In this document: piece after piece, positions 1-64,000 of the stretch | Numbering within the stretch: the stretch's first letter is position 1 | Layout: every line of letters starts with the position of its first letter | Origin: Thecamonas trahens ATCC 50062 | Taxonomy: Eukaryota > Protista > Apusomonadida | DNA: 64,000 bases | Direction of reading: 5' to 3' | Assembly (NCBI RefSeq): GCF_000142905.1 | Contig: NW_013657664.1 | Coordinates: 1-64,000, forward strand | Translations under genes and position numbers: made by a program | The notes under the pieces: model-generated | Databases searched by the model: none | Seen by the model: only the letters and a program-made list of their open reading frames with translations | What the model was told of the DNA's origin: nothing

Positions 1-84
1 CCTACCTACCTACCTACCTACCTACCTACCTACCTACCTACCTACCTACCTACCTACCTACCTACCTACCTACCTACCTACCTA
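1..84 (+). repeat. Terminal (CCTA)21 array (TAGG on the other strand), distal to the telomeric hexamers
   Basis: Perfect 4-nt tandem repeat from base 1, with the C-rich strand on top as expected at a left chromosome end. Confidence 0.9.
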
Positions 85-144
85 ACCCTAACCCTAACCC
101 TAACCCTAACCCTAACCCTAACCCTAACCCTAACCCTAACCCTA
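81..144 (+). repeat. Telomeric (CCCTAA)n / TTAGGG array, about 10 units
   Basis: (CCTAAC)10 at 81-140 followed by CCTA, at the scaffold end in the correct orientation. Confidence 0.95.
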
Positions 145-1119
145 GCTGATGCCTCATCAACCCTAGCCCCACTCCATTTCTCCCCACCGACCACCACTCA
201 CTCCACTTGCCACTCTCTGCCCCCTTGCCACCCCGTCTCATCCCATCCTTGTTCCACATCCACTTTCCCACCCACCTCACCATACTCATCCCTTACCCCA
301 CCATGCGCATGGCTGTGCATGGGCCTGAATTGAGTCTTTGATGCTGATTAACAATCCCCAGCCCCCCATTGACACTTGCCCGTGTCACACGTTCGGCCGA
401 GTCGCATGTGCGGGTTGGTGGGTGACATGAATGTCATTCAACATTTTCATGATTCGCTACTCGTCACTCGTTTGATTGTTTGACATTCAATGGATTATCA
501 TTGATCATTGTCAATTGAATATCTGATTGTCTCTGCTTCTCTTGTTGTTGGCTATCCATGTTCCTTGTTCGTTGCCGTTTATGTTTCTACATGCTTTGTT
601 GTTGCTATTGTCGGCCTTCATGTTCTGCTTTGTTTGCTTTTGCCTGTTATGGTTGACCGTAATCGGCATGCATCCTCATTGATCATTGCCTTTGCTCTTG
701 TTGTTGCTTTTTATCATTATTCGTCATGCTTCAATTGTTCTTTATTCTCCTGTTTTCATTGACCTTGACTTCCACATCCACCATCGGGCCTTGCTCACTA
801 CACTATCGATTCTCATCTTTGTTGTCGTTTGTCGTGGTCAATAGTTGTGCATGCAATGTATTTTGTGGTGACTCTATTGTATCTTGGTGGTGGTTGATCT
901 GCAGATCTGATCGATCAACCGCGCCCTGCCTCATCGACCTGAACGTCACCCAAGTTCATCCCATTGCCTGCCAGCCTTACTCAGCCCCTGTTGGCTTTCT
1001 CATATGTGTGTTGCAAATGCTATGTATGATCTGTGGTTGTTGTTGTGGACGTCATTGCCTCGTTTGATGCCCGTTCCGGCTTTTCCTCAATTAATTTAAC
1101 GTTCAACTCAATTAACGTC

Positions 1120-3350
1120 CGCCGCCTTCCCTCTGCCGGCCAAGTACCCGCTGCCCCTATCGCCCACACCCCACACACACCCATCAGTCGTATCATACTC
1201 ACCTTCATCAATGCTCAAGCCCAATCGCCATACCTACTACCATTTCGCCCGTCACGACCCCNNNNNNNNNNNNNNNNNNNNNNNNNNNNNNNNNNNNNNN
1301 NNNNNNNNNNNNNNNNNNNNNNNNNNNNNNNNNNNNNNNNNNNNNNNNNNNNNNNNNNNNNCTATCCCAGCCACAACTCCCACCCCCATGCTATGGCCAT
1401 CTTCACCACCATCCCATCGCGCACTCGGCTTCCTCTTCCTCCTCCTCCTCCTCCTCTTCCCGCTCCAGCTCACCCGCATCCTCATCCCCGACCCTGACAC
1501 CCATACCCCTCAACCATCACAAGTCATACTGCCCAATCTCCAACCAACAGCAATCTCAAGCTACCCCGCTCCGACCCAGCCCCCTCTGCTGTCCTTGCCT
1601 CGACGGCCACCAGCCGCCAGCCGCCGCCCGCTCGCCCGATCAGCCCACCCTCATCGCCACCTAGCTCCCTCCCACCACTAGCTACGCAACCCACGACCAC
1701 ATGCAAGGTCGTCACTCACCCCACACTATCACCAGTACCAATATCGCTATCAGCGATACCCATCGACCTCGGCTCACTTGCGCGTCGATTTGTTTTGCCT
1801 TGGCGGTTGAGCACGCCCTCGACCGCCCGACCCCGCACATGCCCCCCATCACACTTATTACCAGCTATACCCAATCTGATTTCACTACTACTCTTCTACA
1901 CGCCCACACTATCCCCTTGCACCGTCTCCAATCCACAACTGCAGTATTCCAGAATCCGAGTTCTGCCACCTGAGGCCCAAGTTGTTGGCCCTGTCCCTTC
2001 GAAGGTGCTCACCCCCCCGCCCCGGGCCCATCACCGACCCCCACTCCCCACCATCCACACCCACAACCACCACACCCACACCACACATACTCACCACCCC
2101 TGCAAACATAGCTACTCACTCCGTGCCCGCCGATATTCACATCAGCCGACGCCACCCCGTCAACAGCATGGCTGCCGACCGCCTGCTGCTCGCCGCCGAC
2201 CACCGCCCGCCGCCGACCGACCACCGCCGGCACCACCGAGAGCAAGCTAGCCATCGATAGGGCATTGGAGGCGATGCATACGGATAGCCACAGCATTGGC
2301 AATGACTACCAGTCGGCCCTTTAACCCACTCCTCCCCTCCCTCGTCCGGCCTTGCCCATCACAGCCCCCGCCGGCCTGGTCATCGCCAGCCGCTGCTGCC
2401 GCCGATCACCGAGCCAGACGACGAGGCCTATGGACTGGCCAGGACGAGAAAGGACAAGAGAGGGCAAGAGTGACCGATAGGCAATGCAGTTGTAGGCCAG
2501 AGTGCAATGGTCTGCCTCCTCTTCCAATCCCAAGCCATCGTCCCCATCGACGTCCATCTCAATCCAATCCGTCCGCCCTCCTCGCCCTTGCCGCCCAAGT
2601 ACCCGGCTCCCTCATCGTCCACACACCACACATCCCCATCATACTCACCCTACCCACGCACATCCATCCGCAAGCCCAAGTTCCATACTCACCATCGTTT
2701 CGCCCGCCACGCCACCCACGTCACGACCCCCCTCATCCCCCCCTACCATACTCATTACGCCCTATCACCACCAACCACTACCCCCACCCCCTACCCAACC
2801 ATCATCACCTCCATCCCAGCTGCAACTCCTACCCCCATACTGTGGCCATACCCACCACCATCTCATCGCGCACCCGGCTTCCTCTTCCTCCTCATCCTCC
2901 TCCTCTCCCCGCTCTACCTCACCCCCATCCTCATCCCTGACCTCGACACCGCCATCTGCTCAACTATCACAAGTCATACTGCCCATCGTCCAACCAACAG
3001 CAATCGCAAGCCATCCAGCCCCGACCCAGCCTCCTCAGCTGCCCCTGCCTCGCCGACCACCAGCCGCCAGCCGCCGCCCGCTCGCCTGATCAGCCGACCT
3101 TCATCATCACCTAGCTTCCCACCACCATCTACGCATCCCGCGACCACACTCCACGAGCTCCAGTACCAATATCAGCATCACCCCAACCCATCCACCTCGG
3201 CTCACTTTCGTCACGACTTGTTTTTCCTGGGCGCTTGAGCACGTCCTCGCCCGCTCGACCGACCGCCGCTGAGCCAGCCGACCGCCGCCCGCACCACCTC
3301 CATCAAGCTCGCCATCGACAGGGCATAGGAGGCAAGGCAGACGACCAGCC
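1120..3350. repeat. Diverged subtelomeric tandem duplication (copy 1 about 1120-2290, copy 2 about 2570-3350)
   Basis: Shared blocks include ATCACAAGTCATACTGCCCA, CCAACCAACAGCAATC, CCACCAGCCGCCAGCCGCCGCCCGCTCGCC and CAAGCT.GCCATCGA.AGGGCAT; boundaries are approximate. Confidence 0.8.
1262..1361. other. Assembly gap (100 N); further gaps at 40457-40556 and 52902-53001
   Basis: N runs. Confidence 1.
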
Positions 3351-3588
3351 ACATGAATACCAATGCCTCACCCCATGAGGCTTGGTTAGTACTGTGATGG
3401 GGGACCACACAGGAATACCGAGTAACGCATTCTCCTTTCTTTTTGCCAGTCGCGCCACCCTCCTCTGCCCCCCCCCCCCTCCCCCCAAACTGTCCACCAC
3501 CTCACCGCCCGACAACTTGTCTTGCCACGCATCCCCATACCCCCCCACCCCACACACACACATACACATACATACATACACGTCTCCT

Positions 3589-6500
3589 ATGTACACGCCT
3601 GTGCTGGGAGAGGTCTTCACCCAGACCCCGGCTCCACTACGCGGACACACCACCACCGTCGACCTGGCGCCAAAACAGCGCGCCAAGCACCGCCCTCGCC
3701 GCGCCCTCGCCTGGGCGGACATGCCGCTCGACCCGAGCCTATTTACCATGCCTGCGCTCACAGGCGTGGCAAATCCTCCGTCATTGTCTCCGGTGGCCTC
3801 CTTTGAGCTTGCTCTTCCCGCCCCAGCTCCCGAGCCGAGCGCCGCCGCCGAGCTCGCCTTTGCGCCCGGCCCGGCCTCGTTCATCGACGCCGTCCGCACT
3901 CCGGTCGTGCCGGTTGTCCGCGCCTCGCCCTTCTTTTCCGAGGCTGGGGAAGAGGTCTTTGATCGCGTCTACACCGACCACTTTTCGAGCCGCGCCTCTC
4001 ATCCACATCTCGCCCTGCCCGAGGACGTCCTCGTGGCGACTGTCCTACATCTAGTCGTCGGCGTCCCCTCGACCTGCTTTGTCTACGATGTCACGACAGC
4101 CACCTTCATCGGCGCCGGCGCGCTCCGCATGCCGTTTGCCTCGACCGCTGCGTCGCAGCGCCTGCTCTCCGAGTTTCTGGCCCTGGGCACCTACTTTAAG
4201 CGGGTCGAGGATCTCGCCGGCGCCGTCCATCTCCGCGGCCGCATCGCCTCGTGCTTCGGCGGTGAGCTCGCCCTTGTCCTACAAGAGTTTCGCTGGTTTG
4301 TCTTGCAAATCGGCGATGCTGCGCGCGCTCGCCCCGACTTGCCGCTCACTCTGATGGAGCTGCTCCATGTCGTCCGCGTCTGGCAATCGCGCTTTGCCTT
4401 TCTGGCGAACGCCTGCGGCGTTGCCGATCTCAGTCGCGGCCCGTGGGATCTTGCGGATGCGCTCAACAACATGCCGTCCGGTCCTGCCCTCCTGCGTCAT
4501 CTTGACGCAGTCGCTTCGGCTCCGCACGACACGGTTCTTGCGCCGCTTGCCCGTCGCCTCCTCCAAGCCGCTGCCGTACCGGTCCTCGATGCTCTCGCCG
4601 CCCTTGTCTTTGGTGGCAAGGTGCGGAATCCAGACGGCGAGCTTCCTCTTTCCTCACGGCCCGGGGCCGAGGCCGGTTTCCTTGTCGCCGGCGAAGCCGC
4701 CGAGGCCTGGGAAGCGGTTGCTGCCCTCGCCCCCGATCCGGACCTTGCCCTTCCACCTTTCTTCCATCGGCTTCTTCCATCAGCGCTCCTCGCGGCCCGA
4801 TCGCTGGCCTGCATCCGCGCGCTCGAGCCGCAGCACTATGTCTTTGATGACACAGCTCGGTTCCCGCTTGTCTTGGCGCACGACGGCGAGTCCGAAGCCG
4901 CCTTTCGCGCTGCTGTTGCTTTCCATATCGAATGCCACAGCAGTCTCGTCACGGCGCTTGCTGACCGCCTCACTCCCGACCTTGTGTCAGCCCAGGCCAG
5001 GCTTGATGCCGCCCGTGCTGTCTTGCGCGATGCCGCTGAGGCGCGCGCTCGTGCTGCACAGGTCGCTGCTGATGCCAAGCGTGAGCGCATGGGGGCCATC
5101 CTCCGCGACCGCGCTGCTGCCCGCGATCGTGCCGCTGCCGCCGCCGCTGAGGTTCGCGCCGCCGACGCCGCCATGGCCGAGGCCTGGCGCCTCGAGGCTG
5201 AGCAGTACGCGCGCGCCCGCGCCGAGCTTGCCGACCACGCACGTCAAGAAATCAAGGACTACTACGCCGCCCGCGAAGCTGCTCTTGAGGCCAAGATTGC
5301 TCGTGCCGAGTGGCGTGCCCTTCGTCTCACTCGCCGTGCCGCACTGGAAGCCTCCCTTGCCGCCGCCGCTGCTGCCGCTGCCGCCACTGGCGACAACAAC
5401 GACAACTCGCCCGTTTCCCCTCTGATCGTTGTGCCGGCTCCCACGGTCCACTACGGCCGTTTCTCTTCTACCTCGCCACTCGCCCTGTCTCCCTCCTCCT
5501 CGCCGACCTCCTCGCCGTCGCCGTCGCCATCCCCGCCGCCATCGTCATCCCCGCCGCCATCCTCGTCAGCGGTTCCTGCCCTCTCGGTTCCTAACGACGT
5601 CGACGCCACCTCCAGCTCCAACCCGGTTCCGGCACTCACCATTGCCGCCGATCCGACACCGCCTCCATCCACCACCCCCATCCCGTCACCCACCCCGTCA
5701 CCCACCTCGTCACCCACTCCCTCGCCAACCTCGCCCAATCCTCCCGCTCCTACCACTCCTGCCACCGTCGACAACGATGTCGTCGCCACTACCACGCTCG
5801 CCGCTCGCCTCTCGACCCAAGTCCGCCTCGTCAACCGCGCTGTCCTCTACCTTTTTATGTACCCGCTGCATCTCGAGCAGCATCTGCGGGCACTGCGCGA
5901 CTTTCTGCTGATGGGCGCCGGCGACTTTGCCCACTCGCTCTCGACCCTGCTGTTTGAGCGCCTCGAAGAAGTCACCCGTCCGCGTCCCACCGACCTTGAG
6001 TTGGGCCTCATTCTGGACGCTGCCTTTGCTGTCCATGCCCCGAACGAGACCGCTGATCCACCGCCGCTCTCGCTGGCATGGGCCGAGACCGACGGCGACG
6101 CCCGCTCCGGCTGGTCGCCGTACGTCCCCGGTGCCTTTGACAATCTCTGCCTCGGCTATACCGTTCCGCCGCCGCTCGACATCGTCGTCGACCCGCCGGC
6201 GCTTGCCTCCTACCAAGCTGTCCACGTGCTTTTTCTCCGCATCCAGCGCTGCTCGGCAGTGCTCACCGACTTGTGGTCGGTCCTGCAAGCCCCGCGCCTC
6301 CGCAACGTCCGCAACACCTCGGTCCATGCCCTCCATCTCCGCAAGCTTCAGCGAGTCCGTGCGCAGATGCAGCACTTTGTCTCGATTATGCAGGGCTATC
6401 TCGCTTCGCAGGTTCTCGACGCTGCTTGGACCGACTTTACATCGGCTCTCCGCGCCCGGGTCGGCTGTCTTGACTCACTCCGTGCCGAGCACGCCGCCTT

Positions 6501-6816
6501 TCTCGCCGCCGTCCACGCAAAGTGCCTCCTCACTCCCGCCGCCCGTTCCGTCATGAATGTCATCGACGGCATGCTCGCCACCATCCTCAAGTTCTACGAG
6601 CTCATCGTCTCACAGACTGCCCTCGACTCACTCACCCACGCCAACATGGCCCGCTTCGAGTCGGTCGCAGACTCGTTTGCCCGCTACGCTGTCTTTCTCT
6701 TCAAGCTCCTCTCCAAGCTTGTCCTTCGCGGCCACGCCACTCATCTCGACGACCTCCTCATCCGCCTCGACTTTAATGGTTTCTTCTCTTCGCTCGACGT
6801 CGAGAACCAGCTGTAA
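3589..6816 (+). CDS. TUBGCP6: Gamma-tubulin complex component, GCP6-like (Spc97/Spc98 family); start uncertain
   Basis: GRIP1-like N-half and GRIP2 C-half (LEQHLRALRDFLLMGAGDFAHSL, LGYTVPPPLDIVV, MQHFVSIMQGY, LLIRLDFNGFF), separated by a long coiled-coil/Pro-Ser insertion typical of GCP6. Confidence 0.8.
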   Translation: MYTPVLGEVFTQTPAPLRGHTTTVDLAPKQRAKHRPRRALAWADMPLDPSLFTMPALTGVANPPSLSPVASFELALPAPAPEPSAAAELAFAPGPASFIDAVRTPVVPVVRASPFFSEAGEEVFDRVYTDHFSSRASHPHLALPEDVLVATVLHLVVGVPSTCFVYDVTTATFIGAGALRMPFASTAASQRLLSEFLALGTYFKRVEDLAGAVHLRGRIASCFGGELALVLQEFRWFVLQIGDAARARPDLPLTLMELLHVVRVWQSRFAFLANACGVADLSRGPWDLADALNNMPSGPALLRHLDAVASAPHDTVLAPLARRLLQAAAVPVLDALAALVFGGKVRNPDGELPLSSRPGAEAGFLVAGEAAEAWEAVAALAPDPDLALPPFFHRLLPSALLAARSLACIRALEPQHYVFDDTARFPLVLAHDGESEAAFRAAVAFHIECHSSLVTALADRLTPDLVSAQARLDAARAVLRDAAEARARAAQVAADAKRERMGAILRDRAAARDRAAAAAAEVRAADAAMAEAWRLEAEQYARARAELADHARQEIKDYYAAREAALEAKIARAEWRALRLTRRAALEASLAAAAAAAAATGDNNDNSPVSPLIVVPAPTVHYGRFSSTSPLALSPSSSPTSSPSPSPSPPPSSSPPPSSSAVPALSVPNDVDATSSSNPVPALTIAADPTPPPSTTPIPSPTPSPTSSPTPSPTSPNPPAPTTPATVDNDVVATTTLAARLSTQVRLVNRAVLYLFMYPLHLEQHLRALRDFLLMGAGDFAHSLSTLLFERLEEVTRPRPTDLELGLILDAAFAVHAPNETADPPPLSLAWAETDGDARSGWSPYVPGAFDNLCLGYTVPPPLDIVVDPPALASYQAVHVLFLRIQRCSAVLTDLWSVLQAPRLRNVRNTSVHALHLRKLQRVRAQMQHFVSIMQGYLASQVLDAAWTDFTSALRARVGCLDSLRAEHAAFLAAVHAKCLLTPAARSVMNVIDGMLATILKFYELIVSQTALDSLTHANMARFESVADSFARYAVFLFKLLSKLVLRGHATHLDDLLIRLDFNGFFSSLDVENQL

Positions 6817-6820
6817 ATTC

Positions 6821-9301
6821 TTACGATTGCGAGAGGTCCGGTGACGACGACGCGGCCTGTGCCGCCCGAAGAGGACCCCATCGCAATCCGACTGTCTCGG
6901 CCGATGGGCTGGTGCTCTCGCCGTCGTACCCCTCGTCCGTGTCCTCCACCACCACGTCGATCACCGTCGTCGACACTTTGTACTTGGCCAGGAGCCCATC
7001 AACGTGCGACGTGCTGCTCGATGTAGGAAGCGCCGGCGTCGTAATCGGAACGGCTGGGAAACCAGCGCTCTTTGGGCTCAGCGACGACGCCTGCGTCAAC
7101 TTGCGTGACCTCGATCGCCCGCGTGTCCGCTTGGACTTTCCCTTGGGCCGCGCCACGCTCTCGGGCCGTGTCGCCGACCGCGACCGTGACCGCGACCGCG
7201 TTTGCGACTTGGAACGCGACTGCGATCGCTGTCGCTCTTCGGCCCGCTTGCGGATGGCGTCAGGTGTAAAGATCTCCGGAATCTTAGGCTCGCGCGTCGG
7301 CGTCCGCGACGTCCGCGGCGGCTTGCGGTTGAGCATCAACAACTTGAGCACCGACTTGTTGCCCGCCGCAGGCGGTTTGGAGTACGCCAGCGTCCGCGGG
7401 ATCTTGTACTTCTTACCCGACTTCCACATCTCCATCACGGCGTCGCGCTCGGCCCGTACCTCGTCCAGCTCGTCCGCTTGCCGAATGTTTTCGGCTTCCA
7501 GCAGCCCAAGGCCTTCGCGGGCCTCGCCGAGTGCCTCGCCCAGCGACCGCGCGTCGTTCTCAGCCCGCTCCTGCTCCGTGCGAGCCTTCAGAAGCGCATC
7601 CGCAAGCGCCTCGGCCTCCGCTGCGGTGTCCTGAGCTCGTTCCCGCTCTGCCTTTGCCCTTGCCAGCGCCTCATCGCGCTCTGCGGCCAGCGCTGCGGCC
7701 CGCTTCTTGCGTGCCGCCGCTTTTTGCTGTGCCGAGGCTGCCGCCGCCTCGGCCGCAGTGCGTGCCGCCTCGGCTGCTGCCAGTGCCCCGCGGGCCGCGT
7801 CTGTCGCCGAGTTGTGCCCATGGCATTGTGCCTCCAGGTCGGCAATTCGCGACTTGGCCAGCTCTAGCTCATCCAACACGCGCTTTTTCCGCCGTCGCGA
7901 CGACGCCAGCCGCGCCTTGAGATCTGCGGTTTCGGCCGAGTCCGAGTCGGCCGCAACCAGCGCTTCCTTGAGTGCGGTACACTCTGCCTCTAGCGCCGCA
8001 GCACGCGCATTAGCAGCGTCAGCAAACCGCTGTCCATCTACCAGCAACTGTCGCAGCTCCGCCAGATGTCGCGCCAGCTCGTTGTTCCGTCTCGCCTCTC
8101 GGCGGATGTACGCCTTAAGCTCGGTCTCACGCCTGGCAGCAGATCGCAGCGCACGCGCCAGCCGCGCACGAAGTTCGTCTGTTGTCTCTTCTAGCTCAGC
8201 AATCTGGCTCCGCATTGAATCTTGTTCGGTGACAAACCGCTCGTGATCACGCATGAGGCTTTTTCGGGCCTCGGTAACAGATGCCTCGGCCGCAGACTGA
8301 AGCGAGTTGACTCGGGCCTGCATCACCTCCTGGGTCGACTCTAACGACGACGCGCGTGTCGCCGTCAGCGCCGCCTCGGTCTCTGCACTCACAGCCCGCG
8401 ACAGGAGACTGCTGTTCTCTTCTTGCAGCGCCGCAATACGCTCCCGCAAGCTGAGCATGGCAGACCGCTCGGCCTCGAGCGCTGCGGCGAGCGCGTCGCG
8501 CTCGATCGCCGCCTGGGCTGCCTGCGTCGCCGCGCTGGCTGCACTTGACGTCGCCTCGGTGGCCCGCGCCCGCACGTGCTGCAGCTGCTCGGCGAGAGAC
8601 GTCAACGTGGCCTCGGCTGCCGGTGGCACCGCAGCCGCGCGCTGCAGCGACTGCTCTAGTGCCGTCACTGTCGCCTCCAGCGAGCTCTTCTCTGCCACCA
8701 GTCCCTTGATCTGAAGCGACAACTGCTGGACCTGCTGTTCCAGGGCACTTTGGGCAGCCTCGGCATCATCTTTGCCCTTGGCGGCATCGCGGAATCGCCT
8801 CGCTGCAGCCTTGATCTTCTTCTCGCGGGCCTGTAGCGCCTCCACCTCACACTGCAGAGCAGCGACCTGCTCGGCGGCAGCAACTGCCGCTCGCGCCTCA
8901 GCCTCTTGTTCACGAATTGCTGCTTCGCGATCGGCGTCGACAAGCGCATCCACTCCGCCTTTGACCCGCGCTGCCGCGCACGCCGCCGACGCCGCTCGCG
9001 ACGACGCTGACGCCGCCATCTGCAACGCGGCCTCAAGCTGCCGCGACGCAAGTGCTAGTGCGTTCGACTCGAGCAAGCCAGCGAGCGTGACCAGCGATGC
9101 ATCACCCTCGGCCCCCCGCTGTCTTGCCGGGCTCTGTCGGCTCGGCGAGCTCGGCGGCGGCGTTCGCGTGTACTGCGCCAGGGCCGCCCGGTCGAGTGTT
9201 GTCGCCCGGTGGCTCGGCGTCGGCGTCACCGCCGCCATGTCCACCGGCAACCCGCTGCTCCCTGGAAACCGTACCGACGCAACGTCTCCACCTCGCCACA
9301 T
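6821..9301 (-). CDS. Long coiled-coil protein with a basic RS-rich C-terminus, function unknown
   Basis: About 825-codon ORF with heptad A/E/L/R composition; first plausible ATG at 9301. Confidence 0.7.
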   Translation of the reverse strand: MWRGGDVASVRFPGSSGLPVDMAAVTPTPSHRATTLDRAALAQYTRTPPPSSPSRQSPARQRGAEGDASLVTLAGLLESNALALASRQLEAALQMAASASSRAASAACAAARVKGGVDALVDADREAAIREQEAEARAAVAAAEQVAALQCEVEALQAREKKIKAAARRFRDAAKGKDDAEAAQSALEQQVQQLSLQIKGLVAEKSSLEATVTALEQSLQRAAAVPPAAEATLTSLAEQLQHVRARATEATSSAASAATQAAQAAIERDALAAALEAERSAMLSLRERIAALQEENSSLLSRAVSAETEAALTATRASSLESTQEVMQARVNSLQSAAEASVTEARKSLMRDHERFVTEQDSMRSQIAELEETTDELRARLARALRSAARRETELKAYIRREARRNNELARHLAELRQLLVDGQRFADAANARAAALEAECTALKEALVAADSDSAETADLKARLASSRRRKKRVLDELELAKSRIADLEAQCHGHNSATDAARGALAAAEAARTAAEAAAASAQQKAAARKKRAAALAAERDEALARAKAERERAQDTAAEAEALADALLKARTEQERAENDARSLGEALGEAREGLGLLEAENIRQADELDEVRAERDAVMEMWKSGKKYKIPRTLAYSKPPAAGNKSVLKLLMLNRKPPRTSRTPTREPKIPEIFTPDAIRKRAEERQRSQSRSKSQTRSRSRSRSATRPESVARPKGKSKRTRGRSRSRKLTQASSLSPKSAGFPAVPITTPALPTSSSTSHVDGLLAKYKVSTTVIDVVVEDTDEGYDGESTSPSAETVGLRWGPLRAAQAASSSPDLSQS

Positions 9302-9449
9302 ACCGGGCCTTGTGTGTGGAGTGGACGAGGCTTGAGTGCGGTGGCGTGCTGTGGGGCCTTTGGCTCCTGTTGAGCCGTTTGAGCAAAACTCAACTGCTGC
9401 CGCCAACGGACTTGGGAAGCCGCGGCCGACAGACAGGTTGGGATGACGT

Positions 9450-10571
9450 TCATTTGAGAAGGAGCTCGATGTTACCGGGCGTGGTAATGCGCCAGACAAC
9501 GTGGTCAAAGCTGGAGTTGGTCTTGCTATCGATGACCAGGCCGCTACCGTCGTGAGCAAGCATCAGATCGTCGTCGAGGCTCGAGACAATGCCGCCGTTG
9601 GGGTGCAGCCGCCAGGTTTGATTGGCGCGCGCGCCGCGGAGCTTCTTCCAAAGGATGACCTGATTGCCCGGCTCCGCCACGCCCCGGTCGACGTCGAGAA
9701 CCGTGTCGTCCTCGCTGGAGTCCACGAGAAAGACTGCACCGTCCTTGGCGGGGCAGACCTCGTAGTTGCCCACGATGGTGGCACCAGAATCGAGAGCCTC
9801 TCGCTGGCCATGTGGGTCAAAGGCGAGTGAGACTGTGTGGACCGTAAAGGCCTCATTGATGGCCGAGTTGACGAACCGGGTCCGCCCGTGCCTGACGCTA
9901 CCGACTTCGTCGTGGACGTGGCCGAAGAGGTGGAGCGACGGCTGCGCCACGTGGAGCATGTGCGCGCGGAGCCCGGCGTCGCCCCAGTGGCTGAGGCATG
10001 CCCGATGGCTGTCCTTGCCGCACTCTGGCACGTCGCAGCGAACCCGTGTAGTCTTGGACGTCGAGTGCCATGCCAGATCGAGGATGGCCAGCGGCGGCAT
10101 GTGGGTGACCGCCACGTCGACGCCTGCAGGGCACGTCCCCCACACCTTGTTGCGCTTGGACGCCGAGGTCACGCCGAACATCGACGTCGGGTAGCAGTTA
10201 GTGACCGGCGAGCCCCAGAGGGTAAAGCCAAATGGCTCGACGACGACAGTCTCGTTCTGCACATAGTAGTCGGCGTTAGAGAAGAAGGCAGCGATCTCAT
10301 CGCGCGACATGCCCTTGAACGCCGTGTCGTGGTTCCCAATCACCACAACCTTGACCGCGTAGTCCAACTCACCAAGCCACGCGTTAAAGTCCTCCGCTAC
10401 ATCCTTCTCTCCGCGATTGAGGATGTCTCCCGAGTGGATGAGCACATCGCCCGGAGGAAGCCCGTCGGTCAGCTCGCGATGTCTGCAGTGCGTGTCCGAG
10501 ATGTGCACAATGGTCACCTGCGCCGAACCCCGCCCAGCCCGGCCGGCATGGGCGACGCTCACATGAGACAT
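9450..10571 (-). CDS. Calcineurin-like metallophosphoesterase (MPPED/239FB-like) with a C-terminal ricin-B lectin domain
   Basis: Motifs HISDTH, HSGD, GNHD, THMPP, FGHVH; C-terminal VLDVDRGVAEPGNQVILWKK...NQTWRL (QxW). Confidence 0.85.
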   Translation of the reverse strand: MSHVSVAHAGRAGRGSAQVTIVHISDTHCRHRELTDGLPPGDVLIHSGDILNRGEKDVAEDFNAWLGELDYAVKVVVIGNHDTAFKGMSRDEIAAFFSNADYYVQNETVVVEPFGFTLWGSPVTNCYPTSMFGVTSASKRNKVWGTCPAGVDVAVTHMPPLAILDLAWHSTSKTTRVRCDVPECGKDSHRACLSHWGDAGLRAHMLHVAQPSLHLFGHVHDEVGSVRHGRTRFVNSAINEAFTVHTVSLAFDPHGQREALDSGATIVGNYEVCPAKDGAVFLVDSSEDDTVLDVDRGVAEPGNQVILWKKLRGARANQTWRLHPNGGIVSSLDDDLMLAHDGSGLVIDSKTNSSFDHVVWRITTPGNIELLLK

Positions 10572-10729
10572 GACCAAGAGTAAGCGCTAGCGACAGTCAA
10601 GTGGCTTGCTGTCGCCTCGTGGCATCGCTCATAGCCTCGACTGCTCGGTTTTGAAGGTGAGGATGGAAGGTCGGTGTTGAATGCCTCAATTCCTTCGCGC
10701 GAAGGAATTGTTCTCCGCTCGCAACTTCT

Positions 10730-12255
10730 TTACGTTGACCTGCTTTCTCCATGCTGCCTGCTTCGTTCGCGAGCAAGAATGCGCGAGGTGAACTGGTATG
10801 AGCTGAGGTAGACGAGCTCGCTGGTCGGTGCGCTTGCTGACTCGGACGAGGTACGCGACGAGCCGCTCGATTCCGAGAGCAACGCCGCGAGCCGCTCGCG
10901 ATAGATCGGGGCAACCATGGCCTCGACGCCAGTCGGCCCTAGATCCGAGCTGTTGTCAAGGGCCCGGGTCGAGGCCTGGGCCCGCGCCCTTGCATTGGCC
11001 TCGAGCGCAGCCTCGCGGCTCCTGCCGGCGACCGCTACGCCGGAGATCGAGCTCGACAACGAGCTCGACGACGAGATGGAATCCATGGCAGGCGCTGCGA
11101 CGGCCGCGGTGGCCGCGTACTCTTCGTCGGTAAAGGTAAGGACTGGTATGGTGGCATCCGACTCGGTCGCGTCGACGAACGACGAGCCACGAGTTTCGTC
11201 GTCCTCGTCGCGATACGCCCGCGACGCAGCGGGGACAAGGGAGGTAAAGTCGAGCGCAGCTGGAGGATGCATGCAGAGCACCCGCGCCAGGTTGCGCCAG
11301 CCAGATGAGCCGTACAGCTGGTACGGAAGGCCTTTGATCGTCTCCTTGGTTGACCGACCAGCCGCGACAAGGTAGATGTGAAAGACGGCAAGGCCTCCGA
11401 CCGGCCACACAATGATGACCGCGTACACAATGAGAACGAGCGCGAGCGTTGGTCGCCCGCCGCTTCCGGCTTGGCCGAGCGCGGTCTGCTCCGAGCCTGA
11501 TGAGACTTCAAAGAGGTAGCTGAGGCAGAGCGCAATGATGAGGGTGAGGCCGAGCGTGGTCGACCACACAAACGCCAGATAGTACTTGTAGTTGCGGAGC
11601 CCGACGCAGTTGCCGGTCCACGGACAGTGGTGGTCAAAGTGGAGCACGCAGTTATCGCACACCCCGCAGTGCGAGGCTCGTGGCGGCCGGTACAACCGGC
11701 ATGTCTCGCAATAGTTGGCTGCCACGGTCTCGCCCTCTCTGCCGACAACCACCTCGCGCGCCTCCACAAGCTCGCCCTCGGCGCGGGTCCATACCCGCGC
11801 CTCGTCATCGGCCCGCGCCTGCCGCGGCACAATCCCGGGATCAGTGTACCGCGCAAGCACTAGCGAGATGTCCATCACCGCCAGCACCGCCAGCACCGCA
11901 ATCACCAGTACGACCCGCCCGGCCGTCGTCGTCGCCAGCGTCTCCGCCACGTCGTCCATCCTGTTCATCACGCTCATGAGTTTCCCTCTCGCCTCTACAC
12001 ACAAGCACACAAACACACACACATATGTCCCGGCGAAGCGTACAGTCCTGCAACAAACACGATCTGTGGGATGACCGTCGCGGCAAAGGCAATGGCAAAG
12101 GTGTGCCAGTCCGGCCCGGCCACAGCTCGGCCGCCGCACCCGTAGTGGTTGGACGATGGGTAGACCTTGTACAGCGGTACTCTCCGACTACCACCACTGG
12201 CCCCGGCCTCGTCCAGGTCCGTTCCGCCTGTGCTGCTCTCGCCTGCAGAGGTCAT
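10730..12255 (-). CDS. DHHC palmitoyltransferase (ZDHHC9/14/18, Erf2-like); exons 12255-12044 and 11960-10730
   Basis: [50 protein letters not shown]; the 83-nt GTACGC..AACAG intron 11961-12043 joins the frames. Confidence 0.9.
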
Positions 12256-12474
12256 GGCCTTCCACGCCGACGACAAGTGGTGCGCCCACTCCCGCACCCG
12301 CGCCTACTCTGGCGCCCGCACCACGCGAGCCTCAGCCCAGCCCACTCCACCGCATCAACTCGCGTGTTTGCTTTGCTGGCTGTTGGCTGCTCCTGTCCAC
12401 GATGGTCGGTGGCTGCTGCGCATCGGATCGACTGGCGCTCAGTTGGCTCAGTTGGCTCAGTTGGCTCAATTGGC

Positions 12475-13234
12475 TCAGTTGTCTTGGTGGGCCGAGGAGG
12501 AGGCGCGCTCCTGGCGGTGCTTCTGGTGCTGATGCTGCTGGAGCTTAAAGTCGAGCAGCTTATTGCGGTTGGGAATGGCGGCCTGGGTCTCGTACGAGTC
12601 CTTGGCCTTGTGGATGCGGGTGGAGATGGAGTCGAGCGTGTCACTCAGCATGACGGCAAACGACGAGGCCATGTCCTCCATCTGCGCCTTGAGCCGCGCG
12701 ACTTCGGCGCCTTTTCGGCCAGGATCTTGTCACGCTCAGCCACAGTCTCTTCCAGTGCCGATCGCGTAAGGTACAACTCGTCCTGGGTCGCCACCAGCTC
12801 GGCGTTGAGCGTGTTGATCTCGTCCATCAGCGAGTCTTGCGTCAGCTTGTACTGCCGCGCCATCGCCGACATGATATCAAATCGATCCGCCTGTTCTGCC
12901 TCAATCAGCTCGCGCGCCTCCTTCATAGCCTCGCCAAGGATCTTCTTCTGCTCCGCCGCCCGCGCCGTCTCCTCCGATCGGTTCACCAGCTCGCGCTCGA
13001 GTGCCATGATCCGCACATTGGCGCTCTGTAGCTTCTGCTTCTCGGTCATGTTGAGGCCATCTGTACAGCCATAACCGCATCCACCACAAGTAAGGCCAGC
13101 ACAGCCACCGCAACCACAACCACAGCCACCACAACCACAGCCACCACAACCACAGCCACAACAACCACATCAGCAACCGCGCCATGTCCGGTCAGTCTCA
13201 CCTGCCTGTGCCCTGAACCGCCAACCACCCCCCC

Positions 13235-13265
<31 letters not shown>

Positions 13266-13311
13266 GTAACCTACCTTTGGTAGCCTTGCCCTTCTTCTTC
13301 CGTCCCGACAT
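12475..13311 (-). CDS. CCDC153: Dynein regulatory complex protein DRC12/CCDC153-like; intron 13061-13274, one-base frameshift near 12710-12715
   Basis: Basic N-terminus MSGRKKKGK, RFDIMSAMARQYKLTQDSL, and after the shift EVARLKAQMEDMASSFAVMLSDTLDSI. Confidence 0.75.
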
Positions 13312-13809
13312 CCCAAGTGCGGTGTGCACGTACCGAGTCGTGCCTGCCCCGCCGAGTGCGCGCTCAACGGCTGTCACCCGACCTCACCGCCAACGCACTA
13401 CATTGTCATCCACAAGAACACCATCCGTGTAGCAGCATACCCACATACACGAACAACACGCTGGACACACGCTCAACGTGCTCATCGGCACCCTCAACAT
13501 ACCCAATATCGCCTTGTCGCTCCCATCACAGCTGACAATCATGCCCGACGCCTCCAGCCCCAGATCGGCACCATCCGCACACCACCCCCACCCCCTTACG
13601 GCGATGCCCAGCACAGGTCATGACAAGTCCTCATACACCAAACACGCCCCTCCCGTGCCTGCATAACTCCATTCCGTACGACTCCGCCCCGTTGATCTCC
13701 TTGCAGTGGACAAATCGCAGCCCACGTGGTCACTCGCTCACTCCGCCCGGCCCCGCGCGTTGACAAGCTCATACACTCCACCACTGCCGGCTCAACAGCA
13801 GCAGACGCG

Positions 13810-14613
13810 ATGGAAGTACTGTGGGAGCTTGTCAAGCCCATGCCGTCGAACATGGGCACGCCCAATGTGACGGACGACGTCCTGCTCGGCTTGGCCTTTA
13901 TGGTTGTCATTGCCTTTGCCGACTTTGTCCTCCTCCGCAACGTCTTCAAGTTTATGGTCGACGACAAGAACGGGCGGTACTTTACCCTCCATGTGGCCAT
14001 CAACGCGTATGTGGTCCTTGTTCACTTTGATGATGTTTACTACGCCATCACCGATCCATGGGGCTCGGTCTTTTGGCCTTGCGACAACCGCGGCATCATC
14101 GCCATCGCCGCCCTCCATCTCTACCACATCGGCTTCTACCAGCCGCTGCCGGCCGTCGACTGGGTCCACCACATCATCATGATCATCATCCTGCTCCCCA
14201 CGGCCTATCTGCTGCAGCCTGGCCCCATGCTCGGCGAGGGTGCGTTCTGGGCCTCGGGCCTCCCTGGCGGCATCGACTACCTCATGCTCGTCCTCGTCAA
14301 GGCCGGCAAGATGAACTCGCTCACCGAAAAGTCGTGGAACACCACCATCCAGACCTGGATCCGCATGCCCGGCTGCCTCTACCATGCCTTTGTCTCCTGG
14401 GCCGCCCTCATGCGCCTTGTAGGCATGCCGTACGATCCCGCCTCGCCTCGCCTCCCCTACGCCCTCCTCCCCGACCACATGCTGCCCATCACCATCTGCC
14501 TCATGATCACCGTCGTCGGCTTCTTCTGGAACGGGCCGTACTTTGCCGCCCGCGTCGTCGCCTCGCACGCCGTCCACACCGAGCGCAAGAAGCTGGCCGC
14601 CAAGGCCAAGTGA
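13810..14613 (+). CDS. TLC (TRAM/LAG1/CLN8)-domain membrane protein
   Basis: Multi-TM protein with YFTLHVAIN, DWVHHIIM, SGLPGGIDYLMLVLVK, WIRMPG, FWNGPYF and a C-terminal Lys-rich tail. Confidence 0.7.
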   Translation: MEVLWELVKPMPSNMGTPNVTDDVLLGLAFMVVIAFADFVLLRNVFKFMVDDKNGRYFTLHVAINAYVVLVHFDDVYYAITDPWGSVFWPCDNRGIIAIAALHLYHIGFYQPLPAVDWVHHIIMIIILLPTAYLLQPGPMLGEGAFWASGLPGGIDYLMLVLVKAGKMNSLTEKSWNTTIQTWIRMPGCLYHAFVSWAALMRLVGMPYDPASPRLPYALLPDHMLPITICLMITVVGFFWNGPYFAARVVASHAVHTERKKLAAKAK

Positions 14614-15322
14614 TGGTCTTGCCGCTGCCGGTTGCCGAATCGTGATGTGGCGGACACATGCCATGCCCATGGTCTCCACTACAACTAAACCACCCTGGCT
14701 GTCATACTCAACATGCTTGATGCGTGCCACGGGCCCGCCTCGTCCGTGATTTACAAGCCATAGCTGTCGTCCTCGATTGTACGTGTCGGGAACGATGGCG
14801 GCGATAGCATCACCGGTGGCAGCAGAACGAGATCATTGTCGGTGGCGGTGCATCGAGGTGTCGGTCCCGAAAAACGTGCGCTTGGACATCGACGGTGGCA
14901 AGGTCATTGTCGTTGCTGCCGTCCGACTCTGCGGCGGGTCCAAAGCCATCACTGGCGATGGAGGGAAAATGGTCGCAAGCAGCGCTGACAAGCACCAACA
15001 CGACGTTTGGCATCACTGTACTAGACTACCATTGACAATGCAGACAATATGTTGAGCGCATGAAAAAGTAGGACATCGAGCGACCGCATGTCATCATCGT
15101 GATCAGGTCGAGCAAGGCCAGCTGCGGAACAGTTGGAGAACAGTAAGCAATCGGCTGTCGCCCAAAAGACATCATCAATTTGGGCCTTTGATCCCGCCAC
15201 CCAACTCGACCCCGGCCGCAGCGCAGCATCACCTATCCCTTCCCGCGCCAGTTCCACGGCCGACCACTCCCTCTCCTTCCACCAACTGTGGCTTTCTCGT
15301 ATTGTTGAGCTCCGTTCCTATC

Positions 15323-16267
15323 ATGGCGACTCCGCCGCCGAACAGCATGGCCGAGCTCGAGGTTGTTCCGCCGCTGCTGGTGGACGCCCTTGACGAGACG
15401 CCGGCTCAGCCTGTGGCACTCTGGCGACGCTTTGTCGCGTCGGCCGTCTCGGCCTCGGTCTGCGAGGCCACTCTCTTTCCCTTTGACTTTCTCAAGACTC
15501 GCCTGCAAGTTCAGACTGCAAAGCGCGGCTCGCGATCGCACGTCTCGGTCTTTCGCCTGCTGCGGACTCTGCCGTCGCTCTCGGCCGCATACACGGGCGT
15601 CGTCCCAGCCGTCTGCCGCCACATCCCCTACTCGTCGCTCAGACTCGTCTCCTACGAGATCCTCCGTGACGGCCTCGGCCTCGCCCCAGGCACCACTCCG
15701 CTGCTGGGCCTCTGCCTCCTCGGTGGCCTCTCGGGGGCGATGGGCCAGGCACTCGCCTCGCCCTTTGACCGCCTCAAGGTCGCCGCGCAGATCGAAGCCC
15801 ACGCCGCCGGCCACCTCAAGATGGGCATGATTGAGCGCGTCGCCGCCATCGTCAAGTCCGAGGGCATGCTCGGCCTGTGGCGTGGCGTCGGGCCGAACGT
15901 CACCCGCGCCTTCCTCACCAACTTTGGCGACATTGCCGTCTACGACACCACCAAACACTGGATCCAGACCACCTTTGACATGCCCGACTCGCCGCTGCTA
16001 CACGCCAGCTCGGCGCTAGTCTCCGGCTTTTCCTCGACCGTCTGCTCCTGCCCAGCTGATGTGGTCAAGTCGCGGGTCATGGCTCTCTCCATTGGCGATG
16101 CCCACGTCTCGGGCTTCCGCGTCGCTGTTGACATTGTCCGCTCCGAGGGCATCTCTGGGCTCTACCGTGGCTTCTTTCCATGCTGGCTTCGCCTCGCGCC
16201 CTTTGGTCTCATTTTTTACGTCACCTATGAAAAGATGCGCGTTCTTGTCGGCCTAGATCCGTTCTAG
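15323..16267 (+). CDS. Mitochondrial carrier (SLC25), UCP4/5-like
   Basis: Three Px[DE]xx[KR] repeats (PFDFLKTR, PFDRLK, PADVVKSR), GLWRGVGPNVTRA, GFFPCWLRLAP. Confidence 0.9.
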   Translation: MATPPPNSMAELEVVPPLLVDALDETPAQPVALWRRFVASAVSASVCEATLFPFDFLKTRLQVQTAKRGSRSHVSVFRLLRTLPSLSAAYTGVVPAVCRHIPYSSLRLVSYEILRDGLGLAPGTTPLLGLCLLGGLSGAMGQALASPFDRLKVAAQIEAHAAGHLKMGMIERVAAIVKSEGMLGLWRGVGPNVTRAFLTNFGDIAVYDTTKHWIQTTFDMPDSPLLHASSALVSGFSSTVCSCPADVVKSRVMALSIGDAHVSGFRVAVDIVRSEGISGLYRGFFPCWLRLAPFGLIFYVTYEKMRVLVGLDPF

Positions 16268-18063
16268 TGCTGCCGCCGCTGTCGCCGCCGCCCGAGAAAC
16301 ACCGCTACGCTGACCACAACCGCCGACACCGCCAGCGTCGCCACTATGACGGACAGATGCGTTCTGGTGAACAAGACTCCAGAGGGGGGCACATCGTCGT
16401 CCACTTCGGCCACCTCGCTTGCGCTCGTGCTGGCGCTCGTGCTCGCGCTCGTGCTGGCGCTCGTGTTCGCGCTCGTGCTCGCGCTCGTGCTGGCGCTCGC
16501 ACTCGCGCTCGCGCTGGCGCCATCGCTCGACCTCTCCGCCACACCGACCCCTGCCACCACCTCAACGCTTGCAGCCACGCTCTCGACATCGCCACACAGC
16601 AGGTACACGACAACATGTCCCGGCGCAACAACGCCGGGCGGAAAGACTACCTCACCGTGGTCTTCTCCGTGTGCGAAGACCCGCTGTGTGTCGACTGTCG
16701 TCCCGTCAACGCGCCTCACTGCGATGGCGTCGAGGTACGAGGCCTCAAACTCGGCCCGCGCCGGCGCCCACCAACGAATTCGAGTCGGCGCAGCGGGGTC
16801 GATAGGCTCCACAACCTCGATCCGGGTCTCGCCGTCTCCGAGCCCCAGCTCGGCCCGTGCCGCGCGCCATTCGACCGAGCCGGTCATCCGGCCCCGGAGG
16901 CGGGCGCGCTCGGCGGCCTGCAGCGGCGTCAGAATGGCGACCGCAAGCTCGACCTGCTCGGCGGCAAGGCGAGCGGCGACGTCACGAGCACGCTTAGGCG
17001 GCAGCGCTGCCTGGATGCCGGCGTTGAGCTCGGCAATGTGGTTGGCGAGCCAGGCCTCGGAGACCTTTGTCCGCCGGGCCGCCACTGCGTCCCACTGACG
17101 GGTGTAGCGACGAGTGACATCGGCGACGCCGGTGACACTCACCGCGATGATGTAGTTGAGCTGCTTGCCCCATCCAGCCTCATACAGAAGCGGATTGTCC
17201 ATCTGCGACTCGCACGGGTCGCAGTGGATCCATCGGTGCTGCGCGGCGGACCAGACCTCGGTCCACACATGGTCAGTGTGGTCGTGGACATGCCGAGCCT
17301 CGTAGCCCATAGCGACGCAGCAGAGCGTAAACGCGTTGGCAAACTCGCCGCACTTGCCCATGCGGGTCTCCAGCAGCTTTCCCGGGTCGTTGTACCGCGG
17401 GAACCTCGTCTCGGCCCCGCATCCAGCCGCCGGGCAGCGGTAGATCTCGGTGACGGCAGCGCCAAACGCGGCCTCTTCCGCTGCCGGCGCCACCGCTCCT
17501 GCTCCTTGGGTTCCGCCGCCGCACGCTCGGCAGACCGGTGCTTGGCACCAAGCAAAGAACTCTTCCTTGAACCATGTGAGCAGCTGGCGGAGGAGCTCAT
17601 CGGCTATCGCCCGTCCCGACTGCGCCACGGCTGCCGCCGCCGCAGCTTCCAGCTTATCGCTAGGAATAACAGATAGCGCCCGTGCACGCAACTCATTGTC
17701 CTCGTACTTACGAACCTTGACCAGGCTCCCTACGATCGAGTTGGCAAACGCTCTCTGTCCCCGTTCGGCCGCCGCCTTTGCCGCGCCCTCTGCTGCCGTC
17801 ATCAGCTGGACGCGGATACCATCAGCGGCAGGTGCGCCGGCCATTTCTCCGATCCGAGCCGCAAACAAACATCCGCCATCATCTGCACAGCCACAGAGAA
17901 CAGCCGTCATAGGAGACGGCGGAGCGGTGAGGAGGTTGCTTCCCGATCGGCAGGTGCCCGCGCAGCCGGCGCACACTGCCACCGCCGCCTCGCTGCTTCC
18001 AAGCACCGCATGCGGCTGCACCACCTCTTCAAAGGGAAACACAATGCGGGTGCACTCGCCCAT
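16264..18063 (-). CDS. NGLY1: Peptide:N-glycanase (PNGase) with a Cys-rich N-terminal domain and a C-terminal TM anchor
   Basis: LLTWFKEEFFAW, Zn-binding Cys pairs, RFPRYNDPGKLLETRMGKCGEFAN, DHVWTEV, HCDPCE, PLLYEAGWGK, GRMTGSVEWRAARAE. Confidence 0.9.
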   Translation of the reverse strand: MGECTRIVFPFEEVVQPHAVLGSSEAAVAVCAGCAGTCRSGSNLLTAPPSPMTAVLCGCADDGGCLFAARIGEMAGAPAADGIRVQLMTAAEGAAKAAAERGQRAFANSIVGSLVKVRKYEDNELRARALSVIPSDKLEAAAAAAVAQSGRAIADELLRQLLTWFKEEFFAWCQAPVCRACGGGTQGAGAVAPAAEEAAFGAAVTEIYRCPAAGCGAETRFPRYNDPGKLLETRMGKCGEFANAFTLCCVAMGYEARHVHDHTDHVWTEVWSAAQHRWIHCDPCESQMDNPLLYEAGWGKQLNYIIAVSVTGVADVTRRYTRQWDAVAARRTKVSEAWLANHIAELNAGIQAALPPKRARDVAARLAAEQVELAVAILTPLQAAERARLRGRMTGSVEWRAARAELGLGDGETRIEVVEPIDPAAPTRIRWWAPARAEFEASYLDAIAVRRVDGTTVDTQRVFAHGEDHGEVVFPPGVVAPGHVVVYLLCGDVESVAASVEVVAGVGVAERSSDGASASASASASTSASTSANTSASTSASTSASTSASEVAEVDDDVPPSGVLFTRTHLSVIVATLAVSAVVVSVAVFLGRRRQRRQH

Positions 18064-18436
18064 GACCTTCGTCGTTCTCTCCGCCGTGTGGGTGCTGGCC
18101 AAGGTGGAGCAAGAGAGGTACCAGAGTGCGTGCTATGCTTGCGCGTGCGCGTGGGTGGACGCCTGGCCTGGCAAGGGGGGATGGCATTGGGAGGACCCAC
18201 CCATCGCAACCACAACCACAAGCATAACAACAACTGCAACCACATACTCTCCATCACTTTCCATCCACCACCCGATCCCATCACCCATCTTTTATCATCC
18301 GATCAGCCCCCCTCCCCCCCTCTTCCCCTCTCCCCTCTCCTCAAACCCTCCCCGTGTCACTCACCAAGACCAACCACACACCTCCACTCCCTTCGCTCAC
18401 ACCACCACTACACTCCATACTCCTCACCACGCACCC

Positions 18437-19083
18437 ATGGACTGGACTGGTATGTCACCTCCCTTCCTCTTCCTCCTTCCCCCTGCCCCCTTCTTCCCCT
18501 TCCCCACTCACTCTCCCTTCCCTCCTTCTCCTGACAGAGTTTGCCCTCGCCGACCGGCGACCTGTGCTGATGGCTATGGCGGACGAGGTTGCGGAGATGC
18601 AGAGCGCATCGGCAGAGAGCAAGGCCGCGCTGGCGACAAGGACTCGCTCGTTTGGCAAGTTGGACGAGGTGCGCAAGGCAAAGAACGTGGCTCGCTTGCT
18701 CAAGTTGTACCAGGATGAGATTGTGGCTCTCTCGGAGAGGGCAGAGTCGGCCGAGGGCCATCTGCTGGCTCTTGTTCGCTTCCTCGCCTCGGACTCGCTG
18801 CCGGATCCGGCCACTATGGTTCCGCGTCGTGTGGTTGAGTCTCTGGAGACGCAGCTGGCTGCTGCCAATGCCCGCATTGCAGAGCTGGAGGCTCAGCTCG
18901 CAGGCTCACCGCTCCCGCTGGCGCAGCAGCCGCAGACCCCCAGTGCGCTCTCAGCGGTCGCGGATGCGCTTGATGACGACGACGACGACGATGCGGCTGG
19001 CTGGGGTTCGGACGGAGACTGGGGAGAGGCATTTCCCTCGTCCGACGCCGAGCCCCAGCCCGAGCCTGTGACCCAGCCTGAGT

Positions 19084-19114
<31 letters not shown>

Positions 19115-20465
19115 TGCGCCGCAGCCTGCGCTCGACACTGTTTCGCTCGAGGAGCACAACGCGGCCATCGAGGCAGCTCGGGTGACCATCGGCGACCTAT
19201 CGAACAAGCTCAATCTTGCGGCCGAGCGGATCATGGCCGATGACGCTCGCTTCGACAAGCTGCGAACCGAGTACACCCAGCACCTGACCGCCATGCAGGG
19301 CCGTATTACTGAGCTCGAGACCGCCGCTGCCGCCGCCTGCGAGGCCTCCACCGACGAAGTCGACGAGCTCGGCGCCCAGGTCGAGCGCCTTCAGTCGCAG
19401 CTCGCCGACGCCCAGGCCGAAATCATGAAGCTCAACTCTGCTCTGGCCGCTGCAGAGTCCGCTACCCCCACCCCGGGCGCAGACGCCCGCGTTGCCGAGC
19501 TGGAGGAGAGGCTGCTTGCCGCAGAGTCACAGCGCGACACAGCAGAGACTGCCATCGACGAGCTCGAGAGCCGCATCATCGAGCTGGAGGAGCTGCAGGA
19601 GCATGCCTCCCGTGCCCGCTCGCTCGCTGAATCGCGCGCCGCTGAGCTCGAGGCTCAGCTGGCCGCTCGCGACGAGGCCGCCGCCGCTGCTCCTGCCCCT
19701 ACCTCTGCTCTTTCCGACGATGCCGCCGACGGTGACTGGGGCGCTTGGGCTGCCGACGACGAGCCCACGGATCCTGTATCCGCTAGCGCTGCAATCGATG
19801 CAGACGCCGAGCTCACTCAGCTCCGCGAAGCCCTTACCGCTGCCAACAGCGAACTCGCCGAGCTCCGCGACGAAGTTGTCCGCCTCAACGAGGCCCTCGT
19901 CGCCGCCCAGGCCACCCACGAGCAGACTCTCGACGAGGACGCCGCAGACGCCGACGCTACGGACGCCGAGCTGGCCGAGCTCCGCGACGAAGTTGTCCGC
20001 CTCAACGAGGCCCTCGTCGCCGCCCAGGCCACCCACGAGCAGACTCTCGACGACGACGCCGCAGACGCCGACGCTGCAGACGCCGAGTTGGTACAGGTCC
20101 GCGAGGCGCTCGCAGCGTGCCAGGCCGAGCTCACCAAGGCCCGCGACGACCAGTGTGCCGCAGTCGAGGAGATCGCGCGGCTCCACGCGGCACTGCTCAA
20201 CGAGCAGGCGACCCACGAGACGACTCTCGACTCGCACGCCGACCTCTCGACCGAGGTCGAGTGTCTGCACGCCGCTGCCAACGGGACCCCGGTCGCCGCA
20301 CATGCTCCTGCTGCAGCTGCTTTTGATCTCCACGCCGACATTGCTGACATTGCCGCTAACGTCCGCGCCCTCCGCGAGGAAGCCGCCGCCGCCGCACAGG
20401 CTCGTGCCCGCGACGGCGCTCTCCAGGCCATCCTTCTGCAGGCGCTCAACACACTCGGCGCATGA
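18437..20465 (+). CDS. Coiled-coil protein with a CASP/CUX1/Coy1-type N-terminal domain; exons 18437-18449 and 18538-20465
   Basis: Spliced N-terminus MDWTEFALADRR...LLKLYQDEIVALSERAESAE...LPDP resembles CASP ([20 protein letters not shown]..VPDP); GTATGT..CTGACAG intron. Confidence 0.7.
19857..20087 (+). repeat. Near-perfect in-frame 117-bp tandem duplication (39 aa x2)
   Basis: GCCGAGCTCCGCGACGAAGTTGTCCGCCTCAACGAGG at 19857 and 19974. Confidence 0.9.
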
Positions 20466-20480
20466 GCGACCCGGCCTGCT

Positions 20481-20836
20481 TTACTGTGCAAAGACTGCCA
20501 TAAACTCCTCGGGCGAGACGCCAATTGGCACATCCTGCGCACCGTACCCGTCGCCGCCGCCGGTCGCGCCCATCATCTCCGCCATCGTCCGCGGCCGCCG
20601 CGCCGAGCCCGACCCACGAGTCTGATTCAGCGCCCGCGTCGCGTTGGCGTCGTTGCCGTACCGCGTCTCGTTGCCAACCTCGTAGCCAGAGCCCGCAAAC
20701 GACCCAAACGACGCCTCCGACTCAAAGTCCAGTCCCTCGAGTCCGTCCAAGAACTCGGCGTCTTGGAACGGGTCCGGCGGCAGCTGCAGGTTCTTCGGCC
20801 GCTCCAGCCGGGTGTAGTTGTCCCAAAACTCGGCCT

Positions 20837-20879
<43 letters not shown>

Positions 20880-23101
20880 CACACATACATACACACACGC
20901 GCGCGCGTGCGCCCTCTCCCTTGGTGAGTCCATTGCCTCCAACTCGTCCATCCAATCTCAGCGGCGTACGTTCCCTCAGTGGTAGTGATGAACAAATAAG
21001 CATCATCGACAAATGCCTCAAGAAAAGGTATCGTCATCGGGAACACGGCCAGACCGCTCACTCTACTCACTCCAACTCTCCATCCTAAACGTACCTGAAG
21101 CCTGCGCTTCTCCAGATTCTGCTGCATGCCGACCTGGAAGAGCCGGTCAAAGACCTTGACGTCGCGGGCCATCTTGCGCGAGCGGGCATTGATGGCCGGC
21201 TGAAAGGTGGCAGCGTCCGACTCGTCGTCCGAGCCGGCGTCGGGGGCGGCGGCAGCGCGGGCCTCGTTGTAGCGGGCGCGCGAGTACGCAAGCCGGTTGC
21301 ACACCTCGGCCGTCGACCGGTACTGGTTGGGGTCGACCAGTGCCCGCGACTTGTTGTTGATCCGCGGTGAGTACGAAAAGTCCGGCTCGGCCACCTGCTT
21401 CTTGCCGTAGTACGGCCGCGGCTCGTACCCCAGCTCGCGCACCGGGTCCTTGGTCTTGGGCGCCGCAGGCACACGTCGCTTGCTCTTGATCTGCGGCGAA
21501 AAGAAGCACTCCTCCAGCTCGCGCTCGGCCTTTTGCCGCGACGCGTTGAACTTGAGCGAGGCAAGCTTCTCCTCGCGCTTGCGCGCCTCCACCATCAGCC
21601 GCTTGAAGACCCATTGCTTGTTGTTGAGCGCCGTCACGTTGTTCTCCACAGGCAGCACGTGCCGCTCCTCACCGCACGAGCACGGCTTGTCCCACTCGCA
21701 CAGGCAATACGTCCATGCATTCCGCAGCTCCATCGCACCCGTGTCCGGGTTCTCCATCAAGAACTGCCGCAGCCGCGGCGGCCGGTTTGTTTTGGCGTCC
21801 GCCTCCTTCGCCGCGCTGATCTTTGACTTGAGCTCGTTCTTGCGCGCCCGCCGGTGCTTCTCGTACCCGCGGAGCCGCGACCCAAACGACGACTCCCAGT
21901 CGCGCAGCGTCCGCGGCTTGGCCGACTCGTACTTGTCCACCCACTTGTACCCGGCCTCCTCTAGCAGCCGCTTGCGCTTCTCTTGGTGCTCCCGCAGCTG
22001 CCGCTGCTCGGCCAGCGCTGCTTTGCGCGCGCGCGCACGTTGCCGCTGCTTCGTCCGCGCCTGCCGCTCACGCATCCGCCGAAGGTGGTTCGTCTCCCAC
22101 TCCTTGAGCGAGAATCCTTTGCGCTGCTTTGGCTTGGCCGCCTGCACCTCGTCAGACGTCAACGGGTTGTACCCGAGCTCAGACTCGTCCTCGTTGAAAA
22201 AGACCTCCGACTCTTCAAACGACGTCGCAGAGTCGCCGATCCCCATCTCAGACTCGAGTGGAAAGTAGTACGACGACCCGTCGTCGCCGCCGTGTCCATC
22301 ACCGCCGATCAGGCCCTGGATCGACTTGGTCAGATCCTGGATCATCGAGTCGGCCAGTCCGGCGTCTGCGTACCCTTGGCCCATCAGAATGTCCTTGTTG
22401 AGCGCCTCGTGCACCCGCGCCATCACCTCCTCCACCTTGGCGTTTGTCGTCACGTACTCGGCCTCCGACGCAGACTCCCACGTCGCGTACCCGCCGCCAA
22501 CTCCGCTGGCGCCCGCGGCCCGGCTGGAGCCGCCGCCGCCGCCGCCACCGCCACCCATCTGCCCGACTTCAAACGGCTCGTCCTGCACTGAGTAGTCGTT
22601 CTCCGAGAGAAGAGCAGAGCCCGAGCCCGAAGACAGCCGGAACGCGTCCGTCGCCATCAAGTCCATCGACAGGTTGGTCGTTCGCGTCTCCTCCAGCGCC
22701 CGGTTTGCCCCAGGCTCGGGGCTCGTCATAGCTGCCTCTGCATACGCCTCGTCGTCGTCTTCGTCGTCGTCCGAGTCCAGGTCGGCCGCCTCCACCTTTG
22801 CCGGCTCCGGCACCGCAGCGGCTTCGACCTCGGGTTCAACCACAGGCTCGGCCTCGTCGGCATCAACATCTGCGTCGGCATCAACATCCGCGTCGGCATC
22901 AACATCCGCGTCGGCGTCCGCATCGGCGTCGGCGTCAGCGTCAGCATCGGCGTCGGCATCGACATCGGCATCGGCATCGGCGTCGGCGTCAGCGTCGGCG
23001 TCGGCATCAGCGTCGACGCCGACAAACTCCTCGACCTCATCCTTGCCCTTGTCTGCCTCACCCAGGCCCGGCTCCATTGCTGCTTGTCCGTCGTCGGCCA
23101 T
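20481..23101 (-). CDS. Uncharacterised protein with an acidic (DA)n N-terminus and repeated F.P.IN motifs; exons 23101-21095 and 20834-20481
   Basis: Long ORF; the GTACGT..TTAG intron 20835-21094 (containing (TG)n) joins it in frame to the 20481 ORF. Confidence 0.7.
22856..23016 (-). repeat. Coding (Asp-Ala)n hexamer repeat
   Basis: GAYGCN tandem array inside the CDS. Confidence 0.85.
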
Positions 23102-24068
23102 TGTCAGAAGAAACTGCAATTCACAAAAACTCTAGCAAGTGAGTATGTGCCAAGACAATGGGACGTTCGCCCGCCCGCCACGGTTCGCCAGCCCGCCACG
23201 GTTCGCCCGCCCGTCACTCGCCGCCATCGTGTCATTTGCCCTCGCCAACGATTATTCGTTGAAAAAAACTGAAGCCAACGGCTGGCCACAGCTCGCAGCA
23301 CTAGGGGGGTAGGCAGGGGGGCTAGGGGGCTATACATTGGTGTAGGAATTGAGAACAGAGAAAGAGGGTATGGCCCGGCTCGTGGAGAACCAGTATGCGT
23401 GGGTACGGGGGTGCAGGATGAAAGTATGCCTCTTCCTGCAGCTCCCCCCACCCACCCACACACCCACAAATACACGTCGCGATCATCGCCGCTTCACCAA
23501 GTCAACCAAGACAACCGCCGCCCCCCCCCCCTCCCCCCTCCCCCTCCCCCCTCCCCACCCCTTCCCCTCCCCTCCTCCTCCCCCTCCCCCCTACCCTCGT
23601 CCAACCACCCGCAACTAAAAAACATTTCAGTCCAAATACACACAAACAACGTCACTACGGTACGTACTTCTGTGGCCGAGCGAGGTGTCGTCCCCCGCGG
23701 TCAGCCTCGCCCCGCAAAGCTGCCGGCTGCCGGCTGCCGGCTGCCGCTCGGTGGCTCGTTGGCTGCCGCATGCAACAACAGCCTCTGCGCTCCGGCCAGT
23801 CCAGCCACAAACAAGCCTAGCAGCTCATTTGGACACAGCGTTGGGCTGGTCAACGCAGCACCTCTAACCCTGCGACACAGCTTCACACCTTGGTTGGTAA
23901 GCGCAACAGGGATGAAATATCAACGCGATGGGACACAAGGTGCCCACCACCTTGTCAAGTGATGGCCTGCCCCCGGTCAGGGGCACTTGCACCGACGACG
24001 ACAACAATGACGACGACGACGACGTCGACACCTGGGGCTCGGCCATACCCGACTCTGAGCGACCAAGG

Positions 24069-25148
24069 ATGTACAGTGGCAGCAAAGACACAGGGAAGAC
24101 AAGCATTGACCTTCGGTCGGATACAGTGACCCGGCCAAGTGCAGCAATGCGTGAGGCCATGGCAGCGGCGGTTGTCGGCGACGATGTGTGGGGCGACGAC
24201 CCAACGGTGGTGGAGCTCGAGTCGATGGCAAGCGATGTGCTGGGCAAGGAGGCTGCGCTGTACTTTCCCTCGGGCACCATGGCCAACTTGACGGCTGTTA
24301 TGGTTCATTGCAAGGAGCGGATGTCCGAAATCATCATGGGCGACGAGTGCCATGTCCACATCTACGAGAACGGCGGCTATGCGGCTGTCGCCAACACGCC
24401 CATCAGGATCGTGCCCACCTCGGACGATGGCACTCTGCCGCTGGATGCTATCGAAGCCCTCGTCCGCCCGGTCAACGATCACTTTCCCACCTCGCGCTTG
24501 CTGCTGCTGGAGAACACCCACAACCGCAAAGGCGGTCGTGTCCTGCCCAAGCAGTACATGGACGACGCCTGCGTCCTCGCCTCCAAGCACAACCTCAAGG
24601 TCCATCTCGACGGCGCCCGCCTCGCCAACGCCGCTGTCGCGCTCGGCACAACCATCGCAGATCTGGCTGCTCCCGTCGACTCGGTCTCGCTCTGCCTCTC
24701 CAAGGGCCTTGGCGCCCCGGTCGGCTCTGTTCTCGCCGGCTCGGTCGAGTTTATCGCCACCGCACGCCGGGTCCGCAAGATGCTTGGCGGTGGGATGCGC
24801 CAGGTCGGTGTCCTTGCTGCCGCTGGCCTCCTCGCTCTCGACAATGTCGATCGCCTCCAGGACGACCACGCCAACGCTGCCGTTCTCGCCGCCGGCCTCG
24901 ACAAGCTCCCGGGCATCGACGTCGACGTAGTCGAGACCAACATCGTGTTCTTCACCCTCGACGCTGCCGCCTTTGGCGCCACTGCAGAGGCCATCGTCGA
25001 TACACTCCGCGACGACTACGGCATCCTCATTGCAGGCGGCGGGTCCCGAGTTCGGCTCGTCACCCACCTCGACGTCTCGGCCGACGACGTGGCCAAGGTC
25101 ATCGACGCCTTTGGTGCCGTCCACGCCGCAGCGCACGCCAGCGTCTGA
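24069..25148 (+). CDS. GLY1: Low-specificity L-threonine aldolase (GLY1/LtaE)
   Basis: IDLRSDTVTRP, VGDDVWGDDPTV, PSGTMANL, LENTHN, HLDGARLANA, CLSKGLGAPVGS (PLP lysine), RKMLGGGMRQVG. Confidence 0.95.
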   Translation: MYSGSKDTGKTSIDLRSDTVTRPSAAMREAMAAAVVGDDVWGDDPTVVELESMASDVLGKEAALYFPSGTMANLTAVMVHCKERMSEIIMGDECHVHIYENGGYAAVANTPIRIVPTSDDGTLPLDAIEALVRPVNDHFPTSRLLLLENTHNRKGGRVLPKQYMDDACVLASKHNLKVHLDGARLANAAVALGTTIADLAAPVDSVSLCLSKGLGAPVGSVLAGSVEFIATARRVRKMLGGGMRQVGVLAAAGLLALDNVDRLQDDHANAAVLAAGLDKLPGIDVDVVETNIVFFTLDAAAFGATAEAIVDTLRDDYGILIAGGGSRVRLVTHLDVSADDVAKVIDAFGAVHAAAHASV

Positions 25149-25155
25149 CCTCCGC

Positions 25156-26499
25156 TCACACCACATGAAAGTAGTCGACGCCATCCACGTAGCCACTCGC
25201 CGCCAGAGCTGCCTCAAACGTGCCCTGAGTCCGGTCAAGTGCCACCGCAGCTACAAACGGCGGGCGGAGGTCAGCAACCGCCACAATCGGGATCTCGCGG
25301 CGGAGCTGCCGCTTCATCTTGATACAGACCGTGATGGGTCCGTCGTCATCGACGCCGCTTCCATCGCCATTGGACCTCTGCCCGTGCGCAGCTTGCCCGT
25401 CGAGCGCCCGCGGCTTCTTGCTCGGCAGAGGATTGCCTGCAGCCGCCGCCGCCGCCGCGGCCTTGCGCGCAGCCTTGCGCGCTTTGCGCGCCGAGCTCAT
25501 CTTGTGCGCCGGAACCACGACGGGGACGAGGACCGTGTCGGGATACGTGCCTACGCTGAGCTTGGCCGGATCGATGTCGGCAAAGCAAGTGACTCTAGCC
25601 TTGGCCTCGTCGCTCAGCGCGCGGAAAAAGGCCTTGGCGTCCTTGCCCGCACCCCAGATGGCAAACGCAGCCCACGGCTGGGCCGGGAGCGTGGCCGGGC
25701 GCGCCGCTCCCGCCTCACCCCCGATGCCCAGGACTTGCTGCTCAAAGGCCTCGACACGGATCTTCCTCAGCAGTGCCTGCGGCACCTTCCATGACAGCGA
25801 TCCGGCCGAGTAGGTGTACACGAGGGCGACAGCGTCGAGGCGAGCAAGGACGCCACCACGGCACACCCACGTGAGCAGAAACTTAAAGTCTTCCGCGAGC
25901 CCCGCAGCCTCGTACCCACCAATCCAGGCAAACGAGGCCCGTGGAAGGAACCACGTCGGCTGAATGAGGGTGCACTCGCGGAACCGATGCGTGACGAGCT
26001 GGTCCTGGCTGAGTGAGTTGGCCCACGCTGCGTACCGCGGGGTCGATCCCGGCGGGTCACGCACAAACCGCGAGCCCACAAGAACATGGTCGCACCCACT
26101 CTCGGCTCTTTTGGCAAAGTACGTCTCCAGCGAGCCGGCGATCCGGCAAGGGAGCATGACATCGTCAGAGTCAAGCCAGCAGAGAAAGTCGCCCGAGGCC
26201 AGCGCGGCCACCGCATTTCGCGCCGCACCGATCGACGGCGCGCCATCATCACTCTGGCTCCGCGAGCCGATGACTACCGATATCCCTTGCGGAGCATTGC
26301 TAGCATACTCGGCAATGATGCCAAGTGTCACGCCATCATCATCAGAGCCATCATCATACAGACACACCTCGAGAGGACGGTGGCTCGACTCGGCTATGGA
26401 TGCGAGGCACGGCTTGAGAAGCTCGCCCGTGTTCTTGCACGGGATTAGGACGCTCACAAGCACGCCATGCATACTGCTCCCTCCCTCCCCCTTAGACAT
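25156..26499 (-). CDS. B3GNTL1: GT2 glycosyltransferase, B3GNTL1/QTGAL (queuosine-tRNA galactosyltransferase)-like
   Basis: YDDGSDD, FLCWLDSDDVMLPCRI, GSRFVRDPPGSTPRYAAWAN, TLIQPTWF, AEDFKF, FAIWGAGKDAKAFFRAL, FADID, G..DGVDYFH. Confidence 0.85.
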   Translation of the reverse strand: MSKGEGGSSMHGVLVSVLIPCKNTGELLKPCLASIAESSHRPLEVCLYDDGSDDDGVTLGIIAEYASNAPQGISVVIGSRSQSDDGAPSIGAARNAVAALASGDFLCWLDSDDVMLPCRIAGSLETYFAKRAESGCDHVLVGSRFVRDPPGSTPRYAAWANSLSQDQLVTHRFRECTLIQPTWFLPRASFAWIGGYEAAGLAEDFKFLLTWVCRGGVLARLDAVALVYTYSAGSLSWKVPQALLRKIRVEAFEQQVLGIGGEAGAARPATLPAQPWAAFAIWGAGKDAKAFFRALSDEAKARVTCFADIDPAKLSVGTYPDTVLVPVVVPAHKMSSARKARKAARKAAAAAAAAGNPLPSKKPRALDGQAAHGQRSNGDGSGVDDDGPITVCIKMKRQLRREIPIVAVADLRPPFVAAVALDRTQGTFEAALAASGYVDGVDYFHVV

Positions 26500-27018
26500 G
26501 GCCGCTTATCCCTCTGCTCTGCACCTAGCCGACCTTGTCGCGTCGACTGTGTCGAGTGGGTGCCTCTCTCGCCAATGCCGACGCAAACACGTCGGCATGC
26601 CGACCTCCGCCGACGAGCCCTTCCCGCACATATCCAAACCCACAGACGGGATCCTGTAAAGCATCGCGCAAGCAAGAGCTTTGCGTATTGTACGCTGTGC
26701 CGATCGATCTCACAATCGGCCGAACCAGCTCCCGAGTGGAGTCAACTCATGCATGATCGGCCCGTCTATCGGGGAGCGACTCTGACCAGCGATGCATGGT
26801 CCACAGACTACCCCGCCTCGCCTTTACTATTGCCTCGAAAGCATCCCTCAACAGTCTCATCATGCAGCTCGCCAACACTGATATCGGCCAGTCGGTCGCG
26901 CGGCCGAGTGGCGCATACCGTCGGCCGTCGGCCGTCGCTCCCCCTCCCCCCCCACCCCCGACCCCTTTTCAACCTCACTCTGGCACAACACTCGACTCTG
27001 TTGGGGAAAAAAGCAGAC

Positions 27019-27396
27019 ATGAGCTCTGAAGAGGTTGTTGTGGAGGAGCCTGTGCTGTCTGAGGACCTGAAGAGGCTGCTGACAAGGAAGCAGGAGCTCG
27101 AGTCGGAGCTGGTCAACGTGGAGCGGAGGATCTATCGACTGGAGGAGAACTACCTCCAGGATACGGCGGCTCTGGGCAACATCGTCAAGGGATGGGCCGG
27201 GTACTTGTCGTCAAGGTCGTTGGATCAGATCAAGCAAGTCACTCGCAAAGTCAAGGACTCGGAGCGTCTCTTTACCTTTTCGTCCACGTCGGGTCTGGCA
27301 AACAACTCGGCAGAGCCAGACGACTATGATGACGAGCCGCGCCGGAAGCGCAGAAAGCACAAACGGAAGTCTGCAGCTAACGGGGACTGGAACTGA
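27019..27396 (+). CDS. EAF6: NuA4 histone acetyltransferase subunit Eaf6
   Basis: LKRLLTRKQELESELVNVERRIYRLEENYLQDTAALGNIVKGWAGYL...ERLFTFSS. Confidence 0.92.
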   Translation: MSSEEVVVEEPVLSEDLKRLLTRKQELESELVNVERRIYRLEENYLQDTAALGNIVKGWAGYLSSRSLDQIKQVTRKVKDSERLFTFSSTSGLANNSAEPDDYDDEPRRKRRKHKRKSAANGDWN

Positions 27397-27981
27397 TCGT
27401 CATCTCTGTCCTCAACCCGTGGAGCGAGCGAGGACTGGAGAGAGATGGGGGGGGGGGGGGGGGGCGACTTGCCGCCGCTGTTGATCGCCCTTGTGCTACT
27501 GTGCTGCTGGTCTTGGCGCCGACTCGGGCATCTACGTCGAGGTGCCTACGCCCACGCCCACACCCACGCCCACACCCACACCCAAAGTTCCAGAACGACT
27601 GCGAACTGTAACGCGTGCTGCGTCGCGGACTCGCTACTTTGGGTGAACCAGCGATGACGATCGTCGCCGCCACTCTCGCGACCAACCTACTTGCACCTGC
27701 TTCTGCTTCTGCCTTTCCCAACAAACAACCTCCCCAGCAGAAGACATTCCCGGCTAATGATCACAGACTCACTGCACCCTTAAACACCACACAACCACAC
27801 TGCTCATCCTGGCCCTATCCATCTTGCCAGCCTGTCGAGTTGCCGCGCACGCGCAGCGCCCAAACACACCACCTCCACCCGCCACCCTCTCGGACTCGGG
27901 TCAGCCTCGGGTCAGCCTCGGGCCAGCCTACGGCGACGGCCATACTTGTCGCAGTCGTGAAAGAGGGGAACGTGTGGCGGT

Positions 27982-30900
27982 ATGAGTGGAGCTGGCAATG
28001 GGTCGCGAGCAGCAGCTGTTGTACGGGAATGGCGACAGGCGCCTATCCGTGCCACCTGCTGCAGCAACGTGACGTCGGGAGTAGCTGTCCGGGCCAAGCA
28101 GTTTGGTGCCGTGATGATTCGGGACGGACAGCTTGCCATGCGGACGCCGTTGAAGACTCTGCTCAAGGTGCTGCTGCTGTCTCTGCTGGTGGTCATGCTG
28201 TACACGGTACAATCGCTCATTCTGACCTTCACCACCGATGGCATCAATCTCAAGTCGGACGTTCTTGCCGACATTCCTCGTTGTCGCTCGCTGGACGGCA
28301 CAGACTGCCACTCGATTGTGTATGCACCTGCCGATGACGTCGAGGTCAACCGCCTGGTCCGCCAGATGGCGTTCCGCAACAACCCGTCACTCTCGATGGC
28401 CCCGCCCGGTTCGCCGCCGGGCACCCCGGGCTACGACGTGCTCGGCCTGGCCGATCTGAACAACATGACCCAGTTCCTGGCAACAACCACCTCGCGGCAA
28501 TACGTGGCGGTTAACTTTTCGGTGGCACTGGCGCCGCCGCCGCCGCCGAGCAATGTCACCGCCAAGCGGGCCATGGACGTCTACGAGTACACGATCTTGT
28601 ACAACGCCTCGGGCATCGCCACAACGCTCTTTGACGCCTCGGGCTACTACGACTACTCGCTCGAGGTACAGCGGCTTCTAGAAGAGACCATAGTGGCACG
28701 GTATGCGCCACTGCCGCCCGAAGCTGGCGACCTCGCCGCCTCGGTCCGCACCCGCAGCTACACGCCATCGCCGCTCTTCACCTACTCGGTGCGGCTGATG
28801 CGGTTTCCGATACCTGTGGCGGCGCTCAACATTGCCACTGCCCAGTACGCGCCGGACTTTCTGGCCACTTACGGCCTTTCGGGCCTGGTATTCTTTGCGC
28901 AAATTGCGTTCTTCATCCTCACCGCCAACATCATCCTCAACGAGCGCGACTCGTACACCCGTGACGGGCTCAAGATCATGGGCTTGAAAGACTCGGTGTA
29001 CTTTGGCGGCATTTTCTTCAGCAACATGATCTTATGCCTGCTCGGCGCCGCCCTTGCCCTCGGAGTCGGCAAGATTGTGGGCATCCCCTACTTTGAGGCT
29101 TCAGCTGCCTTTGTGCTCCTCACCCTCTTGTGGGGCTTTCTGGCCATGGTTGCGTTTGCGCTGTTTGTGACGACGCTGGCCCGGAGCCGTGCGCTGGCCA
29201 ACGTGGTGTTCATGGTGGTCATTCTGATGGGCGGCGGATGCGCCGGCCTCTTCTCGACCTTTCTCGCCTACCACGTCTTTGCGCTCGGTCCGTTCATTGT
29301 CACTATCTGCTCGCTCTTCCCGCCGTTCAACTTTTGCAAGGCCATGGCCGACGTCACCATGGCAGTCATGTACACGTTCGACTCGGAGACCCAGTCGTAC
29401 GTCCAGTCGGGGCCGGGCTTTTCGTGGGCCAATCGCGACGATACGTTCTGGATCAGGGAACGGTTTCCGCACCTGAACGAGCTGCCGAGCCCCGCTGACT
29501 CGCTCAACGCACTCTTCTTCAACGTGGTCATCTACCTTGTTCTCGGCTTTTACCTCGACGCCGTCCGGCCAGGCAAGTCCGGCTCGGCGCGGCCGTGGTA
29601 CTTTCTCTGCACTCCGCGGTTCTACGGTTTCTACTCGGCGCCCGACGACACCACCGCCGGCTCGCACTTGCCGGCCATGAGTGACCGGCATGCGCTCTCG
29701 CTGGTGACCAAGCACATGCCGGATGATGTGGCGGCCGAGTTTATGTCGGTCCTCGTCTCGGCCTCGGCGCACACCAGCGATTCGATGCCGAGCGCGTCGG
29801 AGTCCCAGTGGGCGAGCTGCGCGTCGAGCGCTGGCGGACCCAACGCAGGCGAAGCGTACTTTGGCTCGCCCAAGGAGAGCGATAGCTTGCTTGCAGTGCC
29901 TGTGCGCGGGCATGGACGGGCGACGTACTCGTCGATAGCGCCCGTGGGCATGGGCGGCGTCTCGCCGCCGGCCGGCGCGTCGTTGGCGTCGTCCGAGGGC
30001 TCGATCAACGGCACTGCCGCGTTGTCGGAGCAGCAGGCTGAGTCGTTCGAGGACTCGTCGGCCTCGAGCGCGTCTGCGCCGTTTCTCGCCTGGCGATCCT
30101 CAGCGAGCTGGAGCGCCAGCGGCGAGAGCGACGGCGAGGGGCTCGCAGGCAGAGCTAATGTCGGAGGCGACCCTGGCGGCGAGATGGGCGGGGTGGACGG
30201 GCTGGACCCGGCGTCACGGGTGAGCGCGCTGCTGCAGAGGACGGCGGCGCAGAAGCTCTCGCTACGGCTGGTCGGCCTCACCAAGCTGTTTCACTCGCGG
30301 AGCGCGGGCCGCGACGGTGTGCTTGCGTTGGACCAGCTGACGCTCGGCGCGCGGGCAGGCGACGTGCTCTGCCTGCTCGGCCACAACGGAGCGTCCAAGA
30401 CGACGACGATCAACGTGCTGACCGGCCTACTCACGCCGACCGCCGGCGACGTGTTTGTGGACGGCTACTCTGTTGTCCACCAGATCGACAGGGTGCGCGA
30501 GCGGCTGGGGTGTGTCTGGAGCACGACCTCGGGTGGGGCGAGTTGACGGTGGCGGAGCATCTGGCGTTTTTTGCGCGAATCAAAGGCGTACGTGAGTCGG
30601 AGATCCGCGATGCGGTCGACGAGTGCCTGGGCGCGGTCAATCTCGTCGGCGACGCAAACCGGCAGGTCAAGGGCCTGTCGGGTGGGACGCGAAGGAGGCT
30701 GTCTGTGGTGGCGGCGACGCTCGGCTCGCCGTCGGTTCTTGTCTTTGACGAGCCGACCAACGGAATGGACGTCCACAACCGGCGGCTGGTGTGGGAGCTT
30801 GTGCACTCGCTGGCGCTATCGGGCCGGACCGTGGTCCTCACCACCAACGACATGGAAGAGGCGAACCAGCTGGGGACCAAGATCGCAGTCATGAGCTCGG

Positions 30901-31706
30901 GGCGGATCCGGGCCGTCGACTCGACCCAGGCACTGAAGCGCCGGTTCGGCGGCGGGTACAAGGTGACGCTGGTGCCACAGCCTCAGCCCGTCGACGAGCT
31001 GACCGGCCTCATCCCGCAGCTGCTGCCGTCGGCGCGGGTCATGGCCGGCGGCGGAAGCGGGCGAGCGATGGTGGTGTCGCTGGCGGCGGCGGCGGCGCCG
31101 GAGCTAGGCGCTTTCTTCCGGTACATGGAGCGGGTGGCAGGCGGAGCGGTGGTGGCCGACTGGGCGGTGGAAAAGACCGGGATGGAGGACGTGTTCCTGG
31201 CCATCATGGGCTCTGTCGGGCACGACGACGCGTTCTCGGGCTACGGCGCACCGTCGCGGATCGAGGCGCTCGCCCGAGACCAGCGGCAGCATGCGGTCTC
31301 GCTGGCGGTGGCGTTCGAGTCGGAGCCGGCACCGCTCGGCTCGATCCCGATCACCAGCACCACAACGCTGGCGCAGCTGCGGTCGCTCATCGGCCAGCTG
31401 CTGGACAACGCGCCGCTGGCGTATGCATTCCTCGGCCCGGGATCGGGCGTGCCGCTGACCGAGGCGCAGGAGCACGTGACGCTGGCGGTCGACATGGCGC
31501 CACTGGCGGTCATCCGCAACACCGAACTCGAGCAGCGGCGCCGCGAGGGCCAACTGTCGCTAGCGGAGGAGCTCGCCTTTGAGCGCGAGCGAGTCGGCGT
31601 CCTCTCGCAGCGCGTCACCGCCCTCCAGTCGCAGCTGGCCGAGGCCAAGGCTGCCGCAGCCGAGGCGCAAGCCGCGCAGCCGGCGAGCTCGTCCTGGTTC
31701 TGGTGA
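27982..31706 (+). CDS. ABCA-family half transporter (TMD-NBD); one-base frameshift at GGGG 30507-30510
   Basis: ABCA TMD (ILNERDSYTRDGLKIMGLKDSVYF, RPWYFL), LLGHNGASKTT, LGVCLEHD after restoring one G, LSGGTRRRLS, FDEPTNGMD, TTNDMEEA. Confidence 0.9.
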
Positions 31707-31769
31707 GCAGAGCAGCTTGCAGCCGTCTGCACACGCCTGTGCTGAGCGTTGTTATTTCGGCCCGAGGTA

Positions 31770-32276
31770 TCAGCACCCGCGGTTGAACAGCACTTCGCGC
31801 ATCTCAACAAATACATTGCGGAGGACCGGGAGGCGGGGCTTGAGCTCCGGAAAGACCAGCAGCATGTCGCGCTCGCCCTTGACAACGACAGCAAGGTAGT
31901 AGATGACCTGATGACAATCGACACCCTCGTTGAGAACAACTTCGAGTATGCGCTCCTTCTCCACAAACCGGTAGCTCTTTGCGCCGAAAACCGTTGTTGA
32001 CTCGAGCTGCATGCCCAGATCACGGAGGACTAGGATGGACTCGGAGACGACGCGAGCACGAATGACCAGGAACCGCCAGCCCAGGAGCAGAACAACAAGC
32101 AGGGCCACAGACCACGAGACCGAGTCGCTCTCCGAGACCGCAGCCGTGACGGCGACGAGCGAGGCAGCAATGCCGACCACAACCCTGTCCAAGCGTGAGA
32201 CAACCGGTGCGTCACGCGAGACCACAAACTCACGTGCATCGTGGGTGGCAGCCACAGACTCAAAGGTCAAACTCAT
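31770..32276 (-). CDS. PIGH: GPI-GlcNAc transferase subunit PIG-H
   Basis: Two TMs followed by VVSESILVLRDLGMQL, EVVLNEG, VIYYLAVVVKG, LVFPELKPRL. Confidence 0.88.
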   Translation of the reverse strand: MSLTFESVAATHDAREFVVSRDAPVVSRLDRVVVGIAASLVAVTAAVSESDSVSWSVALLVVLLLGWRFLVIRARVVSESILVLRDLGMQLESTTVFGAKSYRFVEKERILEVVLNEGVDCHQVIYYLAVVVKGERDMLLVFPELKPRLPVLRNVFVEMREVLFNRGC

Positions 32277-32354
32277 ATGGCTCGGTCCAGCTCTTTCTCC
32301 GCCTGCCCGCTAGACCAGCTCGAGAAGCACGGGGCGGCCGACGTTGAAGTCCTT

Positions 32355-32474
32355 TTACGGCGTGTATCCGTCGGGAACACGGATGGCAACGCGGTACGTG
32401 TAGTAGAGCTGAACACCAAGGAGTGTGACGCACACCAGGGAGACCAAGATGTCCACACCGCGGTCCATGAACAG
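32355..32474 (-). CDS. Putative terminal exon of a small single-TM protein (LFMDRGVDILVSLVCVTLLGVQLYYTYRVAIRVPDGYTP)
   Basis: Host-like GC3 codon usage, preceded by a CACACAG acceptor after a poly-C tract; upstream exon not resolved. Confidence 0.4.
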   Translation of the reverse strand: MFMDRGVDILVSLVCVTLLGVQLYYTYRVAIRVPDGYTP

Positions 32475-33228
32475 CTGTGTGTGGTGAGGAGAGGGGGGAG
32501 GAAGAGGGGGGAGGTGAAGTGGTGGCGGTGTGGGGGGGGGGGGGGGGGGGGGGTGATCACGACCTATGCCTGGCTTGATCAGGGCAGCAACGAGAAAAGG
32601 GCGCGAAGATTGGATGAGAATTTGGCGCCAAAAGCATGGTGAGATGATTGGCAGGTTGGAGTTTGAGGGATGATCGGGTGCAGCGGGGAGTACCTCTCGT
32701 GGCACATGTACGTTTGGAGGGTGCGGGTGTGAGGGGAAAGGGAGGCGAGAGGGATAGAGGGGGATAGAGGGGGGGGGAGGGGAGGGGAGGGAGGGGGGAA
32801 TTAGGGATGATGAAAGGGAGAGAGAGAGAGGGAGGGGGAGGGGGGGGGGGTAGTGGTGTGGTGGGGGTGGATAGTGGTGGCGGTGGGCGGTGGCGGTGGA
32901 GCGAGTGGAAGACGGTACGGGCCAGGTCGGGAGACCACTGCGGTGGAGCACCAGTGCGGTTGAACACCATTGCGGTCGATCTCCACTACGGTCGATCTCC
33001 ATCCTCTCCAATCATATGTGCATGCACTCCTTCTGTGTGTGTGTGAGGCTGGTGTATGCGGTGGGGTTGGCGGGGGAAATGTGCCGCACGGAAGAGAAGG
33101 ACTCGATAGCTTCGACGATGTTCGACGCGGCTTCGATGGCCGACTCACGTAAGAAGGACGATGATTGGGTGGATGATGCCGATGCGGGCGGACTTGACAG
33201 CTTGGAGCAAGGAGTGTGTTGACAGCAC

Positions 33229-35276
33229 ATGGCATCGGATTTCACAGAAAGGGCGTTGATGGAGAAGAGCAGCAAGAGTAAGCAGCTCGGCCCGGGTGGG
33301 GCAGCGAGCAAGAGGACGAACCCGGCTCGACGGCATGAGATCTCGCGTGGCTCGACGGATGGCCAGTTTCTATGCGGGTGTGCGGCGGCGCCGTGCTTGT
33401 GCGCGCGGATTGTGCGGGCGCTGGCCGACGGCGAGGAGGCGGCCGACGGGCGGAGCGTGAATCCGAGCGAGGGGTTCTTCTCGGAGAGCGAGACGGCGAC
33501 GGCGCTGGCGCCCGAGGTCGACTTTGGACCTGTCGAGTACAAGTGGAAGCTTGCGACGCCGTCTGCGTCGCGGCTGCGGCATCTTGTGACGCAGCTCAAG
33601 TTCCGGCTGTCGGAGGGCGGCGGCGAGGCGATCTACGAGGTCGGGGTCACCGACGATGGCTCGCCTGTGGGACTCTCAGACGAGGAGCTGGCCGAGACGC
33701 TGGCGACGCTGGAAGCAATGGCAGCCGAACTGCAGGCGGACATGACCGTCCTTCGCACCCGGCAGGGCACGCACGGCAAGGTTGGCGAGGTCCTCATCCG
33801 CAAGCTGGCAAACGAGGAGTTTGTCGAGGTTCGCGTGGCAACCATGGGCAACGTGGACGCGGGCAAGTCGACGCTTGTGGGCGTGCTCACGGCCGGCCAG
33901 CTAGACAACGGGCGCGGGCTTGCACGGATGAACGTGCTGCGCCATCCGCACGAGCTAGAGAGCGGGCGGACGTCTGCGGTCTCGCACCAGCTGCTCGGTT
34001 TTGACTCGAAGGGTGGCATCGTCAACTACCCGGAGGGCGGGGCGTTCGGTCGGGCACGCTCTCTTCGCACGATCTGGCGTCGTGGCCGGAGATCTGCGCC
34101 AACGCGACCAAGGTTGTGGCCTTTGCCGACCTTGCCGGCCACGAGCGGTATTTGCGGACGACGCTCACGGGGCTCACCCGGAGCCACCCGGACTTTGTCA
34201 TGCTTGCGGTCGGCGCGAACGCGGGGCTGAGCGGCATGGCTGTGGAGCATCTCGATGTGACTCTTGCGCTCTCAGTCCCGACCTTTGTGGTGGTGACCAA
34301 GGTCGACATGGCGCCGAAGCGGGTGCGCAAGGCGACACTCAAGGCCATCGCCAAGCACGTCCGTGCGCCAGGTGTCTCCAAGATGCCAGTCATGGTGCGG
34401 AGCGAGGAGGAGGCTATGGTCGCTGCGCGCAACATCCTCTCGTCGCGGATCACCCCCATCTTTGAGGTCTCGTCGGTCAGCGGTGCCGGCCTCGCCACGC
34501 TCAAGACCTTCCTCAACCTCCTTCCGCTCAAGACAGACTGGGCGGCCGTCCAGAGCGCTCCGCCCGAGTTCGCCATCGAGGAGACGTTTGTTGTTGCCGG
34601 CGTCGGGACGGTGGTGTCGGGCGTGGTCCGCGCCGGCACCATCGTCGCCGGCGACTCGCTGCTGCTCGGCCCAGACTCGACGGGCGGCTTCACGCCCGTG
34701 ATCGTCAAGTCGATTCAGGTGGCGCGGAGCTCGGCCAAGGCTGTGGCGGCCGGGCAGACGGCGTCACTCGCTCTCAAGCGGGTCAAGCGCCAGGCGGTGG
34801 GCAAGGGCATGATGCTGCTCGACGCCGGCCTCGCGCCACAGGCTCACTACGAGTTTGAGGCCCACATCCGCGCGTTCTCAACCCGGTTCCCCATCCGGGT
34901 TGGCCACGAAGCGGTCATCCACACTGGCACCACACGGGCGACGGCGCGGGTCGAGTCGATCTTCCCCGCTGCCGGCGAGTCGGTCACGCCACAAGCCGGC
35001 GAGGTCGAAGTCGCGTTCCCTGTCGCGTGCGCCGACGGTGTGCATGAGGCCGCAGGCGCCGCAAGTGCTGCGGCAAGTGCGCCTGGCTCGGTCTCGGTCT
35101 CGACCACCACTGAGTCTGTCGTCCGCTTCCGATTCCTCTACCAGCCGCACTACCTCCGCATTGGCGAGCGGGTCGTCTTTCGCGAGGGCTGCGTCAAGGG
35201 CGTCGGCAATATCACAGGCGTTGGCGGCCCGCCGGAGCTCGTCCTCCGCATCGCACCATCCAAAAAGAAGCAGTAG
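33229..35276 (+). CDS. GTPBP2: Translational GTPase GTPBP2/GTPBP1; one-base frameshift near 34039-34049; 5' structure uncertain
   Basis: PEVDFGPVEYKWKL, HLVTQLKFRLSEGGGEAIYEVGV, GNVDAGKSTL, RHPHELESGRTS, DLAGHERYLRTT, VVTKVD, VVFREG. Confidence 0.88.
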
Positions 35277-35403
35277 CAATTGCAATAATAATGGTGAAGC
35301 TGGCGCGGACTCGGGAGGCCGGCTGCAGCGCGCCGGCTGCGGGCGGCCGGCCGGCAGCAGCGCAACGACGAGCGCTCGCACTCGACTTGGTGACCGACCA
35401 GCC

Positions 35404-35945
35404 ATGGCCCACGAGAGCATTTATCCGTTTGCCATTCTGACTGGTGGTGTGGCCATGATGGGTCTTCTGCAGTACGGCGTTGGTCGCCTGCTCAAGCCTG
35501 ATGAGGTACGTCACAACGGGAAGGGAGGGGTGGGTGGCAATGGCTGTGGGCGGTGTCAGCTGCGGGGCGGAGTTGCGACAGAGGCGATTTTTGGTGGCTC
35601 CCGTCACGGTACCAATACCTCTGCCCTGTACGTAATATCCATGTCATGGGTACCGTATCTTGAGTAGAGGGTGTAGAATGTTGTAGCATACTCTGTGCCG
35701 AGTTGTGGCCAGGTGTTTGCTTGCTACCGTGTGGTAGACCTCGCTGCGGGTGGGTGGTCACACGGCCTGGGCGTGATGGCGGTCGGGGGGAAGGGGTGGT
35801 GGGAGGGTGGGAGGGGGAGGGGGAGGGGGAGGGGGGAGGGGGGAGGGGGAGGGGGGGAGGGGGAGGGGGGGAAAGAAGGGGTGAACTCATTGGTTGTCGG
35901 CGTATGCTTGGCTGTGCGTGTGCGGTGGTGCTGCTGCTGCTGCGG

Positions 35946-36006
<61 letters not shown>

Positions 36007-36263
36007 CTACTCAACTGCTGCTGCTGCTGGTGCTGCTGGCTACGCAACTGCTGCTACTGTCGGTGCTGCCGGCTGCTGGGACGGGACTGTTGTGGGGTGG
36101 GGGCTTGCGGCTACAGCATCGCCGCATCAAGCAGGATCCGTGGGACTTTCTGATGCGTGAGCGCGACCGGCGGATTCGGTCCAACGAGTTTGCGGCCTGG
36201 GCGGGTGAAACCCCGCCGGCGGCTCCCACACCAGGCGAGGATGCTGCTCATGCAGCAGAGTAA
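35404..36263 (+). CDS. NDUFA1: Complex I subunit NDUFA1 (MWFE); exons 35404-35505 and 36117-36263
   Basis: Spliced protein MAHESIYPFAILTGGVAMMGLLQYGVGRLLKPDE|HRRIKQDPWDFLMRERDRRI carries the W..M.ERDRRI signature; phase-0 GTACGT..CTACAG intron. Confidence 0.85.
35929..36058 (+). repeat. Intronic (CTG)n microsatellite, preceded by a G-run tract at about 35785-35880
   Basis: About 19 uninterrupted CTG units plus degenerate flanks. Confidence 0.95.
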
Positions 36264-36904
36264 GCAGAGGCTGAGATCGGTCGACGGCCATGCGCATACG
36301 CTCGCGCTCCCGCTTGCGATTGCTCTGCAATCCGACCTCGCAGGCAGAGGCCTTGAGCTAGCCCGCGTTCCGTCATCACATTGTCGTCGTTGCCTTTCCA
36401 CTTCCATTTCTCTCCCCCTCTCTCCTGCCAGCAGCACTGCATTGCTGCTTGCATGAAATGGGTAGAGTGTGGAGGCGGTGACTGCGCTGGTGGTGATCAC
36501 GGCGGCGCCGTGTGTACGTGCAAGCTGGACACCGATCTCGCCCTCACAACACATAAAACAACCATATCCACACAAACAACACCTCACCACCCATTCACCC
36601 ATCGAAGCAACAACAGCTCGTGTCGCCGAGCAGCGGCATTGGGTCCAAGCTTGCGTGCTATGAGTGTAGAAGGGAGGATCGGGAGGATGACTGCGAAAAT
36701 TAAAGATCACCAACCATGATCAAGGAAACTAAAGCAGACTCTGCAGCATCTTGGGTTGGGTTGTCTCGCCCAAGCTGATGCTCATTGTTGCAGTTGGGGT
36801 GCTCATACTCGTTGTTGAAGTCAAGGAGCTCATCACCCACCACCATTCGCGCCACTCGCCGCTCGCCACTCGGCACTCGGCCGCAATTCGCCCATTTGGC
36901 GCCA

Positions 36905-38996
36905 ATGGACAAGTCGGCAGGCGACCGCGCCACACACCACTCTGCGGGAACAGGTGGCGGACAGAGCAGGTGCAAGAAGGACACAGAGGGCGGTGGGAGA
37001 AGCATGAAGAAGACACTTGCACAATTGCGTCGGCTGACCCGGGATGCCCTCAACAAGCAACTCTACGAGTCGGCCATGTTCTACGCCGACAAGGCCGTCT
37101 CACTCCAGACTGCCGCTGCCGGAGGCGATCGAACCGATGCCGTGTCGGGTGCTGGCGCTGGCGCTGGCACTGGCGCTGGCGCGAGTACGGGGATGGTGAC
37201 GGTCGCAGGGACGGCCGCTGGAGTCGAGATGGGCTTGGCGAGCACATCGACGACTGGCTCGGGTCGGGTGGTGGCCTCGGGCTTGGCGTGTCATAGTGCG
37301 GAGGGATCGGCGCTGACGCCGGGACTTGCCGACGACGTCTTTGCCCTCGCCACCGCCTTTCATGCTACTCATCAATATCAGCGTGCTGTCCATACCCTTA
37401 CTCGCCATGGCATGCTTGATCGCTCGCTGGAGGCCCGGTTGCTGGCCGCTCGCTGTCTGGTATGTGTCTAGTCTGGTGTGTGGTGTGTCGAGAGAAGAGT
37501 GGAAGCACTCACCGCAGCCACACTCACATCCATCGCTGGTCGGCGGTGAGGAGGGGGAGGGGGTAGTTTGGGTCGGGAAAGCTGGAGGAAGCGCTGGAGA
37601 TGGTGGGTGACGACATGTCCGAGATGGAGCAAAAGGTGCTGGCGGAGAGAAAGATGATGGACTTTGACGAGGACGAGGACGAGGACGAGGCGGGAGCCGA
37701 GGCGGAGCAGGTAAGTGTGCTGGAGGCCGGGCCGTCGACGGTGGCAGCGGTGTGCGTGCTGCGGGCACGGGTGTACGAGGAGATGGAGAACCGCGACCGT
37801 GCGGCGACGTGGTACCTCAACGCACTCGACGCCGACTATCACTGCGTTGAGGCGTTCGAGGTCATTGTGCAGCGGCAGCTGCTGTCGCTGGCTGAGGAGG
37901 CGGCGCTGGTGGCATCGCTGCCGTTCCGCGACAACGAGGCCTGGCTCGAGGTGCTCTACAAGGCCAAGCTCAACAACAAGTACGGGTCGTCGCTCGCAGA
38001 TCTCAACGCCGCGGTGCAGGCTCTCGGCGAGACCGCAGGTGTGCGGCTGGAGAGCAACACAGACATTGTGGTGGCGCGAGCGCGGGCGGCGTACGACGCG
38101 CACGCGCTGGACGACGCGCTCAGGCTCGCCCGCCAGGTCCTCGCCGAAGACCCGTACCACGCCGCCGCCCTCCCGCTCTTCATCGCCACGCTCGTCGAGC
38201 TCAAGGCGACTCAGGAGCTCTTTCGCAAGGCACACGCCCTCGCCGAGCAGTATCCCGACTCGGCGTTGGCGTGGTACGCCGTCGGCTGCTACTACTACAC
38301 GGTGGAGGACCATGGAAAGGCACGGCAGTTCTTCTCGCGGGCGACGGCGCTCGACGGTAACTTTGGTGCGGCGTGGCTCGGCTTTGGCCACTCGTTTGCG
38401 GTCGAGTCGGAGCACGACCAGGCTATGGCGGCGTACCGGACGGCGGCGCGGCTGTGCAAGGGCTCGCACTTGCCCAATCTGTTTGTGGGGATGGAGTACG
38501 TGGCCATCGGCAACGTGCACCTGGCAGAGCAGTTTGTCCGCGCTGCGCACGAGTCGTGCGCCGCCGCCGACCCGCTTGTCCTCAACGAGCTCGGCGTCAT
38601 TGCCGCCACCCAGGGCTCGCTCACCCGAGCCCGTGGCTACTTTGAGCGGTCGCTGCTTGTTGGCGGCGCCGCCCTCGAGCCGGTCCTCTTCAACCTCGCC
38701 GGCGTCTGCCGCAAGCTCAGTGACTACACTGCCGCGGTCGAGTACTACTCGCAGTCGCTCGCCCTCCGTCCGCGCGAGTCGTCGACCTACACCGCCCTCG
38801 GCTTTACCTACATGCTCCTCGGCGAGCTCGACGTCGCCATCGAGTACTTTCACAAGTCACTCGGTGTCCGCCCCGACGACACCCTCACGGTCGGCCTCCT
38901 GCAGACTGCACTCGCCGACGTCTTTACCCTCTGCCGGCGGTCGACGCGCCGGCAGACCACCTAACCTCGGCACATCTGGTCGCGCCGCTGCTGTAA
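36905..38996 (+). CDS. CDC16: APC/C subunit 6 (Cdc16), TPR protein; intron 37460-37566; stop at 38964 as assembled, or 38996 if one C is missing at 38927-38929
   Basis: YESAMFYADK, ALDADYHCVEAF, YPDSALAWYAVGCYY, AWLGFGHSFAVESEHDQAMAAYRTAARL, DPLVLNELGV, AIEYFHKSL. Confidence 0.93.
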
Positions 38997-39011
38997 TAGT
39001 GCCATGGCCGC

Positions 39012-40391
39012 CTACGCGCTCGCGCCGTACGGCAGGTCCCACTCACGAGCGAGCACAACAAGCTCGTCAAAGTACGCGCGGTAGTACGCCGACCGCCGCT
39101 TGGGCCAAACAAAGTAAAAGATTGTGAGCTTGACAAAGTCGAGGCCGAGCGAGACGAAGAACGAGGTCGAGAAGAGGGCGACAGCCGACCAGAAAGAGTC
39201 GCCGCCGCCCGATTTGGCCTGCGCGTGGAAGAGGATGGCGAGGACAACAATGATGATGACGCAGGCGGCAATGATGATGTACCCGAGAAACTTGACCACA
39301 AAGGCCACGCAGCAGCCGCGGCCCTTTTTCGTCACAAACGACACAATGCGCTTGACCGTCGAGGTGATGAAGAAGACCGCAAGCGCAACCAGGCAGTAGA
39401 CAAGAATCCGCCCGGCGAGCGAGGTCGACTCGGTATCGTCTGACGCCATCGAGTTGGAGAGGTGCTGGAACTCAGTCTGCGTCGGATCATTGGCGTTTCC
39501 GTTCTTGGTGCACTTGGAGATGGAAGTCGGCGAGACGCAGAGGAGCCACGAGGCCTTGTCCGGGTCGTCGAGACTATCGCACCGCGGCCGGTTGTCGTCG
39601 CCAACCGAGTTGCCGTTGTAGCAGTACGGCACGCAGACAGGCGGGTCCAACTCGCCCGATCCGCACCAAGTAAAGGCCATCGGATCCGCCACAGACGGCG
39701 CCGTCGCCGACGAGTGCGGCGGATAGCCAAAGAGCTCGTACGAGTGATCGCTCGAGTACTGCGCGTCCCACGGGGTCGGGAGGCACGCATCGGCGTGGCT
39801 TCCCGCCAGCGAGTGGTCGCGGCGACAATTCGCAAGGCAGTACGCCGCTGCAGAGCACGAGACCAGGTCGCGGGTCATCATCTGATACACCATGGCTCCG
39901 GCAAAGGCGGCGAGAAAGACAAAGGCGAGCATGAAGATCCGTCCCTTCCGTGACAGCACTCGAGCCTGGGTCGAGTACAGCGGCTCCGGGAAGAGGACAG
40001 CAAGCGCAAGGTGCTCGCGGAGAAAGTAGTTCCACAACCGCGGCGGCAAGATCTTGGCCTCGGCCGCCGCAAGCACCAGCTGCGGATTGACTACCGTCCC
40101 CTCGTCGTCCACGTAGCGCTTCCTCAGCCTCCTCGGCGGGATCTTGTGCATCTCTCCACTCTGTCGCCCTTCCCTCCTCTTCCTCCGACTCGATGCATTC
40201 ATCTTGGGCGCCGCCCGCACCGGTGCCATTCCTCCGCTATCCGCATATCCATCGCCATCATGGCTGCCATAGGCAGGTGGCAGTCCACTCGGAACGTCAC
40301 CCGAATCGTTATCGCCCGCGACAGAACCCGTCCGGCCACCCATCCTCCCACAGTCATCATCCTGCGGAGAGTACTCCGGTGCCACACGCAT
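39012..40391 (-). CDS. Uncharacterised multi-pass membrane protein with a Cys-rich extracytoplasmic loop
   Basis: 459-aa ORF with about 4 hydrophobic segments and about 10 Cys in the loop after TM1; 5' end may continue beyond the gap. Confidence 0.7.
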   Translation of the reverse strand: MRVAPEYSPQDDDCGRMGGRTGSVAGDNDSGDVPSGLPPAYGSHDGDGYADSGGMAPVRAAPKMNASSRRKRREGRQSGEMHKIPPRRLRKRYVDDEGTVVNPQLVLAAAEAKILPPRLWNYFLREHLALAVLFPEPLYSTQARVLSRKGRIFMLAFVFLAAFAGAMVYQMMTRDLVSCSAAAYCLANCRRDHSLAGSHADACLPTPWDAQYSSDHSYELFGYPPHSSATAPSVADPMAFTWCGSGELDPPVCVPYCYNGNSVGDDNRPRCDSLDDPDKASWLLCVSPTSISKCTKNGNANDPTQTEFQHLSNSMASDDTESTSLAGRILVYCLVALAVFFITSTVKRIVSFVTKKGRGCCVAFVVKFLGYIIIAACVIIIVVLAILFHAQAKSGGGDSFWSAVALFSTSFFVSLGLDFVKLTIFYFVWPKRRSAYYRAYFDELVVLAREWDLPYGASA

Positions 40392-40895
40392 CCTTATCCG
40401 CCAAGCGTTTGTCTGTTAAAGAGATACTATGTGTGTGTGTGTGTGGGTGGGGGGGTNNNNNNNNNNNNNNNNNNNNNNNNNNNNNNNNNNNNNNNNNNNN
40501 NNNNNNNNNNNNNNNNNNNNNNNNNNNNNNNNNNNNNNNNNNNNNNNNNNNNNNNNGGCAAACAGCACTCGTTTGTGTGGCAAAGAAGGGCCCCAAAAGG
40601 GGGGGGGGGGGGGGGGGGGGGGGGGTGAGGGCTGAGCGAGCGGTGGCCGTACTTGCCTTGCTCCCTGTTCCGTGCCAATGTCAATTGGTCTCGTTACAAA
40701 AATTGTTCTTCCTTTTTTGTTGCGTCGGCAGAGATAGAGTATGCGGCGACGTAAGGACGATTGCGGAGGGCTTGATCAAGACACCCGACATCCTGCATTC
40801 GACATCCAACTCAGCTGAGTGATGCGGGAGGAGGGGATGGAGGAAAGACTGCATGGTGTGTGTGTGTGTGTGTGTGAATCAGTTTAATGATGTAG

Positions 40896-41173
40896 ACTAG
40901 AGGGTCCACAACCAACCGAACGTCGGACGAAGCCCCCGACCGTAGGAAGGGACTGTCCGGGCCCGTCTGGCGCCAACTTACTCGTGAGCCTCGTCATACG
41001 CATGAAGCGCTTGGACTTGGGGCCTGGCCTTGGGTAGGGGTCAGGACGTGGATCGGACCGGCGTGAGCCGGGCCGATTAGAACAATTATGCCGCCCTGCA
41101 CGGGTGCAGGGGTTAGTTATCCAACCTTACGGTAGGGGGTCTCCGACCCGATAAGGTTGCATCGGATCTTGGG
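40896..41173 (+). ncRNA. Candidate structured ncRNA 'A' (about 280 nt), family unknown
   Basis: Hairpins CCTGGCCTT/GGGGTCAGG, GATCGG-CCGGC-GTGA-GCCGG-CCGATT (GNRA loop), CCCTGCA/TGCAGGG, AACCTTA/TAAGGTT; the ends can pair; G-U pairs favour the plus strand. Confidence 0.5.
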
Positions 41174-41396
41174 TGCAGGAGGAGGTCTTGTCCAGAAAGA
41201 GGGGGGAAGGGGGGAAGGGGGCGAAAAAAGGGGGTAAACTGGCGTGTTGGGGGGGTTAAGAGATGGGCGTTGGAGATGGCGTTGAAGATGGCGTTGACAA
41301 TGGACGAGACACAGCAGCGCTGTTGAGAGCTCCTGTGTTCCAGATCACGTGCTGGAGAGTTGTTGCATGGAGTTAAGCAGAGAAGCACCTACAGGA

Positions 41397-42400
41397 ACTG
41401 CAGGGTGCCACCTGCCGTGGGATTGTACGCCGGCCCTAAGTACCGCGAACCACTGATCTCACTACGGCGAGAAGACGGCCGCCACATAGGACATCCGTAA
41501 GTGGTGCGGCGTACAACTTGTTGGGTGCTCAACATCGACTGCAGGATACTCTAGTCACTTGGAATCCCTCACTGGGGCGCCGACGACCGATATTCCTTCA
41601 GATCCCACCCTCCAAGAGGCCGACCTCTGTCCTGGTTGCAGCTCAGGACCACCGAGCATCCGGCGGTCCACCAGGGAGAGGTTGGCAATATGGATGATAA
41701 TGCCGACAACATGTGACGACACTGGTTGCCGTCGGCGGACCGACGGCGGGATGGACACACATCCCATGGGGGGTTAGGAGGATCAGCGTGAGCAGGGCGC
41801 ATGCGCCCTCGCCCCGCTGATCCGTCCACACCTCGCAGCGCCGTTTAGGGACGGATCCCTGACCGCAACCAACGGGGGCGACAAACGGTAGGTGCACCTA
41901 CCGCCGGTCAACCCCCTTCGAATGAGACCGCACCCCCTTGCGGACTCCGGTCGCATGACGTTTGGCGGGTCATTTCTGACCACGAGGAAGGATGTGCAAG
42001 GGCGCCAGTCGGACTGCGTCCTGGCGCCCAGGGGGCCGGCTCCTCCCCTGGCCCCCCTTCCTGGTGGTACACGCTCCTCGGCCTGCTCAAGACACCGGGT
42101 GCACCCCCGGCCACGGGCAGAGCCCGTGACTGGTTGCTACCCTTCATCCGGTGCCCTGAGCGCGGATGAAGCCGAAGGTCGCGCGACCCCAAAAATTACA
42201 TTGTCCACGACTCCCGCACTGTCCAAGGACAGTACGGCCCCCTCATGTAGGGGGTCTCCCAGGGTGTGCACTGTGTCATCCACACCACAGCCCTGTTTGT
42301 CACCGGGACTCCCGACCGCGAGCCTGCGAGCGGGAGGGGTAATTCCGGAGAGAGGAGTAAAGACTGCATGGTTGGGTCGACACGCCGATTGGATCTTGGG
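41397..42400 (+). ncRNA. Candidate large structured ncRNA 'B' (about 1000 nt), family unknown
   Basis: More than 15 back-to-back hairpins, long-range closing stems, no credible ORF, and motifs shared with element A. Confidence 0.6.
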
Positions 42401-42534
42401 CCGGAGGCTCGTGCCATTTTACGATGATCACAAACTCGTAGAGCATAACAACAAACGCCAACTGACAACGCGATGCTGAGCCTCCACGCCACAACGATGC
42501 TAAACCTCCTCGTTCATGTTACTGTGATCAGCAG

Positions 42535-43959
42535 CTAAAGAAACTCAGGCTTGAGCGAGAGCGTGTTTGAGGCCTTGTCCTGCTTGGCCATCTCCTTGAA
42601 GAGCTTCCCCAGCTCGAGGGCGCCGGCCTTGGAGACATTGCCGAACTCGGCGCTCATAGCGGCGCGTACCTGAGCCTTGGTCTCACCCGAGTGCTTGAGG
42701 AGGAACTGGCGGACAGCTTCGCGCGAGACGGTGTCGTGTGCGGACGACAGCGGCTTGGCCCGCTTGGCTGGGCGGGCGCCGCCGCTGCCGCCGTTGCCGG
42801 CGTCCTCGTCGCGATCGAGGGCGCGCTTGCGCGAGATGGGCGCGATCTTGGGCTTGTTGCGGAAAGCGAGCTTGTCGAGGTCCTCGACGCGAATGTCGTC
42901 TTCGTCGTCGTCGTCGTCGTCGTCATCGTCGTCGTCGTCGTCATCGTCGGCGTCGTCGTCGTCGCCAAACTCGGGCAGATCGTCGTCGTCGTCGTCGTTC
43001 TCGTCATCGTCGTCGTCGCCATACTTGCGCTTGTACGCCTCGACGTCTTCCTCGTCCTCGTTGATGGGCTCGACCATGATGTCGCCCTCCTCGTCGTCGT
43101 CGGCAATGGCAAAGTCGTCCAAGTCGTTGGCTTCGATGTCGTCGATGAGGCCCTGGGCCTCGGCCATGCCGTCCTCGTCGCCGGTGTCAAACTGGGTAAA
43201 CGCCATGTACGCCGCCGCCGACTCGCGCGACGGAACCAGCGACGAGCCGCCGACCATTTCGTTCACCGACACAATGTCCTCCACATCCTCCTTCTCCACA
43301 ATCTGGTGGATGAACCGCTTGGCCCGCTCAGTCAAGTACGGCTGCTTCTTCTGGAACTGCAGCCGAAGTTCGGGATCGCGCGCCGCAAGCTCCTTCTCGG
43401 CCTCGTCCAGCGACTTGAGCTCGCGCTCGATGTGGCGCTTAAAGTTGTACCACCGCGAGATGAGCGAGACGCTGATGGTCTTGGTCTTGGCGCTCCGCTT
43501 CATCACCACGTACGTGGCGTCGTTCGAGTCGACGCCGAGCAGCTCGCCGCGCCAGACCTCGGGCTCGACACCGGCCGACGATGCGGTCGACGAGGTTGCC
43601 GACGACGGCGGCGGCGGGCGGCTGGCCACGCGGCCCTTGCTACCGCTGCGGCTTCCGGCCGTGGGCGGCTGCTCCAGCTGCCAGACCTTGCGCTCGTGGC
43701 GCTCGAGCGAGTTGGTGCGGCCGGTCAGGACCGACCTCCTCATGGCGTAGTTGATCTTATGCATGGTAGCAGCGTCGCCGATGATGCGCTGGCCCTTTTT
43801 CCCTCGCTGGAGCGGAAACTGAGCGAGGTAGAACCGCTCGTCCACAGGCTGGAACAGCTCGAGCTTGTACACCTCGCCCTGGGACTCGGCCAGCGCCTCG
43901 TCCATGCTCGCCCTCTTGCCGCCCTTTTTCCCACTCCTCCGTATTCCGCTCTTCTTCAT
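42535..43959 (-). CDS. GTF2F1: TFIIF large subunit (RAP74/Tfg1)-like
   Basis: WRGELLG..ATYVVM...ISRWYNFK...KSLDEAEKEL, an acidic linker, and a C-terminal winged-helix-like VSREAVRQFL...LSLK. Confidence 0.75.
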   Translation of the reverse strand: MKKSGIRRSGKKGGKRASMDEALAESQGEVYKLELFQPVDERFYLAQFPLQRGKKGQRIIGDAATMHKINYAMRRSVLTGRTNSLERHERKVWQLEQPPTAGSRSGSKGRVASRPPPPSSATSSTASSAGVEPEVWRGELLGVDSNDATYVVMKRSAKTKTISVSLISRWYNFKRHIERELKSLDEAEKELAARDPELRLQFQKKQPYLTERAKRFIHQIVEKEDVEDIVSVNEMVGGSSLVPSRESAAAYMAFTQFDTGDEDGMAEAQGLIDDIEANDLDDFAIADDDEEGDIMVEPINEDEEDVEAYKRKYGDDDDDENDDDDDDLPEFGDDDDADDDDDDDDDDDDDDDEDDIRVEDLDKLAFRNKPKIAPISRKRALDRDEDAGNGGSGGARPAKRAKPLSSAHDTVSREAVRQFLLKHSGETKAQVRAAMSAEFGNVSKAGALELGKLFKEMAKQDKASNTLSLKPEFL

Positions 43960-44124
43960 ACTACGCGCTCTTCTTCTCTGTCTCTTGCGTCGAAGAGTCG
44001 AGTGTGTCACGCTGAACTCGCCCGCCTCCTGCGACTCGCTGCAGCCAGCTGTCTGTGGTGCTACGGCGACTCGCCAGTCACCCGAGGAACGACCCAAACT
44101 TGCCCTTGCTCCTAAATCGTTTGT

Positions 44125-47100
44125 TTACCTGCCTCCGCTTCGGACGTGGTCATTGGTGGTGGGCATGGCGGCCAAGGCAAAGTCAGACTGCGGTGCCTGG
44201 TGCGGCCCGCTCATGATAAAGTGGGTGCGGGTTGAGGTGGCAAACGGGAGGCCGGTGAGGAGCTTGGGTGTGACGAGGAACGCCTGCGCGGTGCGGCGGT
44301 GAGCAACGGCGGCGAGGATGGACCAGCCCTTGCGCTCGTTGTTGACGTCCATGCCCTGGTTGATCTCGTCGGCGAGGAAGAACGGGACGATGACTTGTGA
44401 CTGCAGCGCAATGAGGTAGAGCATGGTGGAGATGGCCCGCTCGCCGCCCGACTGGGTCTGCGAGTTGAGCCGCCGCGGCCGCGAGCCCTTGAACGAGACG
44501 CTGATGACAATGCCGTACTCGTCGTAGTCAAGCGGGTTGGCCGGTTTGTCCAGCTCGACGCCGCCTGACGCCCCGATGAGCTGCATGTACGCCGCAAAGT
44601 CCCTGTCCATCCCCACCAGCACCGACTCAACTCGCGCCGACCAGCCTTCGGCCAGCGATGCGATCTTGTTGGTGAGCCCGTTGAGCTGGGTCTTCAGCGT
44701 CTCATCCTGCGCCTCGAGCTCCTTCCGCCGCTTGAGCACCTTCTCGTACTCAACCACGCTCGACTCGCTGCCATGGATCGAGCTCAGCTCGCTCCGCTTC
44801 GTCGCCAGTGCCGACTTGGCGCGGGCCGTCGAATTCTCAAGGCCATCCATGACCTGCATCATCTCGGACGTCGGTTCCTTGACGCCCGACAAGTCGCGCG
44901 CATGCCGCTGCGCGCCCTTGGCCCGGGACTTTTCCATCTTGGCGGTGGTCTCGAGCTGCCTGTACGCCTCTTCCGCATCCGCGATCATGCTATGCACGGC
45001 CTCGGACTGCGTCTGCAGCTGCCGCTCAAACGTCCTCGCCACGCTCTCCTTAAGCGACTTGGAGTCGCGGACGACCCGCAGCTGCACCACGGCCTTGGCC
45101 AGGCTGGCGGCCTTCCCGGCGAGTTGGATCAGTCGCGTGATTTTCGTTGCGAGCTTGGCTCGCAACTCCTCGAGCTCGTCCCCGTTGCTCTCGCTGAGGT
45201 TCGCGAGTTCGCTCTCCGTGCGCTTGGCCTTCTCCTCTGCTCTCTTGTGGATCTTGAGCTTTTTTTGAGTTCGCCGATCTTGGCCTTCAAGGTAGTGAGC
45301 TCATTGACTTTGGTCTCGTGTGCCTGGATAGCCTTTCGCAACTCGGCCCGTCGTGCAGCGAGGTCGGCCTTGATAGCGTCCAAACTGGCTTGCAGGCGCG
45401 CAATCTCGTCCGCAGGCGGCGTATCCTTCTTGAGTACATTTGCACGGTTAATCGACGACGACGACGCCACCAGCTGCCGCGCGCCGTAGTTCGACTTGCG
45501 GTACATTGCAAACGACTTTGGCGACAAAATGCGGTTGAGCGCGGGAAAGGCCCGGAACACCTCGTCCTTGTCCATGGTTTCCGGACCAAACACTATTGAG
45601 GAGTGTGCTTCGCTCCGGTTGAGGAAGAGCTTGACAATGTCAGGCGCATCGTACGTTGCATCCAGATAGTTCTCCACCCCGAAACGCGCCAACTCCTCCA
45701 GACTCGCTGGATGCGAGCGAAACGGGTCGCCCATATCGACCACAACTGTGTTGACCGCGAACGCCAACTCCGGAAACTTAGACTCCAACATCTCGAGGTC
45801 GGCAGGGTCCGAGAACAGGATGATATACTTGTTGTTCTTCGAGATGACCTTTTCCAGGTAGTTGCGGTGGACTTCGATCGGAACGTCGAGCGTGGCGAGC
45901 AGCGGGCCCTCGACCACCCCACGCAGCCTGCCCTCGGCCCGCGCTTGGTCGAGGATCTGACACACCCGGCGCAGAGACTGGCCCGCCTTTCGACTTCCAA
46001 CACGTTCGAAGCATCGCTGTCGCCTCTCGGACATCACGGCTTCGTACGCCTTGAGCTTGGCCTCAATCTGCGACTGGCGGTGGTCACCGGTTGCAACCTC
46101 GCGCTTCAGCTCCGACGCCACCGACGAAAAAGCTTGCACCTGCTCCTTCGCCGTCTGCAACTCGGCATTCAGCTCATCCACGCGCTCCTGAACGCCCGCT
46201 CCCGGGTCGAGTTTCTTGGCCATGCTCTTCTGGTTCGCAATCTCGGACTGGAGATTTTCGCGCTGCGCGCGCCGCTTCGCTATGTCGCGCTCATGGTTCT
46301 TGATCTGATCGTACAGCGTTTGAACGTCCGACTTGGCATCCTCGACAAGATCCTTCATCTTCTCCCTCTTCGTCACCATGTCTTCCATGGACTGTCTGGC
46401 TTTTGCAAACTCCTGACCCATCGCGGACAGCTTGCTCTTCGCCTCGTCGAGCTCCTCGATCATCGGCCGCGCCTCGGCTTTCAGCTTGACGACCCGTTCC
46501 CTGGCAACAGCCGCTTCCGCCTTGGCATTTTTGGAACGCACCTTAGCATCGGCCAACTCCAGCCACGGCAACACCTTGCTCAGCATCGCCACCCTGTCTC
46601 GCAGCGCCTCGCGCTCGCGGAACCGGTCGGCCTCGCCTTTCAGCCGCTGCTCTTTGGTCCGTGTCGCCTCCAGTGCGCTCTCCAGCGCCCCGACCTTGTT
46701 CTCCAGCTCGCGCTGCTCCACCCGGTGCTTGCTCAGCTCCCCAAGCACCTGCACCATCGAGCCAGGCTTGCCGGCCTCGCTCCCGTCCATGGCCCGGATC
46801 GTGCACTCCAGCAGTGACCGCGGCTCAAGCTTGGAGAACTCGCGGACTCGGAACTGCGGGAGGAACTGCGTCAGGTTGTCAAACTGGATGCCCAGCCTGG
46901 TCACCAGCGCCGACACGTCGTGCTTGCTGCACTTTCTGCCGTTGATCTGCCACAATGACTTTCCCACCTCATCACCCAGGTCCTTGCGCACAATCGCCCG
47001 GTGCACCACCCAATTGGGCCCGTCCGGGTTGTACAGCTCGATCTCAAGCTCGGCACGCGTTTGCCCGTGTGAAATGAAGCTCGTCTCCTTGTCCGCCCCG

Positions 47101-47857
47101 CCCAGCAGCTTGGTGCTCGCGTTGAGCGAGAGGAAGAACGCGTCCACAAGTGACGACTTGCCGGTCCCGTTAGGCCCCACGACCACGTTGAGCCGCGGGC
47201 CGGGGAACAGCTCCACAGACTCGTACGCCTTGAAGTTCACCAGCTTCATCCGCACAATTGACGCCTTGCTGTACGCCACGTCGCCAATGTTGACCTCAGG
47301 CAGGAGCTCCAGCGAGGCCAGCTCGCCCGCCCCCCGTCCGTTCCTCCCAGGCCGCGGCTCCGCTTTGCCGGGCGAATGTCATCGCCGCCATCGTCACCGC
47401 CTGCACTTGATGCCGCTGCTTCAGCTGCTGCTGCGACAACAGCTGGCCGGGCTGTGTCCAAAAAAGGTCGCATTGTGTGTGCCCCGCCGGCCCGCGCCCC
47501 ACCCCCACCACCAACCCCACATACGCACATACACACGCACACACACACACACACACACATACACACGTGCAGTCCACACATTCACACATCCAGTCCCATC
47601 TGGTGTAAGTGCAACAGGAGGCGCCTACGCCCCCGGTAAAAATCATGCTCTCGCCGTCATGTCGCAACACGCCGAGGGCACACACCGCAACACCCCCCCC
47701 CCCCCACACACACACACACACACACACAACACAACCCTACACCGCACATACCCAGTGAGAGCTCAAGGTCAAAGACCTCGGGACTGGAACTCATTTCATC
47801 CATGGCTTCAATCTCAGCCTTCTCCTTGTCGCGAGACTCGCGCCGCCGCTTGCCCAT
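44125..47857 (-). CDS. SMC5: SMC5; intron 47452-47751; one-base frameshifts at 47330-47335 and 45260-45266
   Basis: PGPRLNVVVGPNGTGKSS, IQFDNLTQFLPQFRVREFS, coiled coils and hinge, QSGGERAISTMLYLIALQ, DEINQGMDVNNER, FLVTPKLLTGL. Confidence 0.93.
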
Positions 47858-48166
47858 GGTCAACAAGTCGGGGGAGAAGTGACAAACCAAGTTCGTCTCG
47901 GCGTCGTTGCCGGACCCAGCCTCCCTCTCCCCCCCTCCCTTTGACCACAAAAAAATGATGAAAACAACAGCAAGGAACAATGCGGGAGCCGATTGCGGGA
48001 CTACCGGGGTTGCGGGCTGCGGGCTGACAGCCTTTTGCGGCTCGGGTAAGTTTGGGACAGAACAGACCGCGCCAGTCTCTGACGCACCGTAACACCTCAC
48101 CGTTCCTCCACCCCCTCCCTCCCACACCCCTCCTTCCCCCCCCCCCAACTCTTCTCCATACACAAC

Positions 48167-48438
48167 ATGGCTGCCGCAGTTCCTCTTGCTGAGCTGTTTG
48201 CCACTCCGCTGGTCTCGCTTAACCGTTCTCGTCGTGATGTCATTGAGATTTCCTCCACCGCTGAGCTCTCGGACGCCTTCTCCGTACGTGCCCCCTCCGC
48301 CCTCTCCCCCTCCGCCCTCTCCCCCTCCCCTGTCGGCTGAAATGGTGTCCTGCCTGCCGTAAGGACGACCTTTTTTTTTTATGGCGACCCAACCCAAAGG
48401 CTTCCAGCGGCTGCCAGCGGCAACCAGGCTGCCCCCCT

Positions 48439-48477
<39 letters not shown>

Positions 48478-49575
48478 GAGGGCACTGTGTCTAGTAGGTG
48501 GTGGTGCCCGTAGCCATTGGTGTGGTGGTCACGTTGTGGTGGTGGCCCTCTTGTGGTGACGCGGAGACCTGCCGCCAGCCCGTGCGAACAAAACGTCCAA
48601 CGTAAGCTGGGCTCACCAGGCTAACCGTTTGTCCTGGCATGGTACTGACGCAAGTGTGATGACGGGATGGGCTCGGGGGCGAATGGCTGGAAATGTGGGT
48701 GTGTGGGGTGTGGGGAGGCGGGGGTGTAGACGCTCGCGGAGAACTCGATCACGTCTGCGCCTGTCAAGGATGCCGAGACCGGTAAGTATGTCGGCTTTAT
48801 CGACGTCCGCGACCTGACCTCGTTCCTGGTCCACTTTGGAGCCCACATCGATGAGGGCAACTTTATGGTGGCGGATGTGTGCGCGGCTGGCGCCGGCTCT
48901 GTCCTCGACAACGTGACGGTCTCGTACCTCGCGCGGCGCAACCCGTTCAAGGGCGTCAAGGCTGACGCCACCATCGGCGACGCCGTCAAGCTCATCACCA
49001 CGGCCAAGGTCAAGCGCGTGGCCGTGGTCAACGACGACGGTCAGGCCGAGCACATCATCTCGCTCTCGGACATGATCCTGTTCTTTGCCACACACATCAC
49101 GGCCTTCCCCGAGTCGTTCATCAACGCCACCGCCAACGCCATGTTCGGCAAGGACGTCGAGAACGTACTCTGCGTCAAGGCCACCCAGACGGTCCTGGAG
49201 GCGCTCACCATCATGGATGACCACAAGATTACTGGCATCGCTATCATCGACGATGACTCCGGTGCCATCGTCTCCAACATCTCCGGCAAGGATCTGCGTA
49301 AGTTCATCAAGAACCCGACGTACCAGCAGCTGCACATGCCCGTCGTCGAGATGATCAAGGCCCTCCGCCAGGCCTCGCAGGTCGACATTGCCACCCCGGC
49401 CATCGTCGTCTACCCGACCACCCTCGTCCACATGATCGTCAAGAAGCTCGCCGCCACCAAGGTCCACCGCGTCTACATTGTCGAGTCTGAGTCGCACTTT
49501 GCCCCCATCGGCGTCGTCACCCAGACCTCCATCATCAAGAAGGTCGCCACCTTCCTGCCCGCTGACGATGCCTAA
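48167..49575 (+). CDS. Four-CBS-domain protein (AMPK-gamma/Sds23-like); exons 48167-48283 and 48730-49575
   Basis: LAENSITSAPVKD..GKYVGFIDVRDL, VKRVAVVN, ITGIAIID..NISGKDLR, KVHRVYIV..PIGVVTQTSII; phase-0 intron. Confidence 0.85.
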
Positions 49576-49715
49576 TCAGTTCTCAACTCTCACCCTCCCC
49601 GCCCACTCCTCGCCTATTGAACGAATCGTATGTGGCCTGAGTGCCTACCGTCTTCGTCGCCCGCCGCCACCTGCACCACTCTCCCCCCCCCCCCCCCCCA
49701 ACACACACCACCACC

Positions 49716-52196
49716 ATGCTCCACCCAACCCTCCCCAAGATGCTTGCCGCCGTCGGTGCAGTAGGCCTAGCAATGGGCGGCGCTGTGGCCTACGCCCGTT
49801 GGCGCTCCTGGGCGCAGGCATCGCACCGCGAGCAAATGGAAGCTCTGCTCCTCGAGCCGACCACGAGCGCTGAGCAAGTACTCGATCTCGTGAGCCACAT
49901 GCCAGCTGAGCATGTGGCAGAGCTACGGAGTCGAGATGACGGCGATACGATGCTGCATGTTCGGGCAAGAGCCAACGATCCGAAGAGTTTGGAGGTCATC
50001 AATAGACTCCTCGCTCACGTGGCGGACGTCGACCTGACCGTCTCTCCGCCCATTCTCGATGTCACCAACGGATACGGATGTACCGTACTGCATGTAGCAG
50101 CTTTGGCCGATGCAAGCGATGTCATATCGTGGGCACTCGTCGACTCGCCGTGCCATGGTACTGTGGTCCGCGATTGGTGCAACGCTCTCACGCCCGAGTC
50201 CAAGTGGACTGCCATGCACCTAGCAGCGGCTGAGGGCCACGAGGAGGCAGCCCGCGCGCTTGTCGACAGCTACGCACTCTGTGGCTGGGACGATGCTGCT
50301 GCCGTGGACGAGCTGGCGAATACAAAGGACGCTCACGGCCACACCCAGCTCTTCATCGCCCTCCATAATCGCCACCCGCCCATCGCCGCCCTCCTGCTCG
50401 AGCTCGGCGGCGACCCGAGCATCGCCTGCGGGCGCAACCTCCTCACTGGCTTGCACTCGGTGGCAGCAACGGGTCATGCCGAGCTCGCAGAGGCTGTCAT
50501 CGCCGCCCTGCGCGCCGCCGGCACCCTCGAGCGCACGCTCGCCGCCCGCAGCGCCACCGGCGAGACGCCCGCTGCTTTGGCCGCCGGATCGGGCCACGCT
50601 CACGTGCTGCGGCTTTTGCTTGATGCTGGCGCCGACGTCAACACAGTGACCAAAGGCGGCGAGTCGCTGTTGGCGTTGGCGGCGGCACACGCCCGTCAAG
50701 ACGACGCAGCGCTGGCTATCTTTGATCTCGTCCTCGCTCATCCGGCCCTGGACGAGTCCATCCTCGTGGCGCCGAATCGGTTTGGCTCGACCGCGCTCCA
50801 CGAGATCGCGAGTCTCTGCCGGCCTACACTTGCGCGTGCCCTCATCACCGCCGCCTCGGCGCCGCACACCCTCGCTGCCATGCAGGACTACGATGGAATG
50901 ACGCCAATCCACGCGCTGGCGCGCGCGGTGCGGACGATTGGCGACCGCGCGGTGGAGACCTTTGCCGCCATCGCCGCCGCTCTTCATGATCCTGCTGTCG
51001 TCGCTGCTGTCGTCAACACGCTCGACTATGGTGAAGCCTCGCCGCTGCACGCGCTGGTGTGGAAGGCAGAAAGCATGTCAGCGGTCGCGCTCCTCGAGGC
51101 GCTCCTCGATGCCGGCGCAGATCCGACCATCGAGAGCGAGCAGGGGTGGAGCCCGCTGCACGTGGCCTACAACATGCGCGGGCCAGACGCTCGCGTTGCC
51201 GACGCAGTGCTTGCTGCGCTCACCTCCCGGTGGCCGCCCGCGGCGCTGGATCGCTTTGACAAGGACAAGCGCCGCAATCTGGATGCCAAGGGCTACATCG
51301 CGCGGCGCGGGCCGCACAACCGCATCCCCATCGCAGAGCGCAGGGCGGTGCTGGGTGGCGAGTTTACGCCCGCCGGCGTAGCAGATTACCTCCAGCGGCT
51401 CGGGCGGACGCCACGGATCGTGGTACTGGCCGGCGCCGGCCTCTCGGTGAGCGCGGGCATTCCGGCGTATCGGACAAGCGATGGGGTGTACTCGACCGCA
51501 GCGGGGCGGTCAGCGTTCCAGGCGTCGGCGGTCGCTAGCGATCCAGTCAGCTTCTACGCCAAGATGGCGGAGCTGTTTGGCGGCGTGGTGACCGGTGAGA
51601 TCACGCCGACGAGTGCCCACTACTTTGTGGCTGAGCTCGCGGCACGCGGCGAGCTTGCCGCCATCCTCACCCAGAACGTGGACATGCTCGAGGTGGCGGC
51701 CGGCATTCCGGCCGACAAGATTGTCGAGGCTCACGGGACGATGCGCCGGTTCCGCTGCCTGGATCCGATGTGCTCGAGCGAAGCGGTTAGCGGCGAGGCT
51801 GTGTGGCCGCGAGTCCTCGCAGGCGATGTTCCGGTTTGCGCAGCGTGCGGCTCCACGCTCCGGCCCTGTGTGGTGTTCTTTGGCGAGGGCTTGCCTGCCT
51901 CGTTTACCGAGGCACGGAACACCGTGATGGAACACGCCGACCTGCTCATCGTCATCGGCACCTCGCTCATGGTCTATCCATTTGGGGCGCTGGTCAACGA
52001 GGTCTCGCTCCTCACCCCGCGGGTGCTCATCAACCGCGAGCCGGTCGGCCCCTTTGTCCACCACACCTCCGACGCCAACTACCGCGACGTGGCACTGCTT
52101 GGCGATGCCGATGATGGCGCACATGCTCTGGCAGCCTCGTTTGGATGGCCGGCGGACTGGGCCGAGCGTGCCGCAGCTCGCGCCGCCGGCTCGTGA
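49716..52196 (+). CDS. Ankyrin-repeat/class I sirtuin (Sir2) fusion with an N-terminal hydrophobic segment
   Basis: About 10 ankyrin repeats (GDTMLH, WTAMHLAA, GETPAALAA, GMTPIH, GWSPLH) followed by GAGLSVSAGIPAYR, TQNVDMLE, EAHG, Zn Cys pairs, VVFFGE, GTSLMVYPF, INREP. Confidence 0.9.
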   Translation: MLHPTLPKMLAAVGAVGLAMGGAVAYARWRSWAQASHREQMEALLLEPTTSAEQVLDLVSHMPAEHVAELRSRDDGDTMLHVRARANDPKSLEVINRLLAHVADVDLTVSPPILDVTNGYGCTVLHVAALADASDVISWALVDSPCHGTVVRDWCNALTPESKWTAMHLAAAEGHEEAARALVDSYALCGWDDAAAVDELANTKDAHGHTQLFIALHNRHPPIAALLLELGGDPSIACGRNLLTGLHSVAATGHAELAEAVIAALRAAGTLERTLAARSATGETPAALAAGSGHAHVLRLLLDAGADVNTVTKGGESLLALAAAHARQDDAALAIFDLVLAHPALDESILVAPNRFGSTALHEIASLCRPTLARALITAASAPHTLAAMQDYDGMTPIHALARAVRTIGDRAVETFAAIAAALHDPAVVAAVVNTLDYGEASPLHALVWKAESMSAVALLEALLDAGADPTIESEQGWSPLHVAYNMRGPDARVADAVLAALTSRWPPAALDRFDKDKRRNLDAKGYIARRGPHNRIPIAERRAVLGGEFTPAGVADYLQRLGRTPRIVVLAGAGLSVSAGIPAYRTSDGVYSTAAGRSAFQASAVASDPVSFYAKMAELFGGVVTGEITPTSAHYFVAELAARGELAAILTQNVDMLEVAAGIPADKIVEAHGTMRRFRCLDPMCSSEAVSGEAVWPRVLAGDVPVCAACGSTLRPCVVFFGEGLPASFTEARNTVMEHADLLIVIGTSLMVYPFGALVNEVSLLTPRVLINREPVGPFVHHTSDANYRDVALLGDADDGAHALAASFGWPADWAERAAARAAGS

Positions 52197-52357
52197 CCGC
52201 CAGGCCCGGCCGCCAGAGTCGTGAGAGCAAGAAAGTGACTGCGGACAAGATTGATGTTACTGCAGCGAATGTGCGCGAGGCCAGGACAAAGAGGCCAGGG
52301 CTCCTGCCTTGTGAGGGCGAGCAGGACGCGCTCACGTGGACCAGCGGCGAGATTATC

Positions 52358-52741
52358 TTAGGCGCAAGCCTCCTTGAGGTAGGCGATGAGGTCAGCGCGC
52401 TCCTGGGCCTTCTTGATGCCGGCGAACGCCATCTTGGTGCCCGGGATGTACTTCTTCGGCTTCTTCAGGTACGCGAAGAGGGTGTCCTCCTGCCAGAGGA
52501 TGCCAGCATCGCGGTTAGCCTTGGTGTACGCGTAGCCGGGCTTGGTGCCCGAGACACGACCAAAGAGGCCATGGAGGCCGGGGCCAGTCTTGTCGGCCTA
52601 TCCCCCAGCAACCGTGGCCATCGTCATCGTCAACGCCATCGTCATCGTCATCGTTATCGTCGTCGTCATCATCGGATCATCCGTGAGTCGCACCCAATAC
52701 AGTCGCTGCCTCGACACACTCCCCACACACACACGCATACA

Positions 52742-52776
<35 letters not shown>

Positions 52777-53650
52777 CACAAGTGCAGTCCTTCTCTACCC
52801 ATCGCTTCCGCCTGTCATGCTCAATCCCGTCACTGATCTCGGTGGCGTGGGCTTGCGGCCAATGGCAGTCGGTCCAACGCGACAGACGGAGGGCGGGGGG
52901 GNNNNNNNNNNNNNNNNNNNNNNNNNNNNNNNNNNNNNNNNNNNNNNNNNNNNNNNNNNNNNNNNNNNNNNNNNNNNNNNNNNNNNNNNNNNNNNNNNNN
53001 NCAGGATAAGGACATCGCACCTGATGTCGAAGAGCATAGACATACAACGCCTCAGCGAGTCGATGTCGGCGAATCTCGGCGATTGCTCGTAAGTGCTGAA
53101 GCCCCGAGGTCCGCACGGGTGGTCAGATTATGCCAACACTTTATTCGCCATACTTAGTGGCGCAAGTCGAGGAGAGGCGGCCAAAGCGCCGGCGGCGGCT
53201 GGCGAGTCCGAGAAAACTCCCCAGACCCCAGGCCTAGAGCGGTGTGAAGTTGCCCACGCCGCAGGGGGGGTGTATAAAGGGGGTAGGTATGGGCAAGTTA
53301 TATGAACAGAAAGATAAACCAAAGGGATGTTCAGCCATGTCGGTCGTACTCTTGTGGGTGTAGAGATGGAGGTGGGGCCGTAGGTGGACGGGGGGGGAGG
53401 GGGGCTGGCGGTGTGCGGAAGTGGGTGGATGTCGCGTAGTGTGGCGGGGAAGGGGGGGGCAATGAGGGACAAAAATAGCCGATGCAAGGACGGCAGCCAT
53501 AGCAAAGGCGACATGGAGAAAAGGAATGACGTGAGGCAACATGTGGCGAAGACTGTGGTTACGTACGTCATCGACAGTGTGGCACTGAGCGCAGCGCTTC
53601 TGGAAGATCTTGGCGCCCTTGGCGGCGTCACCGGCGGGAATGGAGGCCAT
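52358..53650 (-). CDS. CYCS: Cytochrome c; exons 53650-53567 and 52597-52358
   Basis: [20 protein letters not shown]|..[17 protein letters not shown]...[30 protein letters not shown]. Confidence 0.95.
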
Positions 53651-53800
53651 TGTAGTTGGAAACAGTTGGGTGTGCTGCCGACAGCAGAGAAACGGGTTGG
53701 CTCTCGACTGACGCACGGCGTTGGCTTCAGCCCGCCCAAATGGGAAAGTCGGAGACGACGGAAGGGGGGTCGGATTGCAGGTTGACCGTGCAGCCTTTGT

Positions 53801-55053
53801 TTAAAGCGACTGGGTAGTCTGGTTGTTCATGCGGCGCTCGCGGTCCTCGAAGATGTCGGCCTTGATGCCCTTGTTGTTCGGGAGCTTGATCCACGGCTTG
53901 TCGTCACCAAGGATGAAGACGTTGTTGAGGCGGGTAGCGAACTCGCGGCCGGCGTCGTCACGGATGTGGACGATGTCGAAGCCACCAGCATGGTGCTCCT
54001 TGTCGTGGAGGACACCAACACGGCCAATGTTACGGCCCGAGGTGACCATGCAGATGTTGCCGACGGCAAACTTGATGAACTTGGTGACCTTGCCAGTGGC
54101 GATGTCAATCTTGACGGTGTCGTTGACGCGAATGTCGGGGTCCGGGTAGCGGATGGTGCGGCCATCGTGCGTGACGATGTACGGGATACCGCGCGGGCCG
54201 AGCTGCTGGCGGACGACCTTGCCGAGCTTGAACGAGGCAGCCTTGGCGCCGATCTTGACAGCCTGGAAGCGACCCTTCTCGTCGTAGACGAGGCGGAAGT
54301 TCTCGCCGGACTTCTCGATAGTCACGACGTCCATGAGGCCAGCCGGGTAGGTGGCGTCAGTGCGGACCTTGCCGTCAACCTTGACGAGGCGCTGCATGAC
54401 AATGAGGATGACCTCACGCCGGGTGAGGGCGTACTTGAGCCGGTTGCGGAGGAGCACAACGAGCGGCAGGCACTCGCGGAGCTTGTGCGGGCCAGTCGAC
54501 GGGCGCGGCGCCTACTCGATACACAACACAACATCATGTTGTTCTCTGGTGAGTGCACGAGGGGGGGGGGAGGGGGTAGGGGGAGGGGAAAGGGGGGAGT
54601 GTGTCTGCCTGCGACAGCCAAAATAATGGCCATCCCTGGCAAGCCAGCTGTGGCCGACTATGACGGGCAGCATGGGCGGCATATAACACAGAGGGGATGG
54701 GAAACAAGGCATAGGTATGGTGTGTACGTACCCAGACACCGGTGAGCTTGTCAAGCATCCAGTGGGTCGGCGCATTCAGGCGCTTGAGGTGCTTCTTCGG
54801 TCCGCGAGCCTGTGGTCATACAAATGGTGAGATCCGGTCCATCGCCCTTTCCCCCCTTTGCCTCTCCCCCGTCTTCACACCGTCCACCCTCACACCACAC
54901 ACAGCCATAGGAGAAGGCCTCTTACAGCACAACACTGTCTATGCACATATATATGTCATGCTCATTGCTACCCTCCTCCTCTTCGCTTCTCAAAGCTCTT
55001 CTCCAACCCATGCCCCCGCTTCACACGCCCATCCCTTGCCAGTCACATACCAT
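53801..55053 (-). CDS. RPS4: 40S ribosomal protein S4 (eS4); exons 55053-55051, 54809-54732, 54511-53801
   Basis: M|[26 protein letters not shown]|[25 protein letters not shown]; canonical introns. Confidence 0.97.
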
Positions 55054-55130
55054 GTTTGGATGAGAGTTAAGAGGTGGCGTGAAATCCGTGTCAAAGTGTT
55101 GGGGAGTTAAGGACGGCGTCATGCTGTCGC

Positions 55131-55210
55131 CGAACGAACGGACGAGCGAACGAATTGAACGAACGAACGAACGAACGAATTGAACGAACGGACGAACGAA
55201 CGAACGGACG
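55131..55210 (+). repeat. (GAAC)n imperfect microsatellite upstream of RPS4
   Basis: CGAACGAACG.. array. Confidence 0.85.
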
Positions 55211-55526
55211 GGGGAATGAGTGAACAAACGGAACAAGCCAAGCCAAGCCAACATGCTCAGCCTGAGTGGCGAGGGAGCAGAGAGGAAAGGGGGGGGAGGA
55301 GGAGGAGGGGAGGAGGGTCGGAGACATAGTTCCAACGCTTATCACTTGCTGTATGTAATAGTTCTACATGGCACCGACCATGATGTGGCCAAAACAAGTC
55401 CTGATCGCCCGCCCATCATCGCCGCCATAGCCGTGCTGCTCAGGCGGCCAGGGCGCCAAGTCGCCAAGTCGCCGATGTGGCAGAAGCTCGCCCGGGCGTG
55501 GGCACGTCTCCCCAGTCAAGCAGAGG

Positions 55527-56570
55527 ATGGGCATGTTGGGGTGGCGCAAGTGGCCGGGCAACTCGGTGTTCATGTGCTCGGGACGGCTTGTGCGTGGGCC
55601 GACAGGGAGCGGGTCGGCAGGCATGACGCTCGGCGCCATGGCTCTGCCCAACATCCTGTTCTGGGCCATGATCGCCCCGCTCGTCCCGCGGGCGCTTGGC
55701 CAACTCGCGGGCTGGCTTATTCTAGGCTCGACTGCATATTTGCTGGTCCTCTCGCTCACGCTGCTCGCCAAGACTGCGCTGGTCGACCCTGGTATCATCC
55801 CGCCACATCGCGGCGTCTTTCTCGAGCTCGCCGACGATCCCGACCTCCCTGCGTACGAGCTCGGCAAGCACGCGCCCGACGTTGTCGAGAGCACGAGCGA
55901 GCAGGAGGAGGCCGACGACGCGGTCAGTCAGAGATCGAGCGAATCAGAGTCGGAGGCGGCCCGGCGAGCGCGGCGGCGGGCACGGCGGCAGGAGCGGCGG
56001 GAGCGGCGGGAGCGGCGCAAGCGTGAGGCGCAGGCTGCCGACGAGGCGGGCGATGAGCGGATGAGCCACCAGCTGGTAGTCGGGCGCAATGGCGCCAAGA
56101 TCGAGGTCAAGTACTGCCGGACGTGCAAGGTGTACCGCCCGCCGCGGGCCTCGCACTGCGCCGAGTGTGACAATTGCGTCCGCAAGTTTGACCACCACTG
56201 CCCATGGATGGGCACCTGCATCGGCGAGCGCAACTACAAGTACTTTGTGGGCTTTCTCATCGTCACCTCGCTCCTGGCACTAGAGGTGCTGGGTGCGACG
56301 GTGATGACCTGGGTGCGGCTTGAGACTGCGGATGTGACGCCGGTCTTTGTCGGCGGCGCTGTGACCACTATTGTGTACGTGGTGGTCATCGGGTGCTGCC
56401 TTCCCATGCTCTGCTGCTACCACGTCTCGATTCTCTCGCGCAATGTGACCACCCACGAGGACATCCGCAACACTTTTATGGTCCAGGCCAACCCGTTCGA
56501 CTACGGCTGCGTCCGCAACTGGCTTGTCCCGTGCTGCGTCTTTCCAGCCTCGGCGCTCAGCGAGGTGTGA
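55527..56570 (+). CDS. Second DHHC palmitoyltransferase (Erf2/ZDHHC9-14-18-like)
   Basis: [80 protein letters not shown]. Confidence 0.92.
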
Positions 56571-56632
56571 GTCGCAGCCTGCGTCGGTCTTTACCTCACA
56601 GCGGGACAGAGTTACGGCAGAAGCAAGAGCGA

Positions 56633-57035
56633 TCAGATCTGAGAGGCCTTATCATTAGGGTTCTCCTCCAGCGCGTCCTGCTGGGCAACGACGCGGAGGA
56701 CGGCCTTCTTGGACGTCTCCTGCTGCTCACCGCCAATGATGAGCTCGTCGAGAAGGTAGTACGCCGTCATAAAGTTCATGATGAGGTCCAGCTCGCAGAC
56801 ATTGCCGTACGCCTTGTCCAGGATCTCAACATACTGATGGATGGTCTCAAGCGTGATGAGCTCGTTGTCGTCCATGTCGATGGCAGCCACAAAGTACAAA
56901 CTCGCGTACCGCCGATACACCAGCTTGTAGCCCTTCCACTCGATAAAGTTGCAAAGCTTTGCATCACGAGCAAGTACCAGCTGCGTCACCTCTTTCACCG
57001 TCTTGGTCTTCTCCTTGGCCGAGAACGACGAGTAC
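56633..57035 (-). CDS. AP1S1: AP-1 adaptor sigma subunit, lacking about 19 N-terminal codons in this window
   Basis: LCNFIEWKGYKLVYRRYASLYF, DNELITLETIH, GNVCELDLIMNF, DELIIGGEQQETSKKAVL. Confidence 0.88.
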
Positions 57036-57120
57036 CTCGGCGGACCAAGTTGACGACCCCCCTACCGCCACAAGCCAAACCCGTTACACATCACTCTGTT
57101 TGTCTTTCACGTCATCAGAT

Positions 57121-59157
57121 ATGGTACGCATACTACGTCAACTACTCCTCCCATGAGGGATTCTCCTCATTCCCTTCCCCTTCCCCTTCCCTTCCCCCCC
57201 CCCCCCCTCGCCTATTCTCCCGCAGTCGCAAGCCACTCGTCCACCAGTCGCTGCCGCTTCGTTGCCGTCGCTCGGCGAGCGACTCCTTCTCTCGCCGCCG
57301 CCGCATGACACCAAATATGTCGTCGTGACTGGAGGAGTGCTTTCGGGCGTTGGCAAGGGTGTTCTTGCTTCATCCACGGGAGTCATTCTCAAGTCTCGTG
57401 GTATCAACATCACCCACGTCAAGATCGACCCCTACATCAACATTGATGCCGGCTGCATGTCGCCGTACGAACACGGCGAAGTGTTTGTCCTTGACGATGG
57501 AGGAGAGGTCGATCTGGATCTGGGCAACTACGAGCGGTTCGGTGACATCACCCTCACCTCGGACCACAACATCACCACCGGCAAGATGTATATGGAAGTC
57601 ATCCAGGCCGAGCGCCGCGGCGCGTACCTGGGCAAGACTGTCCAGGTTGTGCCACATGTGTGTAACGCGGTGAAGGACTGGATCAACCGCGTGGCGCGGA
57701 TGCCTGTCAGTCGCTTTGGCGGCATCCCGCAGGTCTGCATCATCGAACTCGGCGGAACGATCGGCGACATCGAGTCGATGCCGTTCATTGAGGCTATGCG
57801 CCAGATGCAGTACGAGACGCCCGCCGAAGACTTTGCCCTCATCCACGTCTCGCTCGTCCCCACCATTGGCTCCGAGGCCAAGACCAAGCCGACCCAGCAC
57901 TCTGTCAAGACCCTGCGCGGACTCGGCCTCTCGCCCAACGTCATCGTCTGCCGGTCGCAGGACCCGCTGCCCGAGTCGGTCCGCGCCAAGATTGCGCTCA
58001 ATGGTCACGTCCAGCTCCCGCAGGTGCTTTCGGTCTACAACCTGGCCAACGTCTTCCACGTCCCGTGCCTGCTCGAGGACAACGGGCTGACCGACTACCT
58101 CATGTCGCACCTCCAGCTGGTGCCGGACGAGGAGCTCGTCAGCGCGTACTCGCTCAGCAACTGGCGCCTGATGGCCACCGCCATCGACAAGACCACCACC
58201 CCGGTCTCCATCGCCCTCGTCGGCAAGTACCTCGACTCGGCGTCGGACACGTACCACTCGCTCATCAAGGCGCTCAACCACGCGGCATACGCCGCCCATC
58301 GCAAGCTCAACCTCGTTCTCGTCGAGGCCCCCTCACTCGAGAAAGCCATGCTCGACTCGGACGCTCCCGAGTACCACGCGACCTGGGCCAAGCTCTGCTC
58401 TGCCGACGGTGTCATTGTGCCCGGAGGCTTTGGCGAGCGCGGCTTTGAGGGCAAGATGGCCGCCGCAAAGTGGTGCCGCGAGCACAAGATCCCGTTCCTC
58501 GGCATCTGCCTTGGCCTCCAGGTTGCCGTCATCGAGTACGCCCGCTCCGTCCTCCGCATCATCGACGCTGCGTCGGAGGAGATGGATTCCGACGCTGCCG
58601 AGCCCGTCATCCTCAACATGCCCGAGGTCTCCACCACCCAACTCGGCGGCACCATGCGCCTCGGCTCGCGCCCGACCGACATTGCCCACAACACCCTCGC
58701 TCACAAGCTTTACGGCACCGACATCGTTTACGAGCGCCACCGCCACCGCTACGAGGTCAACCCCGAGTACATCGACCGCCTCGAGGCCAAGGGCGAGCTG
58801 GTCTTTTCCGGCAAGGGCGACGAGAACCGCCGCATGGAAATCGTCGAGCTCAAGAGCCATCCCTTCTACTTTGCCACCCAGTTCCATCCCGAGTACACCA
58901 CTCGCCCGCTCGTGCCGTCACCGCCCTTCCTCGGCCTCCTCCTCGCGGCCTCGTCTCAGCTCGACCACTACCTCGCCACCGGCTGCATCGAGGACCCGCA
59001 CGCTTCGCGCGCTCGCGCAAAGACCCCCAGGAACGTTGTGCCCGAGTGGTCCACCCCGCCTCCCACCCCACGCACCTCCGCCACCCAATCCACCCCGGAG
59101 CCGACCGCCGCCGCCGCTTCGTCATCGGCCGCGCCCTCGGCCACTCGTGCTTCGTGA
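57121..59157 (+). CDS. CTPS: CTP synthase; ATG-only exon 57121-57123, intron 57124-57225
   Basis: KYVVVTGGVLSGVGKG, KIDPYINIDAG, HGEVFVLDDGGEVDLDLGNYERF, GICLGLQ, ERHRHRYEVN, QFHPE. Confidence 0.97.
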
Positions 59158-59308
59158 GCGCACCCCGTCTCGCCAACACGGGCGCGGAGCCGCGGCGCCC
59201 CCAGCACGCCGCCTCCTCGTGCCGTCTTGCTCGTTGATCGACATCAAAGAAAGGGAATAGCAGCTACTGGCCTTCACCCGCATGCGCACGCCTCCGCCCG
59301 CCCGCTTG

Positions 59309-62300
59309 CTACAGCTCGGTCGCCAGCCGCTCCAGCCGCTCGCTCCACGCAAGATCCAGCAGAACTCCCAACTCGTCGACGTCGACCGTCTGCGGCGCGT
59401 ACTTTTCCGTCGACGTGGCATCAAACAGAAAGTAGTGCCGCCCACCCACGGCCGTCGCCGTGTGGTAGTGGCAGAGGCACATGTCACCCGCTGCAATGTT
59501 CTCTACAAGCGCCACCTTTTGCGACGGCGGCGTAAAGACAAGATTGACCATGCCGGCGCCCGAGGTGCCAAACACCATTCCGGCCCGCGAAAACAGCGAG
59601 ATCGTATCCTCGAGTGTCAGTGGCTCCGAATCGTCAAACACCACCAGCTGCGAGCCATACTTGCTCTGCAGCAGCTCGAGGACCTCGGCGTCGTTGACCG
59701 CAGGCCGCGTCACCGTCCGCCGAATGTACACAATCGGATCGTTCCGGCTCCCGCGCGCCGCCGCCCGGCTCAGCCCGGTCTCCTCTGCGAACGCCCTGTA
59801 GATCGCTGCGGCGCCCTCAGCGGTAATGTAGTACACAGTCGACGGCCGTGCAAAGTACACTCCGTCTGACGGGAGCACCACCTGGTGGTGCGAGAACGGG
59901 AGCACTCGCTCGCCGAGCCCGATCACCTCCAGCGCATGCTGCACATACCCAAAGCCGACGTACATGTAGATCCACATCTTGTCGTTGTCGCGCCAAAGGC
60001 TCTCGCCAAGCAGCAACCGTGGCACCGTCTCGGCCCAAAAGTGAAAGTAGAGCTCGGACCAGTTCGTGACCAGGTTGTACACCACGCCCTCCACCCTCAG
60101 CAGCATTGGCCGGATCCGCGGCCCGCGCGCCTCCGACCGCATACGCCACGCGTACGCCATTTGGTCGTCGGCATCGGTGAGCCCAACATTGAGGACGTAG
60201 TCACGGTCAAAGACCAGCCCGTCCTCGCCCACAGCCCCGTCCGGGATGTAGACCACCCACGACGCGTTGTTCTCCACCGGCCACACCATCCGCCCATTCA
60301 CATCGGCGTGGTTTGGGTGCACAACCTTGTCAGCATACAGCGAGTCATACTTGGCCGTCGACTTGGGTCGTTCCCGCTCAAACGTCGCCAGCGGCGTCGG
60401 GCCGACGACTGCCGGGTATTGCGCCAAGACCTCGCGCGGATCACGGAGCATTTGCACCGCCATCGGATCCACCACCATGGCCGGCGCCACTGAGTCCGCC
60501 ACCCGCGCCACAAACTGGGGCAGGTCGGCCCAGGTGTGCGGCGGAAACGGACCAAACGCGCTTTCAAACGCGGCGAACCGTGCCTCGTCGCGCGGAACAG
60601 ATTGCGCCGGCGGGCCAAAGTACGGCGCATACACAATGCCGCGAATCATTGCGTCTGTCCCGCCCGCAACGTTGCACACGTCAATCAGCATGTCATAGAA
60701 AGCCTTGTTGATCAAGAGCGCAGAGCCGTCCGACGTCGCGTAGCTGTACGGCGAGCTCGAGCTCACGACATCGAGCAGGTACCCACTCTCCCGCGTCGCG
60801 AGCAGCGGCGCCCACGCCTCCCAAACAACGTCGCCAGTGTGGCGCGCTGCCGTACCGGCGTCGTCGTCGACGTATCCGCCCCAGAACTCGGACGCAGTGG
60901 CAATAACGTTGGCCCGCGCAAGGAGCTCGACAACCCTGGCTACTTCGTCCTTACCCGACGTCTCGGTGAGCGCGTGCGCCCCGAGGGTGTGGCTCTCGCA
61001 TCGCCCATCAAGCCTCCGCTCAAGCTCGCGCCCCACATCGACAACCCCGTCCGGCACACGGCCAGCCGCCCGGAACGACGCTAGCCATCCGGCCAGCGGG
61101 CGCTCGAGAGAGACCGCGACGCACGAGGTGTAGTTGTACTCCCCGAGGATCTCGGCTTCGGACGCAAGCTGCGGCACGTACGTCTTGCGGATGGCCGCAA
61201 GCCATGCTGCCATTGTCTCGTGCGTCACAAACTTGTGCGGCGCCTGCCGGATCCAGACCGCTGCCGATGAGAGGACGGCTACCCCGCGCGGTACCCACAA
61301 GATGCTTGCCGGTGTCAAGCCAAGGACCTTAAAGCCAAAGGCCTCCAGTACAAAATCAACCGCAGGCGCCCGATGCGGTGCATGTAGGCAGAGCGGTAGC
61401 GCAATGCGCAGCTCCGTGTGCGCAAACCCCCACTCATCAACCACCACACCGAGCGCACTTGCCACCGCCGGAAGCACCTCGGCAAACACCATCCGCCCCG
61501 CCTCACCGATCGAGCTCATGCACGCCCGACCTGCTAAATGCAAAAACGAGAGCAGCAGCTCATTGCCGGCGAGCTTCATCGTTCTTGCCCGGCGAGCGCT
61601 CCCGCGAGTCGCCTTGTGGCCAGAGAGCACACGATGCTGCCAGACGAGCTGATCGTCAACGGCAGAGCGGCCGGGATCCTGCAGCGGCAAGTCATCAAAA
61701 TGAACCATGATCCGACCATTAGCCAGCGTCCCGTTGGGCAGGACAACACAGTGGGCGAGGAGGACGGCAAAGTCATGGGTATCGTTGAGCCACCGCGGCG
61801 AGAGGTCGCTTCGGTACAAGTTCGGACCCCAAGCATCGACTCGTTTGTGAATCAGAGGCCACCACGCGGCCTGGGGAAGAACAAGCGGCTTGGCATAAGC
61901 CTTGAGCATGCCCCATCTTGTTCTTGCCTCCCAACGAGATGCAGCCATCATGTAGTTAGCCACATACCACCCACGGTGGCCCATGAGGTGGATGGTCGCC
62001 TCATGCCCGCGCCACCGATGTTCCACCTCGGGGCCATGCGCAAACAAGACACAGGCAACAACAACAAGCAAGCAAGCAATCATACTCGCAAGCCAGGTTG
62101 CTGGTCGCGCTATCTGTCGCGCTCGCCGTGTTATCACAGACATCGGTCTGCGAACCATGCATATCACCTTCCTCCCCACCTGAGCACTCGCTCGCCACAT
62201 CCTGCCACTCAAACTGAGAACGCTCGAGCATCGGCATGGCGCCATTTTCGGCTCGGGCAGAAGGGAAGCAGAGTGAGAGACAGATGTGCCCACCATGACG

Positions 62301-62616
62301 CCCACGCCCACCATCATGTTCACCATCACACCTTGACAAAGCAAAGTACGGATGAGGACATCACCACGCACCACGCGCTCCAACCATGTACACTTCCGAT
62401 AGGGCTACGGTAGGGATTCGGCCTTTGACTACCACATGTGACAGTCGTGGTTTGCGTCAGCGTTCATTCGAGTGAGGCGTGCATCGAGCCAGAGAGCGCC
62501 AGAGAGGCGAACGCGTGGGGAGGGGGGGGGGGGGGGGGGGCCGGGTCGGCAAGCTCAAGCTCAGCCATACCTGACTCTTAGACGTACGTACCTTCTGAGT
62601 CTTCAGTCCATGTCAT
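59309..62616 (-). CDS. Type II membrane glycosyltransferase, GT61/DUF563-like; short first exon 62616-62592, acceptor uncertain
   Basis: N-terminal signal anchor; YFHFWAETVPRLL, VYIRR...N..EV, TISLFSRAGMVFGTSGAGMVNLVF. Confidence 0.75.
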
Positions 62617-63023
62617 GTTGCAGCGTATTGCTTGTATGGCTGGAGTACCATGTGCGAATTGCGCAGTGTAGTCGCTGTGAGGGGTCGGGGTCAGCGGGGG
62701 GAGAGGGGATCGCAGCCTTGGCGCCAACGTCACGTTGCTTTTTGTAGCCATCGTTTGTCCGGTCTTTTCTGGCAGACTGCGCAGAAAACAAGCAGCAGAT
62801 CTCAGAGGCTGTCCTGAACAGACGAGCTCTAGGTGTTAGAGCTATTTGGCTGTGGCAGGAAAAAATAGCAAGAGGATGAGGATGAGGTCAAACTGTCGTC
62901 ATGGGGAGGGATGTATGTGTGTCGGGAAGGTGTGATCGGGGGGGTTTTTTTTCTCCTTCATGTCAAAGAGCGCTCACCTTGATCCCTCTCTACGCGCTAC
63001 GTCTTTGGACGGCTAGGTCGAGC

Positions 63024-64000
63024 ATGTCGTCATACTCCGAGTCGGAATCTGGGTCGAGCTACGGCTATGACGACGAGTACACGTGCGTGACCGAGGAGAG
63101 CGGGTCGGAGCCGGTGGTGGCGGCGGCAGCAGGAGGATGTGACATGGAAAAGGTCGATCCGCCGTCTGTGGAGGAGACCGAGACAGTGGGCGTGGCGCTG
63201 TCGGGTGGTGGCATCCGGTCTGCATCGTTCTGCCTGGGTGGACTTCAGGAACTTGCACGTGCAGGCGTTCTGCAGCAGGCCAAGTACCTGTCGAGCGTGT
63301 CAGGAGGCGGGTACACGGCGTCGGCGATGTATGCGATGGCCAAGGTCGAGGGCAAGGCGTTCGACGAGGGAGCGGTCGAGATTGTGGACAAGGTCCACCG
63401 CAAGATGGTGAGCCGGTCGCAGTGGCTCACGCCGTGGGCGACTGAGCCGGAGAATGACGGCATTTCCGCCGGATGGCGGTTTGGCGTGCTGATCAAGTAC
63501 GCGATGCTGTACCTGACTTGCGTTGTCACGCTTTTTACCAACATTGTGTGGGGCATTGCGCTGGCGGCGCCGGTCACCATCATCATCGACGAGTTTGTGG
63601 GCGCCAAGCTGCGGGCATCGTCGTCGTCGACCTCATTTTTCAACGACCTTCTCGATCTGGAAGTTCCGCTTGCGTTTTCCATCTGTGGCGGATGCATCGT
63701 CATTACGATCGTGACCTGGCTTGTGCGGCAGAGCTTGAGCGAGAAGCCACAGTCGCGGACGCGCGATATCCTGGTGACCGGAACGGAGCTGACGACGCGA
63801 CTGGGGGCGCTGCTCTCGATGGCGGTCATCCTTCTTGTCACTTTTCTCACCATCCTTTGGCACGACGAGTTCAACTCGGAGCTGCAGCGGACGGCTTGGA
63901 CGCTGCTTGTTGTCTTTATCCTCATTTCTGTCACGCCTGCACAGGGCACGCTGCGACGGGTCTTTCTCGCTGTCGGCGGCGCGATCGTGATGGCGGCGGC
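63024..64000 (+). CDS. Patatin/cPLA2-like phospholipase with TM segments, running off the window end (absent from the ORF track)
   Basis: Open from ATG 63024: VGVALSGGGIRSASFCLGGLQEL...YLSSVSGGGYTA, followed by several hydrophobic helices. Confidence 0.85.
   Translation, partial: MSSYSESESGSSYGYDDEYTCVTEESGSEPVVAAAAGGCDMEKVDPPSVEETETVGVALSGGGIRSASFCLGGLQELARAGVLQQAKYLSSVSGGGYTASAMYAMAKVEGKAFDEGAVEIVDKVHRKMVSRSQWLTPWATEPENDGISAGWRFGVLIKYAMLYLTCVVTLFTNIVWGIALAAPVTIIIDEFVGAKLRASSSSTSFFNDLLDLEVPLAFSICGGCIVITIVTWLVRQSLSEKPQSRTRDILVTGTELTTRLGALLSMAVILLVTFLTILWHDEFNSELQRTAWTLLVVFILISVTPAQGTLRRVFLAVGGAIVMAA

Follow-up and report, generated by a model that had tools for sequence, protein, structure and literature searches.

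A hairpin-rich 1.5-kb interspersed repeat of Thecamonas trahens is probably a SINE-like non-LTR retroposon

The hairpin-dense stretch at 41397-42400 of the window, i.e. of the whole 64,000-nt stretch of Thecamonas trahens DNA analysed here, corresponds to about two-thirds, counted from the 5' end, of a single copy of an interspersed repeat of 1,489 nt. This element is probably a long SINE-like, non-autonomous non-LTR retroposon of T. trahens or a close relative, and its hairpins are a property of the element's RNA (or DNA) and not of the host locus. A preliminary description of the region had delimited the element at 41397-42400; these limits have to be redrawn, as the repeated unit extends over 40870-42358. 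The insertion explains a gap of 2.1 kb in a genome with almost no intergenic space, 1.5 kb of that gap being inserted sequence. With the element, Thecamonas, which branches next to the opisthokonts, gains a repeat family that had not been characterised. Neither the element nor any other repeat family of Thecamonas is described in the accessible part of the literature covered by our search. Unusual traits of the family are a length three times that of a typical SINE, a rank among the most structured sequences of the window and the combination of a near-invariant head with a variable tail. For annotation, the element is to be masked as a repeat and not entered as a unique ncRNA gene. If the head were indeed a selected RNA, or the telomerase RNA of this lineage, its interest would be much wider.

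The element resides in a spacer between two genes encoded on the minus strand, in a window with a base composition of 60-68% GC and densely packed genes. Clustered at 90% identity, the proteins encoded in the window are singletons, and its CTP synthase shares 53-58% identity with its named matches, from chytrid and other early-diverging fungi, Capsaspora and animals, and 68% with one unnamed ENA protein.

39012-40391, minus strand: SUR7-like gene, one border of the spacer
42535-44097, minus strand: TFIIF-alpha-like gene, the other border of the spacer

The spacer measures 2,143 bp, its true length being uncertain owing to three features of the host sequence beside the element, namely a (GT)n run (40430-40449), an assembly gap of 100 N (40458-40556) and a G27 run (40599-40625). 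Without the insertion about 630 bp would remain, which fits a compact genome. C-rich or G-rich homopolymer-like tracts are also seen in several spacers of the window, e.g. at 23521-23600 and 35785-35872. A metagenome scan with an alignment of the TFIIF-like neighbour gave no matching locus, and the same protein used as homologue query gave one match, with 34% identity, on a 2.5-kb contig. A Rad50/SMC-like gene (44125-47279, minus strand) is split into two overlapping ORFs, one for the N-terminal ATPase part (45129-47279) and one for the C-terminal part (44125-45165); the split could reflect an intron or a frameshift, or else an error in the assembly.

Further copies of the element were found by scanning JGI metagenome contigs with a 20-mer from its minus strand. 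The search for copies, suggested in the preliminary description, hereby yielded two contigs (L001 and L002): L001 aligns over 2982-4488 with window 42362-40856 at 98.7% identity, and L002 over 297-1348 with window 42371-41322 at 99.3% identity, nothing in the rest of either contig matching the window. No second copy exists within the 64-kb window, and self-BLAST of the spacer gave low-complexity matches only. In the three-way alignment the similarity starts at one common base (ACTCCTCTCTCC...; window 42358 = L001 2986 = L002 312) behind unrelated upstream sequence, the upstream flank of L002 also being unlike that of L001. The unit is 1,489 nt long in the window copy and 1,490 nt in L001. It is thus present in at least three unrelated genomic contexts (window, L001, L002), two of which are metagenome assemblies; metagenome contigs may be chimeric at repeats, and such chimerism would itself imply a repeat. 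Viral and prokaryote collections scanned with head and tail motifs gave no match.

The origin of the additional copies can be read from L001, which encodes on its minus strand (306-2846) a hAT-like transposase of 846 aa (zf-BED + DUF659). Its ORF appears intact and lies 139 nt from the 5' end of the element. The transposase clusters at an identity of at least 90% with five proteins of T. trahens ATCC 50062, and the extra copies therefore derive from Thecamonas-like genomes. The five close paralogues also suggest a young hAT family in the T. trahens genome.

Comparison of the copies defines the following parts of the element, numbered along the unit E such that position p corresponds to window position 42359 - p.

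40870-42358, minus strand: whole repeated unit E, 1,489 nt, non-coding (alignment of three copies)
41061-42358, minus strand: head module, E1-1298, holding all strongly structured blocks (copy comparison, folding)
40870-41060, minus strand: 3' module, E1299-1489 (copy comparison)
40858-40869, minus strand: additional (CA)n of the simple-repeat tail at the 3' end, continuing the terminal CACACAC of the unit
42359-42372, minus strand: 14-nt target-site duplication, upstream copy (minus-strand sequence ACCATGCAGTCTTT), abutting the first base of the element
40844-40857, minus strand: downstream copy of the 14-nt target-site duplication, directly after the (CA)n tail

In the window copy, an exact 14-nt direct repeat thus brackets the unit and its tail. 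The five target bases beyond the duplication resemble the first five bases of the element, a resemblance compatible with a junction formed at a microhomology. The tail of L001 differs from the (CA)n of the window in being a degenerate CA-rich run. Neither terminal inverted repeats nor LTRs were revealed by repeat search and inspection of the ends. Target-primed reverse transcription of non-LTR elements leaves behind a fixed end, a simple-repeat tail and a target duplication. Accordingly, the fixed 5' end, the one-sided tail, the 14-nt duplication, the lack of an ORF and the dispersed copies lead to the reading as a non-autonomous retroposon. The tail corresponds to the 3' end of the RNA, so that the sense strand is the minus strand of the window, and not the plus strand as originally proposed.

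Most likely, the element would have been inserted into the spacer between the TFIIF-alpha-like and the SUR7-like gene by target-primed reverse transcription of an RNA intermediate, with an autonomous non-LTR partner element presumably supplying the reverse transcriptase. Hereby, the hairpin-dense 1.3-kb head may represent a constrained RNA module needed for stability, packaging or recognition or, alternatively, may have been inherited from a structured cellular RNA. Joined to it, the 3' module (about 190 nt), which is more variable, would act as recognition tail. This mechanism we infer solely from the anatomy of the junctions; a partner LINE or reverse transcriptase was found neither in the window nor in viral contigs or prokaryote collections.

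The element shares several traits with SINEs and other non-autonomous non-LTR retroposons, such as LINE-tail-bearing SINEs and SVA-like composites. It is likewise non-coding and dispersed, starts at a fixed 5' base, ends in a simple-repeat tail and consists of two modules, the 3' module evolving unlike the head; the 14-nt target-site duplication of the window copy falls within their range of 7-20 nt. SINEs are usually 100-600 nt long. The element, in contrast, extends over 1.5 kb, its head is not recognisably derived from tRNA, 7SL, 5S or snRNA (Rfam, ARAGORN), and this head is predicted to be unusually strongly folded and is almost invariant between copies. Because of its length of 1,489 nt and the lack of a small pol III RNA head, we call it SINE-like rather than a classical SINE. 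Several observations speak against the retroposon reading. The target-site duplication is present in only one of the three copies: L001 shows no duplication of at least 7 nt, and the L002 contig stops before the 3' end of the element. A 1.5-kb element without a tRNA-, 7SL- or 5S-like head is atypical for a SINE, and the 3' module is not detectably structured.

The transposase gene beside the L001 copy also brings a DNA-level origin into consideration, according to which the element would be a non-autonomous DNA transposon or a cluster of palindromes (MITE/hAT derivative, Helitron or foldback element) and its hairpins would be DNA structure. In line with this, both strands fold about equally well (see below) and several of the hairpins are perfect palindromes without a spacer. 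However, the element has no terminal inverted repeats, no transposase is located beside the window copy, and the flank upstream of the L002 copy bears no resemblance to the transposase-bearing flank of L001. hAT elements duplicate 8 bp of target, and Helitrons none. The 14-nt duplication is inconsistent with either, and a one-sided simple-repeat tail is foreign to DNA transposons. Taken together, we regard this origin as very improbable and keep to a retroposon as the preferred reading.

With regard to coding capacity, the preliminary description had seen no credible ORF, an assessment that is borne out by all measures applied. GC content by codon phase is flat (0.64/0.59/0.62), compared to a GC3 of 0.78-0.88 in the neighbouring genes, each of the six frames contains 9-17 stop codons, and none of the spacer ORFs of at least 57 aa matches Pfam, even at E <= 1. 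Its view of the element as unrecognised was likewise correct. Searches with Rfam yielded nothing meaningful in the whole window at gathering score and only noise in 40300-42700 at E <= 10, and ARAGORN gave no match. An RNase P/MRP-like RNA, which had been among the suggested identities, is not supported, as its conserved core is unmatched by Rfam at gathering score or at E <= 10.

The hairpins themselves are real features of the sequence: 15 of the 15 stems and palindromes that had been listed for the stretch were found in place. For the 1,004 nt at 41397-42400 we calculated minimum free energies (MFE) of -477.5 kcal/mol (plus strand) and -499.9 kcal/mol (minus strand), compared to -416 ± 11 and -439 ± 12 kcal/mol for dinucleotide shuffles (n = 40), corresponding to z = -5.7 and z = -5.3. 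When excess stability is regressed on GC, the stretch tops the sampled 1-kb windows on the minus strand and is about as extreme as the most extreme background window on the plus strand. At a resolution of 200 nt, the background comprised 129 windows with a mean z of -0.1 and -0.3, a standard deviation of 1.2-1.4 and a minimum of -4.5. None of these 129 windows lies below z = -3 on both strands, compared to z values of -4.8 to -8.3 on both strands for 41597-41896 and 41997-42296.

41597-41896, both strands: structured block A, z of -5 to -8 in 200-nt windows
41997-42296, both strands: structured block B, z of -4.8 to -6.3 in 200-nt windows
41780-41823, minus strand: 44-nt hairpin, E536-579, with 22-bp arms that are 82% complementary (ensemble mean P(unpaired) 0.14)

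The excess of predicted folding over dinucleotide shuffles thus holds for the 1,004 nt taken together, but not for their 5' fifth in plus-strand reading (41397-41596), where no excess is found (z = +0.6 and +0.2). Similarly, the 203-nt stretch 40858-41060, which comprises the 3' module and the tail, shows no structure beyond that of shuffles (z = -0.08). The segment 40997-41196 is structured on the minus strand only (z = -4.7 versus -0.9 on the plus strand), which mildly favours, as far as predicted folds can tell, structure at the RNA level on the sense strand.

The earlier account had furthermore interpreted most mismatches within the stems as G-U pairs on the plus strand. The MFE structures do not bear this out, as they contain 23 G-U pairs for the plus strand compared to 38 for the minus strand. 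Neither folding energies nor G-U counts are decisive for the strand, and the strand was taken from the tail and the duplication. The stem between 41401-41419 and 42367-42398, proposed to close the whole element, did not hold up either. Its energy of -17.0 kcal/mol is matched or beaten by 20% of shuffled and 17% of random genomic partners, and it uses bases from 42359 on, which lie outside the element. In the predicted global fold of the unit, several helices of 5-8 bp join E146-430 to E1124-1483, the predicted long-range helices including a purine tract paired with a pyrimidine tract.

Such a globally closed fold, together with the non-coding and highly structured nature of the element, would also be compatible with an integrated viroid-like or retrozyme-like circular RNA. 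Like retrozymes and viroid-like circular RNAs, the element is non-coding, predicted to be highly base-paired and probably RNA-derived. It differs from retrozymes in that it carries no ribozyme motif and no LTR-like direct repeats, and in that its duplication comprises 14 nt and not 4 nt. Hereby, no hammerhead, HDV-like, twister or other self-cleaving ribozyme was detected with Rfam, even at E <= 10. The helix proposed to close the element does no better than chance and extends across the element boundary, and the three copies have the same ends and are of unit length, neither permuted nor tandem. We therefore consider a viroid-like or retrozyme-like origin extremely improbable. The broader part of that earlier suggestion, an integrated RNA-derived element, comes close to the evidence; the viroid-like or retrozyme form does not, as neither ribozyme matches nor LTR-like repeats were found and the closing helix is no better than chance.

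Divergence between the copies is distributed unevenly along the unit. Between the window copy and L001 there are 2 differences in E1-1298 and 13 in E1299-1489 (15 in total), and between the window copy and L002 there are 2 differences over E1-1037. We estimate a binomial probability of about 1e-10 for the contrast between head and tail under uniform divergence. This contrast, which also speaks against the retroposon reading, is not expected from neutral decay of independent insertions; it could stem from selection acting on the head, from gene conversion or from two subfamilies with a common head.

Selection on the head would also be expected if the copies were genes of a dispersed multi-copy host ncRNA family, comparable to snRNA or SL-RNA genes, in which the 1.3 kb would be transcribed and under selection and the last 190 nt less constrained. 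The extreme divergence contrast (2 in 1,298 versus 13 in 191), the exceptional predicted structure, an Sm-like site followed by a hairpin and a motif that occurs three times on one strand only (see below) are all in line with such a family. On the other hand, the sequence upstream of the copies is not common to them, so that there is no conserved promoter. Moreover, the duplication brackets all 1,489 nt and the tail, from which it follows that the 3' module arrived together with the head, and the element has no relative in Rfam. A host gene family is thus unlikely. As for the ncRNA reading of the preliminary description, its non-coding, strongly structured character without an Rfam match stands, but a unique host gene is at odds with the three contexts, the duplication and the tail.

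Two types of motifs in the head deserve separate consideration.

41771-41778, minus strand: CCUAACCC, an 8-nt permutation of the telomeric C-strand, E581-588, one base 3' of the 44-nt hairpin
41770-41776, minus strand: first UAACCCC motif (motif count)
41252-41258, minus strand: second UAACCCC motif, E1101-1107 (motif count)
41109-41115, minus strand: third UAACCCC motif, E1244-1250 (motif count)
42189-42197, minus strand: AAUUUUUGG, Sm-site-like, E162-170, followed by a 12-nt palindromic hairpin (motif search)

UAACCCC consists of the C-strand unit of the telomere with one additional C. The background of about 59 kb contains no TAACCCC on either strand, and outside the telomere the rest of the window lacks it. 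AATTTTT, for which 0.77 occurrences would be expected in the 64 kb counting both strands, is found only twice, each time on the minus strand within the spacer that hosts the element. One occurrence lies inside the element (42191-42197, E162-168), where it is followed by GG and the hairpin, and the other in the host flank (40698-40704, minus strand) beside an A6/T6 run.

These motifs raise the possibility that the 1.3-kb head is itself a structured RNA of the cell or a retro-copy of one, with the telomerase RNA (TER) of apusomonads as the most specific candidate. The telomere in the window consists of (CCCTAA)n, CCUAACCC is one of three 8-nt template permutations in the 64 kb, and the predicted hairpin 41823-41780 ends one base before it, in the manner of a template boundary. 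The sense strand of the element carries AAUUUUU, conservation is far higher in the head than in the tail, and lineages of this kind are not covered by the Rfam models. In TERs of Ustilaginales and Malassezia, AAUUUUU has been proposed as Sm site (PMC12506658). Fungal TERs measure 0.5-2.5 kb and may be released by processing of an mRNA 3' UTR (PMC9564094), those of basidiomycetes being located in 3' UTRs of protein genes. To those fungal TERs that derive from mRNA 3' UTRs (U. maydis, PMC9564094; putatively Malassezia, PMC12506658) the element is similar in being of kilobase size and structured, in lying directly downstream of a protein gene on the same strand, as basidiomycete TERs do, and in combining a telomere-complementary motif beside a helix with AAUUUUU on the same strand. 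A search of the spacer for an Emi1-like upstream ORF, as in U. maydis TER precursors, revealed no twin-Cx9C ORF.

Several properties of the element do not agree with a telomerase RNA. TER genes are normally single-copy, whereas the unit occurs in at least three unrelated contexts and bears the hallmarks of an insertion, a target-site duplication and a simple-repeat tail; in this the element differs from the fungal TERs. A permutation of 8 nt is expected in an estimated 17% or so of random 1-kb regions, and in the window 3 such permutations are observed against about 12 expected. The template of a TER extends over more than one telomere repeat (unit plus alignment bases) and is single-stranded. 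CCUAACCC comprises only 8 nt (6+2), most of which would be paired according to the predicted P(unpaired) of 0.36, and since it belongs to the thrice-repeated UAACCCC, it need not be a template. The Sm-like motif (E162) is located 5' of the template-like motif and not near the 3' end, i.e. on the wrong side compared to the fungal TERs. In addition, neither a pseudoknot nor a CR4/5 domain is demonstrable. Inspection of the unit identified no A-rich partner for a U-rich triple-helix pseudoknot, and the P6.1 element of CR4/5, a 4-bp stem with a NUNGN loop (PMC3592445), carries too little information to be recognised in one sequence. The copies, at about 99% identity and with 2-15 differing sites, are too alike for covariation. 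The accessible part of the literature that was searched holds no report on telomerase RNA in Thecamonas.

Derivation of the head from a cellular structured RNA such as telomerase RNA is thus a long shot. The wider proposition that the head is a functional structured RNA, i.e. either a retro-mobilised apusomonad telomerase RNA or a new class of large RNA selected across dispersed copies and travelling with a LINE-type tail, appears distinctly unlikely.

The telomere lies at the beginning of the window. Positions 1-144 represent the chromosome end and consist of (CCTA)21 followed by about 10 CCCTAA repeats. The outermost array of CCTA tetramers differs from the canonical repeat and could be a natural variant tract or an artefact of assembly or base calling. 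Another gap of 100 N is located in the subtelomere (1262-1361), and from the telomere inward GC skew is strongly negative over a long stretch (2000-36000).
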